Shown here: positions 1 to 46,788 of the stretch, piece after piece
How positions within the stretch are numbered: the first letter of the stretch is position 1
Layout of the letters: each line of letters opens with the position of its first letter
Program-made: the position numbers and the translations under genes
The notes under the pieces: model-generated
What the model saw: the letters and a program-made list of their open reading frames with translations, nothing else
What the model was told of the DNA's origin: nothing
Databases searched by the model: none
Assembly: GCA_050124775.1 (NCBI GenBank)
Contig: JASFEP010000001.1
Span: forward strand, 1-46,788
DNA length: 46,788 nt
Origin: Candidatus Aminicenantes bacterium
Lineage (GTDB): Bacteria; Acidobacteriota; Aminicenantia; Aminicenantales; Aminicenantaceae
Reading direction: 5' to 3'

Positions 1-109
1 ACGAAGGCTTTGTTGTGAGATCAATGCGCCCGAAGGGTAAAAGATGCTGACAATAAGGTATTGAATGATTTGGGAAAAATGAGGTCAGCAGATTTTACGA
101 ATAATCCAG
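1..109 (+). repeat. Copy A of the TIR-bounded structured repeat family, 5'-truncated by the window edge
   Basis: Aligns with copy B (16971-17094). It has the core acgaaggctttgttgtgagatc..cgcccgaagggtaaaagatgc, a hairpin at 39-96 (tgctgac/gtcagca, 32-nt AT-rich loop) and the 3' terminus ttttacgaataatccag. It ends 6 nt before ATG-116 and 21 nt before ATG-131, co-oriented with the kinase gene. Confidence 0.8.
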
Positions 110-130
110 TCATATATGAGGACTTGGACA

Positions 131-3100
131 ATGGAAAAAATAAAAGTCTTATGCATCGATGACGAAGAGGAACACAGGGAGGTCTTGCGTGATCTCTTGC
201 GCGTGAAGGACTACAGCGTCACAACAGCGGCTTCCGGTCGGAGCGGGCTCAATCTATTTAAACGAAGAAACTTCGACGTCGTGCTCTGCGACCTCAATAT
301 GCCTCATATGGACGGTCTGGGATTCCTTGCAAAAGCCAAGCGTATCAAGCCGGACATCCCGGTCATAATTCTCTCCTCCCATGGGACTATCCCGGCAGCA
401 GTCAAATCCCTGAAAAAGGGCGCCTTCGATTTTATTCTGGAGCCTCCGAAGATCGAGGAGATCGATGCGACCATAGAGAAAGCCATAGAGACAACACGCT
501 TGCAAAAGCAGCTCAAAGCGTCCGAGGAGAATCTGGCGATTCTCATAAAAAACCTTCCGGATATCATCTATTCTTTGAACCCAAAAGGCATATTTCTCGA
601 GTTAAGTCCCGCTGTCAAAACGAACATGGGATATCATCCCGAAGAGCTGATCGGAACATCTGTTTTTAAGGTGATTCATCCCAAAGACAGAAAGCGGGTC
701 AGGGAAACATTCCGCGCAGCAGTGGAGCGGGGAGAGGCAAGGAGGCGCAGGGTGGAGTTCCGGATGGTCACAAAAAAAGGCGAAGTAAGAGATTACGAAG
801 TCCACACGCACATGATAGTGGAGAATGGCAGGGTGTTGAAGGCCATCGGTATCGCCCGGGACATTACGGAGAGAAAGATCTTCGAGGAGGAGTTGGAGAA
901 TAAAAATTCACAGCTCCGCGACCTCCTCGAAGAGCTTATGCGTAGCCACGATGAACTCCAAGCTATCATGGACGCCTATCCATCCAGCATGGTCATGGTC
1001 GATCGCAAAGGAAAACTAAGGAGAGCCAATCAGGGTACTGACAGCTTTTTCGGGATCCAGTTCGATAAACTCGTCGATAAACCCTTCGAAACTTTTCTGA
1101 ACACGATCAAAAGCTGCTTCGAAGATTACGACGAATTCCTCAAAGTTTCACAAAAGATGCAACTAACTATAGAGCAATTGGCATATAAAGAATTCGATGC
1201 TGTCAAGATGTACAGAACCAGCGTCAAGCAGATCAAACCGGCCGAACGCTTTGTTTTGCCCCTGGGGATCCCCGTTTTTGACCGGAACAAGGTAGAACTG
1301 GGGACAATCTGGATCTATAACGATATCACAGTCCCCAAACGGACCTATGAGCATCTCGAGTCGATCGTGAATGCGTCTCCGATGCCGGTTCTGGTCAGCC
1401 GTTTATCCGACAATACCATCCTTTTCGTCAACGATAACCTCGCCAAGATTATGGGATTCCAGAGAGATAATGTTCTTGGAAAGACCACGCCAGATTTTTA
1501 CTACGACCCAAAAGACAGAGAGCGCATCCGGGAAAAATTGGAAAAGGATGGATATTTACACAACCAGGAAATGCGGGTGAGGAACGCTGACGGCGATCCC
1601 GTTTGGGTCCTCCTATCTGTGCAAATCGCACAGATCGGGGAAGAACAGGTTGCGATCGCAGGACTCTACGATATCACTCAGCGCAAAAGCGTGGAGGAGG
1701 CGATTGCCACGAGACTCAAATACGAAGAAGGACTCGCGGCCTGCTCCGAAGCGCTTCTCAGCGGCACTGAGATGAAAGCAGAAATAACAGGAGCTCTCGA
1801 CCACTTGCTCGTTGCATCCAACACAAGCCGGGCTTATATCTTTGAAAACTTCATGGATGATAAAGATGGCCTCTGCATGCGCCAGCTCTGGGAGGTGTGT
1901 GCACCCGGCGTGACTCCTCAAATAGATAATCCCCTCCTCCAGCACCTTCCCTACAAAGAGGGCCTCCAAAGCTGGAAAAAATCCCTCTCCCAAAATATCC
2001 CTTACACTGGTATAACCCGCTTTTTGGAACCCGAATTGCAAAAGGGTCTGGAGGCACAGGATATTCTCTCGATCCTCGTCATTCCGATCTGGATCAATGA
2101 TATGTGGTACGGTTTTATCGGGTTCGACGATGTCAAGGAAGAAAGACAGTGGAGCAAGGAAGATGTGGCTTTGTTACAGACCGCATCCAGGATGATCGGA
2201 GGCTATCTTTCACGCCATATGGCGCTCAAAGCTCTTCAGGAGAGCGAGGAGCGATTCCGTGGCATCGTGGAAAATGCCAACGATATCATCTTTACCATGA
2301 CGCCCGATGGAAATTTTTCCTACATCTCCCCGAATGTGAAAGAGATTTTAGGGTTCGACGCCATACAGCTGACGGGCAGGCACTTCACCAAGCACATTCA
2401 TCCCGATGACCTGGAAGTCTGTCTGAATCATTTTCACAGGCTCGAACAAACAGGGGCCAAACAGAGTAGCATCGAGTACAGAATCCAGCACAAAGACAAG
2501 AGTTGGAGGTACCATAGATCGAGCGTCTCTCCGTTGAAGGACAGCGATGGGAATATCCTCTCTTATGTGGGGATCGCTCACGACTTTACTGAGGTCAAGA
2601 ATGTGTTGACCGACCTGGAAAAAACCAACAGGCACCTCCAAGAGGCCCAAACTCAACTGGTCCAATCAGAAAAAATGGCATCTCTGGGCCAGTTGGTCGC
2701 CGGCATCGCTCACGAGATCAACACCCCCATCGGGGCGGTCAACAGTATGCACGATACGCTTTTCAGAACCCTGGAAAGGTTGAAGGCTATCATCCAGCAG
2801 GAACTCCCGGAAGATTGCAAACAGATCCCTAAACTTGAGGCCGCTTTCAAGCTTATAGACGATTCCAACAGCGTTATCAAATCCGGTGCCGAGAGAGTCA
2901 TCAATATCGTCACGCGGTTGAAAAGCTTTGCCAGATTAGATGAGGCGGAACTTAAAACTGTGGATATTCACGAGGGTATCGAAGACACCCTGGTCCTTAT
3001 TCATCACGAGCTGAAGCACAACATCACCATTGTCAAGGATTACGGTGACATTCCCCCCATCTCCTGTTTTCCTAGCCAGTTGAACCAAGTTTTTCTGAAC

Positions 3101-3427
3101 TTTCTTGTCAACAGCAAACAGGCCATAAAAGACAAGGGAACCATACGCATCTCCACATTTGCGAAAAACAAAAAAGTCCACATCAAGTTTTCCGACGACG
3201 GCGTCGGTATTCCCAAGGAGAGCTTGCGCAGAATATTCGATCCCGGATTCACCACAAAAGGCATCGGTGTCGGCACCGGGCTGGGCCTGTCAATATCCTA
3301 CAACATCATCCAGAACCACAGGGGTGAAATCAAAGTGGAAAGTGAATGGGGAAAGGGGACCGATTTTCTCATCATCCTACCCATGGATCTGGAAGAGCAG
3401 CTTGAAAGAGAAAAGAGCAAGGGTTGA
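131..3427 (+). CDS. Hybrid sensor histidine kinase (REC - PAS repeats - GAF-like - PAS - HisKA - HATPase_c), no transmembrane segment
   Basis: N-terminal receiver (KVLCIDDEEE, DVVLCDLNMPHMDG, K at ...SLKKGAFDF). Several PAS-like blocks and a GAF-like block. H-box AGIAHEINTPIGAV and ATPase boxes DDGVGIP and GVGTGLGLS. ATG-131 is preferred over the track start at 116 because GAGGA lies 8 nt upstream. Confidence 0.9.
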   Translation: MEKIKVLCIDDEEEHREVLRDLLRVKDYSVTTAASGRSGLNLFKRRNFDVVLCDLNMPHMDGLGFLAKAKRIKPDIPVIILSSHGTIPAAVKSLKKGAFDFILEPPKIEEIDATIEKAIETTRLQKQLKASEENLAILIKNLPDIIYSLNPKGIFLELSPAVKTNMGYHPEELIGTSVFKVIHPKDRKRVRETFRAAVERGEARRRRVEFRMVTKKGEVRDYEVHTHMIVENGRVLKAIGIARDITERKIFEEELENKNSQLRDLLEELMRSHDELQAIMDAYPSSMVMVDRKGKLRRANQGTDSFFGIQFDKLVDKPFETFLNTIKSCFEDYDEFLKVSQKMQLTIEQLAYKEFDAVKMYRTSVKQIKPAERFVLPLGIPVFDRNKVELGTIWIYNDITVPKRTYEHLESIVNASPMPVLVSRLSDNTILFVNDNLAKIMGFQRDNVLGKTTPDFYYDPKDRERIREKLEKDGYLHNQEMRVRNADGDPVWVLLSVQIAQIGEEQVAIAGLYDITQRKSVEEAIATRLKYEEGLAACSEALLSGTEMKAEITGALDHLLVASNTSRAYIFENFMDDKDGLCMRQLWEVCAPGVTPQIDNPLLQHLPYKEGLQSWKKSLSQNIPYTGITRFLEPELQKGLEAQDILSILVIPIWINDMWYGFIGFDDVKEERQWSKEDVALLQTASRMIGGYLSRHMALKALQESEERFRGIVENANDIIFTMTPDGNFSYISPNVKEILGFDAIQLTGRHFTKHIHPDDLEVCLNHFHRLEQTGAKQSSIEYRIQHKDKSWRYHRSSVSPLKDSDGNILSYVGIAHDFTEVKNVLTDLEKTNRHLQEAQTQLVQSEKMASLGQLVAGIAHEINTPIGAVNSMHDTLFRTLERLKAIIQQELPEDCKQIPKLEAAFKLIDDSNSVIKSGAERVINIVTRLKSFARLDEAELKTVDIHEGIEDTLVLIHHELKHNITIVKDYGDIPPISCFPSQLNQVFLNFLVNSKQAIKDKGTIRISTFAKNKKVHIKFSDDGVGIPKESLRRIFDPGFTTKGIGVGTGLGLSISYNIIQNHRGEIKVESEWGKGTDFLIILPMDLEEQLEREKSKG

Positions 3428-3452
3428 GAACAATGTTTGACTAAAGGGATCG

Positions 3453-6314
3453 ATGAAAGAACTTTTCCGCAGAATTTTCGACATTCGTGAGGGTGAAGCT
3501 CCTGTCGCCACACTGATGTTTTTTTACGGATTCCTGATTATCGGTTCTCTGTCTGTTCTAAAACCCGTCCGAAGCTCTCTGTTTCTAGTCCGGTTCGGCA
3601 GTGAAAACCTTCCCTTCGCCTATGTGCTCGTAGCGTTCTTTTCGGGCCTATTTGCGGTCGCTTATTCCAGATACTCCAAAAAGGTCCGGCTCAACCGGCT
3701 CGTCCAAATAACGCTTTTGACTTCTTCCGTCACCCTCGTAGTTTTCTGGATAATGCTCCCGTACGCATACGAGAGCACCTGGTTCCTCTATGCCTTTTTC
3801 ATATGGGTTGCGATATTCGGAGTCATCACCGGCACGCAATTCTGGCTCCTCGCCAATGAAATATACAATGCCAGGGAAGCCAAGCGCCTTTTCGGCCTGA
3901 TCGGTGCAGGAGCCATATCTGGGGGGATTTTTGGCGGATATTTGACAAGTTACGCGGCCCCTCGGCTCAGCACGGCGAACATGATATTTTTCTGTATCGG
4001 ATTCCTGGCGCTCTGTCAAATTTTAGTCTGGTCGATCTGGAAAAAAACGAAACATATCCCTCACGTCCAAAAAAGCTCCTGGCAGGAACAGAGGTATCGT
4101 TCTTTAGCTCAGGACAATCCCCTCAAATCCATCTTGAACTCCCGTCATCTGACATATCTCGCCGGGATCATCGGTGTGGGCGTTGTCGTCGCCAACCTCG
4201 CTGATTACCAGTTTTTGACCATCGCATCTCGAGCTAAACCGGAAGCGGACAACCTGACAGCATTCTTTGGTCTTTGGTTGTCCAATCTGAACATCCTATC
4301 TTTGATCATACAAATGTTCTTCACCGGAAGAATTATCAAACATCTCGGCGTGACAGCCTCTCTGCTATTTCTTCCCTGTGCCATTATGATCGGGGCCGCA
4401 GCGGTTCTTATCAATCCGGTCCTCTGGTCGGCCATACTGATCAAGATGGGAGACGGAGGATTTAAACATTCCATCAACAAAGCCAGTACCGAATTGCTGG
4501 CGATTCCCATCTCCCCTGAGATCAAGAACAGAGTCAAATCTTTCATCGATGTCTTTATCAAGAACGCAGCCAAGGGCCTAGGGGGCGTTCTCTTGATTAC
4601 CTTGATCGTCGGCTTCGGACTTTCCGTTCGACACGTCAGTCTGATCATTATTGCAATGATAGGCGTGTGGGCATACCTGATATTCCGAATTAAAGATGAG
4701 TATGTCAATTCTTTCCGCATGGCGATCGAGAAGCGTTCGATAAACCTCGAGGATCAATCGTTGAATCTGGATGATGCGGCTGTGTTTAACAATTTCATCA
4801 AAGTGCTGGAAGGCAAGAACGAACGCCAGATCCTCTATGTGTTGAATATGCTTGAAGATATCAAAAACAAAGAACTCGTTCCTTTCCTCAAAAAACTTGT
4901 TGAATTTCCTTCCGACACGGTCAAAGCTTCTGTATTGAATATGGCTCTTAAATATGAGGATCTGGACCTTTCGTCAGCGGCAAAAAATCTCGTATCCAGT
5001 CACGACTTCAGCGTCCGGGTCGAAGCTATACGATATATCTGTAAAGCCTCATCCGATGCAGCGTCGACACTGCAAAGATTTCTGGAACATGAAAACCCCA
5101 GGATCCAACTGGCTGCGACAACCGCTGCTGCCCTGGAATGGAGAGAAAACAAAGATTTTAGGCAGACCATAAACCTGGTCGACCTATTCCAGAATATGCT
5201 GGGTGAACTTCAGGATAAGGCAGCCGACGCAAAGGAACTAACCTTTGTAAAGATCAACTTAGCCAGGGCCATCGGTCTGGCGAAAAATTCCGGGCTCTAT
5301 CCACTCTTGCACGATTTTGTCGACGATGCGTCAATAGATGTGAAATTAGCTGCGATCACAAGCATTGGCTCAGCATCAGAGAAAGAATTTATCCCGGTCT
5401 TGATCGCACACCTTAACACCAAACATCTCCGCAGACATGTCCGAGAGGCCCTGATTTCTTATGGAGAGGACATCATCGTAATCTTGAGAAAAATCCTCGA
5501 AAATCCCGAAGTGGACAAAGGCAAGAAATTGGCCATCCCTAAGGTATTCGCTATGATCGACTCACAAAAATCGGTCAACAGCCTGATGCAAAACCTTGCC
5601 ATCACGGATCTCACATTGCGTTACGAGATCATTAAAGCACTCAATAAACTCAGGGTTAAATTCCCCACCTTGAAATTCGATCCGCACATCATCCAGACAA
5701 AGGTTCTCGACGAGATCGAACTCTATAAAAGTACACTCCGCGCATGGATCGAGCAAAAGGAAATGTTATTGATAGTTCAACGGAAAAGCAGCGAAAACAC
5801 GATATCCGGGCAAGATAAAAAAGCAAGGCTCCTCCTCTTATTCGCACTCGAAGAGAAACTGGATAAAAACCTGGAGAGGATTTTCCGCCTCCTCGGGATG
5901 AAATATCCGCCCAAGGATATGGTCGACGCCTACCTGGGACTCAAGAGCCGGACCGCAAAGCTGAAGGCGATCGCCATAGAATTCCTGGACAATATTCTCG
6001 ATGCGCGCCTAAAAAGGATCCTTATTCCCATCGTTGAAGCAGGACGCCCTGAACTCCTCTCTAAAAGCGGAACAAGGAGAGCAAGGAAAGAGATAACTGA
6101 AGAGCTCGAATGCATCCGATCCCTACTTTCGAGTCATGACAACTGGCTGAAGGCCTGTACGATCTATCTCAGTGCGGCCTTGTACTACAAAGAGTGTTAC
6201 GACTCGATCCAAGAACTCATCCACTCGGATGATCCCATTGTCAGAGAGACGGCACAACTGTATTTACGCCGTTTAAGCACCCAACCGGATTTGACGACCG
6301 AAGGAAAAGTGTGA
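3453..6314 (+). CDS. Polytopic TLC/AAA-family (ATP:ADP antiporter-like) transporter domain fused to a C-terminal HEAT-repeat domain
   Basis: The N-terminus (REGEAPVATLMFFYGFLIIGSLSVLKPVRSSLFL) is typical of Npt1/Npt2-type TLC carriers, followed by about 11-12 hydrophobic helices. The C-terminal ~500 aa are helical repeats with HEAT-like periodicity (VRVEAIRYI, IDVKLAAITSIG, PIVRETAQLYL). Confidence 0.7.
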   Translation: MKELFRRIFDIREGEAPVATLMFFYGFLIIGSLSVLKPVRSSLFLVRFGSENLPFAYVLVAFFSGLFAVAYSRYSKKVRLNRLVQITLLTSSVTLVVFWIMLPYAYESTWFLYAFFIWVAIFGVITGTQFWLLANEIYNAREAKRLFGLIGAGAISGGIFGGYLTSYAAPRLSTANMIFFCIGFLALCQILVWSIWKKTKHIPHVQKSSWQEQRYRSLAQDNPLKSILNSRHLTYLAGIIGVGVVVANLADYQFLTIASRAKPEADNLTAFFGLWLSNLNILSLIIQMFFTGRIIKHLGVTASLLFLPCAIMIGAAAVLINPVLWSAILIKMGDGGFKHSINKASTELLAIPISPEIKNRVKSFIDVFIKNAAKGLGGVLLITLIVGFGLSVRHVSLIIIAMIGVWAYLIFRIKDEYVNSFRMAIEKRSINLEDQSLNLDDAAVFNNFIKVLEGKNERQILYVLNMLEDIKNKELVPFLKKLVEFPSDTVKASVLNMALKYEDLDLSSAAKNLVSSHDFSVRVEAIRYICKASSDAASTLQRFLEHENPRIQLAATTAAALEWRENKDFRQTINLVDLFQNMLGELQDKAADAKELTFVKINLARAIGLAKNSGLYPLLHDFVDDASIDVKLAAITSIGSASEKEFIPVLIAHLNTKHLRRHVREALISYGEDIIVILRKILENPEVDKGKKLAIPKVFAMIDSQKSVNSLMQNLAITDLTLRYEIIKALNKLRVKFPTLKFDPHIIQTKVLDEIELYKSTLRAWIEQKEMLLIVQRKSSENTISGQDKKARLLLLFALEEKLDKNLERIFRLLGMKYPPKDMVDAYLGLKSRTAKLKAIAIEFLDNILDARLKRILIPIVEAGRPELLSKSGTRRARKEITEELECIRSLLSSHDNWLKACTIYLSAALYYKECYDSIQELIHSDDPIVRETAQLYLRRLSTQPDLTTEGKV

Positions 6315-6349
6315 TAATTTCACAAAAGGTATAAATTGCGTTTTCAACG

Positions 6350-6775
6350 ATGCTGACTACAGTCGAAAAAGTCCTGCTACTCCAAGATGTGGATATCTTC
6401 GAACACACCTCTACCGAAGATCTCTCTCATATCGCTGCCATCGCAGAGGAGATCGAGTACCAGAGCAAAGATATCATCTTCAAGGAAGATGAGATATCAG
6501 ATTCGATGTATGTGGTGATCCAGGGCAAAGTGAGATTGACCCGCGAGGACAAAGAAATAATGGTCGCCGGACAAATGCAGGCCTTCGGGACTTGGGCCCT
6601 GTTCGATGATGAGCCGCGTGTGGCAACGGCAACAGCGCTAGAGAACACTCAGCTTCTCCGCATCGATAAAGAAGAATTCATCGATCTCTTGGCCGACCAT
6701 GTGGCGATCACACAAAGTATCCTGAAGACTATGGCGAAAAGATTGAGAAAACTCTTAACGAGAATCTACAGGTAA
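6350..6775 (+). CDS. Stand-alone cyclic-nucleotide-binding (CAP/Crp effector-type) domain protein
   Basis: LLLQDVDIFEH..., FKEDEISDSMYVVIQGKV and FGTWALFDDEPRVATATALENTQLLRIDKEEF match the cNMP-binding beta-roll and phosphate-binding cassette pattern. No DNA-binding HTH follows. Confidence 0.8.
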   Translation: MLTTVEKVLLLQDVDIFEHTSTEDLSHIAAIAEEIEYQSKDIIFKEDEISDSMYVVIQGKVRLTREDKEIMVAGQMQAFGTWALFDDEPRVATATALENTQLLRIDKEEFIDLLADHVAITQSILKTMAKRLRKLLTRIYR

Positions 6776-6810
6776 GAATCGCAGACCGGATGGAGTCCTA
6801 AGGAGGGAAA

Positions 6811-7293
6811 ATGGAAAATTCCGATCAGAAACCAACCATCGTGATCGTTGACGATGAAGATATGGTCTTGACCAGCCTCAACTCATTTCTAACACTGGAA
6901 ACCAACTATGATGTCAAAACCTTCATATCAGCGAAGGAAGCGCTGGAATACGTTCAGACAGGAAGCGTGGACCTGGTGATCTCCGACTACCTCATGCCGG
7001 AGATGGACGGGATCTCCTTCCTGGCCAAAGTCCGTGAGATCAAACCTGAGGTGCCCCGGATCATCCTGACAGGATATGCCGATAAGGAAAACGCCATCAA
7101 AGCGATCAATCATGTGGGGCTTTTCCAGTATATCGAAAAACCCTGGAACAACGATGACCTCCTTATCATCCTCCGTAACGGCTTGGAGAAACAGAAGCTT
7201 ATGAAAAGGCTGAATGAAAAGATCGAAGAGATCAATAACGCCTATCGAGAGCTCCAGGACCTGCAGAACGAGATCGTCAAAACCTTCGTGTGA
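6811..7293 (+). CDS. Single-domain response regulator (REC) with a short C-terminal coiled coil
   Basis: IVIVDDEDMV, DLVISDYLMPEMDG and ILTGYADKENAIKAIN. A strong AAGGAGG site precedes the ATG. Confidence 0.9.
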   Translation: MENSDQKPTIVIVDDEDMVLTSLNSFLTLETNYDVKTFISAKEALEYVQTGSVDLVISDYLMPEMDGISFLAKVREIKPEVPRIILTGYADKENAIKAINHVGLFQYIEKPWNNDDLLIILRNGLEKQKLMKRLNEKIEEINNAYRELQDLQNEIVKTFV

Positions 7294-7376
7294 ACCAGAT
7301 CATCAAACGAATCCCTCAGAATTAGAACTTTCCTCGAGATCAGAAATATATCGTATTCGCTGAGCCTTCTTTGAAT

Positions 7377-8228
7377 TTATTTTTTTGCATCCCTCAGGAT
7401 GTTGACGATCTCGAAGGGTCTTTTCCCGCAGTTCATTGCGATAGTCCTGATCGAGTCTTCCTTCTTCGCTGTGATCCCTTTGGATCCGAGAATGGCGATG
7501 GCATCCTCAACAGACATGTTGATTTCACCCGCGACTTGCTCGAGAGACATCGCTCCGAAACCTCCTCTGGATTGAGGTTTTGCGGTTTTTAGCAGTTTCT
7601 CCTTCTCCTCTTTTGAGAGGGACTTGACGAGAATGTCATGGATCTCGGATGGTGCGACACCGTTCTCTTCGGCAATTTCCTTGATGATCTCTTTCCTCTC
7701 CCTTACAGTGATCCCGGCCGACTCCAAGGTTTGAAAAGCCTGTTCATCGGAGATGCCAATTTCCTCTACGAACTCATCGAAACGCATGAGTTCAGCGTGG
7801 GGAACGAAGGGTTCGTTTTGACTTTCTTCCCAAGAATTTTTAAAACTCTCGCCGATATCCATGACCGTGCTGAAAGGCGGGAGGCTGACGACAGTCGCGA
7901 CAAAAACCACAAGAGTGATCAAAAGGGAAACCGCTAATTCGGCACGCATGCGCAGTCCCGCTTTGACCTTGGATCTTATGTAATTCAGGATCGGTTTCCA
8001 GTTGTAATAGATGTGCACAAGGGCAAAGATGAGAAACACATACCCGAAGATCGTATGAATGGCCGCCCACTCTTCTTTGGTGTATCCCCAGAGTTTCCAG
8101 TTGGTCCAATGGGCGATCCTTCCCGGTGGAACGATGTAGAGTACCAATCCAGAGACCGTCTCGAGAACAAAGGACCACAGTATCATCAGCGCCGTAAAGG
8201 ATCTGAATCTGAATTTTCGTTTTTCCAT
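7377..8228 (-). CDS. DUF4405-like membrane protein (4 TM, conserved His) with a duplicated soluble C-terminal module
   Basis: FTALMILWSFVLETVSGLVLYIVPPGRIAHW...WAAIHTIFGYVFLIFALVHIYYNW resembles DUF4405. The track start at 8243 is GTG. ATG-8228 has GAGGA upstream. Confidence 0.6.
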   Translation of the reverse strand: MEKRKFRFRSFTALMILWSFVLETVSGLVLYIVPPGRIAHWTNWKLWGYTKEEWAAIHTIFGYVFLIFALVHIYYNWKPILNYIRSKVKAGLRMRAELAVSLLITLVVFVATVVSLPPFSTVMDIGESFKNSWEESQNEPFVPHAELMRFDEFVEEIGISDEQAFQTLESAGITVRERKEIIKEIAEENGVAPSEIHDILVKSLSKEEKEKLLKTAKPQSRGGFGAMSLEQVAGEINMSVEDAIAILGSKGITAKKEDSIRTIAMNCGKRPFEIVNILRDAKK

Positions 8229-8386
8229 CCTATCCTCGTTCACGCCAAAATCGAGTCAATCATTATCCATATTTTATCCGGAATAAGCAAACAGGTTTTA
8301 TGAATAGCACGGATAAGGGATGCAACTTAATCTGCAAAAATTCGTATATATAAGTGAAGGGGATGTAAAATTAAGGTAGGTGGGAC

Positions 8387-8569
8387 ATGAAGCTAATCAC
8401 AAAAATCGGAATCCTCATCATGGCCGTCGCTCTGACTTTTCTCGAATTCAACTGGATGGCATGCTGCTCCGGATGTGCGGACGTCATTAAACAAGAACCC
8501 CAGACAAATTTTGAGATCGTGGTCTACGCACATAACAACACCGAACACAAAGAGGTCTCGAGATCTTAA
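8387..8569 (+). CDS. Possible small secreted or membrane Cys-rich protein (60 aa)
   Basis: It is the only ORF in a 465-bp gap. It has a hydrophobic N-terminus (IGILIMAVALTFL), a CCSGC cluster and GGTAGGTGGG before the ATG. No homology recognised. Confidence 0.3.
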   Translation: MKLITKIGILIMAVALTFLEFNWMACCSGCADVIKQEPQTNFEIVVYAHNNTEHKEVSRS

Positions 8570-8708
8570 TGCCAAAATCCACTCGTAAGCAAGAACCATC
8601 CGTGACCGCAAAGTGGCCGTCTTTAAGGTGCCGATGATTTTGGAGACAACCCCGTAGGTTTTTCGAGCAACAGTGTTTGAGAGTTCAAAAATTTCTGTGT
8701 GACGAAAT

Positions 8709-11700
8709 TTACATATTCCGTCTGTACTGCCCTCCCACCTCATAAAGCGCCTGTGTGATCTGACCGAGAGAGCAAACCTTGACAGTATCCATGAGCTCGG
8801 CAAAGATATTTTCCCCTGAAAGAGCGACTTTTTGGAGCCTCTCGAGAGCAGCCGGTGCGTTTTTTGCGTTTCGGCTTTGAAAGTCCTTAAGGCGTTTGAG
8901 CTGTGATTCGATCTCCTTTTTTGTGGCTCTTGCCAGCGGAATACCTGCAAAACCTCCCTGAGATTCATCCGTCTCCGGGTCCCTGAATGTGTTGACCCCG
9001 ATAATGGGAAGATCCCCTGTGTGTTTGAGCATCTCATAGTGCATCGACTCTTCCTGGATCTTACTCCTCTGATAGCCTGTTTCCATGGCGCCCAAAACGT
9101 CTCCGCGTTCGGAGATCCTGTCGAATTCGGCGAGCACGGCCTCCTCGACCAGATCCGTCAATTCATCGACGATGAAACTCCCCTGGTTCATGTTCTCGTT
9201 TTTGGCCAGCCCCCATTCACGGTTGATTATGAGCTGAATCGCCAGAGCCCGCCGCACAGACTCGTGTGTGGGGGTTGTTATGGCCTCATCGTAGGCATTG
9301 GTGTGGAGACTGTTGCAGTTGTCGTAGACGGCACAAAGGGCCTGGAGCGTCGTCCGGATATCGTTGAACTGGATCTCCTGGCTGTGCAGCGATCGCCCAG
9401 ATGTCTGGATATGATATTTGAGCATTTGGGATCTTTTCGAGGCTCCGTACTTTTCCCGCATGGCGATGGCCCAAATGCGCCGGGCCACGCGCCCGATAAC
9501 CGTATATTCCGGGTCCATCCCGTTAGAGAAGAAAAAAGAGAGATTGGGACCGAAACTATCCAGAGGCATGCCGCGGGAGAGATAGTACTCGACATATGTA
9601 AATCCGTTAGAGAGGGTGAGTGCAAGTTGTGTGATCGGATTGGCCCCTGCTTCTGCGATGTGATAACCGGAGATGGAGACCGAATAGAAATTGCGCACGT
9701 TATTCTGCACAAAATACGCCTGGATGTCTCCCATCATCTTCAGAGCGAACTCGATAGAGAAGATACACGTGTTCTGTCCCTGGTCCTCTTTGAGTATGTC
9801 CGCCTGGACGGTTCCCCGAACAGCGGATAACACAGAAGCGCGGATGTTTTCATACTCTTCCTTAGTGGGTTTTTTCCCAGACTCGGATACAAAAGCATCG
9901 AACTTCTGGTCGATGGCGGCGTTTAAAAACATCGCCAGAATGATGGGAGCAGGTCCGTTTATCGTCATGGAGACAGAGGTGTTGGGAGCGCTCAGGTCGA
10001 ATCCTCCGTAGAGAACCTTCATATCGTCCAGTGTGCAGATGCTCACGCCAGAGGTGCCCACCTTCCCGTAGATGTCCGGCCGCCTGTCCGGATCGCATCC
10101 GTACAGAGTGACCGAATCGAAGGCTGTGGATAGACGTTTGGCCTCGTAACTGGCGGAAAGAAGCTTGAATCTTCTGTTCGTTCGCGCAGGATCCCCCTCA
10201 CCGGCGAACATTCGTGTGGGATCCTCCCAAACTCTTTTTAATGGAAAAACACCAGCTGTGAAAGGAAAAGATCCGGGGATATTTTCTCTTCTCAGATACC
10301 TGTAGATCTCGCCCGGATCTTTGAACAGGGGGAGGGATATCTTCGGAATCCTCTGATGCGCCAAAGATTCCGTAAAAAGAGGCTGTCTGATCTCACGCCC
10401 CCGTACTTCATAAACAAGTTCATCCTTCGAGTATCTTTTCCTAATTTCTTCCCATTCGGAAAGAAGCCTATTCGTGTCTTCATTGACATCCTTTTCGGCT
10501 TTTGCCACTTCTTTTTTCAGTCGAGAGAGGAGTTCTTCTTTACTCCCATCCATGGAATTCCTTTCTATTGCCTTTGCACTTTCTCTGAGATGCCAAACGC
10601 GCCGCACTGCATCCGCCTGCTCTTCGGTCTGCCCATGATAGTGACGGACCGTATCGGCGATATCTGCGAGATATCGGGTCCGATCCGGGGGGATGACGAC
10701 TGTTTTCGAAGTCGACGTCTTTTCACCTGAAGGAGGATATTGGGACTCGAAACTCACTCCCGTTTTTTCGCGGATAGAATCCAGGATCGCAAGATAGAGC
10801 GACGTCACGCCATCGTCGTTGAATTTGGAGGCGATCGTTCCGAAAACGGGCATGGCCTCCAGTTCTCTGTCGAAGGCATCCCTGTTTCGCTGGACCTCCT
10901 TCCGCACATCCCGGACCGCGTCCTCCCCCCCTCGTTTTTCATACTTGTTGACGACCACGATATCTGCGTAATCCAGCATGTCGATCTTTTCGAGCTGGGT
11001 CGCGGCGCCGAATTCACTGGTCATAACATAAAGGGAGAGGTCGGCCAGGTCGGCGATCTGGGAATCTCCCTGACCGATCCCGGCTGTCTCGACAAATATG
11101 AGATCGAATCCTGCCGCTTTGAGAACCCAGAGAATTTCAGGGAGCGCTTCCGGCACTTCCATGAGCGATCTTCGTGTGGCAAGGGAGCGCATATAGACCC
11201 TGGGTGATCCGATGGCATTCATCCGGATCCTGTCACCGAGAAGGGCACCACCGCTTTTTCTCCTGGAAGGATCGCAGCTTACGATGGCGACATGGACATC
11301 CTTCAGATCCCGAAGCAGACGCAACACGATCTCATCGGTCAACGACGATTTTCCCGCTCCCCCTGTTCCGGTGATGCCGATAACGGGGATCTTTTTTTCA
11401 TCCATCCGCTCGGACAATTCATGCCGGATTTTTTCGATCCCGCTGTCCTTTCGGGTTTTTGCCAATTCAACAGCAGTGATCGACCTTGCGATCATTAGTT
11501 TGTTATTGCATGAAAGCCCCTTCACATCAAAAGAATCCGTGTCCACTGTCGGAAAGTCCAAACTCTTGATCATGTGATTGATAATTCCCTGAAGTCCCCA
11601 CTTCGCTCCATCTTCGGGTGAATAGATCTTTTCCACACCATACTCTTCGAGTTCCTGAATCTCCTCAGGGATGATCACTCCGCCTCCTCCGCCAAAAACC

Positions 11701-11990
11701 TTGATATGAGAAGCTCCTCTTTCTTTCAAGAGATCAACCATATACTTAAAAAACTCGATGTGCCCACCTTGGTAGCTGGAAACGGCGATTCCCTGTGCAT
11801 CTTCGTCGATGGCTGCGTCGACGATCTCTCGGACAGACCTGTTGTGCCCGAGGTGAATCACCTCGGCACCCGTGCTTTGAAGCAGCCGGCGAACGATGTT
11901 GATCGAAGCGTCGTGACCGTCGAAGAGAGATGTGGCTGTCACCACACGGATATTATTCTCAGGATTGTATGGTTTACTATCGAAGCTCAT
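8709..11990 (-). CDS. icmF: Fused isobutyryl-CoA mutase (B12-binding domain + MeaB-like G-protein + mutase catalytic domain)
   Basis: N-terminal B12 domain ([16 protein letters not shown]). P-loop [16 protein letters not shown] with NKYE and a G-domain. C-terminal methylmalonyl-CoA-mutase-like barrel (FTAGVFP..., [16 protein letters not shown]). The 1093-aa length fits the IcmF architecture. AAGGAG ribosome-binding site, and the start overlaps the tetR stop (ATGA). Confidence 0.9.
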
Positions 11991-12643
11991 TGTTTCTCCT
12001 TCTTTTCACCCATCGATTTCCCCAAAATAAAATCTGTCTGGATATTGATATAATCCTCGATCGTGTAGCGGGAGGATAAATACCACCGCCGGAAAGTCCA
12101 CATATGTCCGAGCACGACAATGTTGTGTGCGATCAATTCGATGGAGTTTTTATCCATCTGCGGCAAATCATCGCTGGAAACCAGGTCTGTCAGCGCTCCG
12201 ACAAAAATATTTGTCAGCCGAACCTCGTTCTCCAGGACTTTTTTCTGCCAGTGAGGGGGGAGGGTTTTTGTCTCCTGATAGATGAGCAGGATGTGATCGC
12301 TCATACGGTCACAAACGAGAAAGTATTCCAGGATCATCGCCGCCAGAACATTCCGGCCGCCCGATGCCTTATGGAGGGCCTCTGCAACACCCTGTTCGAC
12401 CTCGGCATGGATGGCATCGCAGACCAAATAGAGAACGTCCTCTTTGGACCGCACATATTCATACAAAAGGCCGTTCGATATCCCTGTTGCCCTGGCGATC
12501 TCCCGGGTCGTCGTCCGGTGAAAACCCTTAGCGATAAAAAGCTGGACAGAGGCATCCACTATCTGCCGTCTTCTTTGATGGACCAGCTCGGGATCTTTGA
12601 TATAGGTGGGGATATCTCTGGTTTCAGATAATGTTTTGGCCAT
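11987..12643 (-). CDS. TetR/AcrR-family transcriptional regulator
   Basis: HTH region [48 protein letters not shown]. The track start at 12664 is TTG and lies inside a palindrome, so the first ATG at 12643 is used. Confidence 0.85.
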
Positions 12644-12647
12644 TTTA

Positions 12648-12696
12648 ATTGAGCGAGCGCTCAATCAATGTAGCATGAAAAGCCTCGCTCTGTCAA
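12648..12696 (-). promoter_or_regulatory. Candidate sigma70-type promoter plus palindromic operator for the tetR-icmF operon
   Basis: On the minus strand: TTGACA (12696-12691), an 18-nt spacer, TACATT (12672-12667), then the inverted repeat attgagcg-NN-cgctcaat (12648-12665, 8-bp arms), which ends 4 nt before ATG-12643. Confidence 0.45.
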
Positions 12697-12845
12697 GCTC
12701 TTTTTTAAAATTGTCTGACCTCTGGATGGGCTTCGACTGTAGCGTGGCCTAAACGCAGCTTATGACTTTGGGTCAATAAATTATTCGCTGAAAATACATT
12801 TATACGGAATAAATTCGTGCAATAGGAGGAACCAGGATCTGTTAT

Positions 12846-13421
12846 TTATCCGCTTTTCAGCCCTTTTCCTAAGGAATAGGCATCCCCGAGTAATTCTCCT
12901 ATGCCATAGTACTTTCGACTTTCCGGCGCGAACACAACAGCTTTGACCTTCTCTAAGTCCGGGGTGCCCCGCTCATCAAGAACAGAGGTATCGGCTTTAA
13001 CATCGAGGATCTCTCCGATGAATTGGGTGTGGAGTCCGATTTCGAAAGATTGAATGAGTTTGCATTCCAGAACCATAAGAAACTCGTCGATGTAGGGAGC
13101 ATCCACCAATGCGCTCTTCACCGGCTGGAGCCCGGCTGTGGCAAATTTGTCCTCGGTTTTTCCTGAAGCCATCCCGAAATAATCGGCCACACGGAGATGG
13201 GCTTCGGAGGGAATGTTGATTGTAAACGCCTCCCGCTCAATAATATTCCAGTAGGTGTATGTGGCTTTTCTGAGAGACACCGCCACACAGGGTGGCCTCG
13301 AGCAACAGATGCCCGCCCAGGCAACAGTCGAAGCGTTCGGTCGACCCTCTTTATCATAGGTCCCCACGACAAATACGGGAGTGGGATAAACGATCGTTTT
13401 CGGACCCAGCGATTCTTTCAT
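12846..13421 (-). CDS. Flavin reductase-like (FMN-binding split-barrel / flavoredoxin family) protein
   Basis: [30 protein letters not shown]...[10 protein letters not shown] is typical of the family. ATG-13421 is preceded by AGGAGG. The track start at 13562 is TTG and would overlap the upstream gene. Confidence 0.8.
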
Positions 13422-13515
13422 TAGAACCCTCCTGAGATTAGTCCTTTTAGTAAAAAAATCTTTCATACCTATTCTAACCTGATAAGGAAATATAAACCAG
13501 CCGGGAAAGCTGACA

Positions 13516-14682
13516 TCAGTGCAAGGCTTCGACGAATTTGTTTGCCAATTCTTCTGGTGCAATCCGGTTCAAACTGGCATTTGTTTTCATAAAAAATACG
13601 CTTGCATCCTTGGCCGGCGGTGGGATGTGGATATCATTCCGCCGCAATTTCTCTCTGAGAAGTTGGAGGTCAGTTCCTTTGACATACAGCTTGAACACAT
13701 TGGTTCCATTGGGAAATTTTTCGACGCGGAAAGCCTCGTTTTTTTCCAGGAGGGCAAAAAATATGTCGGCTCTCTCGAGCGCACGGGAATAGTCCTCCAA
13801 AAAGGTGGCCGTATAGTGGAGCGCGACAGCTGCAAAAGGCCACACCTGGGGCATCCCCCCGCCGAACATCCTCCGCAGATGAAAGAGGTTCTTTGTGAAT
13901 TCTTTAGTCCCGGCCAGGATCGCTCCGGATGCCGCATTAAAAGCTTTATAAAGAGACGTGTAGACCGTGTCGAATTTGGCGCTATACTCGGAAGGTGGGA
14001 TGCCGGTGTGGACCGCAGCGATAAACAGCCGCGCTCCATCCAGGTGCATCCTTATTCCTTGATCCTTTGCATAGGCAGAGATCTTCGTCATCTCCTCAAA
14101 ATCGAACATCTGCTCGCCCATCCTGCGTACTGGTGTCTCTATAGAAATGACCCCTACGGGAGAAAGGACTCTGCCGGAATTGACCTTGTGTACCGCAGAC
14201 CAGATCTCCTCGAGATCGAAGGTCGCTCTTTGTGGCGCAAGGGGGATAAGGTTAAGACCGCTAAGGATTTGCGCACAATCGCCGGAATCGTTGTAGATAT
14301 GGCTCTCTGCCTGTACGATCACCTTTTTATCATCGCCCGCTAATTTCCTGAGAGCGATGTGATTCGCCAGCGTGCCTGTGGGCATGAAGACAGCGCTTTC
14401 CTTCCCGAGCAATTCAGCGAACAGGACCTCGAGCTCTTCCACCGCGCCTCCCCTGGAATAATTATCCGCACGGATTTTTCCAGCCTCCGCCATTTCATAC
14501 AAAAGTCGCGAATATTCTAAAGGGGACAAGTCAATGCCGTCTCTCGTAAAATTAATCGCTTTCGATATCTGTGCGAGGGGCTCTGTCTTTGTTGTTTCTC
14601 GGAATGATGCGGCATCGAGCACTCCTCCTAAGCCAGCCATACTCCCAAGCTTGACAAAATCCCGGCGGTTTATCGTGAACAT
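13516..14682 (-). CDS. PLP-dependent threonine aldolase / beta-eliminating lyase family protein with a twin-arginine (Tat) signal
   Basis: N-terminus [22 protein letters not shown] fits the Tat motif (RRxFxK plus a hydrophobic region). [13 protein letters not shown] and later blocks resemble low-specificity threonine aldolases. AGGAGG ribosome-binding site. Confidence 0.65.
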
Positions 14683-14760
14683 AACTTCCCTCCTTTCGAT
14701 CGGATTGAAACCGATGGACTTCGCTATCTATGCGGAAACGTCCGTTACCATCCACGCATG

Positions 14761-16797
14761 CTATATGTTTCTATATTTTTCGAACCAGGCCATGAGATAA
14801 AGCTGCTGGAGCAAACGGTGGGAGGGCCTCCGCCATCCGTGGAATTCATCGGGCATGCGAACAAGAAGAGTCTCTTTTTTTAACATTTTCAGGGCTCTGT
14901 AGTATTCTTCGCTTTGGGACATCGGCGTGCGCAGGTCGGCCTCCCCGGTCATGACCATGGTGGGTGTCGTGACATTGGCCACATAGTGGAGCGGCGAACG
15001 CACGGCATAGAGCATCGGGTCCTCCCACGGATATTTCTCGAACTGCCGGTACCAGGACGATCCATCCGTCGTCCCCACAAACGAGTGCCAGTTGATGACG
15101 GGTCTCATGGAGACGGCGGCCGTGAAACGGTCCGTGTGACCGACCAGCCAGGCGGTGAGAACACCGCCCCCGCTTCCGCCGCAGACAAACAGGTTGTCCT
15201 CATCGATGAAGCCCTTTTCTATCGCTGCATCCACACCGGCCAGCAAGTCATCCCGGTCCTTCCCGGGATAGGAGAACTGGATACCGTTCACAAAATCCTG
15301 GCCATAGCCGGTGCTCCCTCTTGGATTCATGTAAAGCACAGCATAACCTTCGGCCGAAAAATTTTGCCATGCCCAATTGAACCGCACGCTGTACATAGAC
15401 CAGGGTCCTCCATGGATCCAAAGCAGTAGAGGGTATTTTTTCCCTGGCTCGAATTCAGCGGGTTGGATGAGCCATCCCTGAAGGTCAAGGCCATCCGGAG
15501 ATTTGAACCACATCTCCTCCACCTCTCCGAGTTTCACACCAGCCAGCACATCCTCGTTGACGTCCACAAGTGTGCTGAACTTATGAGGGTTTTTCATGTT
15601 GAAAGTAACAAGATATCCGGGCTTATGGAAGGTGGATACAGTTGTCGCAACCTGTCCATTTTGTGCCAATGACAGATCAGACATGTAGTGAACACCCTCT
15701 GTGATTTTCTCGATCGCTCCGGATTTCGACACAAAGTAGATATTGGACTCTCCCTTCTCCCGCATCAGGTAGTACACTCCCGAGCTATCTTCGGTCCATG
15801 TGATGCTCGAGGGGGAATTGGGCAGGTCTCCGGCCAACTGCTTTTTTTGATTCCCATGGATATCCATAAGATAGATGTGTGAAAGATGACTCGTAAAGTT
15901 CTTGTCATCGTAGCCGGTGTAGGCGATCCATTGTCCATCCGGAGAGATTCTCGTTCCTTCATCAGGACCTTTTCTGTCCGTCAACGCTTTTATTTCGAGC
16001 GTTTCGAGGTTCACGGAGTAGATCTCGCTGTCGCCCCGCAGGTATTCCGCATCGGGTTTCCGTATGGCACTGAAATAAATTGTTTTTCCATCCCGAGACC
16101 ACTGCGGGTCGTTGTGGGAATAATCTCCCGACGTCACCTGGCGGGGTGTCCCTCCCAGCTGAGCATCGAGGACAAATACGTGGCTGTAACCTTTAGGCAA
16201 AGGACCCCTTCCGTCCCTGGCCCAACTCAATCTATCCACAAGAACAGCGGGTTTTGCCATCTTTGCACCTTTGGGGAACTTGGGCAATTTCACGCCCAAG
16301 ATGGTTTTTGTGTCCGGCATGAAAGTCGTGAAGGCCAGCATCTTTCCGTCCGGAGACCACACCAAGCTGCGCGGAGCACGTTCGAGGTGCGTCAGTTGAG
16401 CGACTTCCCGCGTGTCCAGCCAAAGCACATGGATCTGCTCTGTCCCATCCCTATCCGAAAGAAAGGCGATCCTTTTCCCGTCCGGGGACCACACCGGTGA
16501 GGAGTCGCTCCAATTCCCATGGGTCAATTCCCGAATCCTGGTGCCGGCAATATCGACGATCCAGATATTGCTCCGGGTCCGGTCTTCCATCTTGTCCACC
16601 CATCCCCGTGTAAATAGGATCTGAGTGCCGTCCGGTGAAATCCTCGGACTCCTGATCGATTCCATTTCGAGATAGGTCTCCTTACCGAGCAATCTGTAAT
16701 CTTTCTCAGCGCTGAACATAACTCCTGTCACACCGAACCAGAGAACCATGCTCAATAGTAAGGGCTTCCCAGCGATTTTTTTCACGTTCACCTCCAT
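14761..16797 (-). CDS. S9-family serine peptidase (beta-propeller + alpha/beta-hydrolase; prolyl oligopeptidase / acylaminoacyl-peptidase type), secreted
   Basis: Signal-like N-terminus. Repeated SPDG/WSPDG propeller blades. Nucleophile elbow GGSGGG, a later D, and EFHGW (His). Confidence 0.85.
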   Translation of the reverse strand: MEVNVKKIAGKPLLLSMVLWFGVTGVMFSAEKDYRLLGKETYLEMESIRSPRISPDGTQILFTRGWVDKMEDRTRSNIWIVDIAGTRIRELTHGNWSDSSPVWSPDGKRIAFLSDRDGTEQIHVLWLDTREVAQLTHLERAPRSLVWSPDGKMLAFTTFMPDTKTILGVKLPKFPKGAKMAKPAVLVDRLSWARDGRGPLPKGYSHVFVLDAQLGGTPRQVTSGDYSHNDPQWSRDGKTIYFSAIRKPDAEYLRGDSEIYSVNLETLEIKALTDRKGPDEGTRISPDGQWIAYTGYDDKNFTSHLSHIYLMDIHGNQKKQLAGDLPNSPSSITWTEDSSGVYYLMREKGESNIYFVSKSGAIEKITEGVHYMSDLSLAQNGQVATTVSTFHKPGYLVTFNMKNPHKFSTLVDVNEDVLAGVKLGEVEEMWFKSPDGLDLQGWLIQPAEFEPGKKYPLLLWIHGGPWSMYSVRFNWAWQNFSAEGYAVLYMNPRGSTGYGQDFVNGIQFSYPGKDRDDLLAGVDAAIEKGFIDEDNLFVCGGSGGGVLTAWLVGHTDRFTAAVSMRPVINWHSFVGTTDGSSWYRQFEKYPWEDPMLYAVRSPLHYVANVTTPTMVMTGEADLRTPMSQSEEYYRALKMLKKETLLVRMPDEFHGWRRPSHRLLQQLYLMAWFEKYRNI

Positions 16798-16872
16798 CGA
16801 ACTGGTGTATCGCTCTTTATGCGACTCACATAAATAAATCAGAAATTTCTGTCGAAATCAAGCTTTTCACTC

Positions 16873-17094
16873 CTGGAGTGCTCACGAGCTAAGGCCTCTC
16901 GATTCCTCCCATCCCAAAAGGCGAGGCAGTGGCCCTTGATGATGGTGTGAACTCCCTCGAAAGGGCTACAACGAAGGCTTTGGTGCGAGATCGGCTCGCC
17001 CGAAGGGTAAAAGATGCTAACATTAAGATAAAGAATTTTCCTTTATGTGGGTTCGTTGCTAAAAGTTTGTTAGCATCTTTTATGAATAATCCAG
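16873..17094 (+). repeat. Copy B (full length, 222 bp) of the TIR-bounded structured repeat family
   Basis: Degenerate 5' TIR ctggagtgctcacgag and 3' TIR ttttatgaataatccag. Core as in copies A, E2, D and C. A perfect 14-bp hairpin aaaagatgctaaca/tgttagcatctttt spans 17009-17081 with a 45-nt loop. The element ends 3 nt from the TAA stop (17098-17100) of the convergent OMP gene. Confidence 0.85.
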
Positions 17095-17097
17095 GAA

Positions 17098-17754
17098 TTA
17101 GAATCGAAAAGAAAGCCCTACAACAGCACTCAAGCTATTGACATTTTTGGGGTCGGCAAAGATCATCACATACCGAGCATCCAGCCTCAACGCCACGTTG
17201 CCGCTCATAAAAAAATTCAAGCCGGCGCCAAAGTTGGCTACGGCATCCAAGGTTTTCTCCGGGGCTTCGAGGGTGATCGAAAAACCATAGTCCGAGGTGT
17301 AAGTGGCGTCCTCTGCCAGGAGTTTGTCAACGCCTCCTCCGGCCAGAATATAAGGCCTTATCTTTCCGCCCGAAAACTGGTAGACAAGGTTCAGGGTCAA
17401 GGAATAATGCTTGGACGAATCGATCTCTACGGTATCTTGGTCGGACGGGTCTTCGAGTGTCACTTTCGAAGACAGCACATACCGCCAATCCAACTCTAGT
17501 CCCAGATTCTCGGTAAAGAAATAGCCCAAGGACGCACCCAAAGCTGGAGGCGTATGGGAAGGAGTGACGGGAAAATCGTTCTCGCCGAGAGCATAATCAT
17601 CCTCTGAACCGTATTCGAAGACATGGTTGAGTCCACCAAACACAGAAAATTGGAATTTTTGGGCATGCGCAGTGCCGGTCAGAAGGGAAAGAGCAAACAC
17701 GATACATACCAAAACAACCCAAGAGTTTTTGTTCACAGGTGTGCTTTTCGCCAT
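17098..17754 (-). CDS. Outer-membrane beta-barrel protein (OmpA-beta/OmpW-like small barrel)
   Basis: Signal peptide ...LSLLTGTAHAQ, alternating amphipathic strands and a C-terminal ...GLSFRF. ATG-17754 has AAGAGG upstream. The track start at 17775 is TTG. Confidence 0.75.
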   Translation of the reverse strand: MAKSTPVNKNSWVVLVCIVFALSLLTGTAHAQKFQFSVFGGLNHVFEYGSEDDYALGENDFPVTPSHTPPALGASLGYFFTENLGLELDWRYVLSSKVTLEDPSDQDTVEIDSSKHYSLTLNLVYQFSGGKIRPYILAGGGVDKLLAEDATYTSDYGFSITLEAPEKTLDAVANFGAGLNFFMSGNVALRLDARYVMIFADPKNVNSLSAVVGLSFRF

Positions 17755-17868
17755 TGTAGCCTCTTTTGGTTTCAATTATAGCCTTTAATCCATGAAATTG
17801 AAAGCGCAAAAGCTCCCAGTGTTATTGGGGTTTACACTCGAAACAACCAAGAAAAAATCGAAGTGGAA

Positions 17869-18486
17869 CTAATATCTTTTGTCTTTCAACGGATAGAGAT
17901 CCGCTGTGCTCTTTTTCCATTTTCCGTTTTGAAGGACCCACCTGTGAAATATCTTTTCCGGATCGCTGCTCTTCGCATGGAGGATTCTCTCATCGGGAGA
18001 GGGAACTTTTTGTTCGTCTCCGTCACTCTCTTCAAAGGCTGAAATAAACCTCAAGATCGTCTCAGGCTCCACATGATAGGACACAACATCAACAACAGCC
18101 ATATCGCCCGAGAAATGAATGCCCAACACATCAAAAAGAACAGGACGAAAATGAAACTTCCAAAACTTGGGTGTCGGACCCACCCAAATGACCATCTCCG
18201 AATCCATCACGAAGAACCAATCCTCAAGTCTCTTCATCCGGTTGAACACTTTCCCCAACCTCTCGGTCTCCATGTCTTCAGGGATCCCGTATCTGCTGTA
18301 CTTTTCGATGAGCATTTTCCGTTCGGCTCCTGTGCTGAAGGAGCTAATAAAGTTGTAGCTTTTGTAGAATTCAGAGATCTGAGGAGGTAAAACCGGAGTT
18401 TCGGTTCTGATGTTATCGCTATGCGCACGGATCGATGGAAAAAACAGACCGATGGATAAAAGTCCCAAAACAAGCGTTTTTTTCAT
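17869..18486 (-). CDS. Hypothetical secreted protein
   Basis: Signal peptide MKKTLVLGLLSIGLFFPSIRAHS. No family recognised. Confidence 0.55.
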   Translation of the reverse strand: MKKTLVLGLLSIGLFFPSIRAHSDNIRTETPVLPPQISEFYKSYNFISSFSTGAERKMLIEKYSRYGIPEDMETERLGKVFNRMKRLEDWFFVMDSEMVIWVGPTPKFWKFHFRPVLFDVLGIHFSGDMAVVDVVSYHVEPETILRFISAFEESDGDEQKVPSPDERILHAKSSDPEKIFHRWVLQNGKWKKSTADLYPLKDKRY

Positions 18487-18732
18487 TCGACCACCCTTAT
18501 TCTCTTATACAGTTCAATAACAGCAGAATCCTCTTAAAAGTTTCAATCCTCACGGGTTAATTTTTTCAGAACACAAAAGACCTTTATGACAAACGGCGGA
18601 TAAAAGAGTCGTCAAGGGGCAAACTTCAATGGCATGCGCGTGAACACAAAAAAAGAACTTTGACAGGACTACTCAAATTTTATCTAAAGAGCTCCCCCTG
18701 AAGAAGAAGCTTTGAGGAGGGGAGGAGTTTAT

Positions 18733-18957
18733 CTACTCTTTTTTTGCCTTCCCTGCAGCCTTGCCAACCCATATGGTGGCAATGACGGCGATGATCGTAA
18801 CGACTACGGCATAGGTAAGCATAGGGCCTACGCCCTCGGCCGTTCCAAAAACCTGCTTAAAAATGGCTTGAATGGCCCCATTCCAGGCCAGGGCAGCGAC
18901 CAAACCGAATGCAGCCGTAACCAACGCAGCGATCTTTTCGATTATTTCTGACCTCAT
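18733..18957 (-). CDS. Small two-helix membrane protein (DUF5654-like)
   Basis: MRSEIIEKIAALVTAAFGLVAALAWNGAIQAIF... plus a second hydrophobic helix and a KAKKE tail. ATG-18957 has GAGGAGG 8 nt upstream. The track start at 18966 is GTG. Confidence 0.6.
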   Translation of the reverse strand: MRSEIIEKIAALVTAAFGLVAALAWNGAIQAIFKQVFGTAEGVGPMLTYAVVVTIIAVIATIWVGKAAGKAKKE

Positions 18958-18981
18958 CTTATCCACCTCCTCACAGATTAT

Positions 18982-19187
18982 CTGAGTTATTCATAAAAGT
19001 AGCTGACAGCTATTTTTACTAACACAATTTAATTTTTAATGTCAGCCTATTGCCTCGGAGGCGGACCGACTCACGCCAACACCTTCATTGGTGCCCATTT
19101 GATTGATCGCCCCACATCTTCATGGGTGACGGCTTCGACCTTTGTGAACGGGTGGGGTGGGTTGGCCTCGCTCCGTAAATAATCCAT
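18982..19187 (-). repeat. Copy C (full length, minus orientation) of the TIR-bounded structured repeat family
   Basis: In reverse complement it reads atggattatttacgg ... gaagccgtcacccatgaagatg ... hairpin gctgaca/tgtcagc ... cttttatgaataactcag. It is the most diverged copy. It sits between the NYN gene stop and the small membrane gene start, co-oriented with both. Confidence 0.75.
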
Positions 19188-19217
19188 CTATTCGCTGAAT
19201 TATATAAAAAGCAAAAA

Positions 19218-19748
19218 CTATGATTTTCCGCTCTGAATGAGGTAAGTCGATGTCGCTTGGTCCATGTCGATAAAATTGTCTGCGACTTCAATGAGTTTTT
19301 GTGAGCAAGATTTTCCGAAAGCCATAACTTCCACGTAGCAACCCAGGGCGTGCTTGACGTGGTTAACGAGCGGTACAAAATCACCGTCTCCGCTTACGAG
19401 AACGATGGCATCCAGCCTTGATGCGAGCTCGATCAGGTCCATCGCGATCCCGATGTCCCAGTCGCCTTTTTTGGCACCCCCAAAAAATATCTGAAGATCC
19501 TTGGCTTTGACCTCATACCCAAAATTTTTGAGTGCGTCGAAAAAGTTGGCCTCATCTTTGACATCGGCCTTGATCACATAAGCGATGGCCCGGATCAGGT
19601 TCCTTCCCTTGATGGCCTCTTTGAGAAGGGTTTTGAAATTCACTTTGGCTTTGTAGATATTTCTCGCTGAATAATACAAATTCTGGACATCGACAAAGAC
19701 TCCCACCCTTTGTTCTTTGTAAAGCCCGGCGCTGGATTTTTTTGCCAT
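19218..19748 (-). CDS. NYN-domain (LabA/DUF88, PIN-like) protein
   Basis: VGVFVDVQNLYYSARN, GDWDIGIAMD and LVSGDGDFVPLV match the acidic catalytic pattern of NYN/LabA-like domains. Confidence 0.8.
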   Translation of the reverse strand: MAKKSSAGLYKEQRVGVFVDVQNLYYSARNIYKAKVNFKTLLKEAIKGRNLIRAIAYVIKADVKDEANFFDALKNFGYEVKAKDLQIFFGGAKKGDWDIGIAMDLIELASRLDAIVLVSGDGDFVPLVNHVKHALGCYVEVMAFGKSCSQKLIEVADNFIDMDQATSTYLIQSGKS

Positions 19749-19865
19749 GGATATTTCCTACATCTTTCTCAATGTTGCAATTTTCCCTTTGCCAAAGCTT
19801 ATCAAAGTGGTGGGGAAGATGTCAAAACATCTTTTTAGAACGGGAGCATTTCCAAATGTGTTTTT

Positions 19866-20600
19866 TTAGAACCGGTATTTGACGCCGATATCGATAGCCC
19901 AAACAAGGTTTTCACCGGTGAATCCCGGAGCTGGGTTTGTGTACGACTGAAATTGATAACTCGTCGTCTCCGCCGCAGGGAGGTAAAGGATAAAAGCCCT
20001 CAGTTCGAAACCCAGCGCTGTATGGCGCAAGTAGTAGCTCATTCCTCCTCCCAATTTGAGCCCGAGGTCCACCGAGGACTTCGATTCGATTTCGACGTAC
20101 GACCCGGAAGTTGAGTTTTTTTGGATGATATTGAACCCAACGCCGGCAAAAGCGAAAGGAAACACCTTCCCCTCGGTTTTTTGGAAATTAAAGACTCCGT
20201 TGATGTAGACTGCCGTCACCTTCCATGGAAGATTGACAGGATCATGCCGGGGCTGTTCAGTGGGGTACCGAGGATTAAGGCCGATAACGAACAAATATTC
20301 CGCGTTTATCCGGCTGAATTCCGCTTGAAGTCCAAACTTCGGGGTGTAATTGTACATGATGTTAAGACCGAATTGAGAATTCACATTGGAATTCGTGTCA
20401 GCGATAACCACTCTGTATCCCTTCGGGAAGGAGGGTAAAGGATAGAGATAAACATCTCTGCTTACCTGGTTGGTCCACCGGCCGATGCCGGCGTTGATAC
20501 CCAGGATGAATTTACTAGGCTTCTTTCCGTTCGTCCACCCGGTACCGCACACTCCCAGCATAAGCGCGCACAACAGAACAAATACACCCCTTGACCGCAT
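19866..20600 (-). CDS. Outer-membrane beta-barrel protein
   Basis: Signal-like MRSRGVFVLLCALMLGVCG, beta-strand periodicity and a C-terminal ...IGVKYRF. The start is uncertain: ATGs at 20600, 20627 and 20699 all lack a clear ribosome-binding site. Confidence 0.65.
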   Translation of the reverse strand: MRSRGVFVLLCALMLGVCGTGWTNGKKPSKFILGINAGIGRWTNQVSRDVYLYPLPSFPKGYRVVIADTNSNVNSQFGLNIMYNYTPKFGLQAEFSRINAEYLFVIGLNPRYPTEQPRHDPVNLPWKVTAVYINGVFNFQKTEGKVFPFAFAGVGFNIIQKNSTSGSYVEIESKSSVDLGLKLGGGMSYYLRHTALGFELRAFILYLPAAETTSYQFQSYTNPAPGFTGENLVWAIDIGVKYRF

Positions 20601-20752
20601 ACCGACGTCAATTAGAGCAAATTGCATGCCAAAATTCAAAAGGAAAAGAATGGCCATTTTGTGAACCCAAAAGAGGACATCTGTCTTTTCCGTTGACATC
20701 GGGGATGTCCTGTGCTATCTTGCGCATCCTAAATATGTCAGGCGGGTTTTGC

Positions 20753-21799
20753 ATGCGGAAAATGCCACCGAAAAACTCCATCCAAATCCTATCACTGTTT
20801 GCAATCGTTGTTCTCGTTTTCTCTTCCTGTGCCGACCAACAGACGTTTGCCAGAGAAGACGCTCTAGCCGCCTTCTTCGACAAAAAAGAGGTGACGATCG
20901 CTGTTACAGACTCGGGATTGGGGGGCCTTTCTATCCTGGCAGATGCTGTCGAAAGGATGAAAAAGGAAAAGGTTTTCCACAAGGTGAATTTTGTGTTTTT
21001 TAACGCCCTCTTTTCGATTGAAGGGGGGTACAATAGCCTGAAAACACGCGATCAGAAAATTCATATGTTCGATAGTGCCCTTGAAAGTCTTGAAGCGAAA
21101 TACTCCCCGGACCTGATCTTGATCGGATGCAACACACTTTCGGTCCTTTACAAAAACACGTCATTTGCCACTGGCTCGATCATCCCGGTCGTAGGAATCG
21201 TGAGCGCGGGAGTCGATCTCATCGCTCAGAATTTGAAAACTCATCCGGAATCGAAGGTCATCCTTTTCGGCACCCAGACGACAATGGGCGAGGATACGTA
21301 TCCGCAGGAACTGGAAAAGAAAGGTTTTCTTACGGAAAGGATCGTCTCGCAAGCCTGCCCGGAATTAGTCTCCTATATCGAAAAAGGTTATGACAGTGAT
21401 GAAACCGAGATGCTGATTCTTGCTTACGTGGATGAAGCTCTTCAGAAGTTAGGCGATCCGGATCCCGAGCTCTATGTGAGTTTCAACTGCACTCATTATG
21501 GATATTCCCTGAATCTCTGGAAGAGAGCTTTTGAAAGTTTGGGAGTTAAACCTCGGGCCTTTCTCAACCCCAACTTCAGGATGAACGACTTTCTTTTCCA
21601 AAATCCTCACAAAGACCGTTACAAAAAAACGGAGGTCTCAGTTCGCGTAGTCTCCATGGTTGAGATCGATGATGAAAGGGTTCGATCCATTGGCAAATGG
21701 CTAGAAAAACTGTCCCCCCAAACAGAGGATGCATTGCAGGCTTATGTGCATGACTTGGAACTCTTCGAATGGAGGAGGTTCTTAAGGGGCGAAAGATAG
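20753..21799 (+). CDS. Asp/Glu racemase-family (glutamate racemase-like) protein with a predicted lipoprotein signal
   Basis: AVTDSGLGGLSIL, LIGCNTLS and SFNCTHYG correspond to the MurI-type DSGxGGL block and the two catalytic-Cys motifs. The N-terminus MRKMPPKNSIQILSLFAIVVLVFSSC fits a lipobox. The track start at 20591 is TTG, and the exact start (20735, 20753 or 20762) is uncertain. Confidence 0.65.
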   Translation: MRKMPPKNSIQILSLFAIVVLVFSSCADQQTFAREDALAAFFDKKEVTIAVTDSGLGGLSILADAVERMKKEKVFHKVNFVFFNALFSIEGGYNSLKTRDQKIHMFDSALESLEAKYSPDLILIGCNTLSVLYKNTSFATGSIIPVVGIVSAGVDLIAQNLKTHPESKVILFGTQTTMGEDTYPQELEKKGFLTERIVSQACPELVSYIEKGYDSDETEMLILAYVDEALQKLGDPDPELYVSFNCTHYGYSLNLWKRAFESLGVKPRAFLNPNFRMNDFLFQNPHKDRYKKTEVSVRVVSMVEIDDERVRSIGKWLEKLSPQTEDALQAYVHDLELFEWRRFLRGER

Positions 21800-21808
21800 A
21801 GAAATCCG

Positions 21809-22813
21809 TCAGTCGAGGATCACTCCTTCATCTTTTCCTTCGATCACATCGCCGATTGCCCATGCTTTGATTCCCGTCTCATCCAATCGCTGAAGAGCCC
21901 GGGTGACACTCCTGGGATTGAGGATCGCCACCATGCCCACTCCCATGTTGAATGTTCGGAACATCTCACGATCATCGATATGGCCTTGACTCTGAATCTT
22001 TCTGAAAACGGATGGCACACGCCAGGTCCCCTTTTTTATGCGGACCGAAAGATGGGAGGGCAGTATCCTGGGAATATTTTCGAAAAATCCTCCCCCCGTT
22101 ATGTGGGCAATACCCTTAACATTGATATGCTTGAAGAGATGGAGAAGAGGCTTCACATAGATCCGCGTGGGCTTCAGAAGTTCTCTGCCCAAAGGGCCTT
22201 TCAGCTCCTTTTCATTGAAGACCTTGCGAACGAGAGAGAACCCATTGCTGTGAACACCGCTGGAGGCAAGGCCCAGGACTTTGTCTCCTCTTCGACAAGT
22301 TCTCCCGTCGACGATCTTTGTCCGGCTTACAATGCCCACACAAAATCCGGCAAGATCGAACTTGTCTTTTGCATACATCCCCGGCAGTTCCGCCGTCTCT
22401 CCGCCGATAAGAGCGCATCCGCTCTGTCGGCAGCCCTTGACGATGCCCTTCATCACCTCATACAGTCTTTCTCTGTCCAACCGGCCACAGGCAATGTAAT
22501 CCAAAAAAAACAGGGGCTCAGCACCTGTCACAACAACGTCATTCGCGCACATAGCCACCAGATCGATTCCGATGGTGTCGTGCTTGCGCTGGAGGTCAGC
22601 CAACAAAAGCTTCGTTCCCACTCCATCAGTCGCGGATACCAAGACAGGATCCTTGATCCTTCGGAGCCTGGGCTGGAAGAGGCCGCTGAATCCGCCGACT
22701 TTTCCCAAGACCTCCGCTCTTGAGGTTTTCTTCAGGAGGGGTTTGATCTTTTCCACAAAAGCGTCCGCCTCGTCGATATCGACGCCGGCTTTTTTATATG
22801 TCAATGTTGTCAT
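21809..22813 (-). CDS. purM: Phosphoribosylformylglycinamidine cyclo-ligase (AIR synthetase)
   Basis: MTTLTYKKAGVDIDEAD..., SATDGVGTKL, GGETAELPG and SSGVHSNGFSL are characteristic PurM blocks. The first ATG at 22813 is used because the track start is TTG. Confidence 0.9.
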   Translation of the reverse strand: MTTLTYKKAGVDIDEADAFVEKIKPLLKKTSRAEVLGKVGGFSGLFQPRLRRIKDPVLVSATDGVGTKLLLADLQRKHDTIGIDLVAMCANDVVVTGAEPLFFLDYIACGRLDRERLYEVMKGIVKGCRQSGCALIGGETAELPGMYAKDKFDLAGFCVGIVSRTKIVDGRTCRRGDKVLGLASSGVHSNGFSLVRKVFNEKELKGPLGRELLKPTRIYVKPLLHLFKHINVKGIAHITGGGFFENIPRILPSHLSVRIKKGTWRVPSVFRKIQSQGHIDDREMFRTFNMGVGMVAILNPRSVTRALQRLDETGIKAWAIGDVIEGKDEGVILD

Positions 22814-23077
22814 AGCGGCTGTATTATGTGTTTTATAACACCCCTTCTTCACCAAGTCAACGAAGAGGAACCCCTCCAAAGAAGGTTCATCCCCCGCTCG
22901 GCTTTTCTTTCGCTCCCCACGATCGAAAAATCTTGCACCGATTGTTAAGGTTTTTTACATATATGCCTATTTTTGGAAGACTTGTCGGCTTCCGATTCAG
23001 TATCAATGCCTTATGATAAAGAATTTATCACTGAATCCATTGTGGCATATTTATTGCAAATGTATAATATTAAGGTG

Positions 23078-25342
23078 ATGGATAATTTCGCTCGTGCACT
23101 CCTAAGAAAAGTGACCGTTGCCCTCTTGGCGTCTGCGACTGCGCTGACCCTTTACTTCTACGGATATCAAGAACAAAAGGAGCTTCTTCCTCAGGAAAAA
23201 TATGAAGTCAAGGTCCGCCTTATCCTGGTCGATGTGATCGTCACCAAGGACGGCGAATTCGTGAAGGACCTCTCCAAAGAGGATTTCGAGCTCTATGAAG
23301 ACGGCCGGAGAGTGCCCATCAACTCCTTCGAGCTCATAAGCTTCGACCAGAGGGAATTGAACGTCCCCGAGGACATGAGCCCGCAAGACCGGTCCAAAAC
23401 TCCCAAAAAGAGGCTGGCTGTCGTCTTCGACAGCATCACCTCTTGGAAGAGGGAGATGAAACACGGCAGCACCCAGATCGTTGACGACCTTGTGTCTATC
23501 GTTAAACTCGGTCATGAGGTCATGATCCTGCAGCTCAATCCCGTAAAGGGGATCGAGATCATCCAACCCTTCACCACGAACGAGGACCTCATAAGGAATT
23601 CCGTCGAGAGGGCCTCAGGAAGCATCTGGAAACTGGAAACTCAGATCGAATCATCCCGCGTCGAAGAAACAGAGACTGAACTAGAAACCCAGGCACAGCC
23701 CGAAGCAGTGACCACGCCCAGTGAACGCACAGAGATCGAACAAGCTCTAGCCAGCACGTTCTTCGAAGATATGCAACGGATCGATTTTATACACAGAGAG
23801 AGACTGAGGTTTGAAAAAACTGTGGGAGGACTGCTAGCCGCATTCAACTTGATGAGAGGTTTCCCCGGAAGAAAATACATCCTCCTCGTGAGCGCGGGCA
23901 TCCCGGACCTCTCGCCTCCGGATATGTTTCCCAATATCCGGAGCGGAATACCGGGTGAAGAGATCGACCGCGCTTACATCAACAAAATCTGGGGCAAGAT
24001 GGAAGACATCCGGGTTTTCGATCCGTTCAACATCCTGGATAAAAACAACTTCAAAAACGGCGAGGAAGTGCTCCGGGAGATCATCGAATTCGCCAATGCT
24101 CAAAATATCTCCATTTATTCCTTCGACAGCAGCATTTTCGTAAAAAACATCTTTTCCGGAGCTTCAGCCGAACATTACCAGCAGAATGAAATGGATCATT
24201 TCAGGTTCCGCCAGGGAGACAAACTCAGAAAAATCCAGAACCTCCGGTGGCTATCCGAGGATACTGGGGCGGATTCATTGCGTGGTGCGAACAAACTGAC
24301 TGAATTCCAGAAGGTCATGGATACAGACTTGAATTATTATTACCAGCTGAGTTTTTATCCCCGCAGGGATGAAGCGGACGACCACTATCACGAAATCAAG
24401 GTCAAAGTGAAGCGGGATGGCGTGGACACCCGTTTCAGAAAGGGATATACCGACTACTCGGACAATGAGATGGACAAGATGGTCCTGGTGACCGCTTTTT
24501 ACAATCCCGAACTCTTCAAAGAGCTGCCTTTCGAGGGTGTACTTGTTCCCTTCGTTTCCGAATCCGGGAAATACGAGCCCTGGATGAATATCGCACTCCC
24601 CGTAAAGGAGATCATCGAGGACAGGTTTGTGGAGTATGCCCCAAAAGTTTTTCATCTCCACATCTGGCTGAAGGACAGAACCAGTGGAGAAAAAGGCTTT
24701 GGCGGCAAGATCAACATCGGCTTGAATTTGAGCCCCAAGTTCATGGAATTCATCCAAAATATCGATTACCTCAGCTATCATTTCAAGGGGCCGGAGATCG
24801 AATTCCGGAACAAGGAATACCAGAGTGTGTTCGCTCTCTTCGACCCTCAAACGAGCGAGATCGGCACCTGGGATACCCACGTTCGTTTTCCCGCCATCGA
24901 AGAGATAGATGAACACGTTATCATAAACTGCGTTCTTGGTGACCTGACGGAAAATCCAGAAAAAGAAAAAAAGAGATTTCTCCTATCCAAAAAAGATGGA
25001 GGGCTGATCTGCGGCGAGCACAAATTCTATCCCAAAGTGACCAACCAATTCGATAGATGGGGTGAAGCTTCCGTCTTTGTGCAGGCCCACTTCCCCGAGG
25101 GAAAAAAGAGCCTTCAACCCGAATTCTACTCCAGGAACACAGAGATGCGTGTCAATCCCATAGAGGGAGAGCTGGTGGTCGATTCATGGAACACAAAGAC
25201 CAAGATCTGGAGCGGCCTCTACAAACTCGATTTCAGCCCCTGTTCTCTCGGCGACAATTCGCTTTTCGTTGAATTTTCTGGGTCCGATGTTGGGTCTGAG
25301 CTTTATTTGAGTAGGGAACTCAAGATGTCCATCATCCGCTGA
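23078..25342 (+). CDS. Large secreted or anchored VWA-domain protein with an N-terminal 'VWFA-related acidobacterial' type domain
   Basis: VKVRLILVDVIVTKDGEFVKDLSKEDFELYEDGRRVPINSFEL resembles the TIGR03436-type N-domain, followed by a VWA-like RLAVVFDSITS... block. ATG-23078 has AAGGTG upstream and is followed by a TM/signal segment. The track start is TTG. Confidence 0.65.
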   Translation: MDNFARALLRKVTVALLASATALTLYFYGYQEQKELLPQEKYEVKVRLILVDVIVTKDGEFVKDLSKEDFELYEDGRRVPINSFELISFDQRELNVPEDMSPQDRSKTPKKRLAVVFDSITSWKREMKHGSTQIVDDLVSIVKLGHEVMILQLNPVKGIEIIQPFTTNEDLIRNSVERASGSIWKLETQIESSRVEETETELETQAQPEAVTTPSERTEIEQALASTFFEDMQRIDFIHRERLRFEKTVGGLLAAFNLMRGFPGRKYILLVSAGIPDLSPPDMFPNIRSGIPGEEIDRAYINKIWGKMEDIRVFDPFNILDKNNFKNGEEVLREIIEFANAQNISIYSFDSSIFVKNIFSGASAEHYQQNEMDHFRFRQGDKLRKIQNLRWLSEDTGADSLRGANKLTEFQKVMDTDLNYYYQLSFYPRRDEADDHYHEIKVKVKRDGVDTRFRKGYTDYSDNEMDKMVLVTAFYNPELFKELPFEGVLVPFVSESGKYEPWMNIALPVKEIIEDRFVEYAPKVFHLHIWLKDRTSGEKGFGGKINIGLNLSPKFMEFIQNIDYLSYHFKGPEIEFRNKEYQSVFALFDPQTSEIGTWDTHVRFPAIEEIDEHVIINCVLGDLTENPEKEKKRFLLSKKDGGLICGEHKFYPKVTNQFDRWGEASVFVQAHFPEGKKSLQPEFYSRNTEMRVNPIEGELVVDSWNTKTKIWSGLYKLDFSPCSLGDNSLFVEFSGSDVGSELYLSRELKMSIIR

Positions 25343-25534
25343 GATGATTTATTTGTAAAAACCGTCGATACCATCTATTAATACACTTATCGTTTTAATA
25401 ACTATCGGCATTTTTTACCTAAAGGCGAGTCGATCTCACCACAAAGCTTTCGTTGCAACTCACTCGCGGTAGTCCGCTACAGCTTCATGAGCCACTTCCT
25501 CACCGCTACTGCAACCTTGGTCCGAGAATAATCC
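25339..25534 (-). repeat. Copy D (minus orientation) of the TIR-bounded structured repeat family
   Basis: In reverse complement it reads ggattattctcgg...ggtgaggaagtggctcatgaagctg...acgaaagctttgtggtgagatcgactcgcc...hairpin ccgata/tatcg(a)cgg...tttttacaaataaatcatctcag. Its last 4 nt (tcag) are the complement of cTGA, which includes the stop of the convergent VWA gene (25340-25342). Confidence 0.8.
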
Positions 25535-25558
25535 TTTTTTTTATCTAACTGAGGTGGA

Positions 25559-26713
25559 CTATTCGTAAAACCTGCCATAAATGGATTTGATTTTGCCGGG
25601 AGCGATTTTTTTGGAGCGGATCATCCGCACAAGAAAATCCCGGAACGTCTCTCCCTTTGCGTTAAAACACTCCTCTTTCATCACGCTGTAGAGCGCCACG
25701 GCAAACACGTGCATCCCCCCATCGGCCTCTTTCCAGCGCCTGTGCGGGTCCTTCGCGATTCCCAAGCGTTCATTGATCAGCTGGTCTAGAGCCTGCACGC
25801 AATCCTCCTCGATAAAACCTTCGAAGGTGTTGTAACCAAGGGCGGGATCATGATTCCGGATCCTGTCCATCAAGAAATCGTCGTTCTCGAAAAGCGACAG
25901 CGCTGCCCTGAGCTCCTCATCCCTGGCCAGATCAAACGGAGGATGCATCATCTCGTGCACGGCGTTTCGCAGAACGATCGCAAAAGGCCAATCCACATGG
26001 GTCAGAAACCGTGTCCCCGTGACTTTTAATCCGTGAGGTTTCGTGAAATAAAGCAAGTACACGGTGATCCTGTGCGAAGGGAGCTTCACTCCCAGATGGG
26101 CTTCCACTTCAGCGACGACATTGTACTTCGGCAACTCTTTGTGGATTTTTTTGCTTCGCTCTGCGGCTTTGGGAACGACATACTTCCTCCAGTAGGCCTC
26201 GAACTGAATGCCCTTCAGAAACTTGAAGACCGTCTTCAGGTCTTCCCGAACGGATTCATACAGTTGCCATCCTTCATCACTGTAGTAGGGGGTTTCCTTA
26301 AGGTTTTTCTGCATGTTTTCGCTGTTTTCAAGAGCCGCCAACAATCCATCCAGAGTATCTCCCTCTGCAGCAGAAAAATAGAGAGAAAGAAATGCAGACG
26401 GGATAAGGCGATTTTTTTCCTTGATAGCTCGCTGCAGATGAGCCAGAGCCTCTTCCACAGGCACTGTGAGCTGCTTTGCAAACGCATCATATTCCCTCTG
26501 ATAATGCTTCAGATAGAAGGGATCCCCCATCAATGTATTTATGAGGCAGATCGCATCATATTTCAGGGACGGCTCGATCTTCCAATCCGTCAGATAGTGC
26601 ATCCTTACCTCTTGTTGAGATAAGCCGATATGAGGGGCCGTCTGGATAACCAAAATTAATATCCCAACTAAAACTATTGGAGGAGGAGGAAAAGTCCTTC
26701 TGAAAACCTTCAT
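25559..26713 (-). CDS. Hypothetical secreted protein with an HExxH motif (possible zinc metallopeptidase)
   Basis: Signal/TM segment PPPIVLVGILILVIQTAPHIGLS and a single HEMMH motif (LRNAVHEMMHPPF). No family recognised. Confidence 0.45.
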   Translation of the reverse strand: MKVFRRTFPPPPIVLVGILILVIQTAPHIGLSQQEVRMHYLTDWKIEPSLKYDAICLINTLMGDPFYLKHYQREYDAFAKQLTVPVEEALAHLQRAIKEKNRLIPSAFLSLYFSAAEGDTLDGLLAALENSENMQKNLKETPYYSDEGWQLYESVREDLKTVFKFLKGIQFEAYWRKYVVPKAAERSKKIHKELPKYNVVAEVEAHLGVKLPSHRITVYLLYFTKPHGLKVTGTRFLTHVDWPFAIVLRNAVHEMMHPPFDLARDEELRAALSLFENDDFLMDRIRNHDPALGYNTFEGFIEEDCVQALDQLINERLGIAKDPHRRWKEADGGMHVFAVALYSVMKEECFNAKGETFRDFLVRMIRSKKIAPGKIKSIYGRFYE

Positions 26714-26906
26714 CGTTTCTCGAATGAAAACAGGAATACTTTTTTATTATAGACAAATTTATTATAGATGAATCGGCCTGATTTTCCCAAACACAATTCC
26801 TCCAGAGGATGCATTTCCAAAACTGCGATGACCGGGGATAACGGTGCCTCGATAGAAAATTTGCCCGATATAGTGTAACCTTTTTACAAATAACAAGTCT
26901 TTATAG

Positions 26907-27494
26907 ATGACACACGAGATGTCGAAACAACGATTGGTGTATGCAATGACAGATAATTCTTTGATGGAAGAGGTCAAAGACGGAAAGGTCGAAAAGCTGG
27001 CCGTGCTTTTCGAGAAATACCATGTCCAGCTTTTCAACTTTTTTCTCCGATTGACCGGAAACAGAGGCGCCAGCGAAGATTTGGTGCAGGACGTTTTTCT
27101 TCGTATCCTCAAATACCGGGTCACCTACAGAGGGCAGAGCAAATTTACTGTTTGGATGTACCAGATCGCACGAAACGCACATATCGATCATCTGAGAAAA
27201 GCCAAAGGGGAATACTCCCTGGACAACCAGTGGGATGAGGCTGTGGAGACCGATCCGTCCCCTTTGGACCGGTTGGAGCGAGGGCAAGATGTCGAACTGA
27301 TCCAGCAAGCACTCTCCCGCCTACCCCTCAGGAAAAGAGAGGTTCTGGTCCTCAGCCGGTATCAGGATATGAAGTACAAGGATATTGCCGAGTTGTTCGG
27401 GTGCCAGATCGGTACGGTTAAGGCGAATGTGCACCGCGCCATCAAAGATTTGGGAAAGATTTACTATGAACTTTCAGGAGGAACGGTCTCATGA
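26907..27494 (+). CDS. ECF-type RNA polymerase sigma-70 family factor
   Basis: Region 2 (ASEDLVQDVFLRILKY..., FTVWMYQIARN) and region 4 (LPLRKREVLVLSRYQDMKYKDIAELFGCQIGTVKANVHRA). The start could instead be ATG-26919 or ATG-26946. Confidence 0.85.
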   Translation: MTHEMSKQRLVYAMTDNSLMEEVKDGKVEKLAVLFEKYHVQLFNFFLRLTGNRGASEDLVQDVFLRILKYRVTYRGQSKFTVWMYQIARNAHIDHLRKAKGEYSLDNQWDEAVETDPSPLDRLERGQDVELIQQALSRLPLRKREVLVLSRYQDMKYKDIAELFGCQIGTVKANVHRAIKDLGKIYYELSGGTVS

Positions 27495-28309
27495 CTTGCC
27501 AAAACATAAAGGAATTGTTCCCGGAATTTCTGACCGGTGAACTGGACAAAGAAACGCAGGAACGGGTTCAGACCCATCTGGTATCCTGCAATTCTTGCAG
27601 AGAGGAGCTGGAAAATCTGAGCGCCATCTGGACAAAACTGGGGGTTATCCCCGAAGAACAGCCCAGTGGCGAAGTGAGAACGCGTTTTTACACGATGCTC
27701 GAAGCGTACAAACAGGGAATGGGCGAGGACAGACAAAGGTCCAGTCTGAAAAAGAAAATCAGCGATTCGTTCGATTCTGTATGGCCCAAACGCCCGGCTT
27801 TCCAGTTTTCAATGGCGCTTGTCTTCCTGGTCGTTGGCCTGGCTGCGGGTATATTTTTGAGCTCCCAGGGACAGAACGGCAATCAATTGGCCCGGCTTCA
27901 GGACGAAGTCCAGGATATGCAGCAGACACTGGCGATCTCCCTTCTCGAACGGCCCTCAGCCAGCGAGAGGCTCCAGGGAGTAAACATCAGTGCGCGTATG
28001 GATAATCCCAACTCCAGAACCCTGGAGGCCCTGCTTTACACGCTGGATAACGACAACAATGTCAATGTGCGGCTGGCAGCTGTGGATGCGCTCTATCTTT
28101 TCTATGACAACCCTAGAGTCAGGGAAGGACTTCTACAATCCCTTCAGAATCAGCCATCGCCCCTTATCCAAGTCGCGCTCATCGACCTCATCGTGAACAT
28201 GCGGGAGAGACAGGCTGTGGACGCGCTCAGGTCGCTGATCGAAGATGAAAGGCTCAATCCCGATGTGAAGGAGTACGCTGAGCGAGGGCTACAGCAGCTC
28301 AGTTTTTGA
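27491..28309 (+). CDS. Anti-sigma factor (zf-HC2), single TM, extracytoplasmic HEAT-repeat domain
   Basis: HLVSCNSCREELE (H-x3-C-x2-C), TM segment FSMALVFLVVGLAAGIFL, and a C-terminal NVNVRLAAVDALY.../PLIQVALIDLI... repeat region. ATGA overlap with the sigma gene. Confidence 0.8.
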   Translation: MTCQNIKELFPEFLTGELDKETQERVQTHLVSCNSCREELENLSAIWTKLGVIPEEQPSGEVRTRFYTMLEAYKQGMGEDRQRSSLKKKISDSFDSVWPKRPAFQFSMALVFLVVGLAAGIFLSSQGQNGNQLARLQDEVQDMQQTLAISLLERPSASERLQGVNISARMDNPNSRTLEALLYTLDNDNNVNVRLAAVDALYLFYDNPRVREGLLQSLQNQPSPLIQVALIDLIVNMRERQAVDALRSLIEDERLNPDVKEYAERGLQQLSF

Positions 28310-28319
28310 GGAGGATCTC

Positions 28320-29195
28320 ATGATAACACGATCATGTCTCATGATTCTTTTGACCTTTGCCTTCTCAATAAATATTGCCAGTTCTGGCATTCCAGACTGG
28401 GAAAAACTGAAGGTCGAAGAAAAAGAGAAAATCGAGCGAACACTCCGCTTCCAGGATCTTTCCCAATCCAAAGAAGTCTGGGTCGATAACATTTTCGGCT
28501 CCATAACAGTCGAAGGATTCGATGGCCAGGCGGTCGAGCTCGTCGTCTACAAAACGATCAAAGCGCGGAATAAAGAAAAGATCCAGAAAGCTCGTGAGGA
28601 AGTAAAGCTCGATATCAAAGAGGAGAGCAACACCATTGACCTCTACGTCGACGGCCCTTTCAGGGACCGCGATGAAGGGGGACGGCACCGAGGCCGCTGG
28701 GACCCAGGATATCGCGTTCACTACGACTTCGCAATCAAAGTACCTCGGCAAACCAACCTCTCTCTCAAAACAGCAACCGATGGAAAGATCCGCGTTGAAA
28801 ATGTGGAAGGGGAGTTCGACATCAGACACGCCAACGGGGAAATCGACCTCATAGAAGTGGCAGGGTCAGGGAGCGCGCACACGGCCAACGGCGATGTGCG
28901 TGTGACCTTCAGCAAAAATCCTGCATCCGACTGCTCGTTCAAGACCGTGAACGGGGATGTCAAGGCCAGTTTCCCGGAAAACCTTTCAGCAGACTTCCGG
29001 CTCAAAACCTTTCATGGTGATGGGTATTCCGATTTCCCGATAACATATCTGCCGTCCAGGCCAGCGCAAAAAAGCCGTGAGGACGGAAAATTCGTCTACA
29101 AGAGCGACCGTTCTGTGGGCGTCCGGATCGACAAAGGCGGGCCCGAGATCTTAATGGATACCTTGAACGGCGACCTTTTGATCCAAAAAAGATAA
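28320..29195 (+). CDS. DUF4097-type beta-strand-repeat protein (putative adhesin-like), secreted
   Basis: Signal peptide and repeated xNGxI/V ladders (ANGEIDL, ANGDVRV, VNGDVKA, LNGDLLI). Confidence 0.7.
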   Translation: MITRSCLMILLTFAFSINIASSGIPDWEKLKVEEKEKIERTLRFQDLSQSKEVWVDNIFGSITVEGFDGQAVELVVYKTIKARNKEKIQKAREEVKLDIKEESNTIDLYVDGPFRDRDEGGRHRGRWDPGYRVHYDFAIKVPRQTNLSLKTATDGKIRVENVEGEFDIRHANGEIDLIEVAGSGSAHTANGDVRVTFSKNPASDCSFKTVNGDVKASFPENLSADFRLKTFHGDGYSDFPITYLPSRPAQKSREDGKFVYKSDRSVGVRIDKGGPEILMDTLNGDLLIQKR

Positions 29196-29208
29196 CAAGG
29201 AGGCAAAC

Positions 29209-30054
29209 ATGAAAAAATATCAAAATACGGCGATTCTGATCCTGTTCCTGTTTCTTGCAGGAACATTGGCATTCACCCAGGAAGGAAAGACCGACCGGGC
29301 CACAGTGCCTTTCAGCAATCCCTCTAAGCCGGGGTTTATCGAAGCTTCGGTCTACAATGGAAGCGTGATCGTCAGAGGATATGAAGGCAAAGAAGTCATC
29401 ATCGAAGCAAAGGTCCGAGAAAAACTCGTTTCGGAGGAAAGACAAGAGAGAGAGGATAAAAAGGCAAAGGGAATGCGCCGGATCTTGGGATCTTCAGGCA
29501 CCGGCCTGGAAGTCGAAGAAGAAGACAATGTCATGGAGATCGATGTGTCTTCAATGAAACAGACCGTAGACCTGACGATCCAGGTTCCCTTCAACACTTC
29601 GATGGAGATCGGCTCCTACAACAACGGGGAAGTTTTGATCGAAAATATCACCGGAGCTATAGAGGCCGACAACTACAATGGGACTGTAACTCTTAAAGGG
29701 ATATCCGGATCTGTGTTGGCGCACACATACAATGGTGCGGTAACCGTCATCTTTACAAAGATCGATCCCGACAAGCCTATGTCCTTCAGCACGTGGAACG
29801 GAGATGTCGATGTGACTTTCCCGGCCACGCTCAAAGCCAATGTCAAGATGAAGTCCGAGATGGGCGATGTCTACAGCGATTTTGATGTCCAGGTCAGGCA
29901 GACTCCGGAAAAAGTTGTCGAAGACGAACGCGAAGAAGGCGGAGGATACAAGATCAGTTTCGAGAAAGCCATTTACGGCTCCATCAATGGTGGCGGGCCT
30001 GAGTACCAGTTCAAAACCTACCACGGAGACATCTTTATCCGAAAGGCGAAATAG
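29209..30054 (+). CDS. DUF4097-type beta-strand-repeat protein, secreted (paralogue of the preceding gene)
   Basis: Signal peptide MKKYQNTAILILFLFLAGTLAFTQ. YNGSVIV, YNGTVTL, YNGAVTV, WNGDVDV and YHGDIFI ladders. AAGGAGG ribosome-binding site. Confidence 0.7.
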   Translation: MKKYQNTAILILFLFLAGTLAFTQEGKTDRATVPFSNPSKPGFIEASVYNGSVIVRGYEGKEVIIEAKVREKLVSEERQEREDKKAKGMRRILGSSGTGLEVEEEDNVMEIDVSSMKQTVDLTIQVPFNTSMEIGSYNNGEVLIENITGAIEADNYNGTVTLKGISGSVLAHTYNGAVTVIFTKIDPDKPMSFSTWNGDVDVTFPATLKANVKMKSEMGDVYSDFDVQVRQTPEKVVEDEREEGGGYKISFEKAIYGSINGGGPEYQFKTYHGDIFIRKAK

Positions 30055-30122
30055 CAGCGCACTCTCTTCTGACTACAGATGACCGGGTAATCGATTCTCC
30101 CTGACAGTAACGGAGAATAAAT

Positions 30123-30150
30123 GGGGCCTCGAAAGAGGCCCTTTTTTTTT
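30123..30150 (+). terminator. Rho-independent terminator of the ECF/DUF4097 operon
   Basis: GC stem gggcctc-gaaa-gaggccc followed by nine T. The T-run continues directly into a repeat-family 3' end fragment. Confidence 0.85.
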
Positions 30151-30224
30151 ATGAATGATTCATCTCACAGATGGATTATTCATTTAAATTTGGCAGCAGA
30201 TTTTATGAATGATTCATCTCACAG
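30147..30224 (+). repeat. Two head-to-tail repeat-family fragments: E0 (3' end only, 30147-30170) and E1 (54-bp mini-element, 30171-30224)
   Basis: E0 reads ttttatgaatgattcatctcacag. E1 is atggattattca joined to tttaaatttggcagcagattttatgaatgattcatctcacag. 39 nt of E1 are identical to the 3' end of E2 (30384-30422). Confidence 0.8.
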
Positions 30225-30423
30225 ATGGATTATTCACGAGTCGAGCTCGCTGCAGATGCAAGGCGTCGGCCCGTGAAGACGTGGTCGTCCACTTCGAAGG
30301 GGCCGCAACGAAGCAGATGCGGTGAGATCGGCTCGCCTGAAAGGGAAAAGATGCTGCCAATTCGATGAGAAAAGGTTTTAGAGTTTAAATTTGGCAGCAG
30401 ATTTTATGAATGATTCATCTCAG
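30225..30423 (+). repeat. Copy E2 (full length) of the TIR-bounded structured repeat family
   Basis: atggattattcacgag ... ggcgtcggcccgtgaagacg ... acgaagcagatgcggtgagatcggctcgcc ... hairpin 30346-30405 (tgctgccaa/ttggcagca, 30-nt loop) ... ttttatgaatgattcatctcag. The terminal tca (30420-30422) is the complement of the TGA stop of the convergent oxidoreductase gene. Confidence 0.85.
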
Positions 30424-33400
30424 GTGCGGCCCCGGAGATAATCCACCATCTTAGGCACAGCCAGAGGAACCAGATCGGGAAGCATGTGGGGCATCAGGTT
30501 GTCCATCACCTTGGGCATCATATCCGGCATTTGCTCTTCCATATAATCGGGCATCGGGACCCGGTCTGCCACCCGCGATAGCATCGTGGGCATTACCTTG
30601 GGCATCATCCCGGGGAGCAGTTTGGGGAAAAGGATCGGGAACACAGGCTTCATGAGTGCGAACATCGCATCCCCCACAAACCCCATCTTTCCGATGATAC
30701 GCATCATCTTTCCCATCCCCATGGGCATGGCATCCAGCATCTCGGGCCACATGGTATCCATCAATTCAGCGAATCCTTTGGGCGTCATGAGGTCTATCAT
30801 TCCTTCGAACACGGCCCATTGTTTGGTGACTTCGGGGCTGGGGTCCTCGAACTCTTTACCGAGCCCTTTACAGGCAAACGCGGCCAGGTCTCCGATCTCG
30901 ACGGGAACATTTTTTTTGTCTTTCGTCACTCTGAGCTGAAATTCACAGCAAGGACACAGGCCCAAAACCGTTTCGGCATTGACATCCACAGCTTCGGACA
31001 GTCGGGATTCTCCGATATCCGCGGCGATTGGGGGTTCTTTGATCAGGGTGAGAACGCTTCCGCAACAGTGGCCCTCTTCGCGGTTGTGGGCCATCTCTTC
31101 GAATTCGACTCCGGGGATGGCCCTGATCAATTCCCTGGGTTCTTCATATACACCGGAAACGCGCCCGATATGGCAGGAATCGTGCCAGGTGACCTTTTTG
31201 TTTATGGGGTGTGTAAATTCAAATTCCCCGCTTTTGATCTTTTCGGCCACCACTTCGCTGTAATGTTTGGCTGTAATGTTGTATTCCATCCCCAGTTTCT
31301 TGGCCCAGTCGGCATAGGTGTGCCTCCACATCATGTCGCAGGCCGGACAGGATGAGATCACGGTGTCGGCACCGATGGACTTAACAGCCTCGATGTTCTT
31401 TCTCATGATCGTCTCGAATGTATCCCACTTTCCGGCAACGAGCATGGGCGTTCCGCAGCAATTCTCTATGTTTCCGAGATAAGAAAAATCGATACCCGCG
31501 GCATCGAGAAGAGTGGCGGTGGCCTTGCCGATGTCATTCTCCACATAAGAGGCTGTACATCCCACAAAATAGGCGTTCTTGCTCTTGGTGCCGGGTCCGT
31601 GTTTTTCCTTGAGCTCTTGGGGGAACCAATCGGAGCGGTTTTTCCTGTAACCTGCCCAGATGTTCCCCTCGGCATTGAGGGCCGCATCCATCATCTCGAA
31701 GGGGGGAAAGGTCATCTTTTTGTCTTCATGGATGAGTTTGCCGCGGAGTTTCATCCAGGAGGGTTCGATGGGAAGGGCAGCCGAACAGCGGAGATTGCAG
31801 AACTCACACGTGGTGCACACGATCATAGTGTCCACCATGAACTGGTTCCATTCCTCCCGGCCTTCCATGTATTCTCTTAGCCAATACCACTTTCCTCGCG
31901 GCGATTGGCTCTCCCAACCGCGGCCGAAGAACTGGTCGCACTCGTCGAGACAGTACCCGCACTGGGAGCACCCGTACGCATACCAGGCCACATCGGGAGG
32001 GATACCGCGGACCGGTTTTTCGAACCGTTCTCCGACTTTGGTGACCACGCTGTTACCGAAGGGCCGTGCCAGGGGCTCGAAGATTCCGAAAAATTTCACG
32101 GCTCTGGAAACAAGATTTCCTGCCATAACTTTGGCCGGATTCAGAACCTTTCTGGGATCGACCTTCTTTTTAAGGGCTTTGAGTCTCTGTGTGCGGTCTT
32201 TCCCCATGATGCTTTCGATCTTGGTGGTGAAATACAATCCTGTTGAGTAAGGGCGCCCGCCATGTTTTTTAGCGATCTTCATGATCGTCAGCACGAGCCC
32301 GAACACAAAATTGTAGGAGAACTTTCTCTGGTCGCTGGGAATAAATCCGAGGATGACGACCTCGGGTTGCCCATCCTGTCCCTTTTTAATGATAACACCT
32401 TCCTTGACGACCGGTTGGTTCACCTTGTCTTCGATCTCCTCCATCACATTTCCCAGCTTGTCGAGGGGAACGACAACTTCTGCGGGAACGAGAGAAGGCC
32501 CCAGCCTTTTTACGATCATGAGTTTGAACCTGTTATCCCATTCATGGTCAGCGATTTCCTGCTTGAGGATCTCGCCTTCGCAGCGCTTCACGATCTCAGA
32601 CAATTTGGGAACGATCTTGTCCCTGTCGGCCTCGCGGAAGGCGATCGTCGCGATATAAGCGGCCGGCAGAATAACCTTATGCTCGACAGGATGACCGAGG
32701 TGTGTCATCACAGGAGCCCGGTTTTTCATCTCGGCCATTCGGGGATTGATAAAAACAAGGGACCAGATCGGAAGGTCCTGCTCGATGAACTCCGCGAAGA
32801 TCCGCGAGAGTTTATGGGCATCTGGGCAGGCGATGGCCGCAACGCCGATATCGGACAACTTCTGGAGCCGGATGGTCATCTGACTGATAAAGCCCGTGGT
32901 GCCTTCGGCGTCAGCGATCATGTCCAGCTCATCTCCGGAATACTCTTTGACCGATCCATCGGGACGAACGACTCTGGCGCTCTCCACATTTTCCGAGAAC
33001 CAGCCATACTCGTAGGATCCGAGCCCCGCACCTCCTTGAGCCAGCCATCCGCCGGCCGAAGAGGACGGATAGCTTGTGGGATAAAGCCTGAGCGTCAATC
33101 CTTCGGGCTTGATTTTCTTATCGAGTTGCTCCCAGGTAATACCGGGCTGGACAGTGACTTTTTCTTCGTCTTTGTCTACGGAAACAACGTCCTTCATCCG
33201 GTAAAAATCGACAACGATCCCCTTTCGGGCCGGAATGATCCCGCCGTATCCAGACGATCCCTTTCCCCGAGGTGTCAGAGGGATCCTGTGTTCATTCGCC
33301 CAAAGGATCAACTCTATGAGTTCTTCTTCGCTCTGTGGCTGAACGACAGCATCGGGTACGGTATTTCCGATCAGCGGCTTAAAAACGCTGGCAATCGCCG

Positions 33401-33503
33401 CAATATCATGGGAGTAGAGCAACCGTTCCACACGGTTGAAATTCACCCTCTCGCCGAATTTTTCCCTCAGCCACTCCTGATTCTTTTTCGAAAGCTTAGC
33501 CAT
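30420..33503 (-). CDS. FAD-binding oxidase fused to a 2x[4Fe-4S] + 2xCCG (GlpC/HdrD-like) domain (YdiJ-like architecture), with a Met/Pro-rich C-terminal tail
   Basis: FAD_binding_4-like N-terminus (PRGKGSSGYGG). Ferredoxin motifs CSQCGYCLDEC and CTTCEFCNLRC. CCG motifs (NCCGTP, HCCGSV). The second ATG at 33503 sits 7 nt after AGGAGG, while the track ATG at 33509 sits 1 nt after it. Confidence 0.8.
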   Translation of the reverse strand: MAKLSKKNQEWLREKFGERVNFNRVERLLYSHDIAAIASVFKPLIGNTVPDAVVQPQSEEELIELILWANEHRIPLTPRGKGSSGYGGIIPARKGIVVDFYRMKDVVSVDKDEEKVTVQPGITWEQLDKKIKPEGLTLRLYPTSYPSSSAGGWLAQGGAGLGSYEYGWFSENVESARVVRPDGSVKEYSGDELDMIADAEGTTGFISQMTIRLQKLSDIGVAAIACPDAHKLSRIFAEFIEQDLPIWSLVFINPRMAEMKNRAPVMTHLGHPVEHKVILPAAYIATIAFREADRDKIVPKLSEIVKRCEGEILKQEIADHEWDNRFKLMIVKRLGPSLVPAEVVVPLDKLGNVMEEIEDKVNQPVVKEGVIIKKGQDGQPEVVILGFIPSDQRKFSYNFVFGLVLTIMKIAKKHGGRPYSTGLYFTTKIESIMGKDRTQRLKALKKKVDPRKVLNPAKVMAGNLVSRAVKFFGIFEPLARPFGNSVVTKVGERFEKPVRGIPPDVAWYAYGCSQCGYCLDECDQFFGRGWESQSPRGKWYWLREYMEGREEWNQFMVDTMIVCTTCEFCNLRCSAALPIEPSWMKLRGKLIHEDKKMTFPPFEMMDAALNAEGNIWAGYRKNRSDWFPQELKEKHGPGTKSKNAYFVGCTASYVENDIGKATATLLDAAGIDFSYLGNIENCCGTPMLVAGKWDTFETIMRKNIEAVKSIGADTVISSCPACDMMWRHTYADWAKKLGMEYNITAKHYSEVVAEKIKSGEFEFTHPINKKVTWHDSCHIGRVSGVYEEPRELIRAIPGVEFEEMAHNREEGHCCGSVLTLIKEPPIAADIGESRLSEAVDVNAETVLGLCPCCEFQLRVTKDKKNVPVEIGDLAAFACKGLGKEFEDPSPEVTKQWAVFEGMIDLMTPKGFAELMDTMWPEMLDAMPMGMGKMMRIIGKMGFVGDAMFALMKPVFPILFPKLLPGMMPKVMPTMLSRVADRVPMPDYMEEQMPDMMPKVMDNLMPHMLPDLVPLAVPKMVDYLRGRT

Positions 33504-33684
33504 GTCCATCCCTCCTGACAGATTTCATTTCTGATCAAACGTTGTTTTTTCTCAAACGAACTTATATATTCGAATATTAGAATACACTATTTTAATAGAT
33601 TCTATAAATATTATCAACTTTTAATCAGTATCGTCAGGCCCTTCAGAGCCGTGGTTATACAAGTTCTCGCATTCGGACCGTCAT

Positions 33685-35073
33685 TCAGCGCGGAGTTGGG
33701 GATGCTTCCTCAAGGTCGTGGATGCGAAGAGCATTATCACGTATGATCAATTTCGCGATAAGCACGGCTTTGTCTTCGTCGATTCGTTTCCTCTCGATGA
33801 GTCGCGAGAGTGCTTTATAGAGTGCCTGCCTTGAGTTCTTTGCAGCGATCCAAAAAAAAACGGGGGCTCCCGCATCGCTCCCGAACATGATCTTTTCCGC
33901 AGCACCGGGATAGGAGAGCCAATCGAAGAGGATATCGGCCAGTTCATCATCGAAGACCATCCAATTCGCCGCAGAAAACTCCACGAACACATTGCGCTTC
34001 TCCAGCATGGGCTTGATCTTGTCGCCGAAGGGGTAGCCGGTGTGCAGCATCACGAATCGCGTATCCTTGAAGCGCATATCGGAAAAAACGCTCTCAAGAT
34101 TCAGGGGATTCGAATCCTGATTTCTGAGCGTGGCTGTGGCGCCAAATCCTGTATGGAAATGGACTGGAAGGTCAAGCTCTGCCGCTTTGAGAAAGATCCA
34201 CCTCGCTAAATAATCCTGTACTTTTTTATAATCCGTCCAGCTTCTCAGTTTTCTATCGATCCCCTCAGCGAAAAGGGCAGCTGCCTCCGCTTTTTCCACC
34301 GGATCGAACCAGAGAGTACGGATGTAGGCGGAAGCGACCTTTAAAGCAACAGCCTTTTCTTTTTTGTAATCGGCAAGGACGCAGCCTATCAGACCGAGAT
34401 GAGACGCAAGATCCTTGATCCGGATTCCATACTCCCGGGCGAGTTCAGCGTTCTCCGCAGAGTACGCCTTAAGGGCTCTTTTTAATCCCGGGTCAATGGA
34501 TCTCATCTCCGATGGATCCAAGGGGTAGAAAAGCCCGTCCACAAAAGGAACCCATAGAACGCGTTTTTCATCGGCAGCCTCAAGGGGACGTCCTGTGTTG
34601 GCCAGCACACGCTCGATCCCTGACAGGTCGAGGATCCTGTTGAAGGTCTCTTTTTTGCCTTGCTCCCACATCTCTTTGGACAACCTCTCCAGGTGAGGAA
34701 TATCCGCATCTCCGACATCATTCTTTTCATACCCATAGATTTCTCTCAGTGCAGCGGGTTGAAATGTGTCGAAAACCGCGATCCGCCGCTCTGGAATGGG
34801 CCAGTAAGACCGCCCGATCAAAGGTTCAAGGGTGGGGTAAGGGTCTCGATCTGAATAGGGACGATGGCCCAGGACCGGATGGGCATGAACATCGATAAAC
34901 GGTGTCCGCTCGATGACATCCAATAGCTGGTTGTAGACGGGGGGAGTGTTTTCGCAAGAGAGGGAAGAAAAAATTAAAACGACGCAGAGGGAAAGCCCGA
35001 CGAGGCTTGCAGGGCAACTTTTCATCGACACTCTTTTTTTCAATAAAAACTTTTCATGAAAAGGAATCTCCAT
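33685..35073 (-). CDS. Amidohydrolase-superfamily (Amidohydro_2-like metal-dependent hydrolase) protein, probable lipoprotein
   Basis: FIDVHAHP metal-binding motif and later HTGF/H..D blocks. Lipobox-like VVLIFSSLSC. ATG-35073 is coupled to the upstream stop (TAAtATG). ATG-35025 is an alternative start. Confidence 0.65.
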   Translation of the reverse strand: MEIPFHEKFLLKKRVSMKSCPASLVGLSLCVVLIFSSLSCENTPPVYNQLLDVIERTPFIDVHAHPVLGHRPYSDRDPYPTLEPLIGRSYWPIPERRIAVFDTFQPAALREIYGYEKNDVGDADIPHLERLSKEMWEQGKKETFNRILDLSGIERVLANTGRPLEAADEKRVLWVPFVDGLFYPLDPSEMRSIDPGLKRALKAYSAENAELAREYGIRIKDLASHLGLIGCVLADYKKEKAVALKVASAYIRTLWFDPVEKAEAAALFAEGIDRKLRSWTDYKKVQDYLARWIFLKAAELDLPVHFHTGFGATATLRNQDSNPLNLESVFSDMRFKDTRFVMLHTGYPFGDKIKPMLEKRNVFVEFSAANWMVFDDELADILFDWLSYPGAAEKIMFGSDAGAPVFFWIAAKNSRQALYKALSRLIERKRIDEDKAVLIAKLIIRDNALRIHDLEEASPTPR

Positions 35074-35074
35074 A

Positions 35075-36184
35075 TTATCCTGAAAAGATCTCGTGTTTTA
35101 ACGTAGCCTTTCGGATCCTTATATCCTGAGGATTCACACCGATTCCGGGCGATTGGGGCACTGCAATCGTCCCGCGTTCTGATATCTCGACGGGAGGTTC
35201 GATCAAGTCCTGTTCGTAGTATCTTTTGCTGGCACTCAAGTCATTGGGAAGGGCGAAATTGGATAGGGTGGCGAGGTGGATGTTGTGGGCCCTGCCTATA
35301 CCTGATTCCAGCATCCCGCCGCACCAAACGGGAACGTTCTTCTGGCGGCAAAAATCATGGATCTTGATCGCTTCTACGATCCCGCCCACTCGCCCGACTT
35401 TGATGTTTACGATGCGGCAGCTTCCCATGTCCAGAGCCTTCCGGACCGAATCTTGAGAGATGGCGCTCTCGTCCAGACAGAGAGGCGTTTTCATCTCCAT
35501 CTGCAGACGGCTGTGGTCCCATAGGTCATAGGGAGGAAAGGGCTGCTCGATCATCAACAGGTCAAAATCATCGAGCCTTTTCAGAGTGTCCTTATCTTTG
35601 AGGGTGTAAGCGCCGTTGGCATCCACCTGGAGGGGAATATCGGGAAATTCGTTGCGTACCTCCTCACACACGCCCACATCCCAGCCCGGTTTGATCTTGA
35701 TCTTGATCCTCCGGTATCCCTCATCGAGGAATGTGTGCAGCCTCTCCAGCAGTTCCGCAACCGAATCTTGGATCCCCACACTCACGCCAGCGGATATTTC
35801 CTGTTTCTCGCCCCCATAGATCTTCCAGAGAGGTTGACCTTTGGCCTTAGCAAAGAGATCCCAGAGTGCCAATTCCAGACCGGCTTTGGCCATCGGATGA
35901 CCCTTGAAGACATGCACCCTTTCATAAAAATTTCTGGGATCAGCGATGCCGGACTCAAATACAGATGGGATTAAAAATTCCTTGAGCACGGTCCAGGCCG
36001 TGGATGTGGTTTCGTAGCTGTAAAGAGGAATGCGGTCGGCGACGATCTCCCCATACCCGAATTCTCCGCCAGAGAACACCTTGACGAGTACGAATGTCCG
36101 GCTCTCCTCCCGGCCGAAACTCGTCTCGAAGTAGTGAACATAAGGCATTTCCAGGAGCGACAGTTCGATCCTTTCGATTTTCAC
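35075..36184 (-). CDS. Enolase-superfamily enzyme, o-succinylbenzoate synthase / N-acylamino-acid racemase subgroup
   Basis: MKIERIELSLLEMPYVHYFETSFG..., KIKIKPGWD, LQVDANGAY, MIEQP and CLDES match the MR/MLE fold with KxK and D-E-D metal ligands of the OSBS/NAAAR type. GTG start with AGGAG 10 nt upstream. Confidence 0.8.
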   Translation of the reverse strand: MKIERIELSLLEMPYVHYFETSFGREESRTFVLVKVFSGGEFGYGEIVADRIPLYSYETTSTAWTVLKEFLIPSVFESGIADPRNFYERVHVFKGHPMAKAGLELALWDLFAKAKGQPLWKIYGGEKQEISAGVSVGIQDSVAELLERLHTFLDEGYRRIKIKIKPGWDVGVCEEVRNEFPDIPLQVDANGAYTLKDKDTLKRLDDFDLLMIEQPFPPYDLWDHSRLQMEMKTPLCLDESAISQDSVRKALDMGSCRIVNIKVGRVGGIVEAIKIHDFCRQKNVPVWCGGMLESGIGRAHNIHLATLSNFALPNDLSASKRYYEQDLIEPPVEISERGTIAVPQSPGIGVNPQDIRIRKATLKHEIFSG

Positions 36185-36264
36185 CTTACAGTTTCTCCTG
36201 AAATGAAAGTCAATCGACCTTAAGAATTGTATACAAATAAAAAGGCACTGTCACCTTTTAAATC

Positions 36265-36351
36265 CGAATTATTCACGGGCCGATATCGCAGCAAAGGTGA
36301 GGCAGTGGCCCCTGAAGATGGTGTGAACTCCCTTTTTTATGAATAATTCAG
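36265..36351 (+). repeat. Copy F (87-bp internally deleted derivative) of the TIR-bounded repeat family
   Basis: cgaattattcacggg...ggtgaggcagtggcccctgaagatggtgtgaactccc is near-identical to copy B 16917-16954 (2 mismatches) and is joined directly to ttttttatgaataattcag. The terminal tca (36348-36350) is the complement of the GT2 gene's TGA stop. Confidence 0.8.
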
Positions 36352-37115
36352 TAGGGGAAGATCCGTTCGCCCTTCTTCCATATCTCCTTCAACTTCGCAT
36401 AACGGACGAACACGGAGTAACCGTGAAGAGTCGCTACCACAAAACCCGCAAAGCCATCCAGGATCCCCGCTCTCCAGATATAGGACTTGAAGAAGTTCAG
36501 AAAGGGGACGACTGCCAGATGATACCAGCGGCATTTTTTCTTTTTTGCATACAATTTTTGCGCGCCCAGGTCAGAAAAGGTATTGATGCGCTCCAGATGA
36601 TCCCGGATACTCCGGTAGGTGAAATGATGAAGGGATCCCTTGAGAGGAACGACCTTTCCTTGGATGACCAGGGATTCGTGTATGTACTCTCCCTCCCAGC
36701 GGGCGCTCGACTTCCGGAAGAGCCGCAGTTTTCTGTCCGGATACCAGCCACCGTGACGGATCCATCGGCCCAGGTAGTATGTCTGTCGCGGCATCGTGAA
36801 ACCGGAACATTCCGGTTCCCCCTCTTTGAGCGCGATGATCTCTTCCTTGAGCTCGGGGGAAACCCTCTCATCGGCATCTAGAGAGAGAATCCAGGGATAG
36901 GATGTTTTGCTGTTCCCGAAATTTTTCTGGTCGGCAAAATTGGTCCATTTTCTCTGGAAAACAAGGTCCGTATATTTTTTTGCGACCTTTACCGTATCGT
37001 CGTCGCTGAAACGGTCGACCACTACGATCTCGGAGGCGATATCGGCGACGCTTTTGAGAGCCGCCTCCAGCCTTCTCTCTTCGTTGTAGGTTATGATAAC
37101 AACAGAGACATCCAT
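36348..37115 (-). CDS. Family-2 glycosyltransferase
   Basis: VSVVIITYNEERRL, VVVDRFSDDDT and LSLDADERV (DxD) match GT-A/GT2. ATG-37115 is used because the track start is GTG-37124. Confidence 0.85.
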   Translation of the reverse strand: MDVSVVIITYNEERRLEAALKSVADIASEIVVVDRFSDDDTVKVAKKYTDLVFQRKWTNFADQKNFGNSKTSYPWILSLDADERVSPELKEEIIALKEGEPECSGFTMPRQTYYLGRWIRHGGWYPDRKLRLFRKSSARWEGEYIHESLVIQGKVVPLKGSLHHFTYRSIRDHLERINTFSDLGAQKLYAKKKKCRWYHLAVVPFLNFFKSYIWRAGILDGFAGFVVATLHGYSVFVRYAKLKEIWKKGERIFPY

Positions 37116-37223
37116 TGTATTCACTATATCATAAAGGCAACCCTCAACTCCATAATTCTCGCAGCAATGGGGGGGCAGCTTGTGGGATTGGCCTTGCGTT
37201 TAAAGGGTTATCTGATCAGGAGG

Positions 37224-38780
37224 TCATCTTGTTTGTGGCAGCCGGACATTCCAGCTCTCGAGGCTGGCACCCATCGCCCTATCCAACCTCGCCAGGGCCA
37301 GGATGTAGTCCAGCATGGATTTAATCTCGGTGGAGCGGGCATTGGCCAATTCCTCCTGGTAAGTGAGGACAAAATAATTGGTGGTGAGGCCGACATCCAA
37401 TTTTTTCTCCTCTGCCTCCAATCTTCTCTGGGCTAGTTCTCTTGCCAGACGGTAGGCCTCGACCCGCTTGATATGGGTTTCGACCTCCCGCACAGCATCG
37501 TTGACATCGAGCATCGCAAATTTCTGTTTGTCTTCCATTTCCAGCCGGCTTTTTTCCACTTCCATCCTGCTTTTGACATATTCTGCTCTTGTGGTCACAT
37601 TGGCCAGGGGAAGCGTTAAGGTCAGCGCCACATTCCAGTTGTTGTGCTGAAACTTGAAGGCATCGCCGATGGCGTCTCCGGCACCGCCCTCTTCCTTCCC
37701 TATCACTATACCGGTTAAAGGGTTGTCATCCAAATACAGGATCTTGTCTCCGGAAATTCCGGGGCTCCAGTAGGAAAAGCTGAGATCGAGTCCGGGCAGC
37801 ATCTTGTTCTTCGCCACACTCATCATGAACTCATTGTTTTCTATGGTTTTCCTCTGCGCCCGAAGGTCGGGTCTTTTCGTTTGAGCTATCTGCCAGGCCT
37901 CCTCGAAGGAGATCACTTTTTTCACAAAATCAGGGCGGTCCATGGGGACGATCTTCTTGGGCTTGATCTCCTGGACATCGGACATATTGAGATGGTACTT
38001 GAGCAGGTCTTCCCGCCTCTTTATCAGGACCTCCGCTGCCAGAATATCGGCTTCTCTCTGGGCGACAACCGTCTCTGCATTCAGCACCTCCAGGGGGGCC
38101 AGTTTGCCCACCTCCACTTCCTTCTTGTTTTTCTCCAAAAGATCCCTGGCCAACTGAAGAGACTGTTGTTTGACTTTGAAATCCTCGATGGCATAGAGGA
38201 GGTTCCAGTAGGCTTCCACGATCGTGTAGACCGTATCCTGGACGACAGATTCGAACTGGGTCTGGGAGATCTCGAGGTTATTCTCTGCGATGATGATTTC
38301 TTTTCTCCCCATTTTGAGCCCGCCGTTTCTCAACAGAGGCTGGACGAAGTCGAACTGAAGCGTGGCTCCATAACGGGGGTTTATGAGCTGAAAGAGCTCA
38401 TTGGTTTCTGACCGGTAGTTATTGAACAAGACGGAAAAACTTCCTCCGGTGGGGATCTGCTGGGTGAGCGAAATGGAATAGTCGCCGTATTTGCTCACAA
38501 CAGATTCCTCTCCTTGAAGCCACCAGTAGGAGGGATAATCCGTCCGTCTCCTTCCGTAGGCAAAATCAAAGCTGGGCATAAAATATTCTTTGGCCTGAGT
38601 GATTGTCATATCCGCCATCTCAGGGGTGTAGACCTGTATGGCCAAGTTGAGATTGTCTTCGAGAGCTTTTACGATACAATCCTCTAAACTTAACGGAAGA
38701 ATGTCCTCATCCTGGCCGCGTGCAAAAAACGTAAAACAGAATGCAATAACAACCAGCAGTAGCATTGTTCGAGTTTTCAT
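37224..38780 (-). CDS. TolC-family outer-membrane efflux protein
   Basis: Signal peptide MKTRTMLLLVVIAFCFTFFARG. Two OEP repeats with typical coiled-coil heptads (LSLEDCIVKALEDNLNL..., ARLDRAMG). ATG-38780 is preceded by AGGAGG. The track start is TTG. Confidence 0.85.
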   Translation of the reverse strand: MKTRTMLLLVVIAFCFTFFARGQDEDILPLSLEDCIVKALEDNLNLAIQVYTPEMADMTITQAKEYFMPSFDFAYGRRRTDYPSYWWLQGEESVVSKYGDYSISLTQQIPTGGSFSVLFNNYRSETNELFQLINPRYGATLQFDFVQPLLRNGGLKMGRKEIIIAENNLEISQTQFESVVQDTVYTIVEAYWNLLYAIEDFKVKQQSLQLARDLLEKNKKEVEVGKLAPLEVLNAETVVAQREADILAAEVLIKRREDLLKYHLNMSDVQEIKPKKIVPMDRPDFVKKVISFEEAWQIAQTKRPDLRAQRKTIENNEFMMSVAKNKMLPGLDLSFSYWSPGISGDKILYLDDNPLTGIVIGKEEGGAGDAIGDAFKFQHNNWNVALTLTLPLANVTTRAEYVKSRMEVEKSRLEMEDKQKFAMLDVNDAVREVETHIKRVEAYRLARELAQRRLEAEEKKLDVGLTTNYFVLTYQEELANARSTEIKSMLDYILALARLDRAMGASLESWNVRLPQTR

Positions 38781-39035
38781 ATCAAATCCTCCTGACATAT
38801 CATTCTTACTGATGAAATTATATAACGTGCCGATACAAAAAATCCTTTTATCTATACCATATTCGTGCCTCGCGGTCTGAATAGTTTCGAACGATACACA
38901 AACGAACTCAGCCGCCAAAACAAAGCCGCTGTCTATATGGTTATATACGCATATTGGAAATATTTGGTTCAGAAGAGAAAGAGGGGGAGCATTCGCCTTG
39001 ACAATTCCACACGATTCAACTAATAGTCAAAGCAC

Positions 39036-41402
39036 ATGGTCAAGACATTCGGGCGCTTTTTCCCTCTTTTTTTAATCTGGGCATGTCTTCTCGGTCTTTT
39101 TTTTCTCTACGCCGGCCAGGGAAAAAGTTTTTCGATGGAAGACCATTCCTTCCATCTCTCCGTGCTCCCTTTAATCTTACTGACTTCACTCTTTCTCCTT
39201 GTAATCGGAGGAACATGGGTTCTCACCGCCAAAATTTTGAGTTCTACCTTTGCGATCCCCTATCGATACTCACTCTCTCTCGACCTCCTGAACTATCTGC
39301 CGCTTTTCTATCTGCTGCTTTTCCCTCTCGTCAGCGTCCACTACCTGAGTTCCACGGACCTCATCATACGCCTAAGACTCCTCGGATCTGCGATTCTTTT
39401 TTCTGTGGTCTTTCTCAAGGGAGCGACTGCGTGTATCCTAGCCCACGGCAAATCACAAAAATTCGATTGGAACATCCAAAAGATCGCATCTCTGTCTCTC
39501 AGAAAAAAACTTGTCCTTCTTTTTGTTGCGGCTCTTATTCTTTATGGCGCGGGTTCAGCCGTACTTGTCAGGAAGGGGATAAACCTTTCCGGGGATGAAC
39601 CCCACTACCTTCTCATCTCCCACAGTGTGATCAAAGACGGGGATTTCGACCTTTCCGATAACTACGCCAACATGGATTACTCAACGATCATGCCTCCAGG
39701 CGTCCGGATATCGCCCCACATCGCTCCCGGAACCGGAGGCAAATATTCCTTCCATTCGCCAGGGTTATCTCTCCTTCTTCTTCCCTTCTATGCTCTCGGA
39801 TCACTGTTCGAAAGAACAACGATGCTTTTTATCATCCGGTGCGGCATGGGAGTGTTCGGAGCCCTCCTCGGACTCCAGATCTTTCTGTTCGCCCTTGAAG
39901 AATGGAAAAAGGAAGGTCTGGCTTTCGGCCTCTGGGCTCTCTTTTCCTTCACTTCGCCGGTGTTTTTCTACTCCATCCACGTGTATCCCGAGATCGTAGT
40001 CGCTCTGTTTTCTCTCACAGCCTTCCGTCTTCTGCGCTTCAAGCGGTCATTCGCCGAATTCCATCTCCTGGGTCTTGGATTACTCCTCTCTGCGATCGTC
40101 TGGCTCCACGCCGTGAAGTATGTGTTCATCATGGTTCCTCTTTTCCTTTACGCCCTCTGGGTTCTCATCATCAAACAAAAGATTCGATGGGGGATCCTTC
40201 ACTTTTTGTTTTTCCCCATCTGTTCGTTCGGCCTTCACATCGGCTTCTCCTCTGCGTTTTACAATTCGGTCTCACCCTTCGCTGTATCCATACGGGGACC
40301 GTCGCCAGCGGCAGAATCTATCAGCTACGTCCGCTCGCTTTTTGTGGATATTCCCCTCCGATACAGGTGGGAGACGCTGTGCGGCTATTTCCTGGACCAA
40401 AGGGATGGGTTGCTCCTTTACGCCCCTCTCTACTTTTTCGCCTTCCTGGGAATGATAGAAATGGGCAAACGAAGGTCTCGCGATCTCACCCTGATTCTCT
40501 TTCTTACCGGATTCTACATCCTCAACCTGGCTTTTTTGACACAGAGGCCGGCTTATGCTCCCCAGGCAAGGACCTTGGTCGCCGTTTTTTGGGGTATGGC
40601 CGTATTTTTGGGTTACTTCCTGGCCTTCAACGCAAAAAAAATATTCACTTATTTATTCTCTTTGTTCGCTTCTTTCAGCGTTCTCGCGACGCTCTTGCTC
40701 CTTCGAACCCCTCGCGCACTCTACCAGCCCACAACAGCGGGAGAGACGGAAAGGGCGGGCCTGCTATTTCTTCAACTCAGCAATCTCCATTTTTTTCTGC
40801 CCAAATTCCTGCCGTCATTCTTAAAGGTCGAGGATTCTTTCTGGCTGCCCAACTTGCTTTGGATCGTTCTCTCTGTCCTTTTTGTCCTGGCATATGTCTT
40901 CACTAAAAAACACGCCTTCCCAGCCAAGTATTCCCACTTTGTGTCAGGAGTCATGATAGGACTCGGCGTGTTTTATCTCTGGTTCGTTTTTTATCCGAGG
41001 ACAGTCGTGGTCCACCCTCAAAACATCACGTATCCTGGGGGAGAAAAGGTCACCTTTTATGCCTACAGCCGTTCGGCACGGATGACGGCCCCAGGGGTTT
41101 TCGACCTCATCGAAGACAACCGCCTCTACAGTTTCTACCTTTCCTCATGGCGCAAACTCCCCGAATTTCGCCTCGGCCTCGGTGCGGAGAGGGGCGTCTA
41201 CAAAGCCGAGGTCAAGTACTTCGACACAACCATCTTTCAAGAGCAAATAAGTGCGGAAGTCAAAACTTTGCATTTTCCTCCAACCCCTCCCTATAAACTC
41301 AGAAACCAGAACCTTTACCACATCAGTATCTATCTCGAAAACTTGTCAGATGCCGATACTCAGAAATCTCCCTTCCTTTTTTCCATCCTTCCCACTAGAT
41401 GA
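39036..41402 (+). CDS. Large polytopic membrane protein, GT-C-fold glycosyltransferase-like (first of two tandem paralogues)
   Basis: About 14 or more hydrophobic helices. The first large loop carries SGDEPHYLLISHSVIKDGDFDLSDNY (an acidic DE motif placed as in GT-C enzymes). FLDQRDGLLLYAPLYFFAFLG is conserved. A soluble C-terminal ~200 aa follows. Confidence 0.5.
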   Translation: MVKTFGRFFPLFLIWACLLGLFFLYAGQGKSFSMEDHSFHLSVLPLILLTSLFLLVIGGTWVLTAKILSSTFAIPYRYSLSLDLLNYLPLFYLLLFPLVSVHYLSSTDLIIRLRLLGSAILFSVVFLKGATACILAHGKSQKFDWNIQKIASLSLRKKLVLLFVAALILYGAGSAVLVRKGINLSGDEPHYLLISHSVIKDGDFDLSDNYANMDYSTIMPPGVRISPHIAPGTGGKYSFHSPGLSLLLLPFYALGSLFERTTMLFIIRCGMGVFGALLGLQIFLFALEEWKKEGLAFGLWALFSFTSPVFFYSIHVYPEIVVALFSLTAFRLLRFKRSFAEFHLLGLGLLLSAIVWLHAVKYVFIMVPLFLYALWVLIIKQKIRWGILHFLFFPICSFGLHIGFSSAFYNSVSPFAVSIRGPSPAAESISYVRSLFVDIPLRYRWETLCGYFLDQRDGLLLYAPLYFFAFLGMIEMGKRRSRDLTLILFLTGFYILNLAFLTQRPAYAPQARTLVAVFWGMAVFLGYFLAFNAKKIFTYLFSLFASFSVLATLLLLRTPRALYQPTTAGETERAGLLFLQLSNLHFFLPKFLPSFLKVEDSFWLPNLLWIVLSVLFVLAYVFTKKHAFPAKYSHFVSGVMIGLGVFYLWFVFYPRTVVVHPQNITYPGGEKVTFYAYSRSARMTAPGVFDLIEDNRLYSFYLSSWRKLPEFRLGLGAERGVYKAEVKYFDTTIFQEQISAEVKTLHFPPTPPYKLRNQNLYHISIYLENLSDADTQKSPFLFSILPTR

Positions 41403-41451
41403 GGAATGAGCGCCTTGACATAAGGCGCGAATTTTAATATCTCTGGGAGAG

Positions 41452-43824
41452 ATGCAGAAATCCAGATTCCTCCTTCTTTTTGTGCTACTTATCTTATTTT
41501 CTCTGGGCCTGTCCTATTTTGTGGGGCTCTATTCCCAAGCTTCATCCTTCACGATTCTCGATCATGGTTTTCGACTCTCCCCCGCCCTTTTTCTGGTTTT
41601 TTTGCTCGTCTTTTGCCTTCTGCTTTTCGCATGGCTCCTGCTCACCCGCACGGAACGCAGGATCCGCAGCGAACGCAGCATCCCCCTCTGGAGCAATTTC
41701 CTCTCCTTTGTTCCTCTCGGCTTTTTCCTGCTCACTCCCTTGATCCTGAGCCACTATCTGGACAGGGGTGACTTGAGGACAAGGCTGAATGTATTCCTCA
41801 TTTCTGTTGCTCTCTGCGTCCTTTACCTCCTCCTTTTGCACTGGGATAGAGTCCTTGGTCTCACCTCGGCCATAGACAAATCCATTCAGTCATTCCATCG
41901 GCTTTCGTCCAGAAAAAAATTGGTACTCCTCTTTGTCATCGCTTTTCTTGTATACATCCTATTCACGTTTGTCCTGGTCTCACAAGGGATCACGTTTTCG
42001 GGTGATGAACCTTACTACCTCCTCACAGCCCACAGCCTCCTCGAAGATAAAGACATCAACGTAGCCAACAACTACGCACAGGAGGATTACTTTTCTTTTT
42101 ATTCCAAAGACAAAAACCCCAGGTTTAGACTGGGCATGTATGCGCGCGAAGGGAAAAAAGGCCCGGATTATATCTACCCGATAAACTTGCCCGGAGTGTC
42201 GGTGCTGGTGCTGCCTTTCTACGGGGCGAGCCGGAATTTCAGCGGCGATCTCTTGACCTTCATCCTCAAAGGGAGCCTTGCGATCTGGGCCGTTTTTCTG
42301 GGCCTTCAACTCTATCTGCTTGCCAGGGAACAGTGGGGAGATGAGAAAATTTCGCTTCAGCTCTGGCTGTTCTACTCGTTCTCTGCACCCGTTCTATTCT
42401 TCGCCACTCATCTCTATTCCGAAGTCCCCATCGCCCTTTTCTCGATATATATTTTCAGGAAGCTCCGCTCCCAAAAAACCCTCTCGATCTTCCACTATCT
42501 CTTTATGGGCCTTCTCCTCTCTTCCTTTTTCTGGTTCGGCCTCAAGTACAACTTGCTTTTCGGGACTCTGTTTCTTGTCTCGCTGTATTACCTCTTCAAA
42601 GAACGCAAGGCCGGGATCAGAATCCTTTCTTTTATCCTGTTTCCCCTTCTTTCCCTGATCCTTTTTTACACGTTCATCCACTCCATCTATGGCACCTTCT
42701 CTCCCTTCTCCGTTTACGAGGGTGTTCTCACTCCGGAAAGGCTGCAGGCGTTTAAGGATGCGGCCTTAAGTGCGCCTCTATCCATGAGATTCGATACCTT
42801 GTTCAACTATTTTCTCGACCAGAGGGACGGCCTTTTGCTCTACTCTCCCTTCTATGTATTCGCCTTTTTGGGTTTCGTAGAGATCTTCCGGAGGTCGAAA
42901 AGAGATTTTTTTATACTTCTCTTCATCCCCGCCCCGTATCTTCTGAACTATGCCTTTTTTACCCACCGCCAGGGTTACAGCCCTCAGGGGAGAATCCTCA
43001 CGCCTGTCTCCTGGATTTTGGCGTTGGCCGTGGGTTATTTTCTCATTCACAATCGGAAGAAGCTCTATACGTTTCTGTTCTGGTTTCTGAGTATGATGGG
43101 AGTCGCCATCGCCATCTATCTGCTCTTTCATCCCCATTCCCTCTACCAGCCGACAACGAACGAATTCACATCACGGGCCGGAGAGATGTTCGTTCATCTC
43201 AGCAACATGTACATCTTCCTTCCTCATTATCTGCCTTCTTTCATCAAGGTCGACAACATGGGCTACGTCCCCAACTATCTCTGGATCCTGGCAATCGCTT
43301 TATTCGTCTGTGTCTATGCCTTTATCAAGAGGGACATTCGGGTCAAAAAAACCTTTTATTATGCCTTTGCTCTGTCTCTCCTCCTTATCGCTTTTTTGCT
43401 CTGGGTGCTTTTTCCCACGCCGAGCCTCCATGACACACGGACATTCAACTACTCATCCCAGATGGCCTTGGGATATTACCTTTTCCCCATGGGAGACGGT
43501 GTCGTCGTTAAAAAAACAGCGGAGTTCTACCTCCATAAGGAAAAAACCTACAGGATATTGTTCAGTTCGCGAAGGCCACGCGAAAATTTCGAGCTGAATT
43601 TTGGATCGGAGAAGGGAGAATACGAGGTTCGCCTCAGCTTTTTCGACTTGCCGATCTTCGAGGGTAAGACATCTTATGCGAAAAGGGCCGTCGCGCTCGA
43701 ACCCTCCGCCTATTATCTGTACAAGGGTTTATACCTGTACGAGATCTTTTTGGATCTGAAAAAGCGCTCCACTGAATCCATGCTCGTCGATCCCTACTTT
43801 TTCCAGATCGTCCCGATCAAGTAA
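41452..43824 (+). CDS. Large polytopic membrane protein, GT-C-fold glycosyltransferase-like (second tandem paralogue)
   Basis: Same layout as the preceding gene: SGDEPYYLLTAHSLLEDKDINVANNY and FLDQRDGLLLYSPFYVFAFLG. GGGAGAG ribosome-binding site. Confidence 0.5.
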   Translation: MQKSRFLLLFVLLILFSLGLSYFVGLYSQASSFTILDHGFRLSPALFLVFLLVFCLLLFAWLLLTRTERRIRSERSIPLWSNFLSFVPLGFFLLTPLILSHYLDRGDLRTRLNVFLISVALCVLYLLLLHWDRVLGLTSAIDKSIQSFHRLSSRKKLVLLFVIAFLVYILFTFVLVSQGITFSGDEPYYLLTAHSLLEDKDINVANNYAQEDYFSFYSKDKNPRFRLGMYAREGKKGPDYIYPINLPGVSVLVLPFYGASRNFSGDLLTFILKGSLAIWAVFLGLQLYLLAREQWGDEKISLQLWLFYSFSAPVLFFATHLYSEVPIALFSIYIFRKLRSQKTLSIFHYLFMGLLLSSFFWFGLKYNLLFGTLFLVSLYYLFKERKAGIRILSFILFPLLSLILFYTFIHSIYGTFSPFSVYEGVLTPERLQAFKDAALSAPLSMRFDTLFNYFLDQRDGLLLYSPFYVFAFLGFVEIFRRSKRDFFILLFIPAPYLLNYAFFTHRQGYSPQGRILTPVSWILALAVGYFLIHNRKKLYTFLFWFLSMMGVAIAIYLLFHPHSLYQPTTNEFTSRAGEMFVHLSNMYIFLPHYLPSFIKVDNMGYVPNYLWILAIALFVCVYAFIKRDIRVKKTFYYAFALSLLLIAFLLWVLFPTPSLHDTRTFNYSSQMALGYYLFPMGDGVVVKKTAEFYLHKEKTYRILFSSRRPRENFELNFGSEKGEYEVRLSFFDLPIFEGKTSYAKRAVALEPSAYYLYKGLYLYEIFLDLKKRSTESMLVDPYFFQIVPIK

Positions 43825-43856
43825 CGCATGATGTCAGATCCTTAACGGCCACGATC

Positions 43857-45446
43857 TCAACGTCTTTCAACTTTTTTCAAAAACTCATACGCCAGGTTGT
43901 AATCCCTCTTTCGCAGGAGATAGCCGTGGACGTCTGCGTAGATCGTTTCGTGAGCAGAGTTCGTGCGCTCGGCGGCCTGGCATTGGCGGAACGCTTCGGA
44001 GACCATCCGTTTTTCCAGGTAGACCTCGGCCAAACACAGATGAGCCTGATAAAGATCCGGCTTTATTCGGAGCGCTTTTTTATACTCTGAGATGGCCCTG
44101 TCCATCGATCCCATACGCTTGTATGTGCGGCCAAGATTGAGCTGTGCGATAAGGTGGCCGGGATCGATCTCAAGGGCTTTGGTAAATTCGCCTATGGCAG
44201 AATCGTAGTTCGCCCTTTTTAAATACACGACTCCCAGACTGTTGTGTGCTTCCGCCGCACCAAGACCAAGGGTTAGGCATTCGCACAAAACAGCCTCTGC
44301 TTCGTCGAGCTTATTTTTCAGCGCGTAAGCGCCGCCTAAATTGATCTTTGCTTCGGCCAATCTCGGGTCGATTTTTAAGGCGATCTCACATTCTCGTTGT
44401 GCGGAATCCGCATTTCCTCTCCGTAAATACGCTAATCCTAAATTGGAGTGGGCTTCAGCAGAATTGGGATCTTCTGTGATCGCCTTTTGGAATTCGGCTA
44501 TGGCCTCATCGATAGCTCCCATCTCCAGATAAAAGATGCCCAGGTTGAAACAGACCTCTGCAGACTGCCCATCGGAGTCGAGGATTTTTTTATACTCTCT
44601 GGTTGCCATCTCGTTTTTACCCATCATCTGATAGGCTGTCCCGAGAAGAGAATACGCCTCGTGAAGACCAGGATAAATCCGGAGTGCATCCTGACACTCT
44701 CTGACTGCCTCAACATAGTTCTCTTTTTCTATATAGAGCATTGCCAGGATTAGATGGGTCTCATGTTCTCCTCTGGCCAAATCCTTCCGTGATTCATAGT
44801 GAGATATGGCTTCGTCGATCCTTTCCTTTGTCAAAGGAAATTCATTTGGCGCGAACCTCCGGAATTTGTTGATTCGTATGATCCGGGAGGTGAATTTATC
44901 GAATTCATTTCCCGCACTTGCATGATTCATGATCGAATTGTCCTGATGAAGATCGATCCCCCCGAAGAGATGGCAAAATTCATGGATCAGAGTTTTTTTC
45001 ATTAAGTCTTCTGAGCGGACCCATCTCAAAACAAGATATTGACCATAACAAATGGTTGCCCCAGTAAAGGCCATACCTTCTTGGTGTTGTCCGGTGAAGC
45101 CGATAACGACCTCACAGTTATTCGGGGGGATCTCCCGCTTCAAAGATTTCAACAGATCGAATAAAGACTCCAGTGTGTTGTCTGAATACCAGGGCCTTAT
45201 CCGTACGAGTTCCAATTTAATGCCGAATTCTCTTTCGAACCGGTTAGATGAATCCGCGACAACCCGCTTGACCACGGACCTCCATCCCTTTCGAGCCCGG
45301 CATTCTTCATCCACAGCGATCCGGCATCGGATCGTCCTCACAGGCTCCTGTTGAGGAGTTCCACTTTGACAAAAAAAACAGATAGGGGAATACAGCAGAA
45401 CTCCTAAGAATAATTGAAAAATTCTGTATTTTAGGTTCCCATACAC
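43857..45446 (-). CDS. Secreted zinc-metalloprotease-like domain (HExxHxxGxxD) fused to about 9 TPR repeats
   Basis: LIHEFCHLFGGIDLH motif. The C-terminal half has repeated A..NLG.AY...G....A...Y..AL..DP TPR units. No ATG lies near the 5' end. GTG-45446 has AAGGGG 7 nt upstream and gives a signal-like MYGNLKYRIFQLFLGVLLYSPICFFC. The track start is GTG-45470. Confidence 0.7.
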   Translation of the reverse strand: MYGNLKYRIFQLFLGVLLYSPICFFCQSGTPQQEPVRTIRCRIAVDEECRARKGWRSVVKRVVADSSNRFEREFGIKLELVRIRPWYSDNTLESLFDLLKSLKREIPPNNCEVVIGFTGQHQEGMAFTGATICYGQYLVLRWVRSEDLMKKTLIHEFCHLFGGIDLHQDNSIMNHASAGNEFDKFTSRIIRINKFRRFAPNEFPLTKERIDEAISHYESRKDLARGEHETHLILAMLYIEKENYVEAVRECQDALRIYPGLHEAYSLLGTAYQMMGKNEMATREYKKILDSDGQSAEVCFNLGIFYLEMGAIDEAIAEFQKAITEDPNSAEAHSNLGLAYLRRGNADSAQRECEIALKIDPRLAEAKINLGGAYALKNKLDEAEAVLCECLTLGLGAAEAHNSLGVVYLKRANYDSAIGEFTKALEIDPGHLIAQLNLGRTYKRMGSMDRAISEYKKALRIKPDLYQAHLCLAEVYLEKRMVSEAFRQCQAAERTNSAHETIYADVHGYLLRKRDYNLAYEFLKKVERR

Positions 45447-45607
45447 ATCCGAACCCCTTCGGCTAAGCACTGAAGATTATAATAAACTCGGGCAAAAAAG
45501 AAAATTTTTTTTTGAAATAAATGTTAATTCACAGGTGACGAAAGGGTGCTAGAGCATATGAGTGCAAAATATGCGATAGACCCATCAGGATGCAGGAAGT
45601 AGGTTAA

Positions 45608-46615
45608 CTAGCCGATCTTGCGGGGGTAGGCGTTCAGGCCGAGGTCTAAAGACGTTTTCTTTTGATAAACGACTTTCTCCATAGCCAGGGCTGCAACCAT
45701 GACCGCATTATCCGTGCAAAATTCAGGCGAGGGAATATAGGCAGGAAGGCGGACATTGCGGCCGAGTTTCTGAAACGCGTTTCTCAAGGCATTGTTCCTT
45801 GCCACCCCTCCGCAGAGGATCAGCGAACGGGGTTTGTGAACCTTTATGGATCGGGACATGTTGGACAGCAACGCCCGGATGATAGCCTGTTGAAAGCTCG
45901 CCAAAAGATCGGCGAACTTCGGATGGCCTTTGGAAATCTTGGTCTCTTTGATGAGTCTGAGCGCCGCTGTTTTCAGACCGCTGAAACTGAAATCCATACT
46001 CCCATCGGTCATGTGAGGAATGGCAAAGGCAAATTCTTCGGGATCGCCCTTTGCCCCCAGTTTCTCGATGACCGGGCCTCCCGGATAATCCAGGTCGAGA
46101 AATTTGGCGATCTTATCCAGCGCCTCTCCGGCCGCATCATCCCGTGTTCTTCCGATCTCGTGGAAAGTCAGTTTTTCCTTAAGCAGGAAGATCGACGTGT
46201 GTCCGCCAGACACGAGAAGGGCTAGTGCAGGAAACGCGATCTCTTTATTTTCGATGAATGCCGATTCCACATGGGCTTCAAGGTGGTCTATGGGGATCAA
46301 CGGTTTATCAAAGCTGTAGGCCAGGCCTTTAGCGAAAGAGAGTCCGACAAGCAGCGACCCGATGAGCCCCGGCCCCTGGGTGACGGCGTAGGCGTCGATA
46401 TCCTCGAGAGAGAGACGGGCCCTGGAAAGGCTTTCCTCGACGACATAAGTGATCGACTCTATGTGCTGCCGTGATGCCAGTTCGGGGACAATGCCCCCGT
46501 AGGGCGCATGGATCTCGTCTTGCGACAAAACAATACTGCTCAGGATCTCCATGCTGTCAGCCAACACAGCTGCAGAGGTCTCATCGCAGGAGGTCTCGAT
46601 GCCCAAGATCTTCAT
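45608..46615 (-). CDS. tsaD: tRNA N6-adenosine threonylcarbamoyltransferase
   Basis: MKILGIETSCDETSAAV, HLEAH, SGGHT and GGVARN are characteristic Kae1/TsaD blocks. Confidence 0.95.
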   Translation of the reverse strand: MKILGIETSCDETSAAVLADSMEILSSIVLSQDEIHAPYGGIVPELASRQHIESITYVVEESLSRARLSLEDIDAYAVTQGPGLIGSLLVGLSFAKGLAYSFDKPLIPIDHLEAHVESAFIENKEIAFPALALLVSGGHTSIFLLKEKLTFHEIGRTRDDAAGEALDKIAKFLDLDYPGGPVIEKLGAKGDPEEFAFAIPHMTDGSMDFSFSGLKTAALRLIKETKISKGHPKFADLLASFQQAIIRALLSNMSRSIKVHKPRSLILCGGVARNNALRNAFQKLGRNVRLPAYIPSPEFCTDNAVMVAALAMEKVVYQKKTSLDLGLNAYPRKIG

Positions 46616-46668
46616 GCTTCATCCTTTGTGTTATTCCTCTTCGGTTAACTCGTGGGTCTGACCCGGCA

Positions 46669-46788
46669 TGAAAAGGGAGACAGACTCCGTTATCAAAATG
46701 GGGACTGGCTCCATTATCAAAATGGGGACTGGCTCCGCTGTCAAAATGGGGACTGGCTCCGCTGTCAAAATGGGGACTGGCTCCGAAA
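46669..46788. repeat. 24-bp head-to-tail tandem repeat, at least 5 units, truncated by the window end
   Basis: Unit tcaaaatggggactggctccgctg starts at 46693, 46717, 46741 and 46765. Unit-to-unit differences fall only in the last 4 nt. A degenerate unit (17/24) lies at 46669-46692. The array begins 54 nt upstream of the tsaD ATG. Confidence 0.9.

Follow-up and report, generated by a model that had tools for sequence, protein, structure and literature searches.

The 46,788-nt stretch of DNA analysed here (the window), which is of metagenomic origin, contains copies of a short intergenic element that we find in well over 100 places across ~35 Aminicenantes/Acidobacteriota MAGs. The element is non-coding, multi-copy and bounded by terminal inverted repeats (TIRs), carries a 4-bp duplication of consensus YTAR at its insertion site and differs in occupancy from lineage to lineage; together these properties show it to be a MITE moved in trans. 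From the target-site duplication (TSD) we infer that the mobilizing enzyme would be a DDE transposase with IS5-like target choice. The sense strand of the element is predicted to form a four-way junction, for which compensatory changes are seen in two independent alignments. Our overall reading, which we hold with a probability of about 0.75, is that these are DDE-type MITEs, moved in trans and inserted at YTAR, in which the fold is kept only in the source lineage, preferably as the leader of a parent mRNA.

Copies within the window

Copies B, C, D and E2 were used to build an nhmmer profile, which recovers from the window four full copies (16862–17097 and 30214–30430 on the plus strand, 18970–19199 and 25326–25544 on the minus strand; E-values 1e-53 to 1e-60) and four partial copies, with no other significant match. 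The partial matches include copy F (36257–36333, E 6e-14) and two short pieces just upstream of E2 (30181–30221 and 30102–30168). These are exactly the eight intergenic copies and fragments that a first-pass annotation had listed from the letters of the window, and refinement shifts their boundaries by a few bases only (Table 1). All of them lie between ORFs. The window's own copies are old, with no recognizable TSDs, and pairwise identity among the full copies is only ~60–70%.

The copies differ in condition. E2 folds by itself into the canonical four-way junction (−89.1 kcal/mol, z −8.9), and the RNA fold of the degraded copy B scores −79.1 kcal/mol (z −3.6). The short E0 piece is fused to a canonical terminator hairpin at 30123–30142. 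As had been noted on first inspection, the window encodes no transposase or integrase; none of 30 window proteins has such a domain, and metabolic, regulatory and envelope domains are found instead.

Table 1. Copies, fragments and subfeatures of the element in the 46,788-nt window
Feature	Coordinates	Strand	Description	Evidence
Copy A	1–111	+	3' two-thirds of the element, cut by the window edge	nhmmer E 8e-21, alignment
Copy B	16872–17095	+	full length, degraded, 224 nt	nhmmer E 1e-55
Left TIR of B	16872–16884	+	CCTGGAGTGCTCA, degenerate relative to the family consensus CCTGGATTATTCA	
Structured core of B	16885–17008	+	helices P2–P6	RNAalifold, pair counts
P7 hairpin of B	17009–17081	+	arms 17009–17022 AAAAGATGCTAACA and 17068–17081 TGTTAGCATCTTTT; loop variable	
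Right TIR of B	17083–17095	+	TGAATAATCCAGG	
Copy C	18981–19188	−	full length, 208 nt	nhmmer E 3e-54
3'-end-like fragment	19189–19210	−	TTTTTATATAATTCAG plus 6 nt, immediately adjoining copy C at its 5' end	
Copy D	25343–25537	−	full length, 195 nt	nhmmer E 3e-53
E0	30143–30167	+	solo 3' end: T-run plus ATGAATGATTCATCTCA	
E1	30168–30221	+	internally deleted: 15 nt left at the 5' end, 39 nt at the 3' end	
E2	30222–30422	+	best-preserved window copy	nhmmer E 3e-60
F	36263–36351	+	internally deleted: the 5' ~71 nt run directly into the final 18 nt	

An abundant family in Aminicenantes

Searched for in one genome per species, an IUPAC pattern for the core block with the highest conservation matches more than 112 stretches; those listed are nearly all in MAGs named Candidatus Aminicenantes, Aminicenantaceae or Acidobacteriota, and some are in assemblies auto-labelled "uncultured Eubacteriales". 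The lone Alphaproteobacteria match among those listed (L068) lacks profile support and is put down to chance, and the core pattern has no match in viral contigs. Profile searches of ~830 kb of collected Aminicenantes DNA return 180 nhmmer matches, 100 of which run end to end, and the early suggestion of a probable genome-wide family is borne out by both counts.

The family comprises two length classes of ~195 nt and ~254 nt (units span 192–304 nt), the ~60-nt difference between them being located in the variable loop of the P7 hairpin. In some MAGs, copies at different loci are 94–96.5% identical and flanked by perfect TSDs; such near-identity within a genome indicates that the family has been recently active in some lineages. 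A fragment of the 3' end sits a few bases before a full copy in ~20 of 71 copies, as it does in the E0/E1/E2 arrangement of the window. Abutted ends and tandems of this sort fit either insertion beside resident ends or tandem-dimer intermediates that subsequently suffered deletion. Complete tandem copies are found at L110 and L038; at L116 and L069, the repeated piece takes in flanking sequence.

Terminal inverted repeats and a 4-bp target-site duplication

Alignment of ~100 full copies together with their flanks defines the ends of the element as TIRs of 13–15 bp, CCTGGATTATTCA...TGAATAATYCAGG. A second subfamily ends in RATGGATT...AATYCATY, its two ends covarying with each other. The inverted termini and the colinear internal blocks that had been proposed from the window copies are both seen in this alignment.

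Of 81 copies, 21 have the same 4-mer on either side, compared to a mean of 3.9 when right flanks are shuffled among copies (maximum 13 in 5000 trials), and 45/81 match at three or more of the four bases; a control window shifted by 4 nt gives identity in a single copy of the 81. The duplicated 4-mers are mostly CTAA, TTAA, TTAG and CTAG, corresponding to a YTAR consensus. A duplication of fixed length that is matched copy by copy, in combination with inverted repeats, points to staggered-cut (DDE-type) transposition. The initial description of a MITE-like, non-autonomous, multi-copy TIR family is supported by these data, which add the 4-bp YTAR duplication to it.

IS5 of E. coli has an identical insertion signature, a 4-bp TSD with the consensus 5'-YTAR-3' (PMC5009759), and the element behaves like IS5 in its choice of target. 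We do not claim membership of the IS5 family: the IS5 TIRs (GGAAGGTGCGAA..., GGAAGGTGCGAAYAAG) are dissimilar and unrelated to the element end CCTGGATTATTCA, and a tblastn search with E. coli InsH against all Aminicenantes loci detects no homologue (nothing better than E=1).

Coding capacity and database comparisons

The absence of any reading frame conserved between copies, remarked upon in the first-pass annotation, extends to the family at large. Column variability has no 3-base periodicity (p=0.74), hardly any gap in the core has a length divisible by three, and full-length copies outside the window share no conserved ORF. The antisense strand has a frame without stops over a median of 56 codons. 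This frame lacks a start codon and periodicity, indels interrupt it, and its openness is put down to shared descent. A 39-codon frame starting at an AUG in P7 is open in 14/44 long copies, versus 1/44 in other frames; its peptides are not conserved and we call no gene.

Rfam 15 gives no match to the element, nor to any part of the window at gathering thresholds. Permissive Rfam scans return only miRNA/sRNA hairpin look-alikes far below threshold, and the HEARO and IS605-orfB models do not match. Two assignments suggested by eye were rejected: a hammerhead (CUGANGA/GAAA-like motifs), in which the C3 position is not conserved and for which Rfam is negative, and domain V of a group II intron, which is not present. 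A search of the literature on Aminicenantes in combination with structured RNA or MITEs found nothing relevant.

The sense strand folds into a four-way junction

RNAalifold predicts 54 pairs from an alignment of 31 short-class copies, the four from the window among them. The two TIRs pair with each other to form P1 (95.5% paired), from which the remaining helices of the four-way junction follow in order. P2, an 8-bp helix (CGAGUCGA/UCGGCUCG in the family consensus), leads into an irregular arm of ~100 nt (P2–P5) that has conserved purine-rich internal loops and ends in a GUAG-UGAA-CUAC hairpin cap; the irregular arm is followed by P6, a small CCC-GAA-GGG hairpin, and by P7, a long hairpin with a hypervariable loop. 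The best-conserved bases of the element (AACGAAG, GAGG and GUGAGAUC) sit in the internal loops.

An independent count over the short-class alignment finds 93.8% of cells paired. Double changes that keep pairing are present at 31 of the 54 pairs, compared to 19±2 in column shuffles (0/500 shuffles reach 31) and 8–16 in controls where the partners were slid by 1–3 columns; covariation scores 0.376 with the predicted partners and no more than 0.097 after sliding. The same core fold emerges from 48 long-class copies that share no member with the first set, with pair swaps that include CG:23/GC:17, GC:22/CG:21 and CG:16/UA:16/GC:15.

The fold belongs to one strand. Paired columns hold 173 G–U-type cells versus 26 of the A–C type, the alifold energies of the two alignments are −52.4 and −56.6 kcal/mol in the forward direction versus −25.7 and −22.5 kcal/mol on the opposite strand (the reverse complement), and 76 of 79 individual copies fold more stably as the sense strand. 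The "long hairpin" that the first reading had placed in the interior corresponds to P7 and is the only helix that avoids G–U pairs; the covariation-supported, strand-specific fold had been missed. The twelve pairs of P7 change almost exclusively by Watson–Crick to Watson–Crick swaps with essentially no G–U, which suggests that pairing of P7 is required on both strands or in DNA form. P7 has A4/T4–6 tracts on both sides, like a bidirectional terminator, and loops of 30–90 nt; a terminator scan does not call it.

Private mutations, those confined to single copies, behave differently from the changes that separate subfamilies. They fall on paired and unpaired columns alike (in A2, the short-class alignment, 0.52 versus 0.51 per column), pairing is lost in 42/56 cases in A2 and 18/40 in the long-class alignment (A3), and private transitions yield 7 G–U outcomes versus 9 A–C. 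Being blind to pairing, they indicate that inserted copies decay as neutral DNA, whereas the compensatory, G–U-biased changes lie between subfamilies and so place the constraint in the lineages that generate new copies, on the transposing lineage and not on the host. Such a pattern speaks against a host function at each locus and in favour of a constraint linked to propagation or to an autonomous source element.

Genomic context and occupancy at orthologous loci

None of 99 full copies lies inside an ORF. With a convergent gene downstream, the 3' end of the element lies at a median of 0 nt from the stop codon (29/35 within 30 nt), and four of the window copies end at stop codons in this manner: the 3' end of B is 2 nt from the stop codon of an OMP gene, D directly abuts the TGA (25340–25342) of a 789-aa gene, E2 overlaps the stop codon of a 1029-aa FAD/CCG oxidoreductase gene and F abuts that of a glycosyltransferase gene (36348–37124, minus strand). 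Where the downstream gene is co-oriented, its start falls within 30 nt of the 3' end in 22/54 cases, often as CAGG-TTAGGAGG...ATG; divergent gene starts are within 30 nt of the 5' end in only 6/47 (odds ratio 4.7, p=0.002). In the window, copy A ends ~5 nt before the ATG of a PAS/histidine-kinase ORF at 116, and copy C ends 23 nt short of the ATG of a conserved 74-aa gene (18733–18957, minus strand). The YTAR consensus includes TAA and TAG, and ribosome-binding regions of the TAAGGAGG type contain it as well; the choice of target, combined with purifying selection, may thus be why copies lie at stop codons and just upstream of Shine–Dalgarno sites, and may account for the orientation bias only partly.

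Loci orthologous to the 17–19-kb region of the window were collected via the OMP protein. At the site of copy C (between an NYN gene and the 74-aa gene), the window and L116 have a short-class copy abutting the Shine–Dalgarno site, L117 and L118 have a long-class copy ~22 nt further upstream with flanks TAAG and (G/T)AAG, and L120 is without any copy; the C-site copies are independent insertions of different subfamilies into one spacer. At the site of copy B, downstream of the OMP gene, the element is present in the window, L117 and L115 and absent from L116, L118, L119 and L120. A member of a different repeat family occupies the B site in L116, L118 and L119, and L120 has neither. The spacer upstream of a 205-aa gene is free of the element in the window and L116 and holds different remnants of it in L117, L118 and L121, and at the place where L020 has a full copy L047 retains only 27 nt of the 3' end. 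Presence at orthologous loci, for which a comparison of empty and filled sites had been proposed, thus varies among relatives; a clean empty site with a single YTAR was not found, all polymorphic sites in this set being complicated by other sequence. Look-ups with exact proteins for strain-level empty sites returned the same strain only, with identical spacing, one contig breaking at the repeat.

The fold and the context together raise the possibility that the copies are dispersed functional structured RNAs (trans-acting sRNAs, protein-binding RNAs or mobile cis-regulatory leaders), each of use to its host, with the TIR-like ends serving as a closing helix. In favour of such RNAs are strong and strand-specific covariation, maximal conservation in internal loops, the closeness of 3' ends to co-oriented starts relative to 5' ends and divergent ones, and the retention of some copies at orthologous sites across species (the C site, and copy D, for which an orthologous copy is present in locus L108). 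We nevertheless regard this explanation as improbable. A gene family does not produce a sequence-matched 4-bp duplication, the neighbouring genes are unrelated and occur in all four orientation classes, private mutations break pairs at the neutral rate without a G–U bias, and many copies are truncated, nested or tandem; furthermore, a promoter/terminator consensus scan identifies no conserved promoter-like site in or before the element. A riboswitch or cis-regulatory leader in particular was rejected, the copies having neither constant position and orientation nor a coherent gene set.

Selection of structure on one strand, and only in the propagating lineage, could also reflect a single-stranded intermediate, either ssDNA (an IS200/IS605-type PATE mobilized by a Y1/HUH transposase) or RNA (a SINE-like retroposon), with the fold being what the enzyme recognizes. 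Fragments of the element lend this some colour: 3'-only pieces outnumber 5'-only pieces 36 to 11 (p=3e-4) with many different truncation points, an asymmetry that a symmetric TIR mechanism does not predict, and a 51-nt 3' fragment in L051 is absent from the orthologous site in L077. Some of the "3'-only" matches are, however, complete palindromic mini-elements of the form TIR-P7-TIR, which have two TIRs and inflate the asymmetry. Retroposition would give duplications of variable length and usually a 3' tail, neither of which is seen, and no reverse transcriptase or HUH gene is seen near any copy. IS200/IS605 elements have no TIRs and do not duplicate their target, whereas this element has both TIRs and a fixed 4-bp duplication with a consensus. 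The same holds for HEARO/omega-RNA (IscB/TnpB), which resembles the element in being a highly structured RNA of ~200 nt, multi-copy and mobile, with many copies lacking a protein gene, and which is represented in Rfam; HEARO/omega-RNA elements belong to IS200/IS605-type transposons and are without TIRs or TSDs, in contrast to the element described here, which has both and matches no Rfam model. The TIRs and the duplicated 4-mer on both sides rule out an IS200/IS605-derived PATE/omega-RNA element, and we consider a single-stranded intermediate of either kind very improbable.

Maintenance as REP/REPIN- or BIME-like extragenic palindromes by a domesticated RAYT transposase can be dismissed: the element is intergenic, very abundant, hairpin-forming and often at gene ends, as these palindromes are, but its units are of 195–255 nt with a branched fold instead of GC-rich palindromes of 20–40 nt, it has the TIRs and TSDs that REPs lack, and no RAYT-like gene is seen, so that its initial separation from REP, ERIC, Correia, BOX and RUP repeats holds.

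Proposed source of the element and role of the fold

In the mechanism that we favour, a transposase encoded elsewhere would recognize the 13–15-bp TIRs, insert the element at YTAR and duplicate 4 bp, and the fold would be selected only in the lineage giving rise to new copies, which would then decay neutrally once inserted. Less confidently, we infer that the P2–P6 core may serve an unseen autonomous parent as the 5' untranslated leader of its transposase mRNA. P6 contains a Shine–Dalgarno-like GAAGGG and an AUG lies at the foot of P7, 6 or 7 bases later; the MITEs would have arisen via loss of the ORF within the P7 loop.

The ~830 kb of Aminicenantes DNA yielded neither an autonomous element with these TIRs nor a transposase resembling that of IS5. 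Within this collection neither TIR pairs spaced 0.7–3 kb apart nor 5'-only matches followed by an ORF reveal a parent, and clustering of ORFs across loci groups only syntenic housekeeping genes and ABC permeases. A parental leader calls for repeated deletions at the same place or for a parent with its ORF between the P7 arms, neither of which is observed, and a cut-and-paste DDE mechanism gives a strand-specific fold no reason; the latter counts against what is otherwise the best explanation.

Alternatively, the fold may be an RNA required in cis for efficient mobilization. That the sense-strand fold is a functional RNA module needed for spread, and not a relic, is in our estimation unlikely, if worth keeping in mind. 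The RNA would then recruit, guide or regulate the trans-acting DDE transposase; in another form of the proposal, the element would be transcribed in cis and, via the Shine–Dalgarno-like P6 and the P7 AUG, translated, making its insertion tolerated. Selection on one strand and only in the propagating lineage, conservation of bases in loops and the fact that no leader-bearing parent was seen are all compatible with an RNA module. The two proposals differ in consequence: an RNA module would make this a DDE-type MITE with propagation dependent on RNA structure, whereas a fold that is only the parent's leader would leave an ordinary, though well-documented, MITE. The testable question is whether a DDE-type transposon or MITE needs RNA structure, be it as leader, regulator or cofactor, in order to propagate.

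Relationship to known elements

The closest analogue of the Aminicenantes element is bcr1 of the Bacillus cereus group (Okstad 2004; Klevan 2007), which has an RNA fold kept by compensatory changes, is flanked by 5-bp direct repeats and is transcribed (PMC3184786). Both are MITE-like, non-coding, multi-copy and intergenic, with a size of ~150–250 bp; short direct repeats flank the insertions of both, and neither keeps its distribution from one relative to the next; and in both, compensatory changes keep a fold at the RNA level while single copies lose stability over time. The two come from different phyla and have no sequence relationship. They differ also in architecture, bcr1 having a two-hairpin "cruciform-like" fold between its 5-bp repeats and the Aminicenantes element a 4-bp YTAR duplication, clear TIRs of 13–15 bp and a four-way junction with an irregular arm of ~100 nt.

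MITEs with an IS partner (Nezha/ISNpu3, Chunjie, Correia/nemis, ERIC and RUP) have TIRs, TSDs and hairpins and insert at gene ends or in operons (PMC3184786). The Aminicenantes element resembles them in its small size, TIRs, TSDs, high copy number and stable predicted hairpins. In classical MITEs, however, the hairpin forms essentially by pairing of one half of the element with the other, whereas here only 13–15 bp of the ends pair in this way and the remainder is covarying local structure. The duplication is likewise of a different length (4 bp, versus 9 bp in Chunjie), and classical MITEs have a partner IS where none is known for this element.

The initial claim of novelty consequently stands in part. 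No Rfam family matches, but the kind was already known, bcr1 having RNA structure maintained by compensatory change (PMC3184786); the element is a new family of an already known kind, in a phylum without an earlier described example. What distinguishes it is an unusually elaborate and well-supported fold, in which selection in the source lineage can be separated from the neutrality of the copies. For the uncultured Aminicenantes, it provides a defined, abundant repeat that breaks short-read assemblies, shapes gene ends and offers possible strain markers.

A C-rich sequence is present in two of the window copies, after P2 in copy B and as GGGTGGGGTGGGTTGG in copy C (plus strand, 19150–19165). 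Across the family, this C-rich 16–17-mer is found inside copies only, at three different helices and in both orientations, and it differs between orthologous copies.

A reading frame in long-class copies

In copies of the long class (~254 nt), one reading frame begins within the 5′ arm of P7, the long variable-loop hairpin, at an AUG and closes at a TAA or TAG within the right TIR (for example at locus L048, 5441–5693). This frame runs without stops over 39 codons in 14 of the 44 long-class copies (1/44 for each of the other two frames), and GAAGGG lies 6–7 nt upstream of it. Comparison of the resulting peptides between subfamilies revealed no conservation.

Genomic context and host range

Element copy C sits in the upstream region of a 74-aa gene that is kept in loci L116–L120 at 79–96% identity. 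The DUF4097 gene ends with an intrinsic terminator, within whose T-run E0, the solo 3′ end of the element, begins. A short-read contig from the same strain (Logan SRR11696579, locus L134) ends 122 nt past the DUF4097 gene, at window position ~30176, within the cluster formed by E0, E1 and E2; evidently, assemblies are broken by these repeats.

The element is restricted to Aminicenantes apart from CP070751.1, a 5.16-Mb chromosome labeled “Thermoplasmata archaeon” that bears a full copy (L015, 2189–2443); the label or binning of this entry looks doubtful.

Coordinates of features in the window and in related loci (L handles)
Feature	Location	Strand	Remark
74-aa gene	window 18733–18957	−	below 80-aa ORF cut-off
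C-rich 16–17-mer	window 19150–19165		within copy C
Canonical intrinsic terminator	window 30123–30150		GGGGCCTC-GAAA-GAGGCCC + T9
24-nt unit GTCAAAATGGGGACTGGCTCCGCT	window 46668–46787		five copies head-to-tail, reaching window edge
Second interspersed repeat family	L118 7056–7395		~200–340 nt; same spacer as window copy B
Third element	L069 1342–1757		416 nt; 25-bp TIRs TGAAATTCAGATATGGCCTGTGCTC
Element mini-variants	L118 5244–5412; L095 3272–3441; L089 160–174

Variation within the element and other repeats

Some mini-variants of the element are palindromes comprising TIR, P7 hairpin and TIR, and one is a TIR-only remnant of 15 bp (CCTGAATAATCCAGG) flanked by CTAA and TTAA. A C-rich 16–17-mer (CCAACCCACCCCACCC or CCGACCCAACCTAACCC), whose opposite strand is G-quadruplex-like, recurs in L117, L023, L044, L074, L077 and other loci; 19 of its 20 motif matches lie within element copies, where it is found at three helices and in either orientation. 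Orthologous copies differ in its presence or absence.

The third element is nested within a copy of the MITE-like family, and L130 and L131 carry sequence related to it. The second interspersed family, unrelated to the MITE-like element and without a copy in the 46,788-nt window, occupies the OMP–peptidase spacer of some relatives and has 70–98% copies in at least ten loci besides L118 (L119, L049, L077, L056, L115, L083, L008, L025, L096 and L035). The 24-nt array, which likewise bears no relation to the MITE-like element, lies upstream of the TsaD gene (45608–46615, minus strand).

Follow-up and report, generated by a model that had tools for sequence, protein, structure and literature searches.

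A 46,788-nucleotide stretch of DNA (46.8 kb; here called the window) from Candidatus Aminicenantes bacterium contains, at positions 30346-30405, a hairpin with an AT-rich loop that belongs to a longer, repeated sequence. According to the original prediction, made from the window alone, the stems of this repeat covary around a loop that differs in every copy, selection acts on a single-stranded sense form, and a conserved scaffold presenting a variable loop might, as pure speculation, resemble the layout of a guide or recognition RNA. The locus raises the questions of what kind of element carries the hairpin, on which form of the molecule selection has acted, and what the variable loop contributes. 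We find that the hairpin is helix P4 of a repeat copy, here called E2, and is the variable arm of a non-coding mobile repeat of ∼200 nt.

Copies of the repeat in the window and beyond

Seven full or partial copies of the repeat, A, B, C, D, E2, E1 and F, lie in the window (Table 1). The hairpin interval of E2 consists of AAAAGATGCTGCCAA, an AT-rich stretch of 29 nt and TTGGCAGCAGATTTT. The P4 arms that had been quoted for the individual copies are all present: TGCTGAC/GTCAGCA in A, a perfect 14-bp AAAAGATGCTAACA/TGTTAGCATCTTTT in B, TGCTGCCAA/TTGGCAGCA in E2, GCTGACA/TGTCAGC in C and CGATA/TATCG in D. Copy C carries a C-rich mini-insert, GGCCAACCCACCCCACCC, within the 5' arm of P1. In the deleted copy of E1, the 5' end CAGATGGATTATTCA is fused to the last 39 nt of E2, positions 30183-30221 being identical to 30384-30422.

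Table 1. Repeat copies in the window and the helices of copy E2.
Feature	Position	Strand	Description
Copy A	1-114	+	3' part only (model positions 86-203), 81.7 bits; 5' part lost to window start
Copy B	16871-17099	+	Covariance model 122.9 bits; degenerate 5' arm, perfect 14-bp P4 base
Copy C	18977-19189	-	57.6 bits; most diverged copy
Copy D	25339-25538	-	149.5 bits; ortholog in L005 at 18109-18309
Additional motif X upstream of copy D	25570-25554	-	
E1	30147-30221	+	Extra motif X, then internally deleted copy
Extra motif X (3' end motif of the repeat) in E1	30147-30167	+	TTTTATGAATGATTCATCTCA; directly after terminator of upstream gene
Copy E2	30223-30423	+	196 bits; full length, best preserved of the window copies
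Copy F	36263-36352	+	Internal-deletion derivative; 5' end through P2 5' half joined straight to TTTTATGAATAATTCAG
E2 helix P0	30227-30236/30407-30416	+	Covariance-model column mapping
E2 helix P1a	30237-30244/30328-30335	+	Covariance-model column mapping
E2 helix P1b	30247-30259/30313-30325	+	Covariance-model column mapping
E2 helix P2a	30267-30274/30298-30305	+	Covariance-model column mapping
E2 helix P2b	30278-30284/30289-30295	+	Covariance-model column mapping
E2 helix P3	30336-30338/30342-30344	+	Covariance-model column mapping
E2 helix P4	30346-30405	+	A4/T4 base, 8-bp stem TGCTGCCA/TGGCAGCA, AT-rich loop of 32 nt

Pfam and NCBIfam scans identified the 31 large ORFs of the window as ordinary chromosomal genes, among them genes for a PAS histidine kinase, an IcmF-like mutase, PurM, an ECF sigma factor with its anti-sigma factor, outer-membrane proteins, TsaD and an acidobacterial VWA protein. 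None of the 31 matched a transposase, recombinase, reverse transcriptase, Cas protein or guide-RNA-type nuclease in these scans, and no integrase, Y1 or RAYT gene was found near the repeat copies of the window in ORF scans.

The gene beside E2 encodes an FAD/CCG oxidoreductase, and a search anchored on this protein led to Candidatus Aminicenantes MAGs at 89-92% amino-acid identity. The repeat is present in the closest of these (L005, L006 and L008) and also in L022 and L024. Short contigs of the same organism break at the repeat, one Logan contig (L004) ending inside it. A DNA-pattern scan of metagenomes matched at least 120 loci, and an nhmmer search returned 171 matches, which include 96 full-length copies and whose lengths cluster at ∼195-215 and 250-258 nt. 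A covariance model built from 21 copies then gave 116 strong matches in a first set of 100 sources and 35 in another 100, so that the family comprises at least 150 further copies from Aminicenantes MAGs and metagenomes. A pattern match in a viral contig (L205) was taken to be a chance one, the covariance model having missed it among the sources searched (E up to 1e-5).

The family is confined to a sub-clade, since the covariance model gave just one weak match when applied to 75 protein-anchored loci of other Aminicenantes and further phyla. Rfam 15 gave no match over the whole window, and copies E and B, searched in E-value mode, stayed far below the gathering thresholds. In the literature we found nothing relevant on the terminal sequences of the repeat and nothing on repeats of Aminicenantes.

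Predicted fold, covariation and strand asymmetry

RNAalifold, applied to a MAFFT alignment made from sequence only, returned 58 pairs, 33 of them with compensatory changes. The sense strand is predicted to fold as a four-way junction made up of P0, a long P1-P2 arm, a 3-bp P3 and P4; the junction follows from the spacing of P0, P1, P3 and P4, which meet with 0-1 linker nt. In P0 the two ends of the element pair with each other (GGATTATTCA/TGAATAATYC); it is 94% paired, and seven of its ten pairs change on both sides. P1a and P1b together form a long-range helix of the 5' arm with the 'core' ...GTGAGATCGGCTCG, and the P1-P2 arm carries conserved purine-rich internal loops. The second stem that had been proposed to covary (GTGGCCC/GGGCTAC and variants) corresponds to helix P2a, where copy D does have three G·T pairs, and P2b is the inner part of the P2 hairpin. 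P3 is the 3-bp hairpin CCC-GAA-GGG. The base pairs of P4 at 357-360/553-556 (A4/T4) are 96% paired, and all eight distal pairs have changed on both sides somewhere in the 116 copies.

Pairing across the family far exceeded that of shuffled controls. Among the 116 model-aligned copies, 94.0% of cells were paired (85.7% in shuffles), and 42 of the 58 pairs showed double-side changes (24.7 in shuffles); neither value was reached in any of 500 shuffles. When the partners were slid by one to three columns, just 34-50% of cells were paired. The structure-blind MAFFT-only alignment of 21 copies gave the same result, with 96.1% of cells paired and 33 double-change pairs as against 14.8 in shuffles (0/500 reaching the observed value). 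The covariation of the arms, first noticed in the few copies of the window, is a property of the family and gains much in strength when the larger copy set is used. One stem does not share in it. GGTGAG/CTCGCC, which had been taken for a conserved core stem, shows no covariation, the observed value being equal to the shuffled one (374/500), and two of its six pairs fail to form in 33-51% of copies; its bases instead pair long-range with the 5' arm, in P1a and P1b.

The pairs are also strongly asymmetric between the strands. G·U occupies 602 paired cells and A·C 83, a ratio of ∼7:1; at least 10% G·U is seen in 13 pairs and at least 10% A·C in one, and several pairs alternate between U-A, U·G and C-G without A·C intermediates. 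The sense strand is the more stable in 91 of 97 copies (mean -90.8 kcal/mol, compared with -70.5 for the antisense strand, a difference of ∼20), and in all 97 with DNA energy parameters. For copy E2 the fold energy is -92.3 kcal/mol (z = -7.0) on the + strand and -62 kcal/mol (z = -3.2) on the - strand. At the same loci the covariance model scores 57-220 bits in the sense and 22-38 bits in the antisense direction. The strand-specific G·U pairs noticed in the window copies are confirmed. Because the G·U/A·C ratio, the energy gap and the strand-specific model scores all point the same way, the proposal that selection has acted on the single-stranded sense form, rather than on duplex DNA, is well supported.

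The loop of P4 behaves differently from what the window copies had suggested. Its length ranges from 29 to 95 nt and is bimodal across 104 copies, with classes of 30-33 nt and 88-94 nt. The long loops form deep families, of which one groups 20 members and contains an internal 13-bp hairpin. Loops of one type turn up repeatedly, at many loci that are unrelated to each other and across different metagenomes. Nor are the loops of the window without similarity to other copies, as had been claimed: the loops of A and B agree in their 5' part, and the loop of E2 shares 72% identity with that of its L190 ortholog, 62% with that in L006 and 50% with that in L005, against 72-78% for the remaining element. 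In the copy in L008, P4 is duplicated. When the five window loops were searched against the window and 2.1 Mb of related DNA, they had no matches, complementary ones included, other than at homologous loop positions. From the shared loop types, the ortholog identities and the lack of other matches, we conclude that loops are passed on with their subfamily and change faster than the core, and there is no sign that they specify a target. With loop types that follow the subfamily, no targets in the 2.1 Mb of related DNA and no enzyme gene in the window, the likeness to a guide or recognition loop is not supported.

Transposon-like features of the repeat

Most of the 96 copies aligned at both ends have the termini 5' CCTGGATTATTCA ... 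TGAATAATTCAGG 3', which form 13-nt inverted repeats. The element is 195-300 nt long (mostly 195-260) and has no coding capacity. Among 55 canonical copies, i.e. those without an extra end motif upstream, 14 are flanked by an exact 4-nt direct repeat, whereas 2000 permutations gave 3.4 on average and never more than 10. Only this length gives a signal (two matches at k = 3 and none at k = 5), and a perfect duplication is kept in just ∼1/4 of copies. Both flanks are mainly TTAA, TTAG, CTAA or ATAA, and the duplicated tetramers also include TACA, TTCA and GAAA.

The repeat is intergenic, in either orientation, and a stop codon adjoins ∼24 of 64 copies. Tetramers of the TTAA/TTAG type hold TAA or TAG on one strand, so that the duplication can regenerate the stop codon of a neighbouring gene, and often does. 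In the window, the 3' end of copy B, which is antisense to both neighbouring genes, lies 3 nt from the stop codon of an outer-membrane protein gene (17098-17100). The stop codons of the convergent genes are contained in the terminal ATCTCAG of copy D (25340-25342) and in the repeated 3' end block of E2 (30420-30422), and that of a glycosyltransferase gene in the terminal repeat of copy F (36348-36350).

Related genomes differ in whether they carry a given copy. At the site that follows the FAD/CCG gene, the window, L005, L006, L008 and L190 all contain the element, L007 has just a solo X motif, placed immediately behind the terminator of the upstream gene, and L009 contains neither element nor motif. 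An extra 3' end motif (X) is found 2-7 nt upstream of the 5' end in about one-fifth of copies, E1/E2 being one case, and this arrangement resembles head-to-tail junctions or their remnants. Internally deleted derivatives (E1 and F in the window) and tandem derivatives also occur. The terminal inverted repeats, the target duplication and the deletion derivatives had not been noticed in the original prediction.

The repeat is thus small (below the limit of ∼500 bp set for MITEs) and non-coding, has inverted repeats and a duplication of fixed length, and exists in many dispersed copies that vary in presence or absence, features that match the definition of MITEs and its comparators (PMC3049150, PMC3184786). 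We consider that it is probably a non-autonomous MITE-type element, multiplied in one sub-clade of Candidatus Aminicenantes. ERIC in the Enterobacteriaceae, Correia/CREE in Neisseria, RUP in S. pneumoniae and bcr1 in the Bacillus cereus group are MITEs with folded transcripts (PMC3049150, PMC3184786). Like these, the Aminicenantes repeat is 100-300 bp long, non-coding, intergenic and multi-copy, with a short target duplication, ends whose inverted repeats are predicted to pair with each other, a predicted RNA structure that is tightly paired and, as is often the case, an obscure mobilising enzyme (PMC3049150, PMC3184786). It differs from them in having no sequence similarity, in occurring in another phylum and in its 4-bp duplication (TTAA/TTAG) rather than TA. 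Its predicted fold is a 58-pair four-way junction with conserved internal loops, not a simple long hairpin, and it has quantified covariation at the level of subfamilies, with the ∼7:1 excess of G·U over A·C. In the pneumococcal BOX element (boxA-boxB(n)-boxC) the end modules pair and the middle module varies in number and length while the fold is kept (PMC3049150). The Aminicenantes repeat is modular in a similar way, with P4 in versions of ∼31 and ∼90 nt and duplicated in L008; unlike in BOX, the variable part is the distal end of one hairpin arm rather than a tandem box, and there is no sequence relationship.

A search of 2.1 Mb of related DNA revealed no autonomous partner and no transposase with matching ends. 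Where inverted repeats were paired at a distance of 0.6-6 kb, they belonged to neighbouring MITEs or fragments, and two candidate partners (L022:13103 and L146:173) were truncated 5' ends beside ordinary genes. ORF families present at several loci encoded ABC ATPases and housekeeping or metabolic enzymes. The ends and the 4-5 bp duplication may resemble those of the IS1380 family. From the inverted repeats and the target duplication, we infer that a DDE-type transposase making 4-bp staggered cuts might move the element in trans.

Selection on the fold and alternative explanations

Pairing is preserved between subfamilies through compensatory and G·U-mediated changes. We asked how individual copies change after insertion by collecting private changes, those found in at most two copies and differing from the nearest relative, and taking them as post-insertion. 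Substitutions per column were 1.02 at paired and 0.98 at unpaired positions, and private single-side changes of Watson-Crick pairs gave 28 A·C, 20 G·U and 55 other mismatches, although these counts may include assembly errors in multi-copy repeats, which would add neutral-looking noise. Since private changes are equally frequent in paired and unpaired columns and show no preference for G·U, inserted copies seem to decay neutrally, and it is the differences shared within subfamilies that appear to preserve pairing. The faster divergence of the loop than of the core in orthologs may nevertheless reflect some constraint or gene conversion acting on the core of inserted copies.

These patterns suggest that the fold would be needed only in proliferating lineages, the inserted copies then decaying. 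The form in which it acts would most likely be RNA, carried by read-through transcripts from source copies, and less likely a stage of single-stranded DNA. P4 could be a tolerated expansion arm whose loop either drifts fast or comes as subfamily modules of ∼31 or ∼90 nt, and which would carry no locus-specific information.

Orientation gives little further guidance. Of 64 copies, 18 lie between convergent and 15 between divergent genes, and those between co-directional genes comprise 20 in the sense and 11 in the antisense direction. Adjacent copies share their orientation in 18 cases and are opposed in 11, and the copies of the window run + + - - + + under a monotonic GC skew. No bias relative to genes or to neighbouring copies was significant, so there is no support for a purely mRNA-embedded role or for a role of single-stranded DNA that depends on the replication strand. 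The lack of a clear bias relative to neighbouring genes weakens a simple role in host mRNAs.

A DDE cut-and-paste or copy-and-paste mechanism offers no obvious reason for a strand-specific internal fold, a point that sits uneasily with the assignment to MITEs. One tentative and rather unlikely explanation is that the sense-strand four-way junction is required for the propagation of the element itself, either as RNA (a template, a cofactor or a recruiter of the enzyme) or as a folded single-stranded DNA intermediate. It takes its lead from the preservation of pairing between proliferating subfamilies, the 7:1 ratio of G·U to A·C, the apparently neutral decay of inserted copies and the fact that no parent with the 5' domain was seen. 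To our knowledge, propagation that depends on RNA or on folded single-stranded DNA, together with inverted repeats and a target duplication, has not been described for bacterial MITEs.

Alternatively, though we think this improbable too, the repeat could be what remains of an insertion-sequence leader. The segment from P0 to P3, with the base of P4, would then derive from the 5' UTR, ribosome-binding site and start of a transposase mRNA, the P4 loop would mark the former site of the gene, and the MITE subfamilies would be repeated internal deletions of an evolving parent in which, rather than in the MITEs, the fold was selected, for example because it hid the start codon in read-through transcripts. 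IS10 and IS50 provide a precedent, in that inverted repeats near the left end of the element sequester translation starts. In ∼90% of copies, a conserved GAAGGG at the P3/P4 boundary is followed 6 nt on by an AUG, which is paired inside P4, and the variable region lies exactly between this AUG and the 3' end. The T-tract after P4, and a constraint that acts between subfamilies and is absent from private changes, would also be accounted for. What speaks against such an origin is that the longest ORF starting at the conserved AUG has 51 codons in ∼100 occurrences of the 5' domain, that no transposase-like multi-copy ORF family was found in the 2.1 Mb of related DNA, and that loops fall into two narrow length classes, where random remnants of deletion would be scattered. 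A micro-ORF within P4 (MLTIRY and similar) was set aside, its length and frame not being conserved.

A mobile element that moves as single-stranded DNA, in which an HUH or tyrosine-type enzyme would act on the sense fold, as in IS200/IS605, REP/RAYT or integron attC, is a less probable alternative. It could draw on the DNA parameters, which favour the sense strand in every copy analysed, on G·T being the most stable DNA mismatch, and on the X motif often being repeated immediately before the 5' end, a loose parallel to targets that look like the end of the element itself. PATE elements derived from IS200/IS605 have subterminal hairpins and strand-biased insertion, and lack inverted repeats and target duplication. 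Here, both inverted repeats and a varied 4-bp duplication are present, which are absent from the IS200/IS605 family, and copies occur in both orientations on a contig without strict bias. The P4 arms (GCTGACAA/TTGTCAGC or GCCGAT/ATCGGC) do not fit the attC core sites RYYYAAC/GTTRRRY, and, unlike attC sites, which lie beside an integrase or in a cassette array, the Aminicenantes copies are dispersed, with no integrase in the window and no Y1 or RAYT gene nearby.

The speculation from which we started, that the repeat is a family of small-RNA genes, trans-acting or serving the host, in which a scaffold presents a variable recognition loop, is very unlikely. Strong strand-specific covariation, conserved internal loops, a 3' hairpin followed by a T-tract and a loop that is the most variable part would all be expected of such a family. 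It would not be expected to lack a conserved promoter, the sequence 5' of the element being instead the variable target site, nor to show rare single-copy changes that do not preserve structure, identical loop types at many loci, loops without complementary matches in the 2.1 Mb of related DNA, and many truncated or internally deleted copies. The bridge RNA of IS110 and the omega RNAs of IS200/IS605 are encoded beside a recombinase or nuclease; in each case the variable parts complement the target or donor DNA. The Aminicenantes repeat is like them in being a structured, sense-strand, non-coding sequence of ∼150-250 nt tied to a mobile element, but no enzyme gene adjoins it, its loop follows the subfamily rather than the locus, no target was found in the 2.1 Mb, and there is no Rfam match.

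A bidirectional terminator or REP-like insulator maintained by the host, in which P4 and its A- and T-tracts stop transcription both ways, is highly improbable. The A4-stem-T4 layout, which had prompted this comparison, is indeed conserved and 96% paired, and the 18 copies between convergent genes and the many that adjoin stop codons would suit it. An intrinsic terminator is defined by a GC-rich stem, a loop of 3-8 nt and a run of at least five T directly after it; P4 has just T4 after the stem, with a 2-nt spacer, and because its loop (29-95 nt) is far longer than 8 nt, a scan was silent on P4 of E2 and B, yet it called the canonical terminator that the gene upstream of E keeps at 30123-30142. 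Moreover, the consensus fold pairs the T-tract with the A-tract, 15 of 64 copies lie between divergent genes, and the conserved 140-nt 5' domain would be left unexplained. A terminator-like repeat enriched at the 3' ends of convergent genes has been described (PMC3049150), from which the present one differs in that P4 is one arm of a larger fold, with a loop too long for a canonical terminator. Retron and tRNA-like readings were dropped on the grounds that no reverse transcriptase is present and that the copies are too numerous.

The repeat is best taken as a new, highly structured MITE family, and the function of its strand-specific fold is the sole part that could prove unusual. As far as the literature and Rfam show, this is the first high-copy repeat family described for Candidatus Aminicenantes, an uncultured sediment phylum; the covariance model can be used to annotate it, and the repeat would account for contig breaks in metagenome assemblies. 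It also carries a caution, in that a scaffold with a variable loop, seen in a few copies, mimics a guide RNA until the wider family is sampled. Insertion at TTAA/TTAG with regeneration of the stop codon illustrates how such elements fill compact genomes while leaving genes unbroken. Finally, the family offers an unusually clean case of a mobile repeat whose strand-specific fold has been kept by compensatory evolution between subfamilies, and it poses the question of why a MITE needs a single-stranded fold.

Differences in the variable arm and signal-like motifs near it

We compared copy D (window 25339-25538) with its ortholog in the related locus L005 (18109-18309), and the two have derived core features in common, with a core identity of 76%. 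These orthologs nevertheless differ strongly in P4, the variable arm of the predicted sense-strand four-way junction, whose distal stem and whose loop are of the GCCGATA type versus the GCTGACA type. This difference fits either rapid compensated divergence of the arm or its exchange between copies. In a further related locus, L008, the ortholog of copy E2 (3267-3482) carries a tandem pair of P4 hairpins separated by a run of N. The variable arm has either been genuinely duplicated there or only seems doubled through misassembly.

At window 30336-30351, and at equivalent positions of other copies, the 3' half of the P3 helix is a Shine–Dalgarno-like GAAGGG, followed after 6 nt by an AUG that is kept in about 90% of copies and is paired within P4. 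The ORFs starting at this AUG range from 1 to 51 codons and show no conservation. In one family with long P4 loops, a promoter-like motif (TTGATC/TTGCTC, a 16-nt spacer and TAATAT) faces the element's 3' end.

Coordinates and locations of features in the window and in related loci
Feature	Location	Strand	Context
Stop codons at repeat 3' ends	window 30420-30422, 25340-25342, 36348-36350, 17098-17100		convergent genes
Tandem array of 24-nt unit AAAATGGGGACTGGCTCCGCTATC	window 46671-46785, reaching window end		upstream of divergent tsaD
Two adjacent paralogous genes, ~790 aa each	window 39036-41402 and 41452-43824
C-rich mini-insert GGCCAACCCACCCCACCC	window 19167-19150	-	inside copy C
C-rich mini-insert GGCCAACCCACCCCACCC	L097, L110, L125, L137, L157, L170, L184, L199		other loci
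18-nt insert CCGACCCAACCTAACCCG	L110, L123, L137, L192, L199, L204; e.g. L137:7868, L137:7934		P2 3' side, some copies
Promoter-like motif	L196:1447-1703, L087:1-251, L201:144-404		P4 loops

Inserts within copies and other repeats

Part of the 5' arm of the P1 helix is replaced by the C-rich mini-insert in 13 copies, usually with TAACATTAAGG after it. The same mini-insert is found outside the repeat family, in loci L062, L011 and L142, and may be a smaller nested repeat. In L137 and L199, an element with the 18-nt insert also has the reverse complement of that insert, located on the 3' strand of P1, so such copies could form an extra helix.

In the tandem array the 24-nt unit is repeated at least 4.8 times, with 91% matches, and its 12-mer AAAATGGGGACT recurs in two members of the repeat family, L151 and L158, where it lies in the P4 loop. 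The paralogous pair, for which there was no Pfam match, is conserved in L005, L022 and L024, and one of its members weakly resembles the putative glycosyltransferases LA_3751/LA_3752.

Insertion sites and gene ends

When the orthologous locus of E2 in L007 (5846-5870) was compared with that in L006 (4996-5210), L007 was seen to retain just the 13-nt end motif ATGAATAATCCAG, flanked by the T-tract of an upstream terminator and by a convergent stop codon. This solo motif may mark a place where recombination between a pair of end motifs removed an element, or else a target site that is unoccupied.

Four convergent genes in the window have a stop codon that falls inside the 3' end of a repeat copy or no more than 6 nt from it, and family-wide a stop codon adjoins about 24 of 64 copies. 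This arrangement fits an element that inserted into TTAA/TTAG at gene ends, the stop codon being restored by target duplication.
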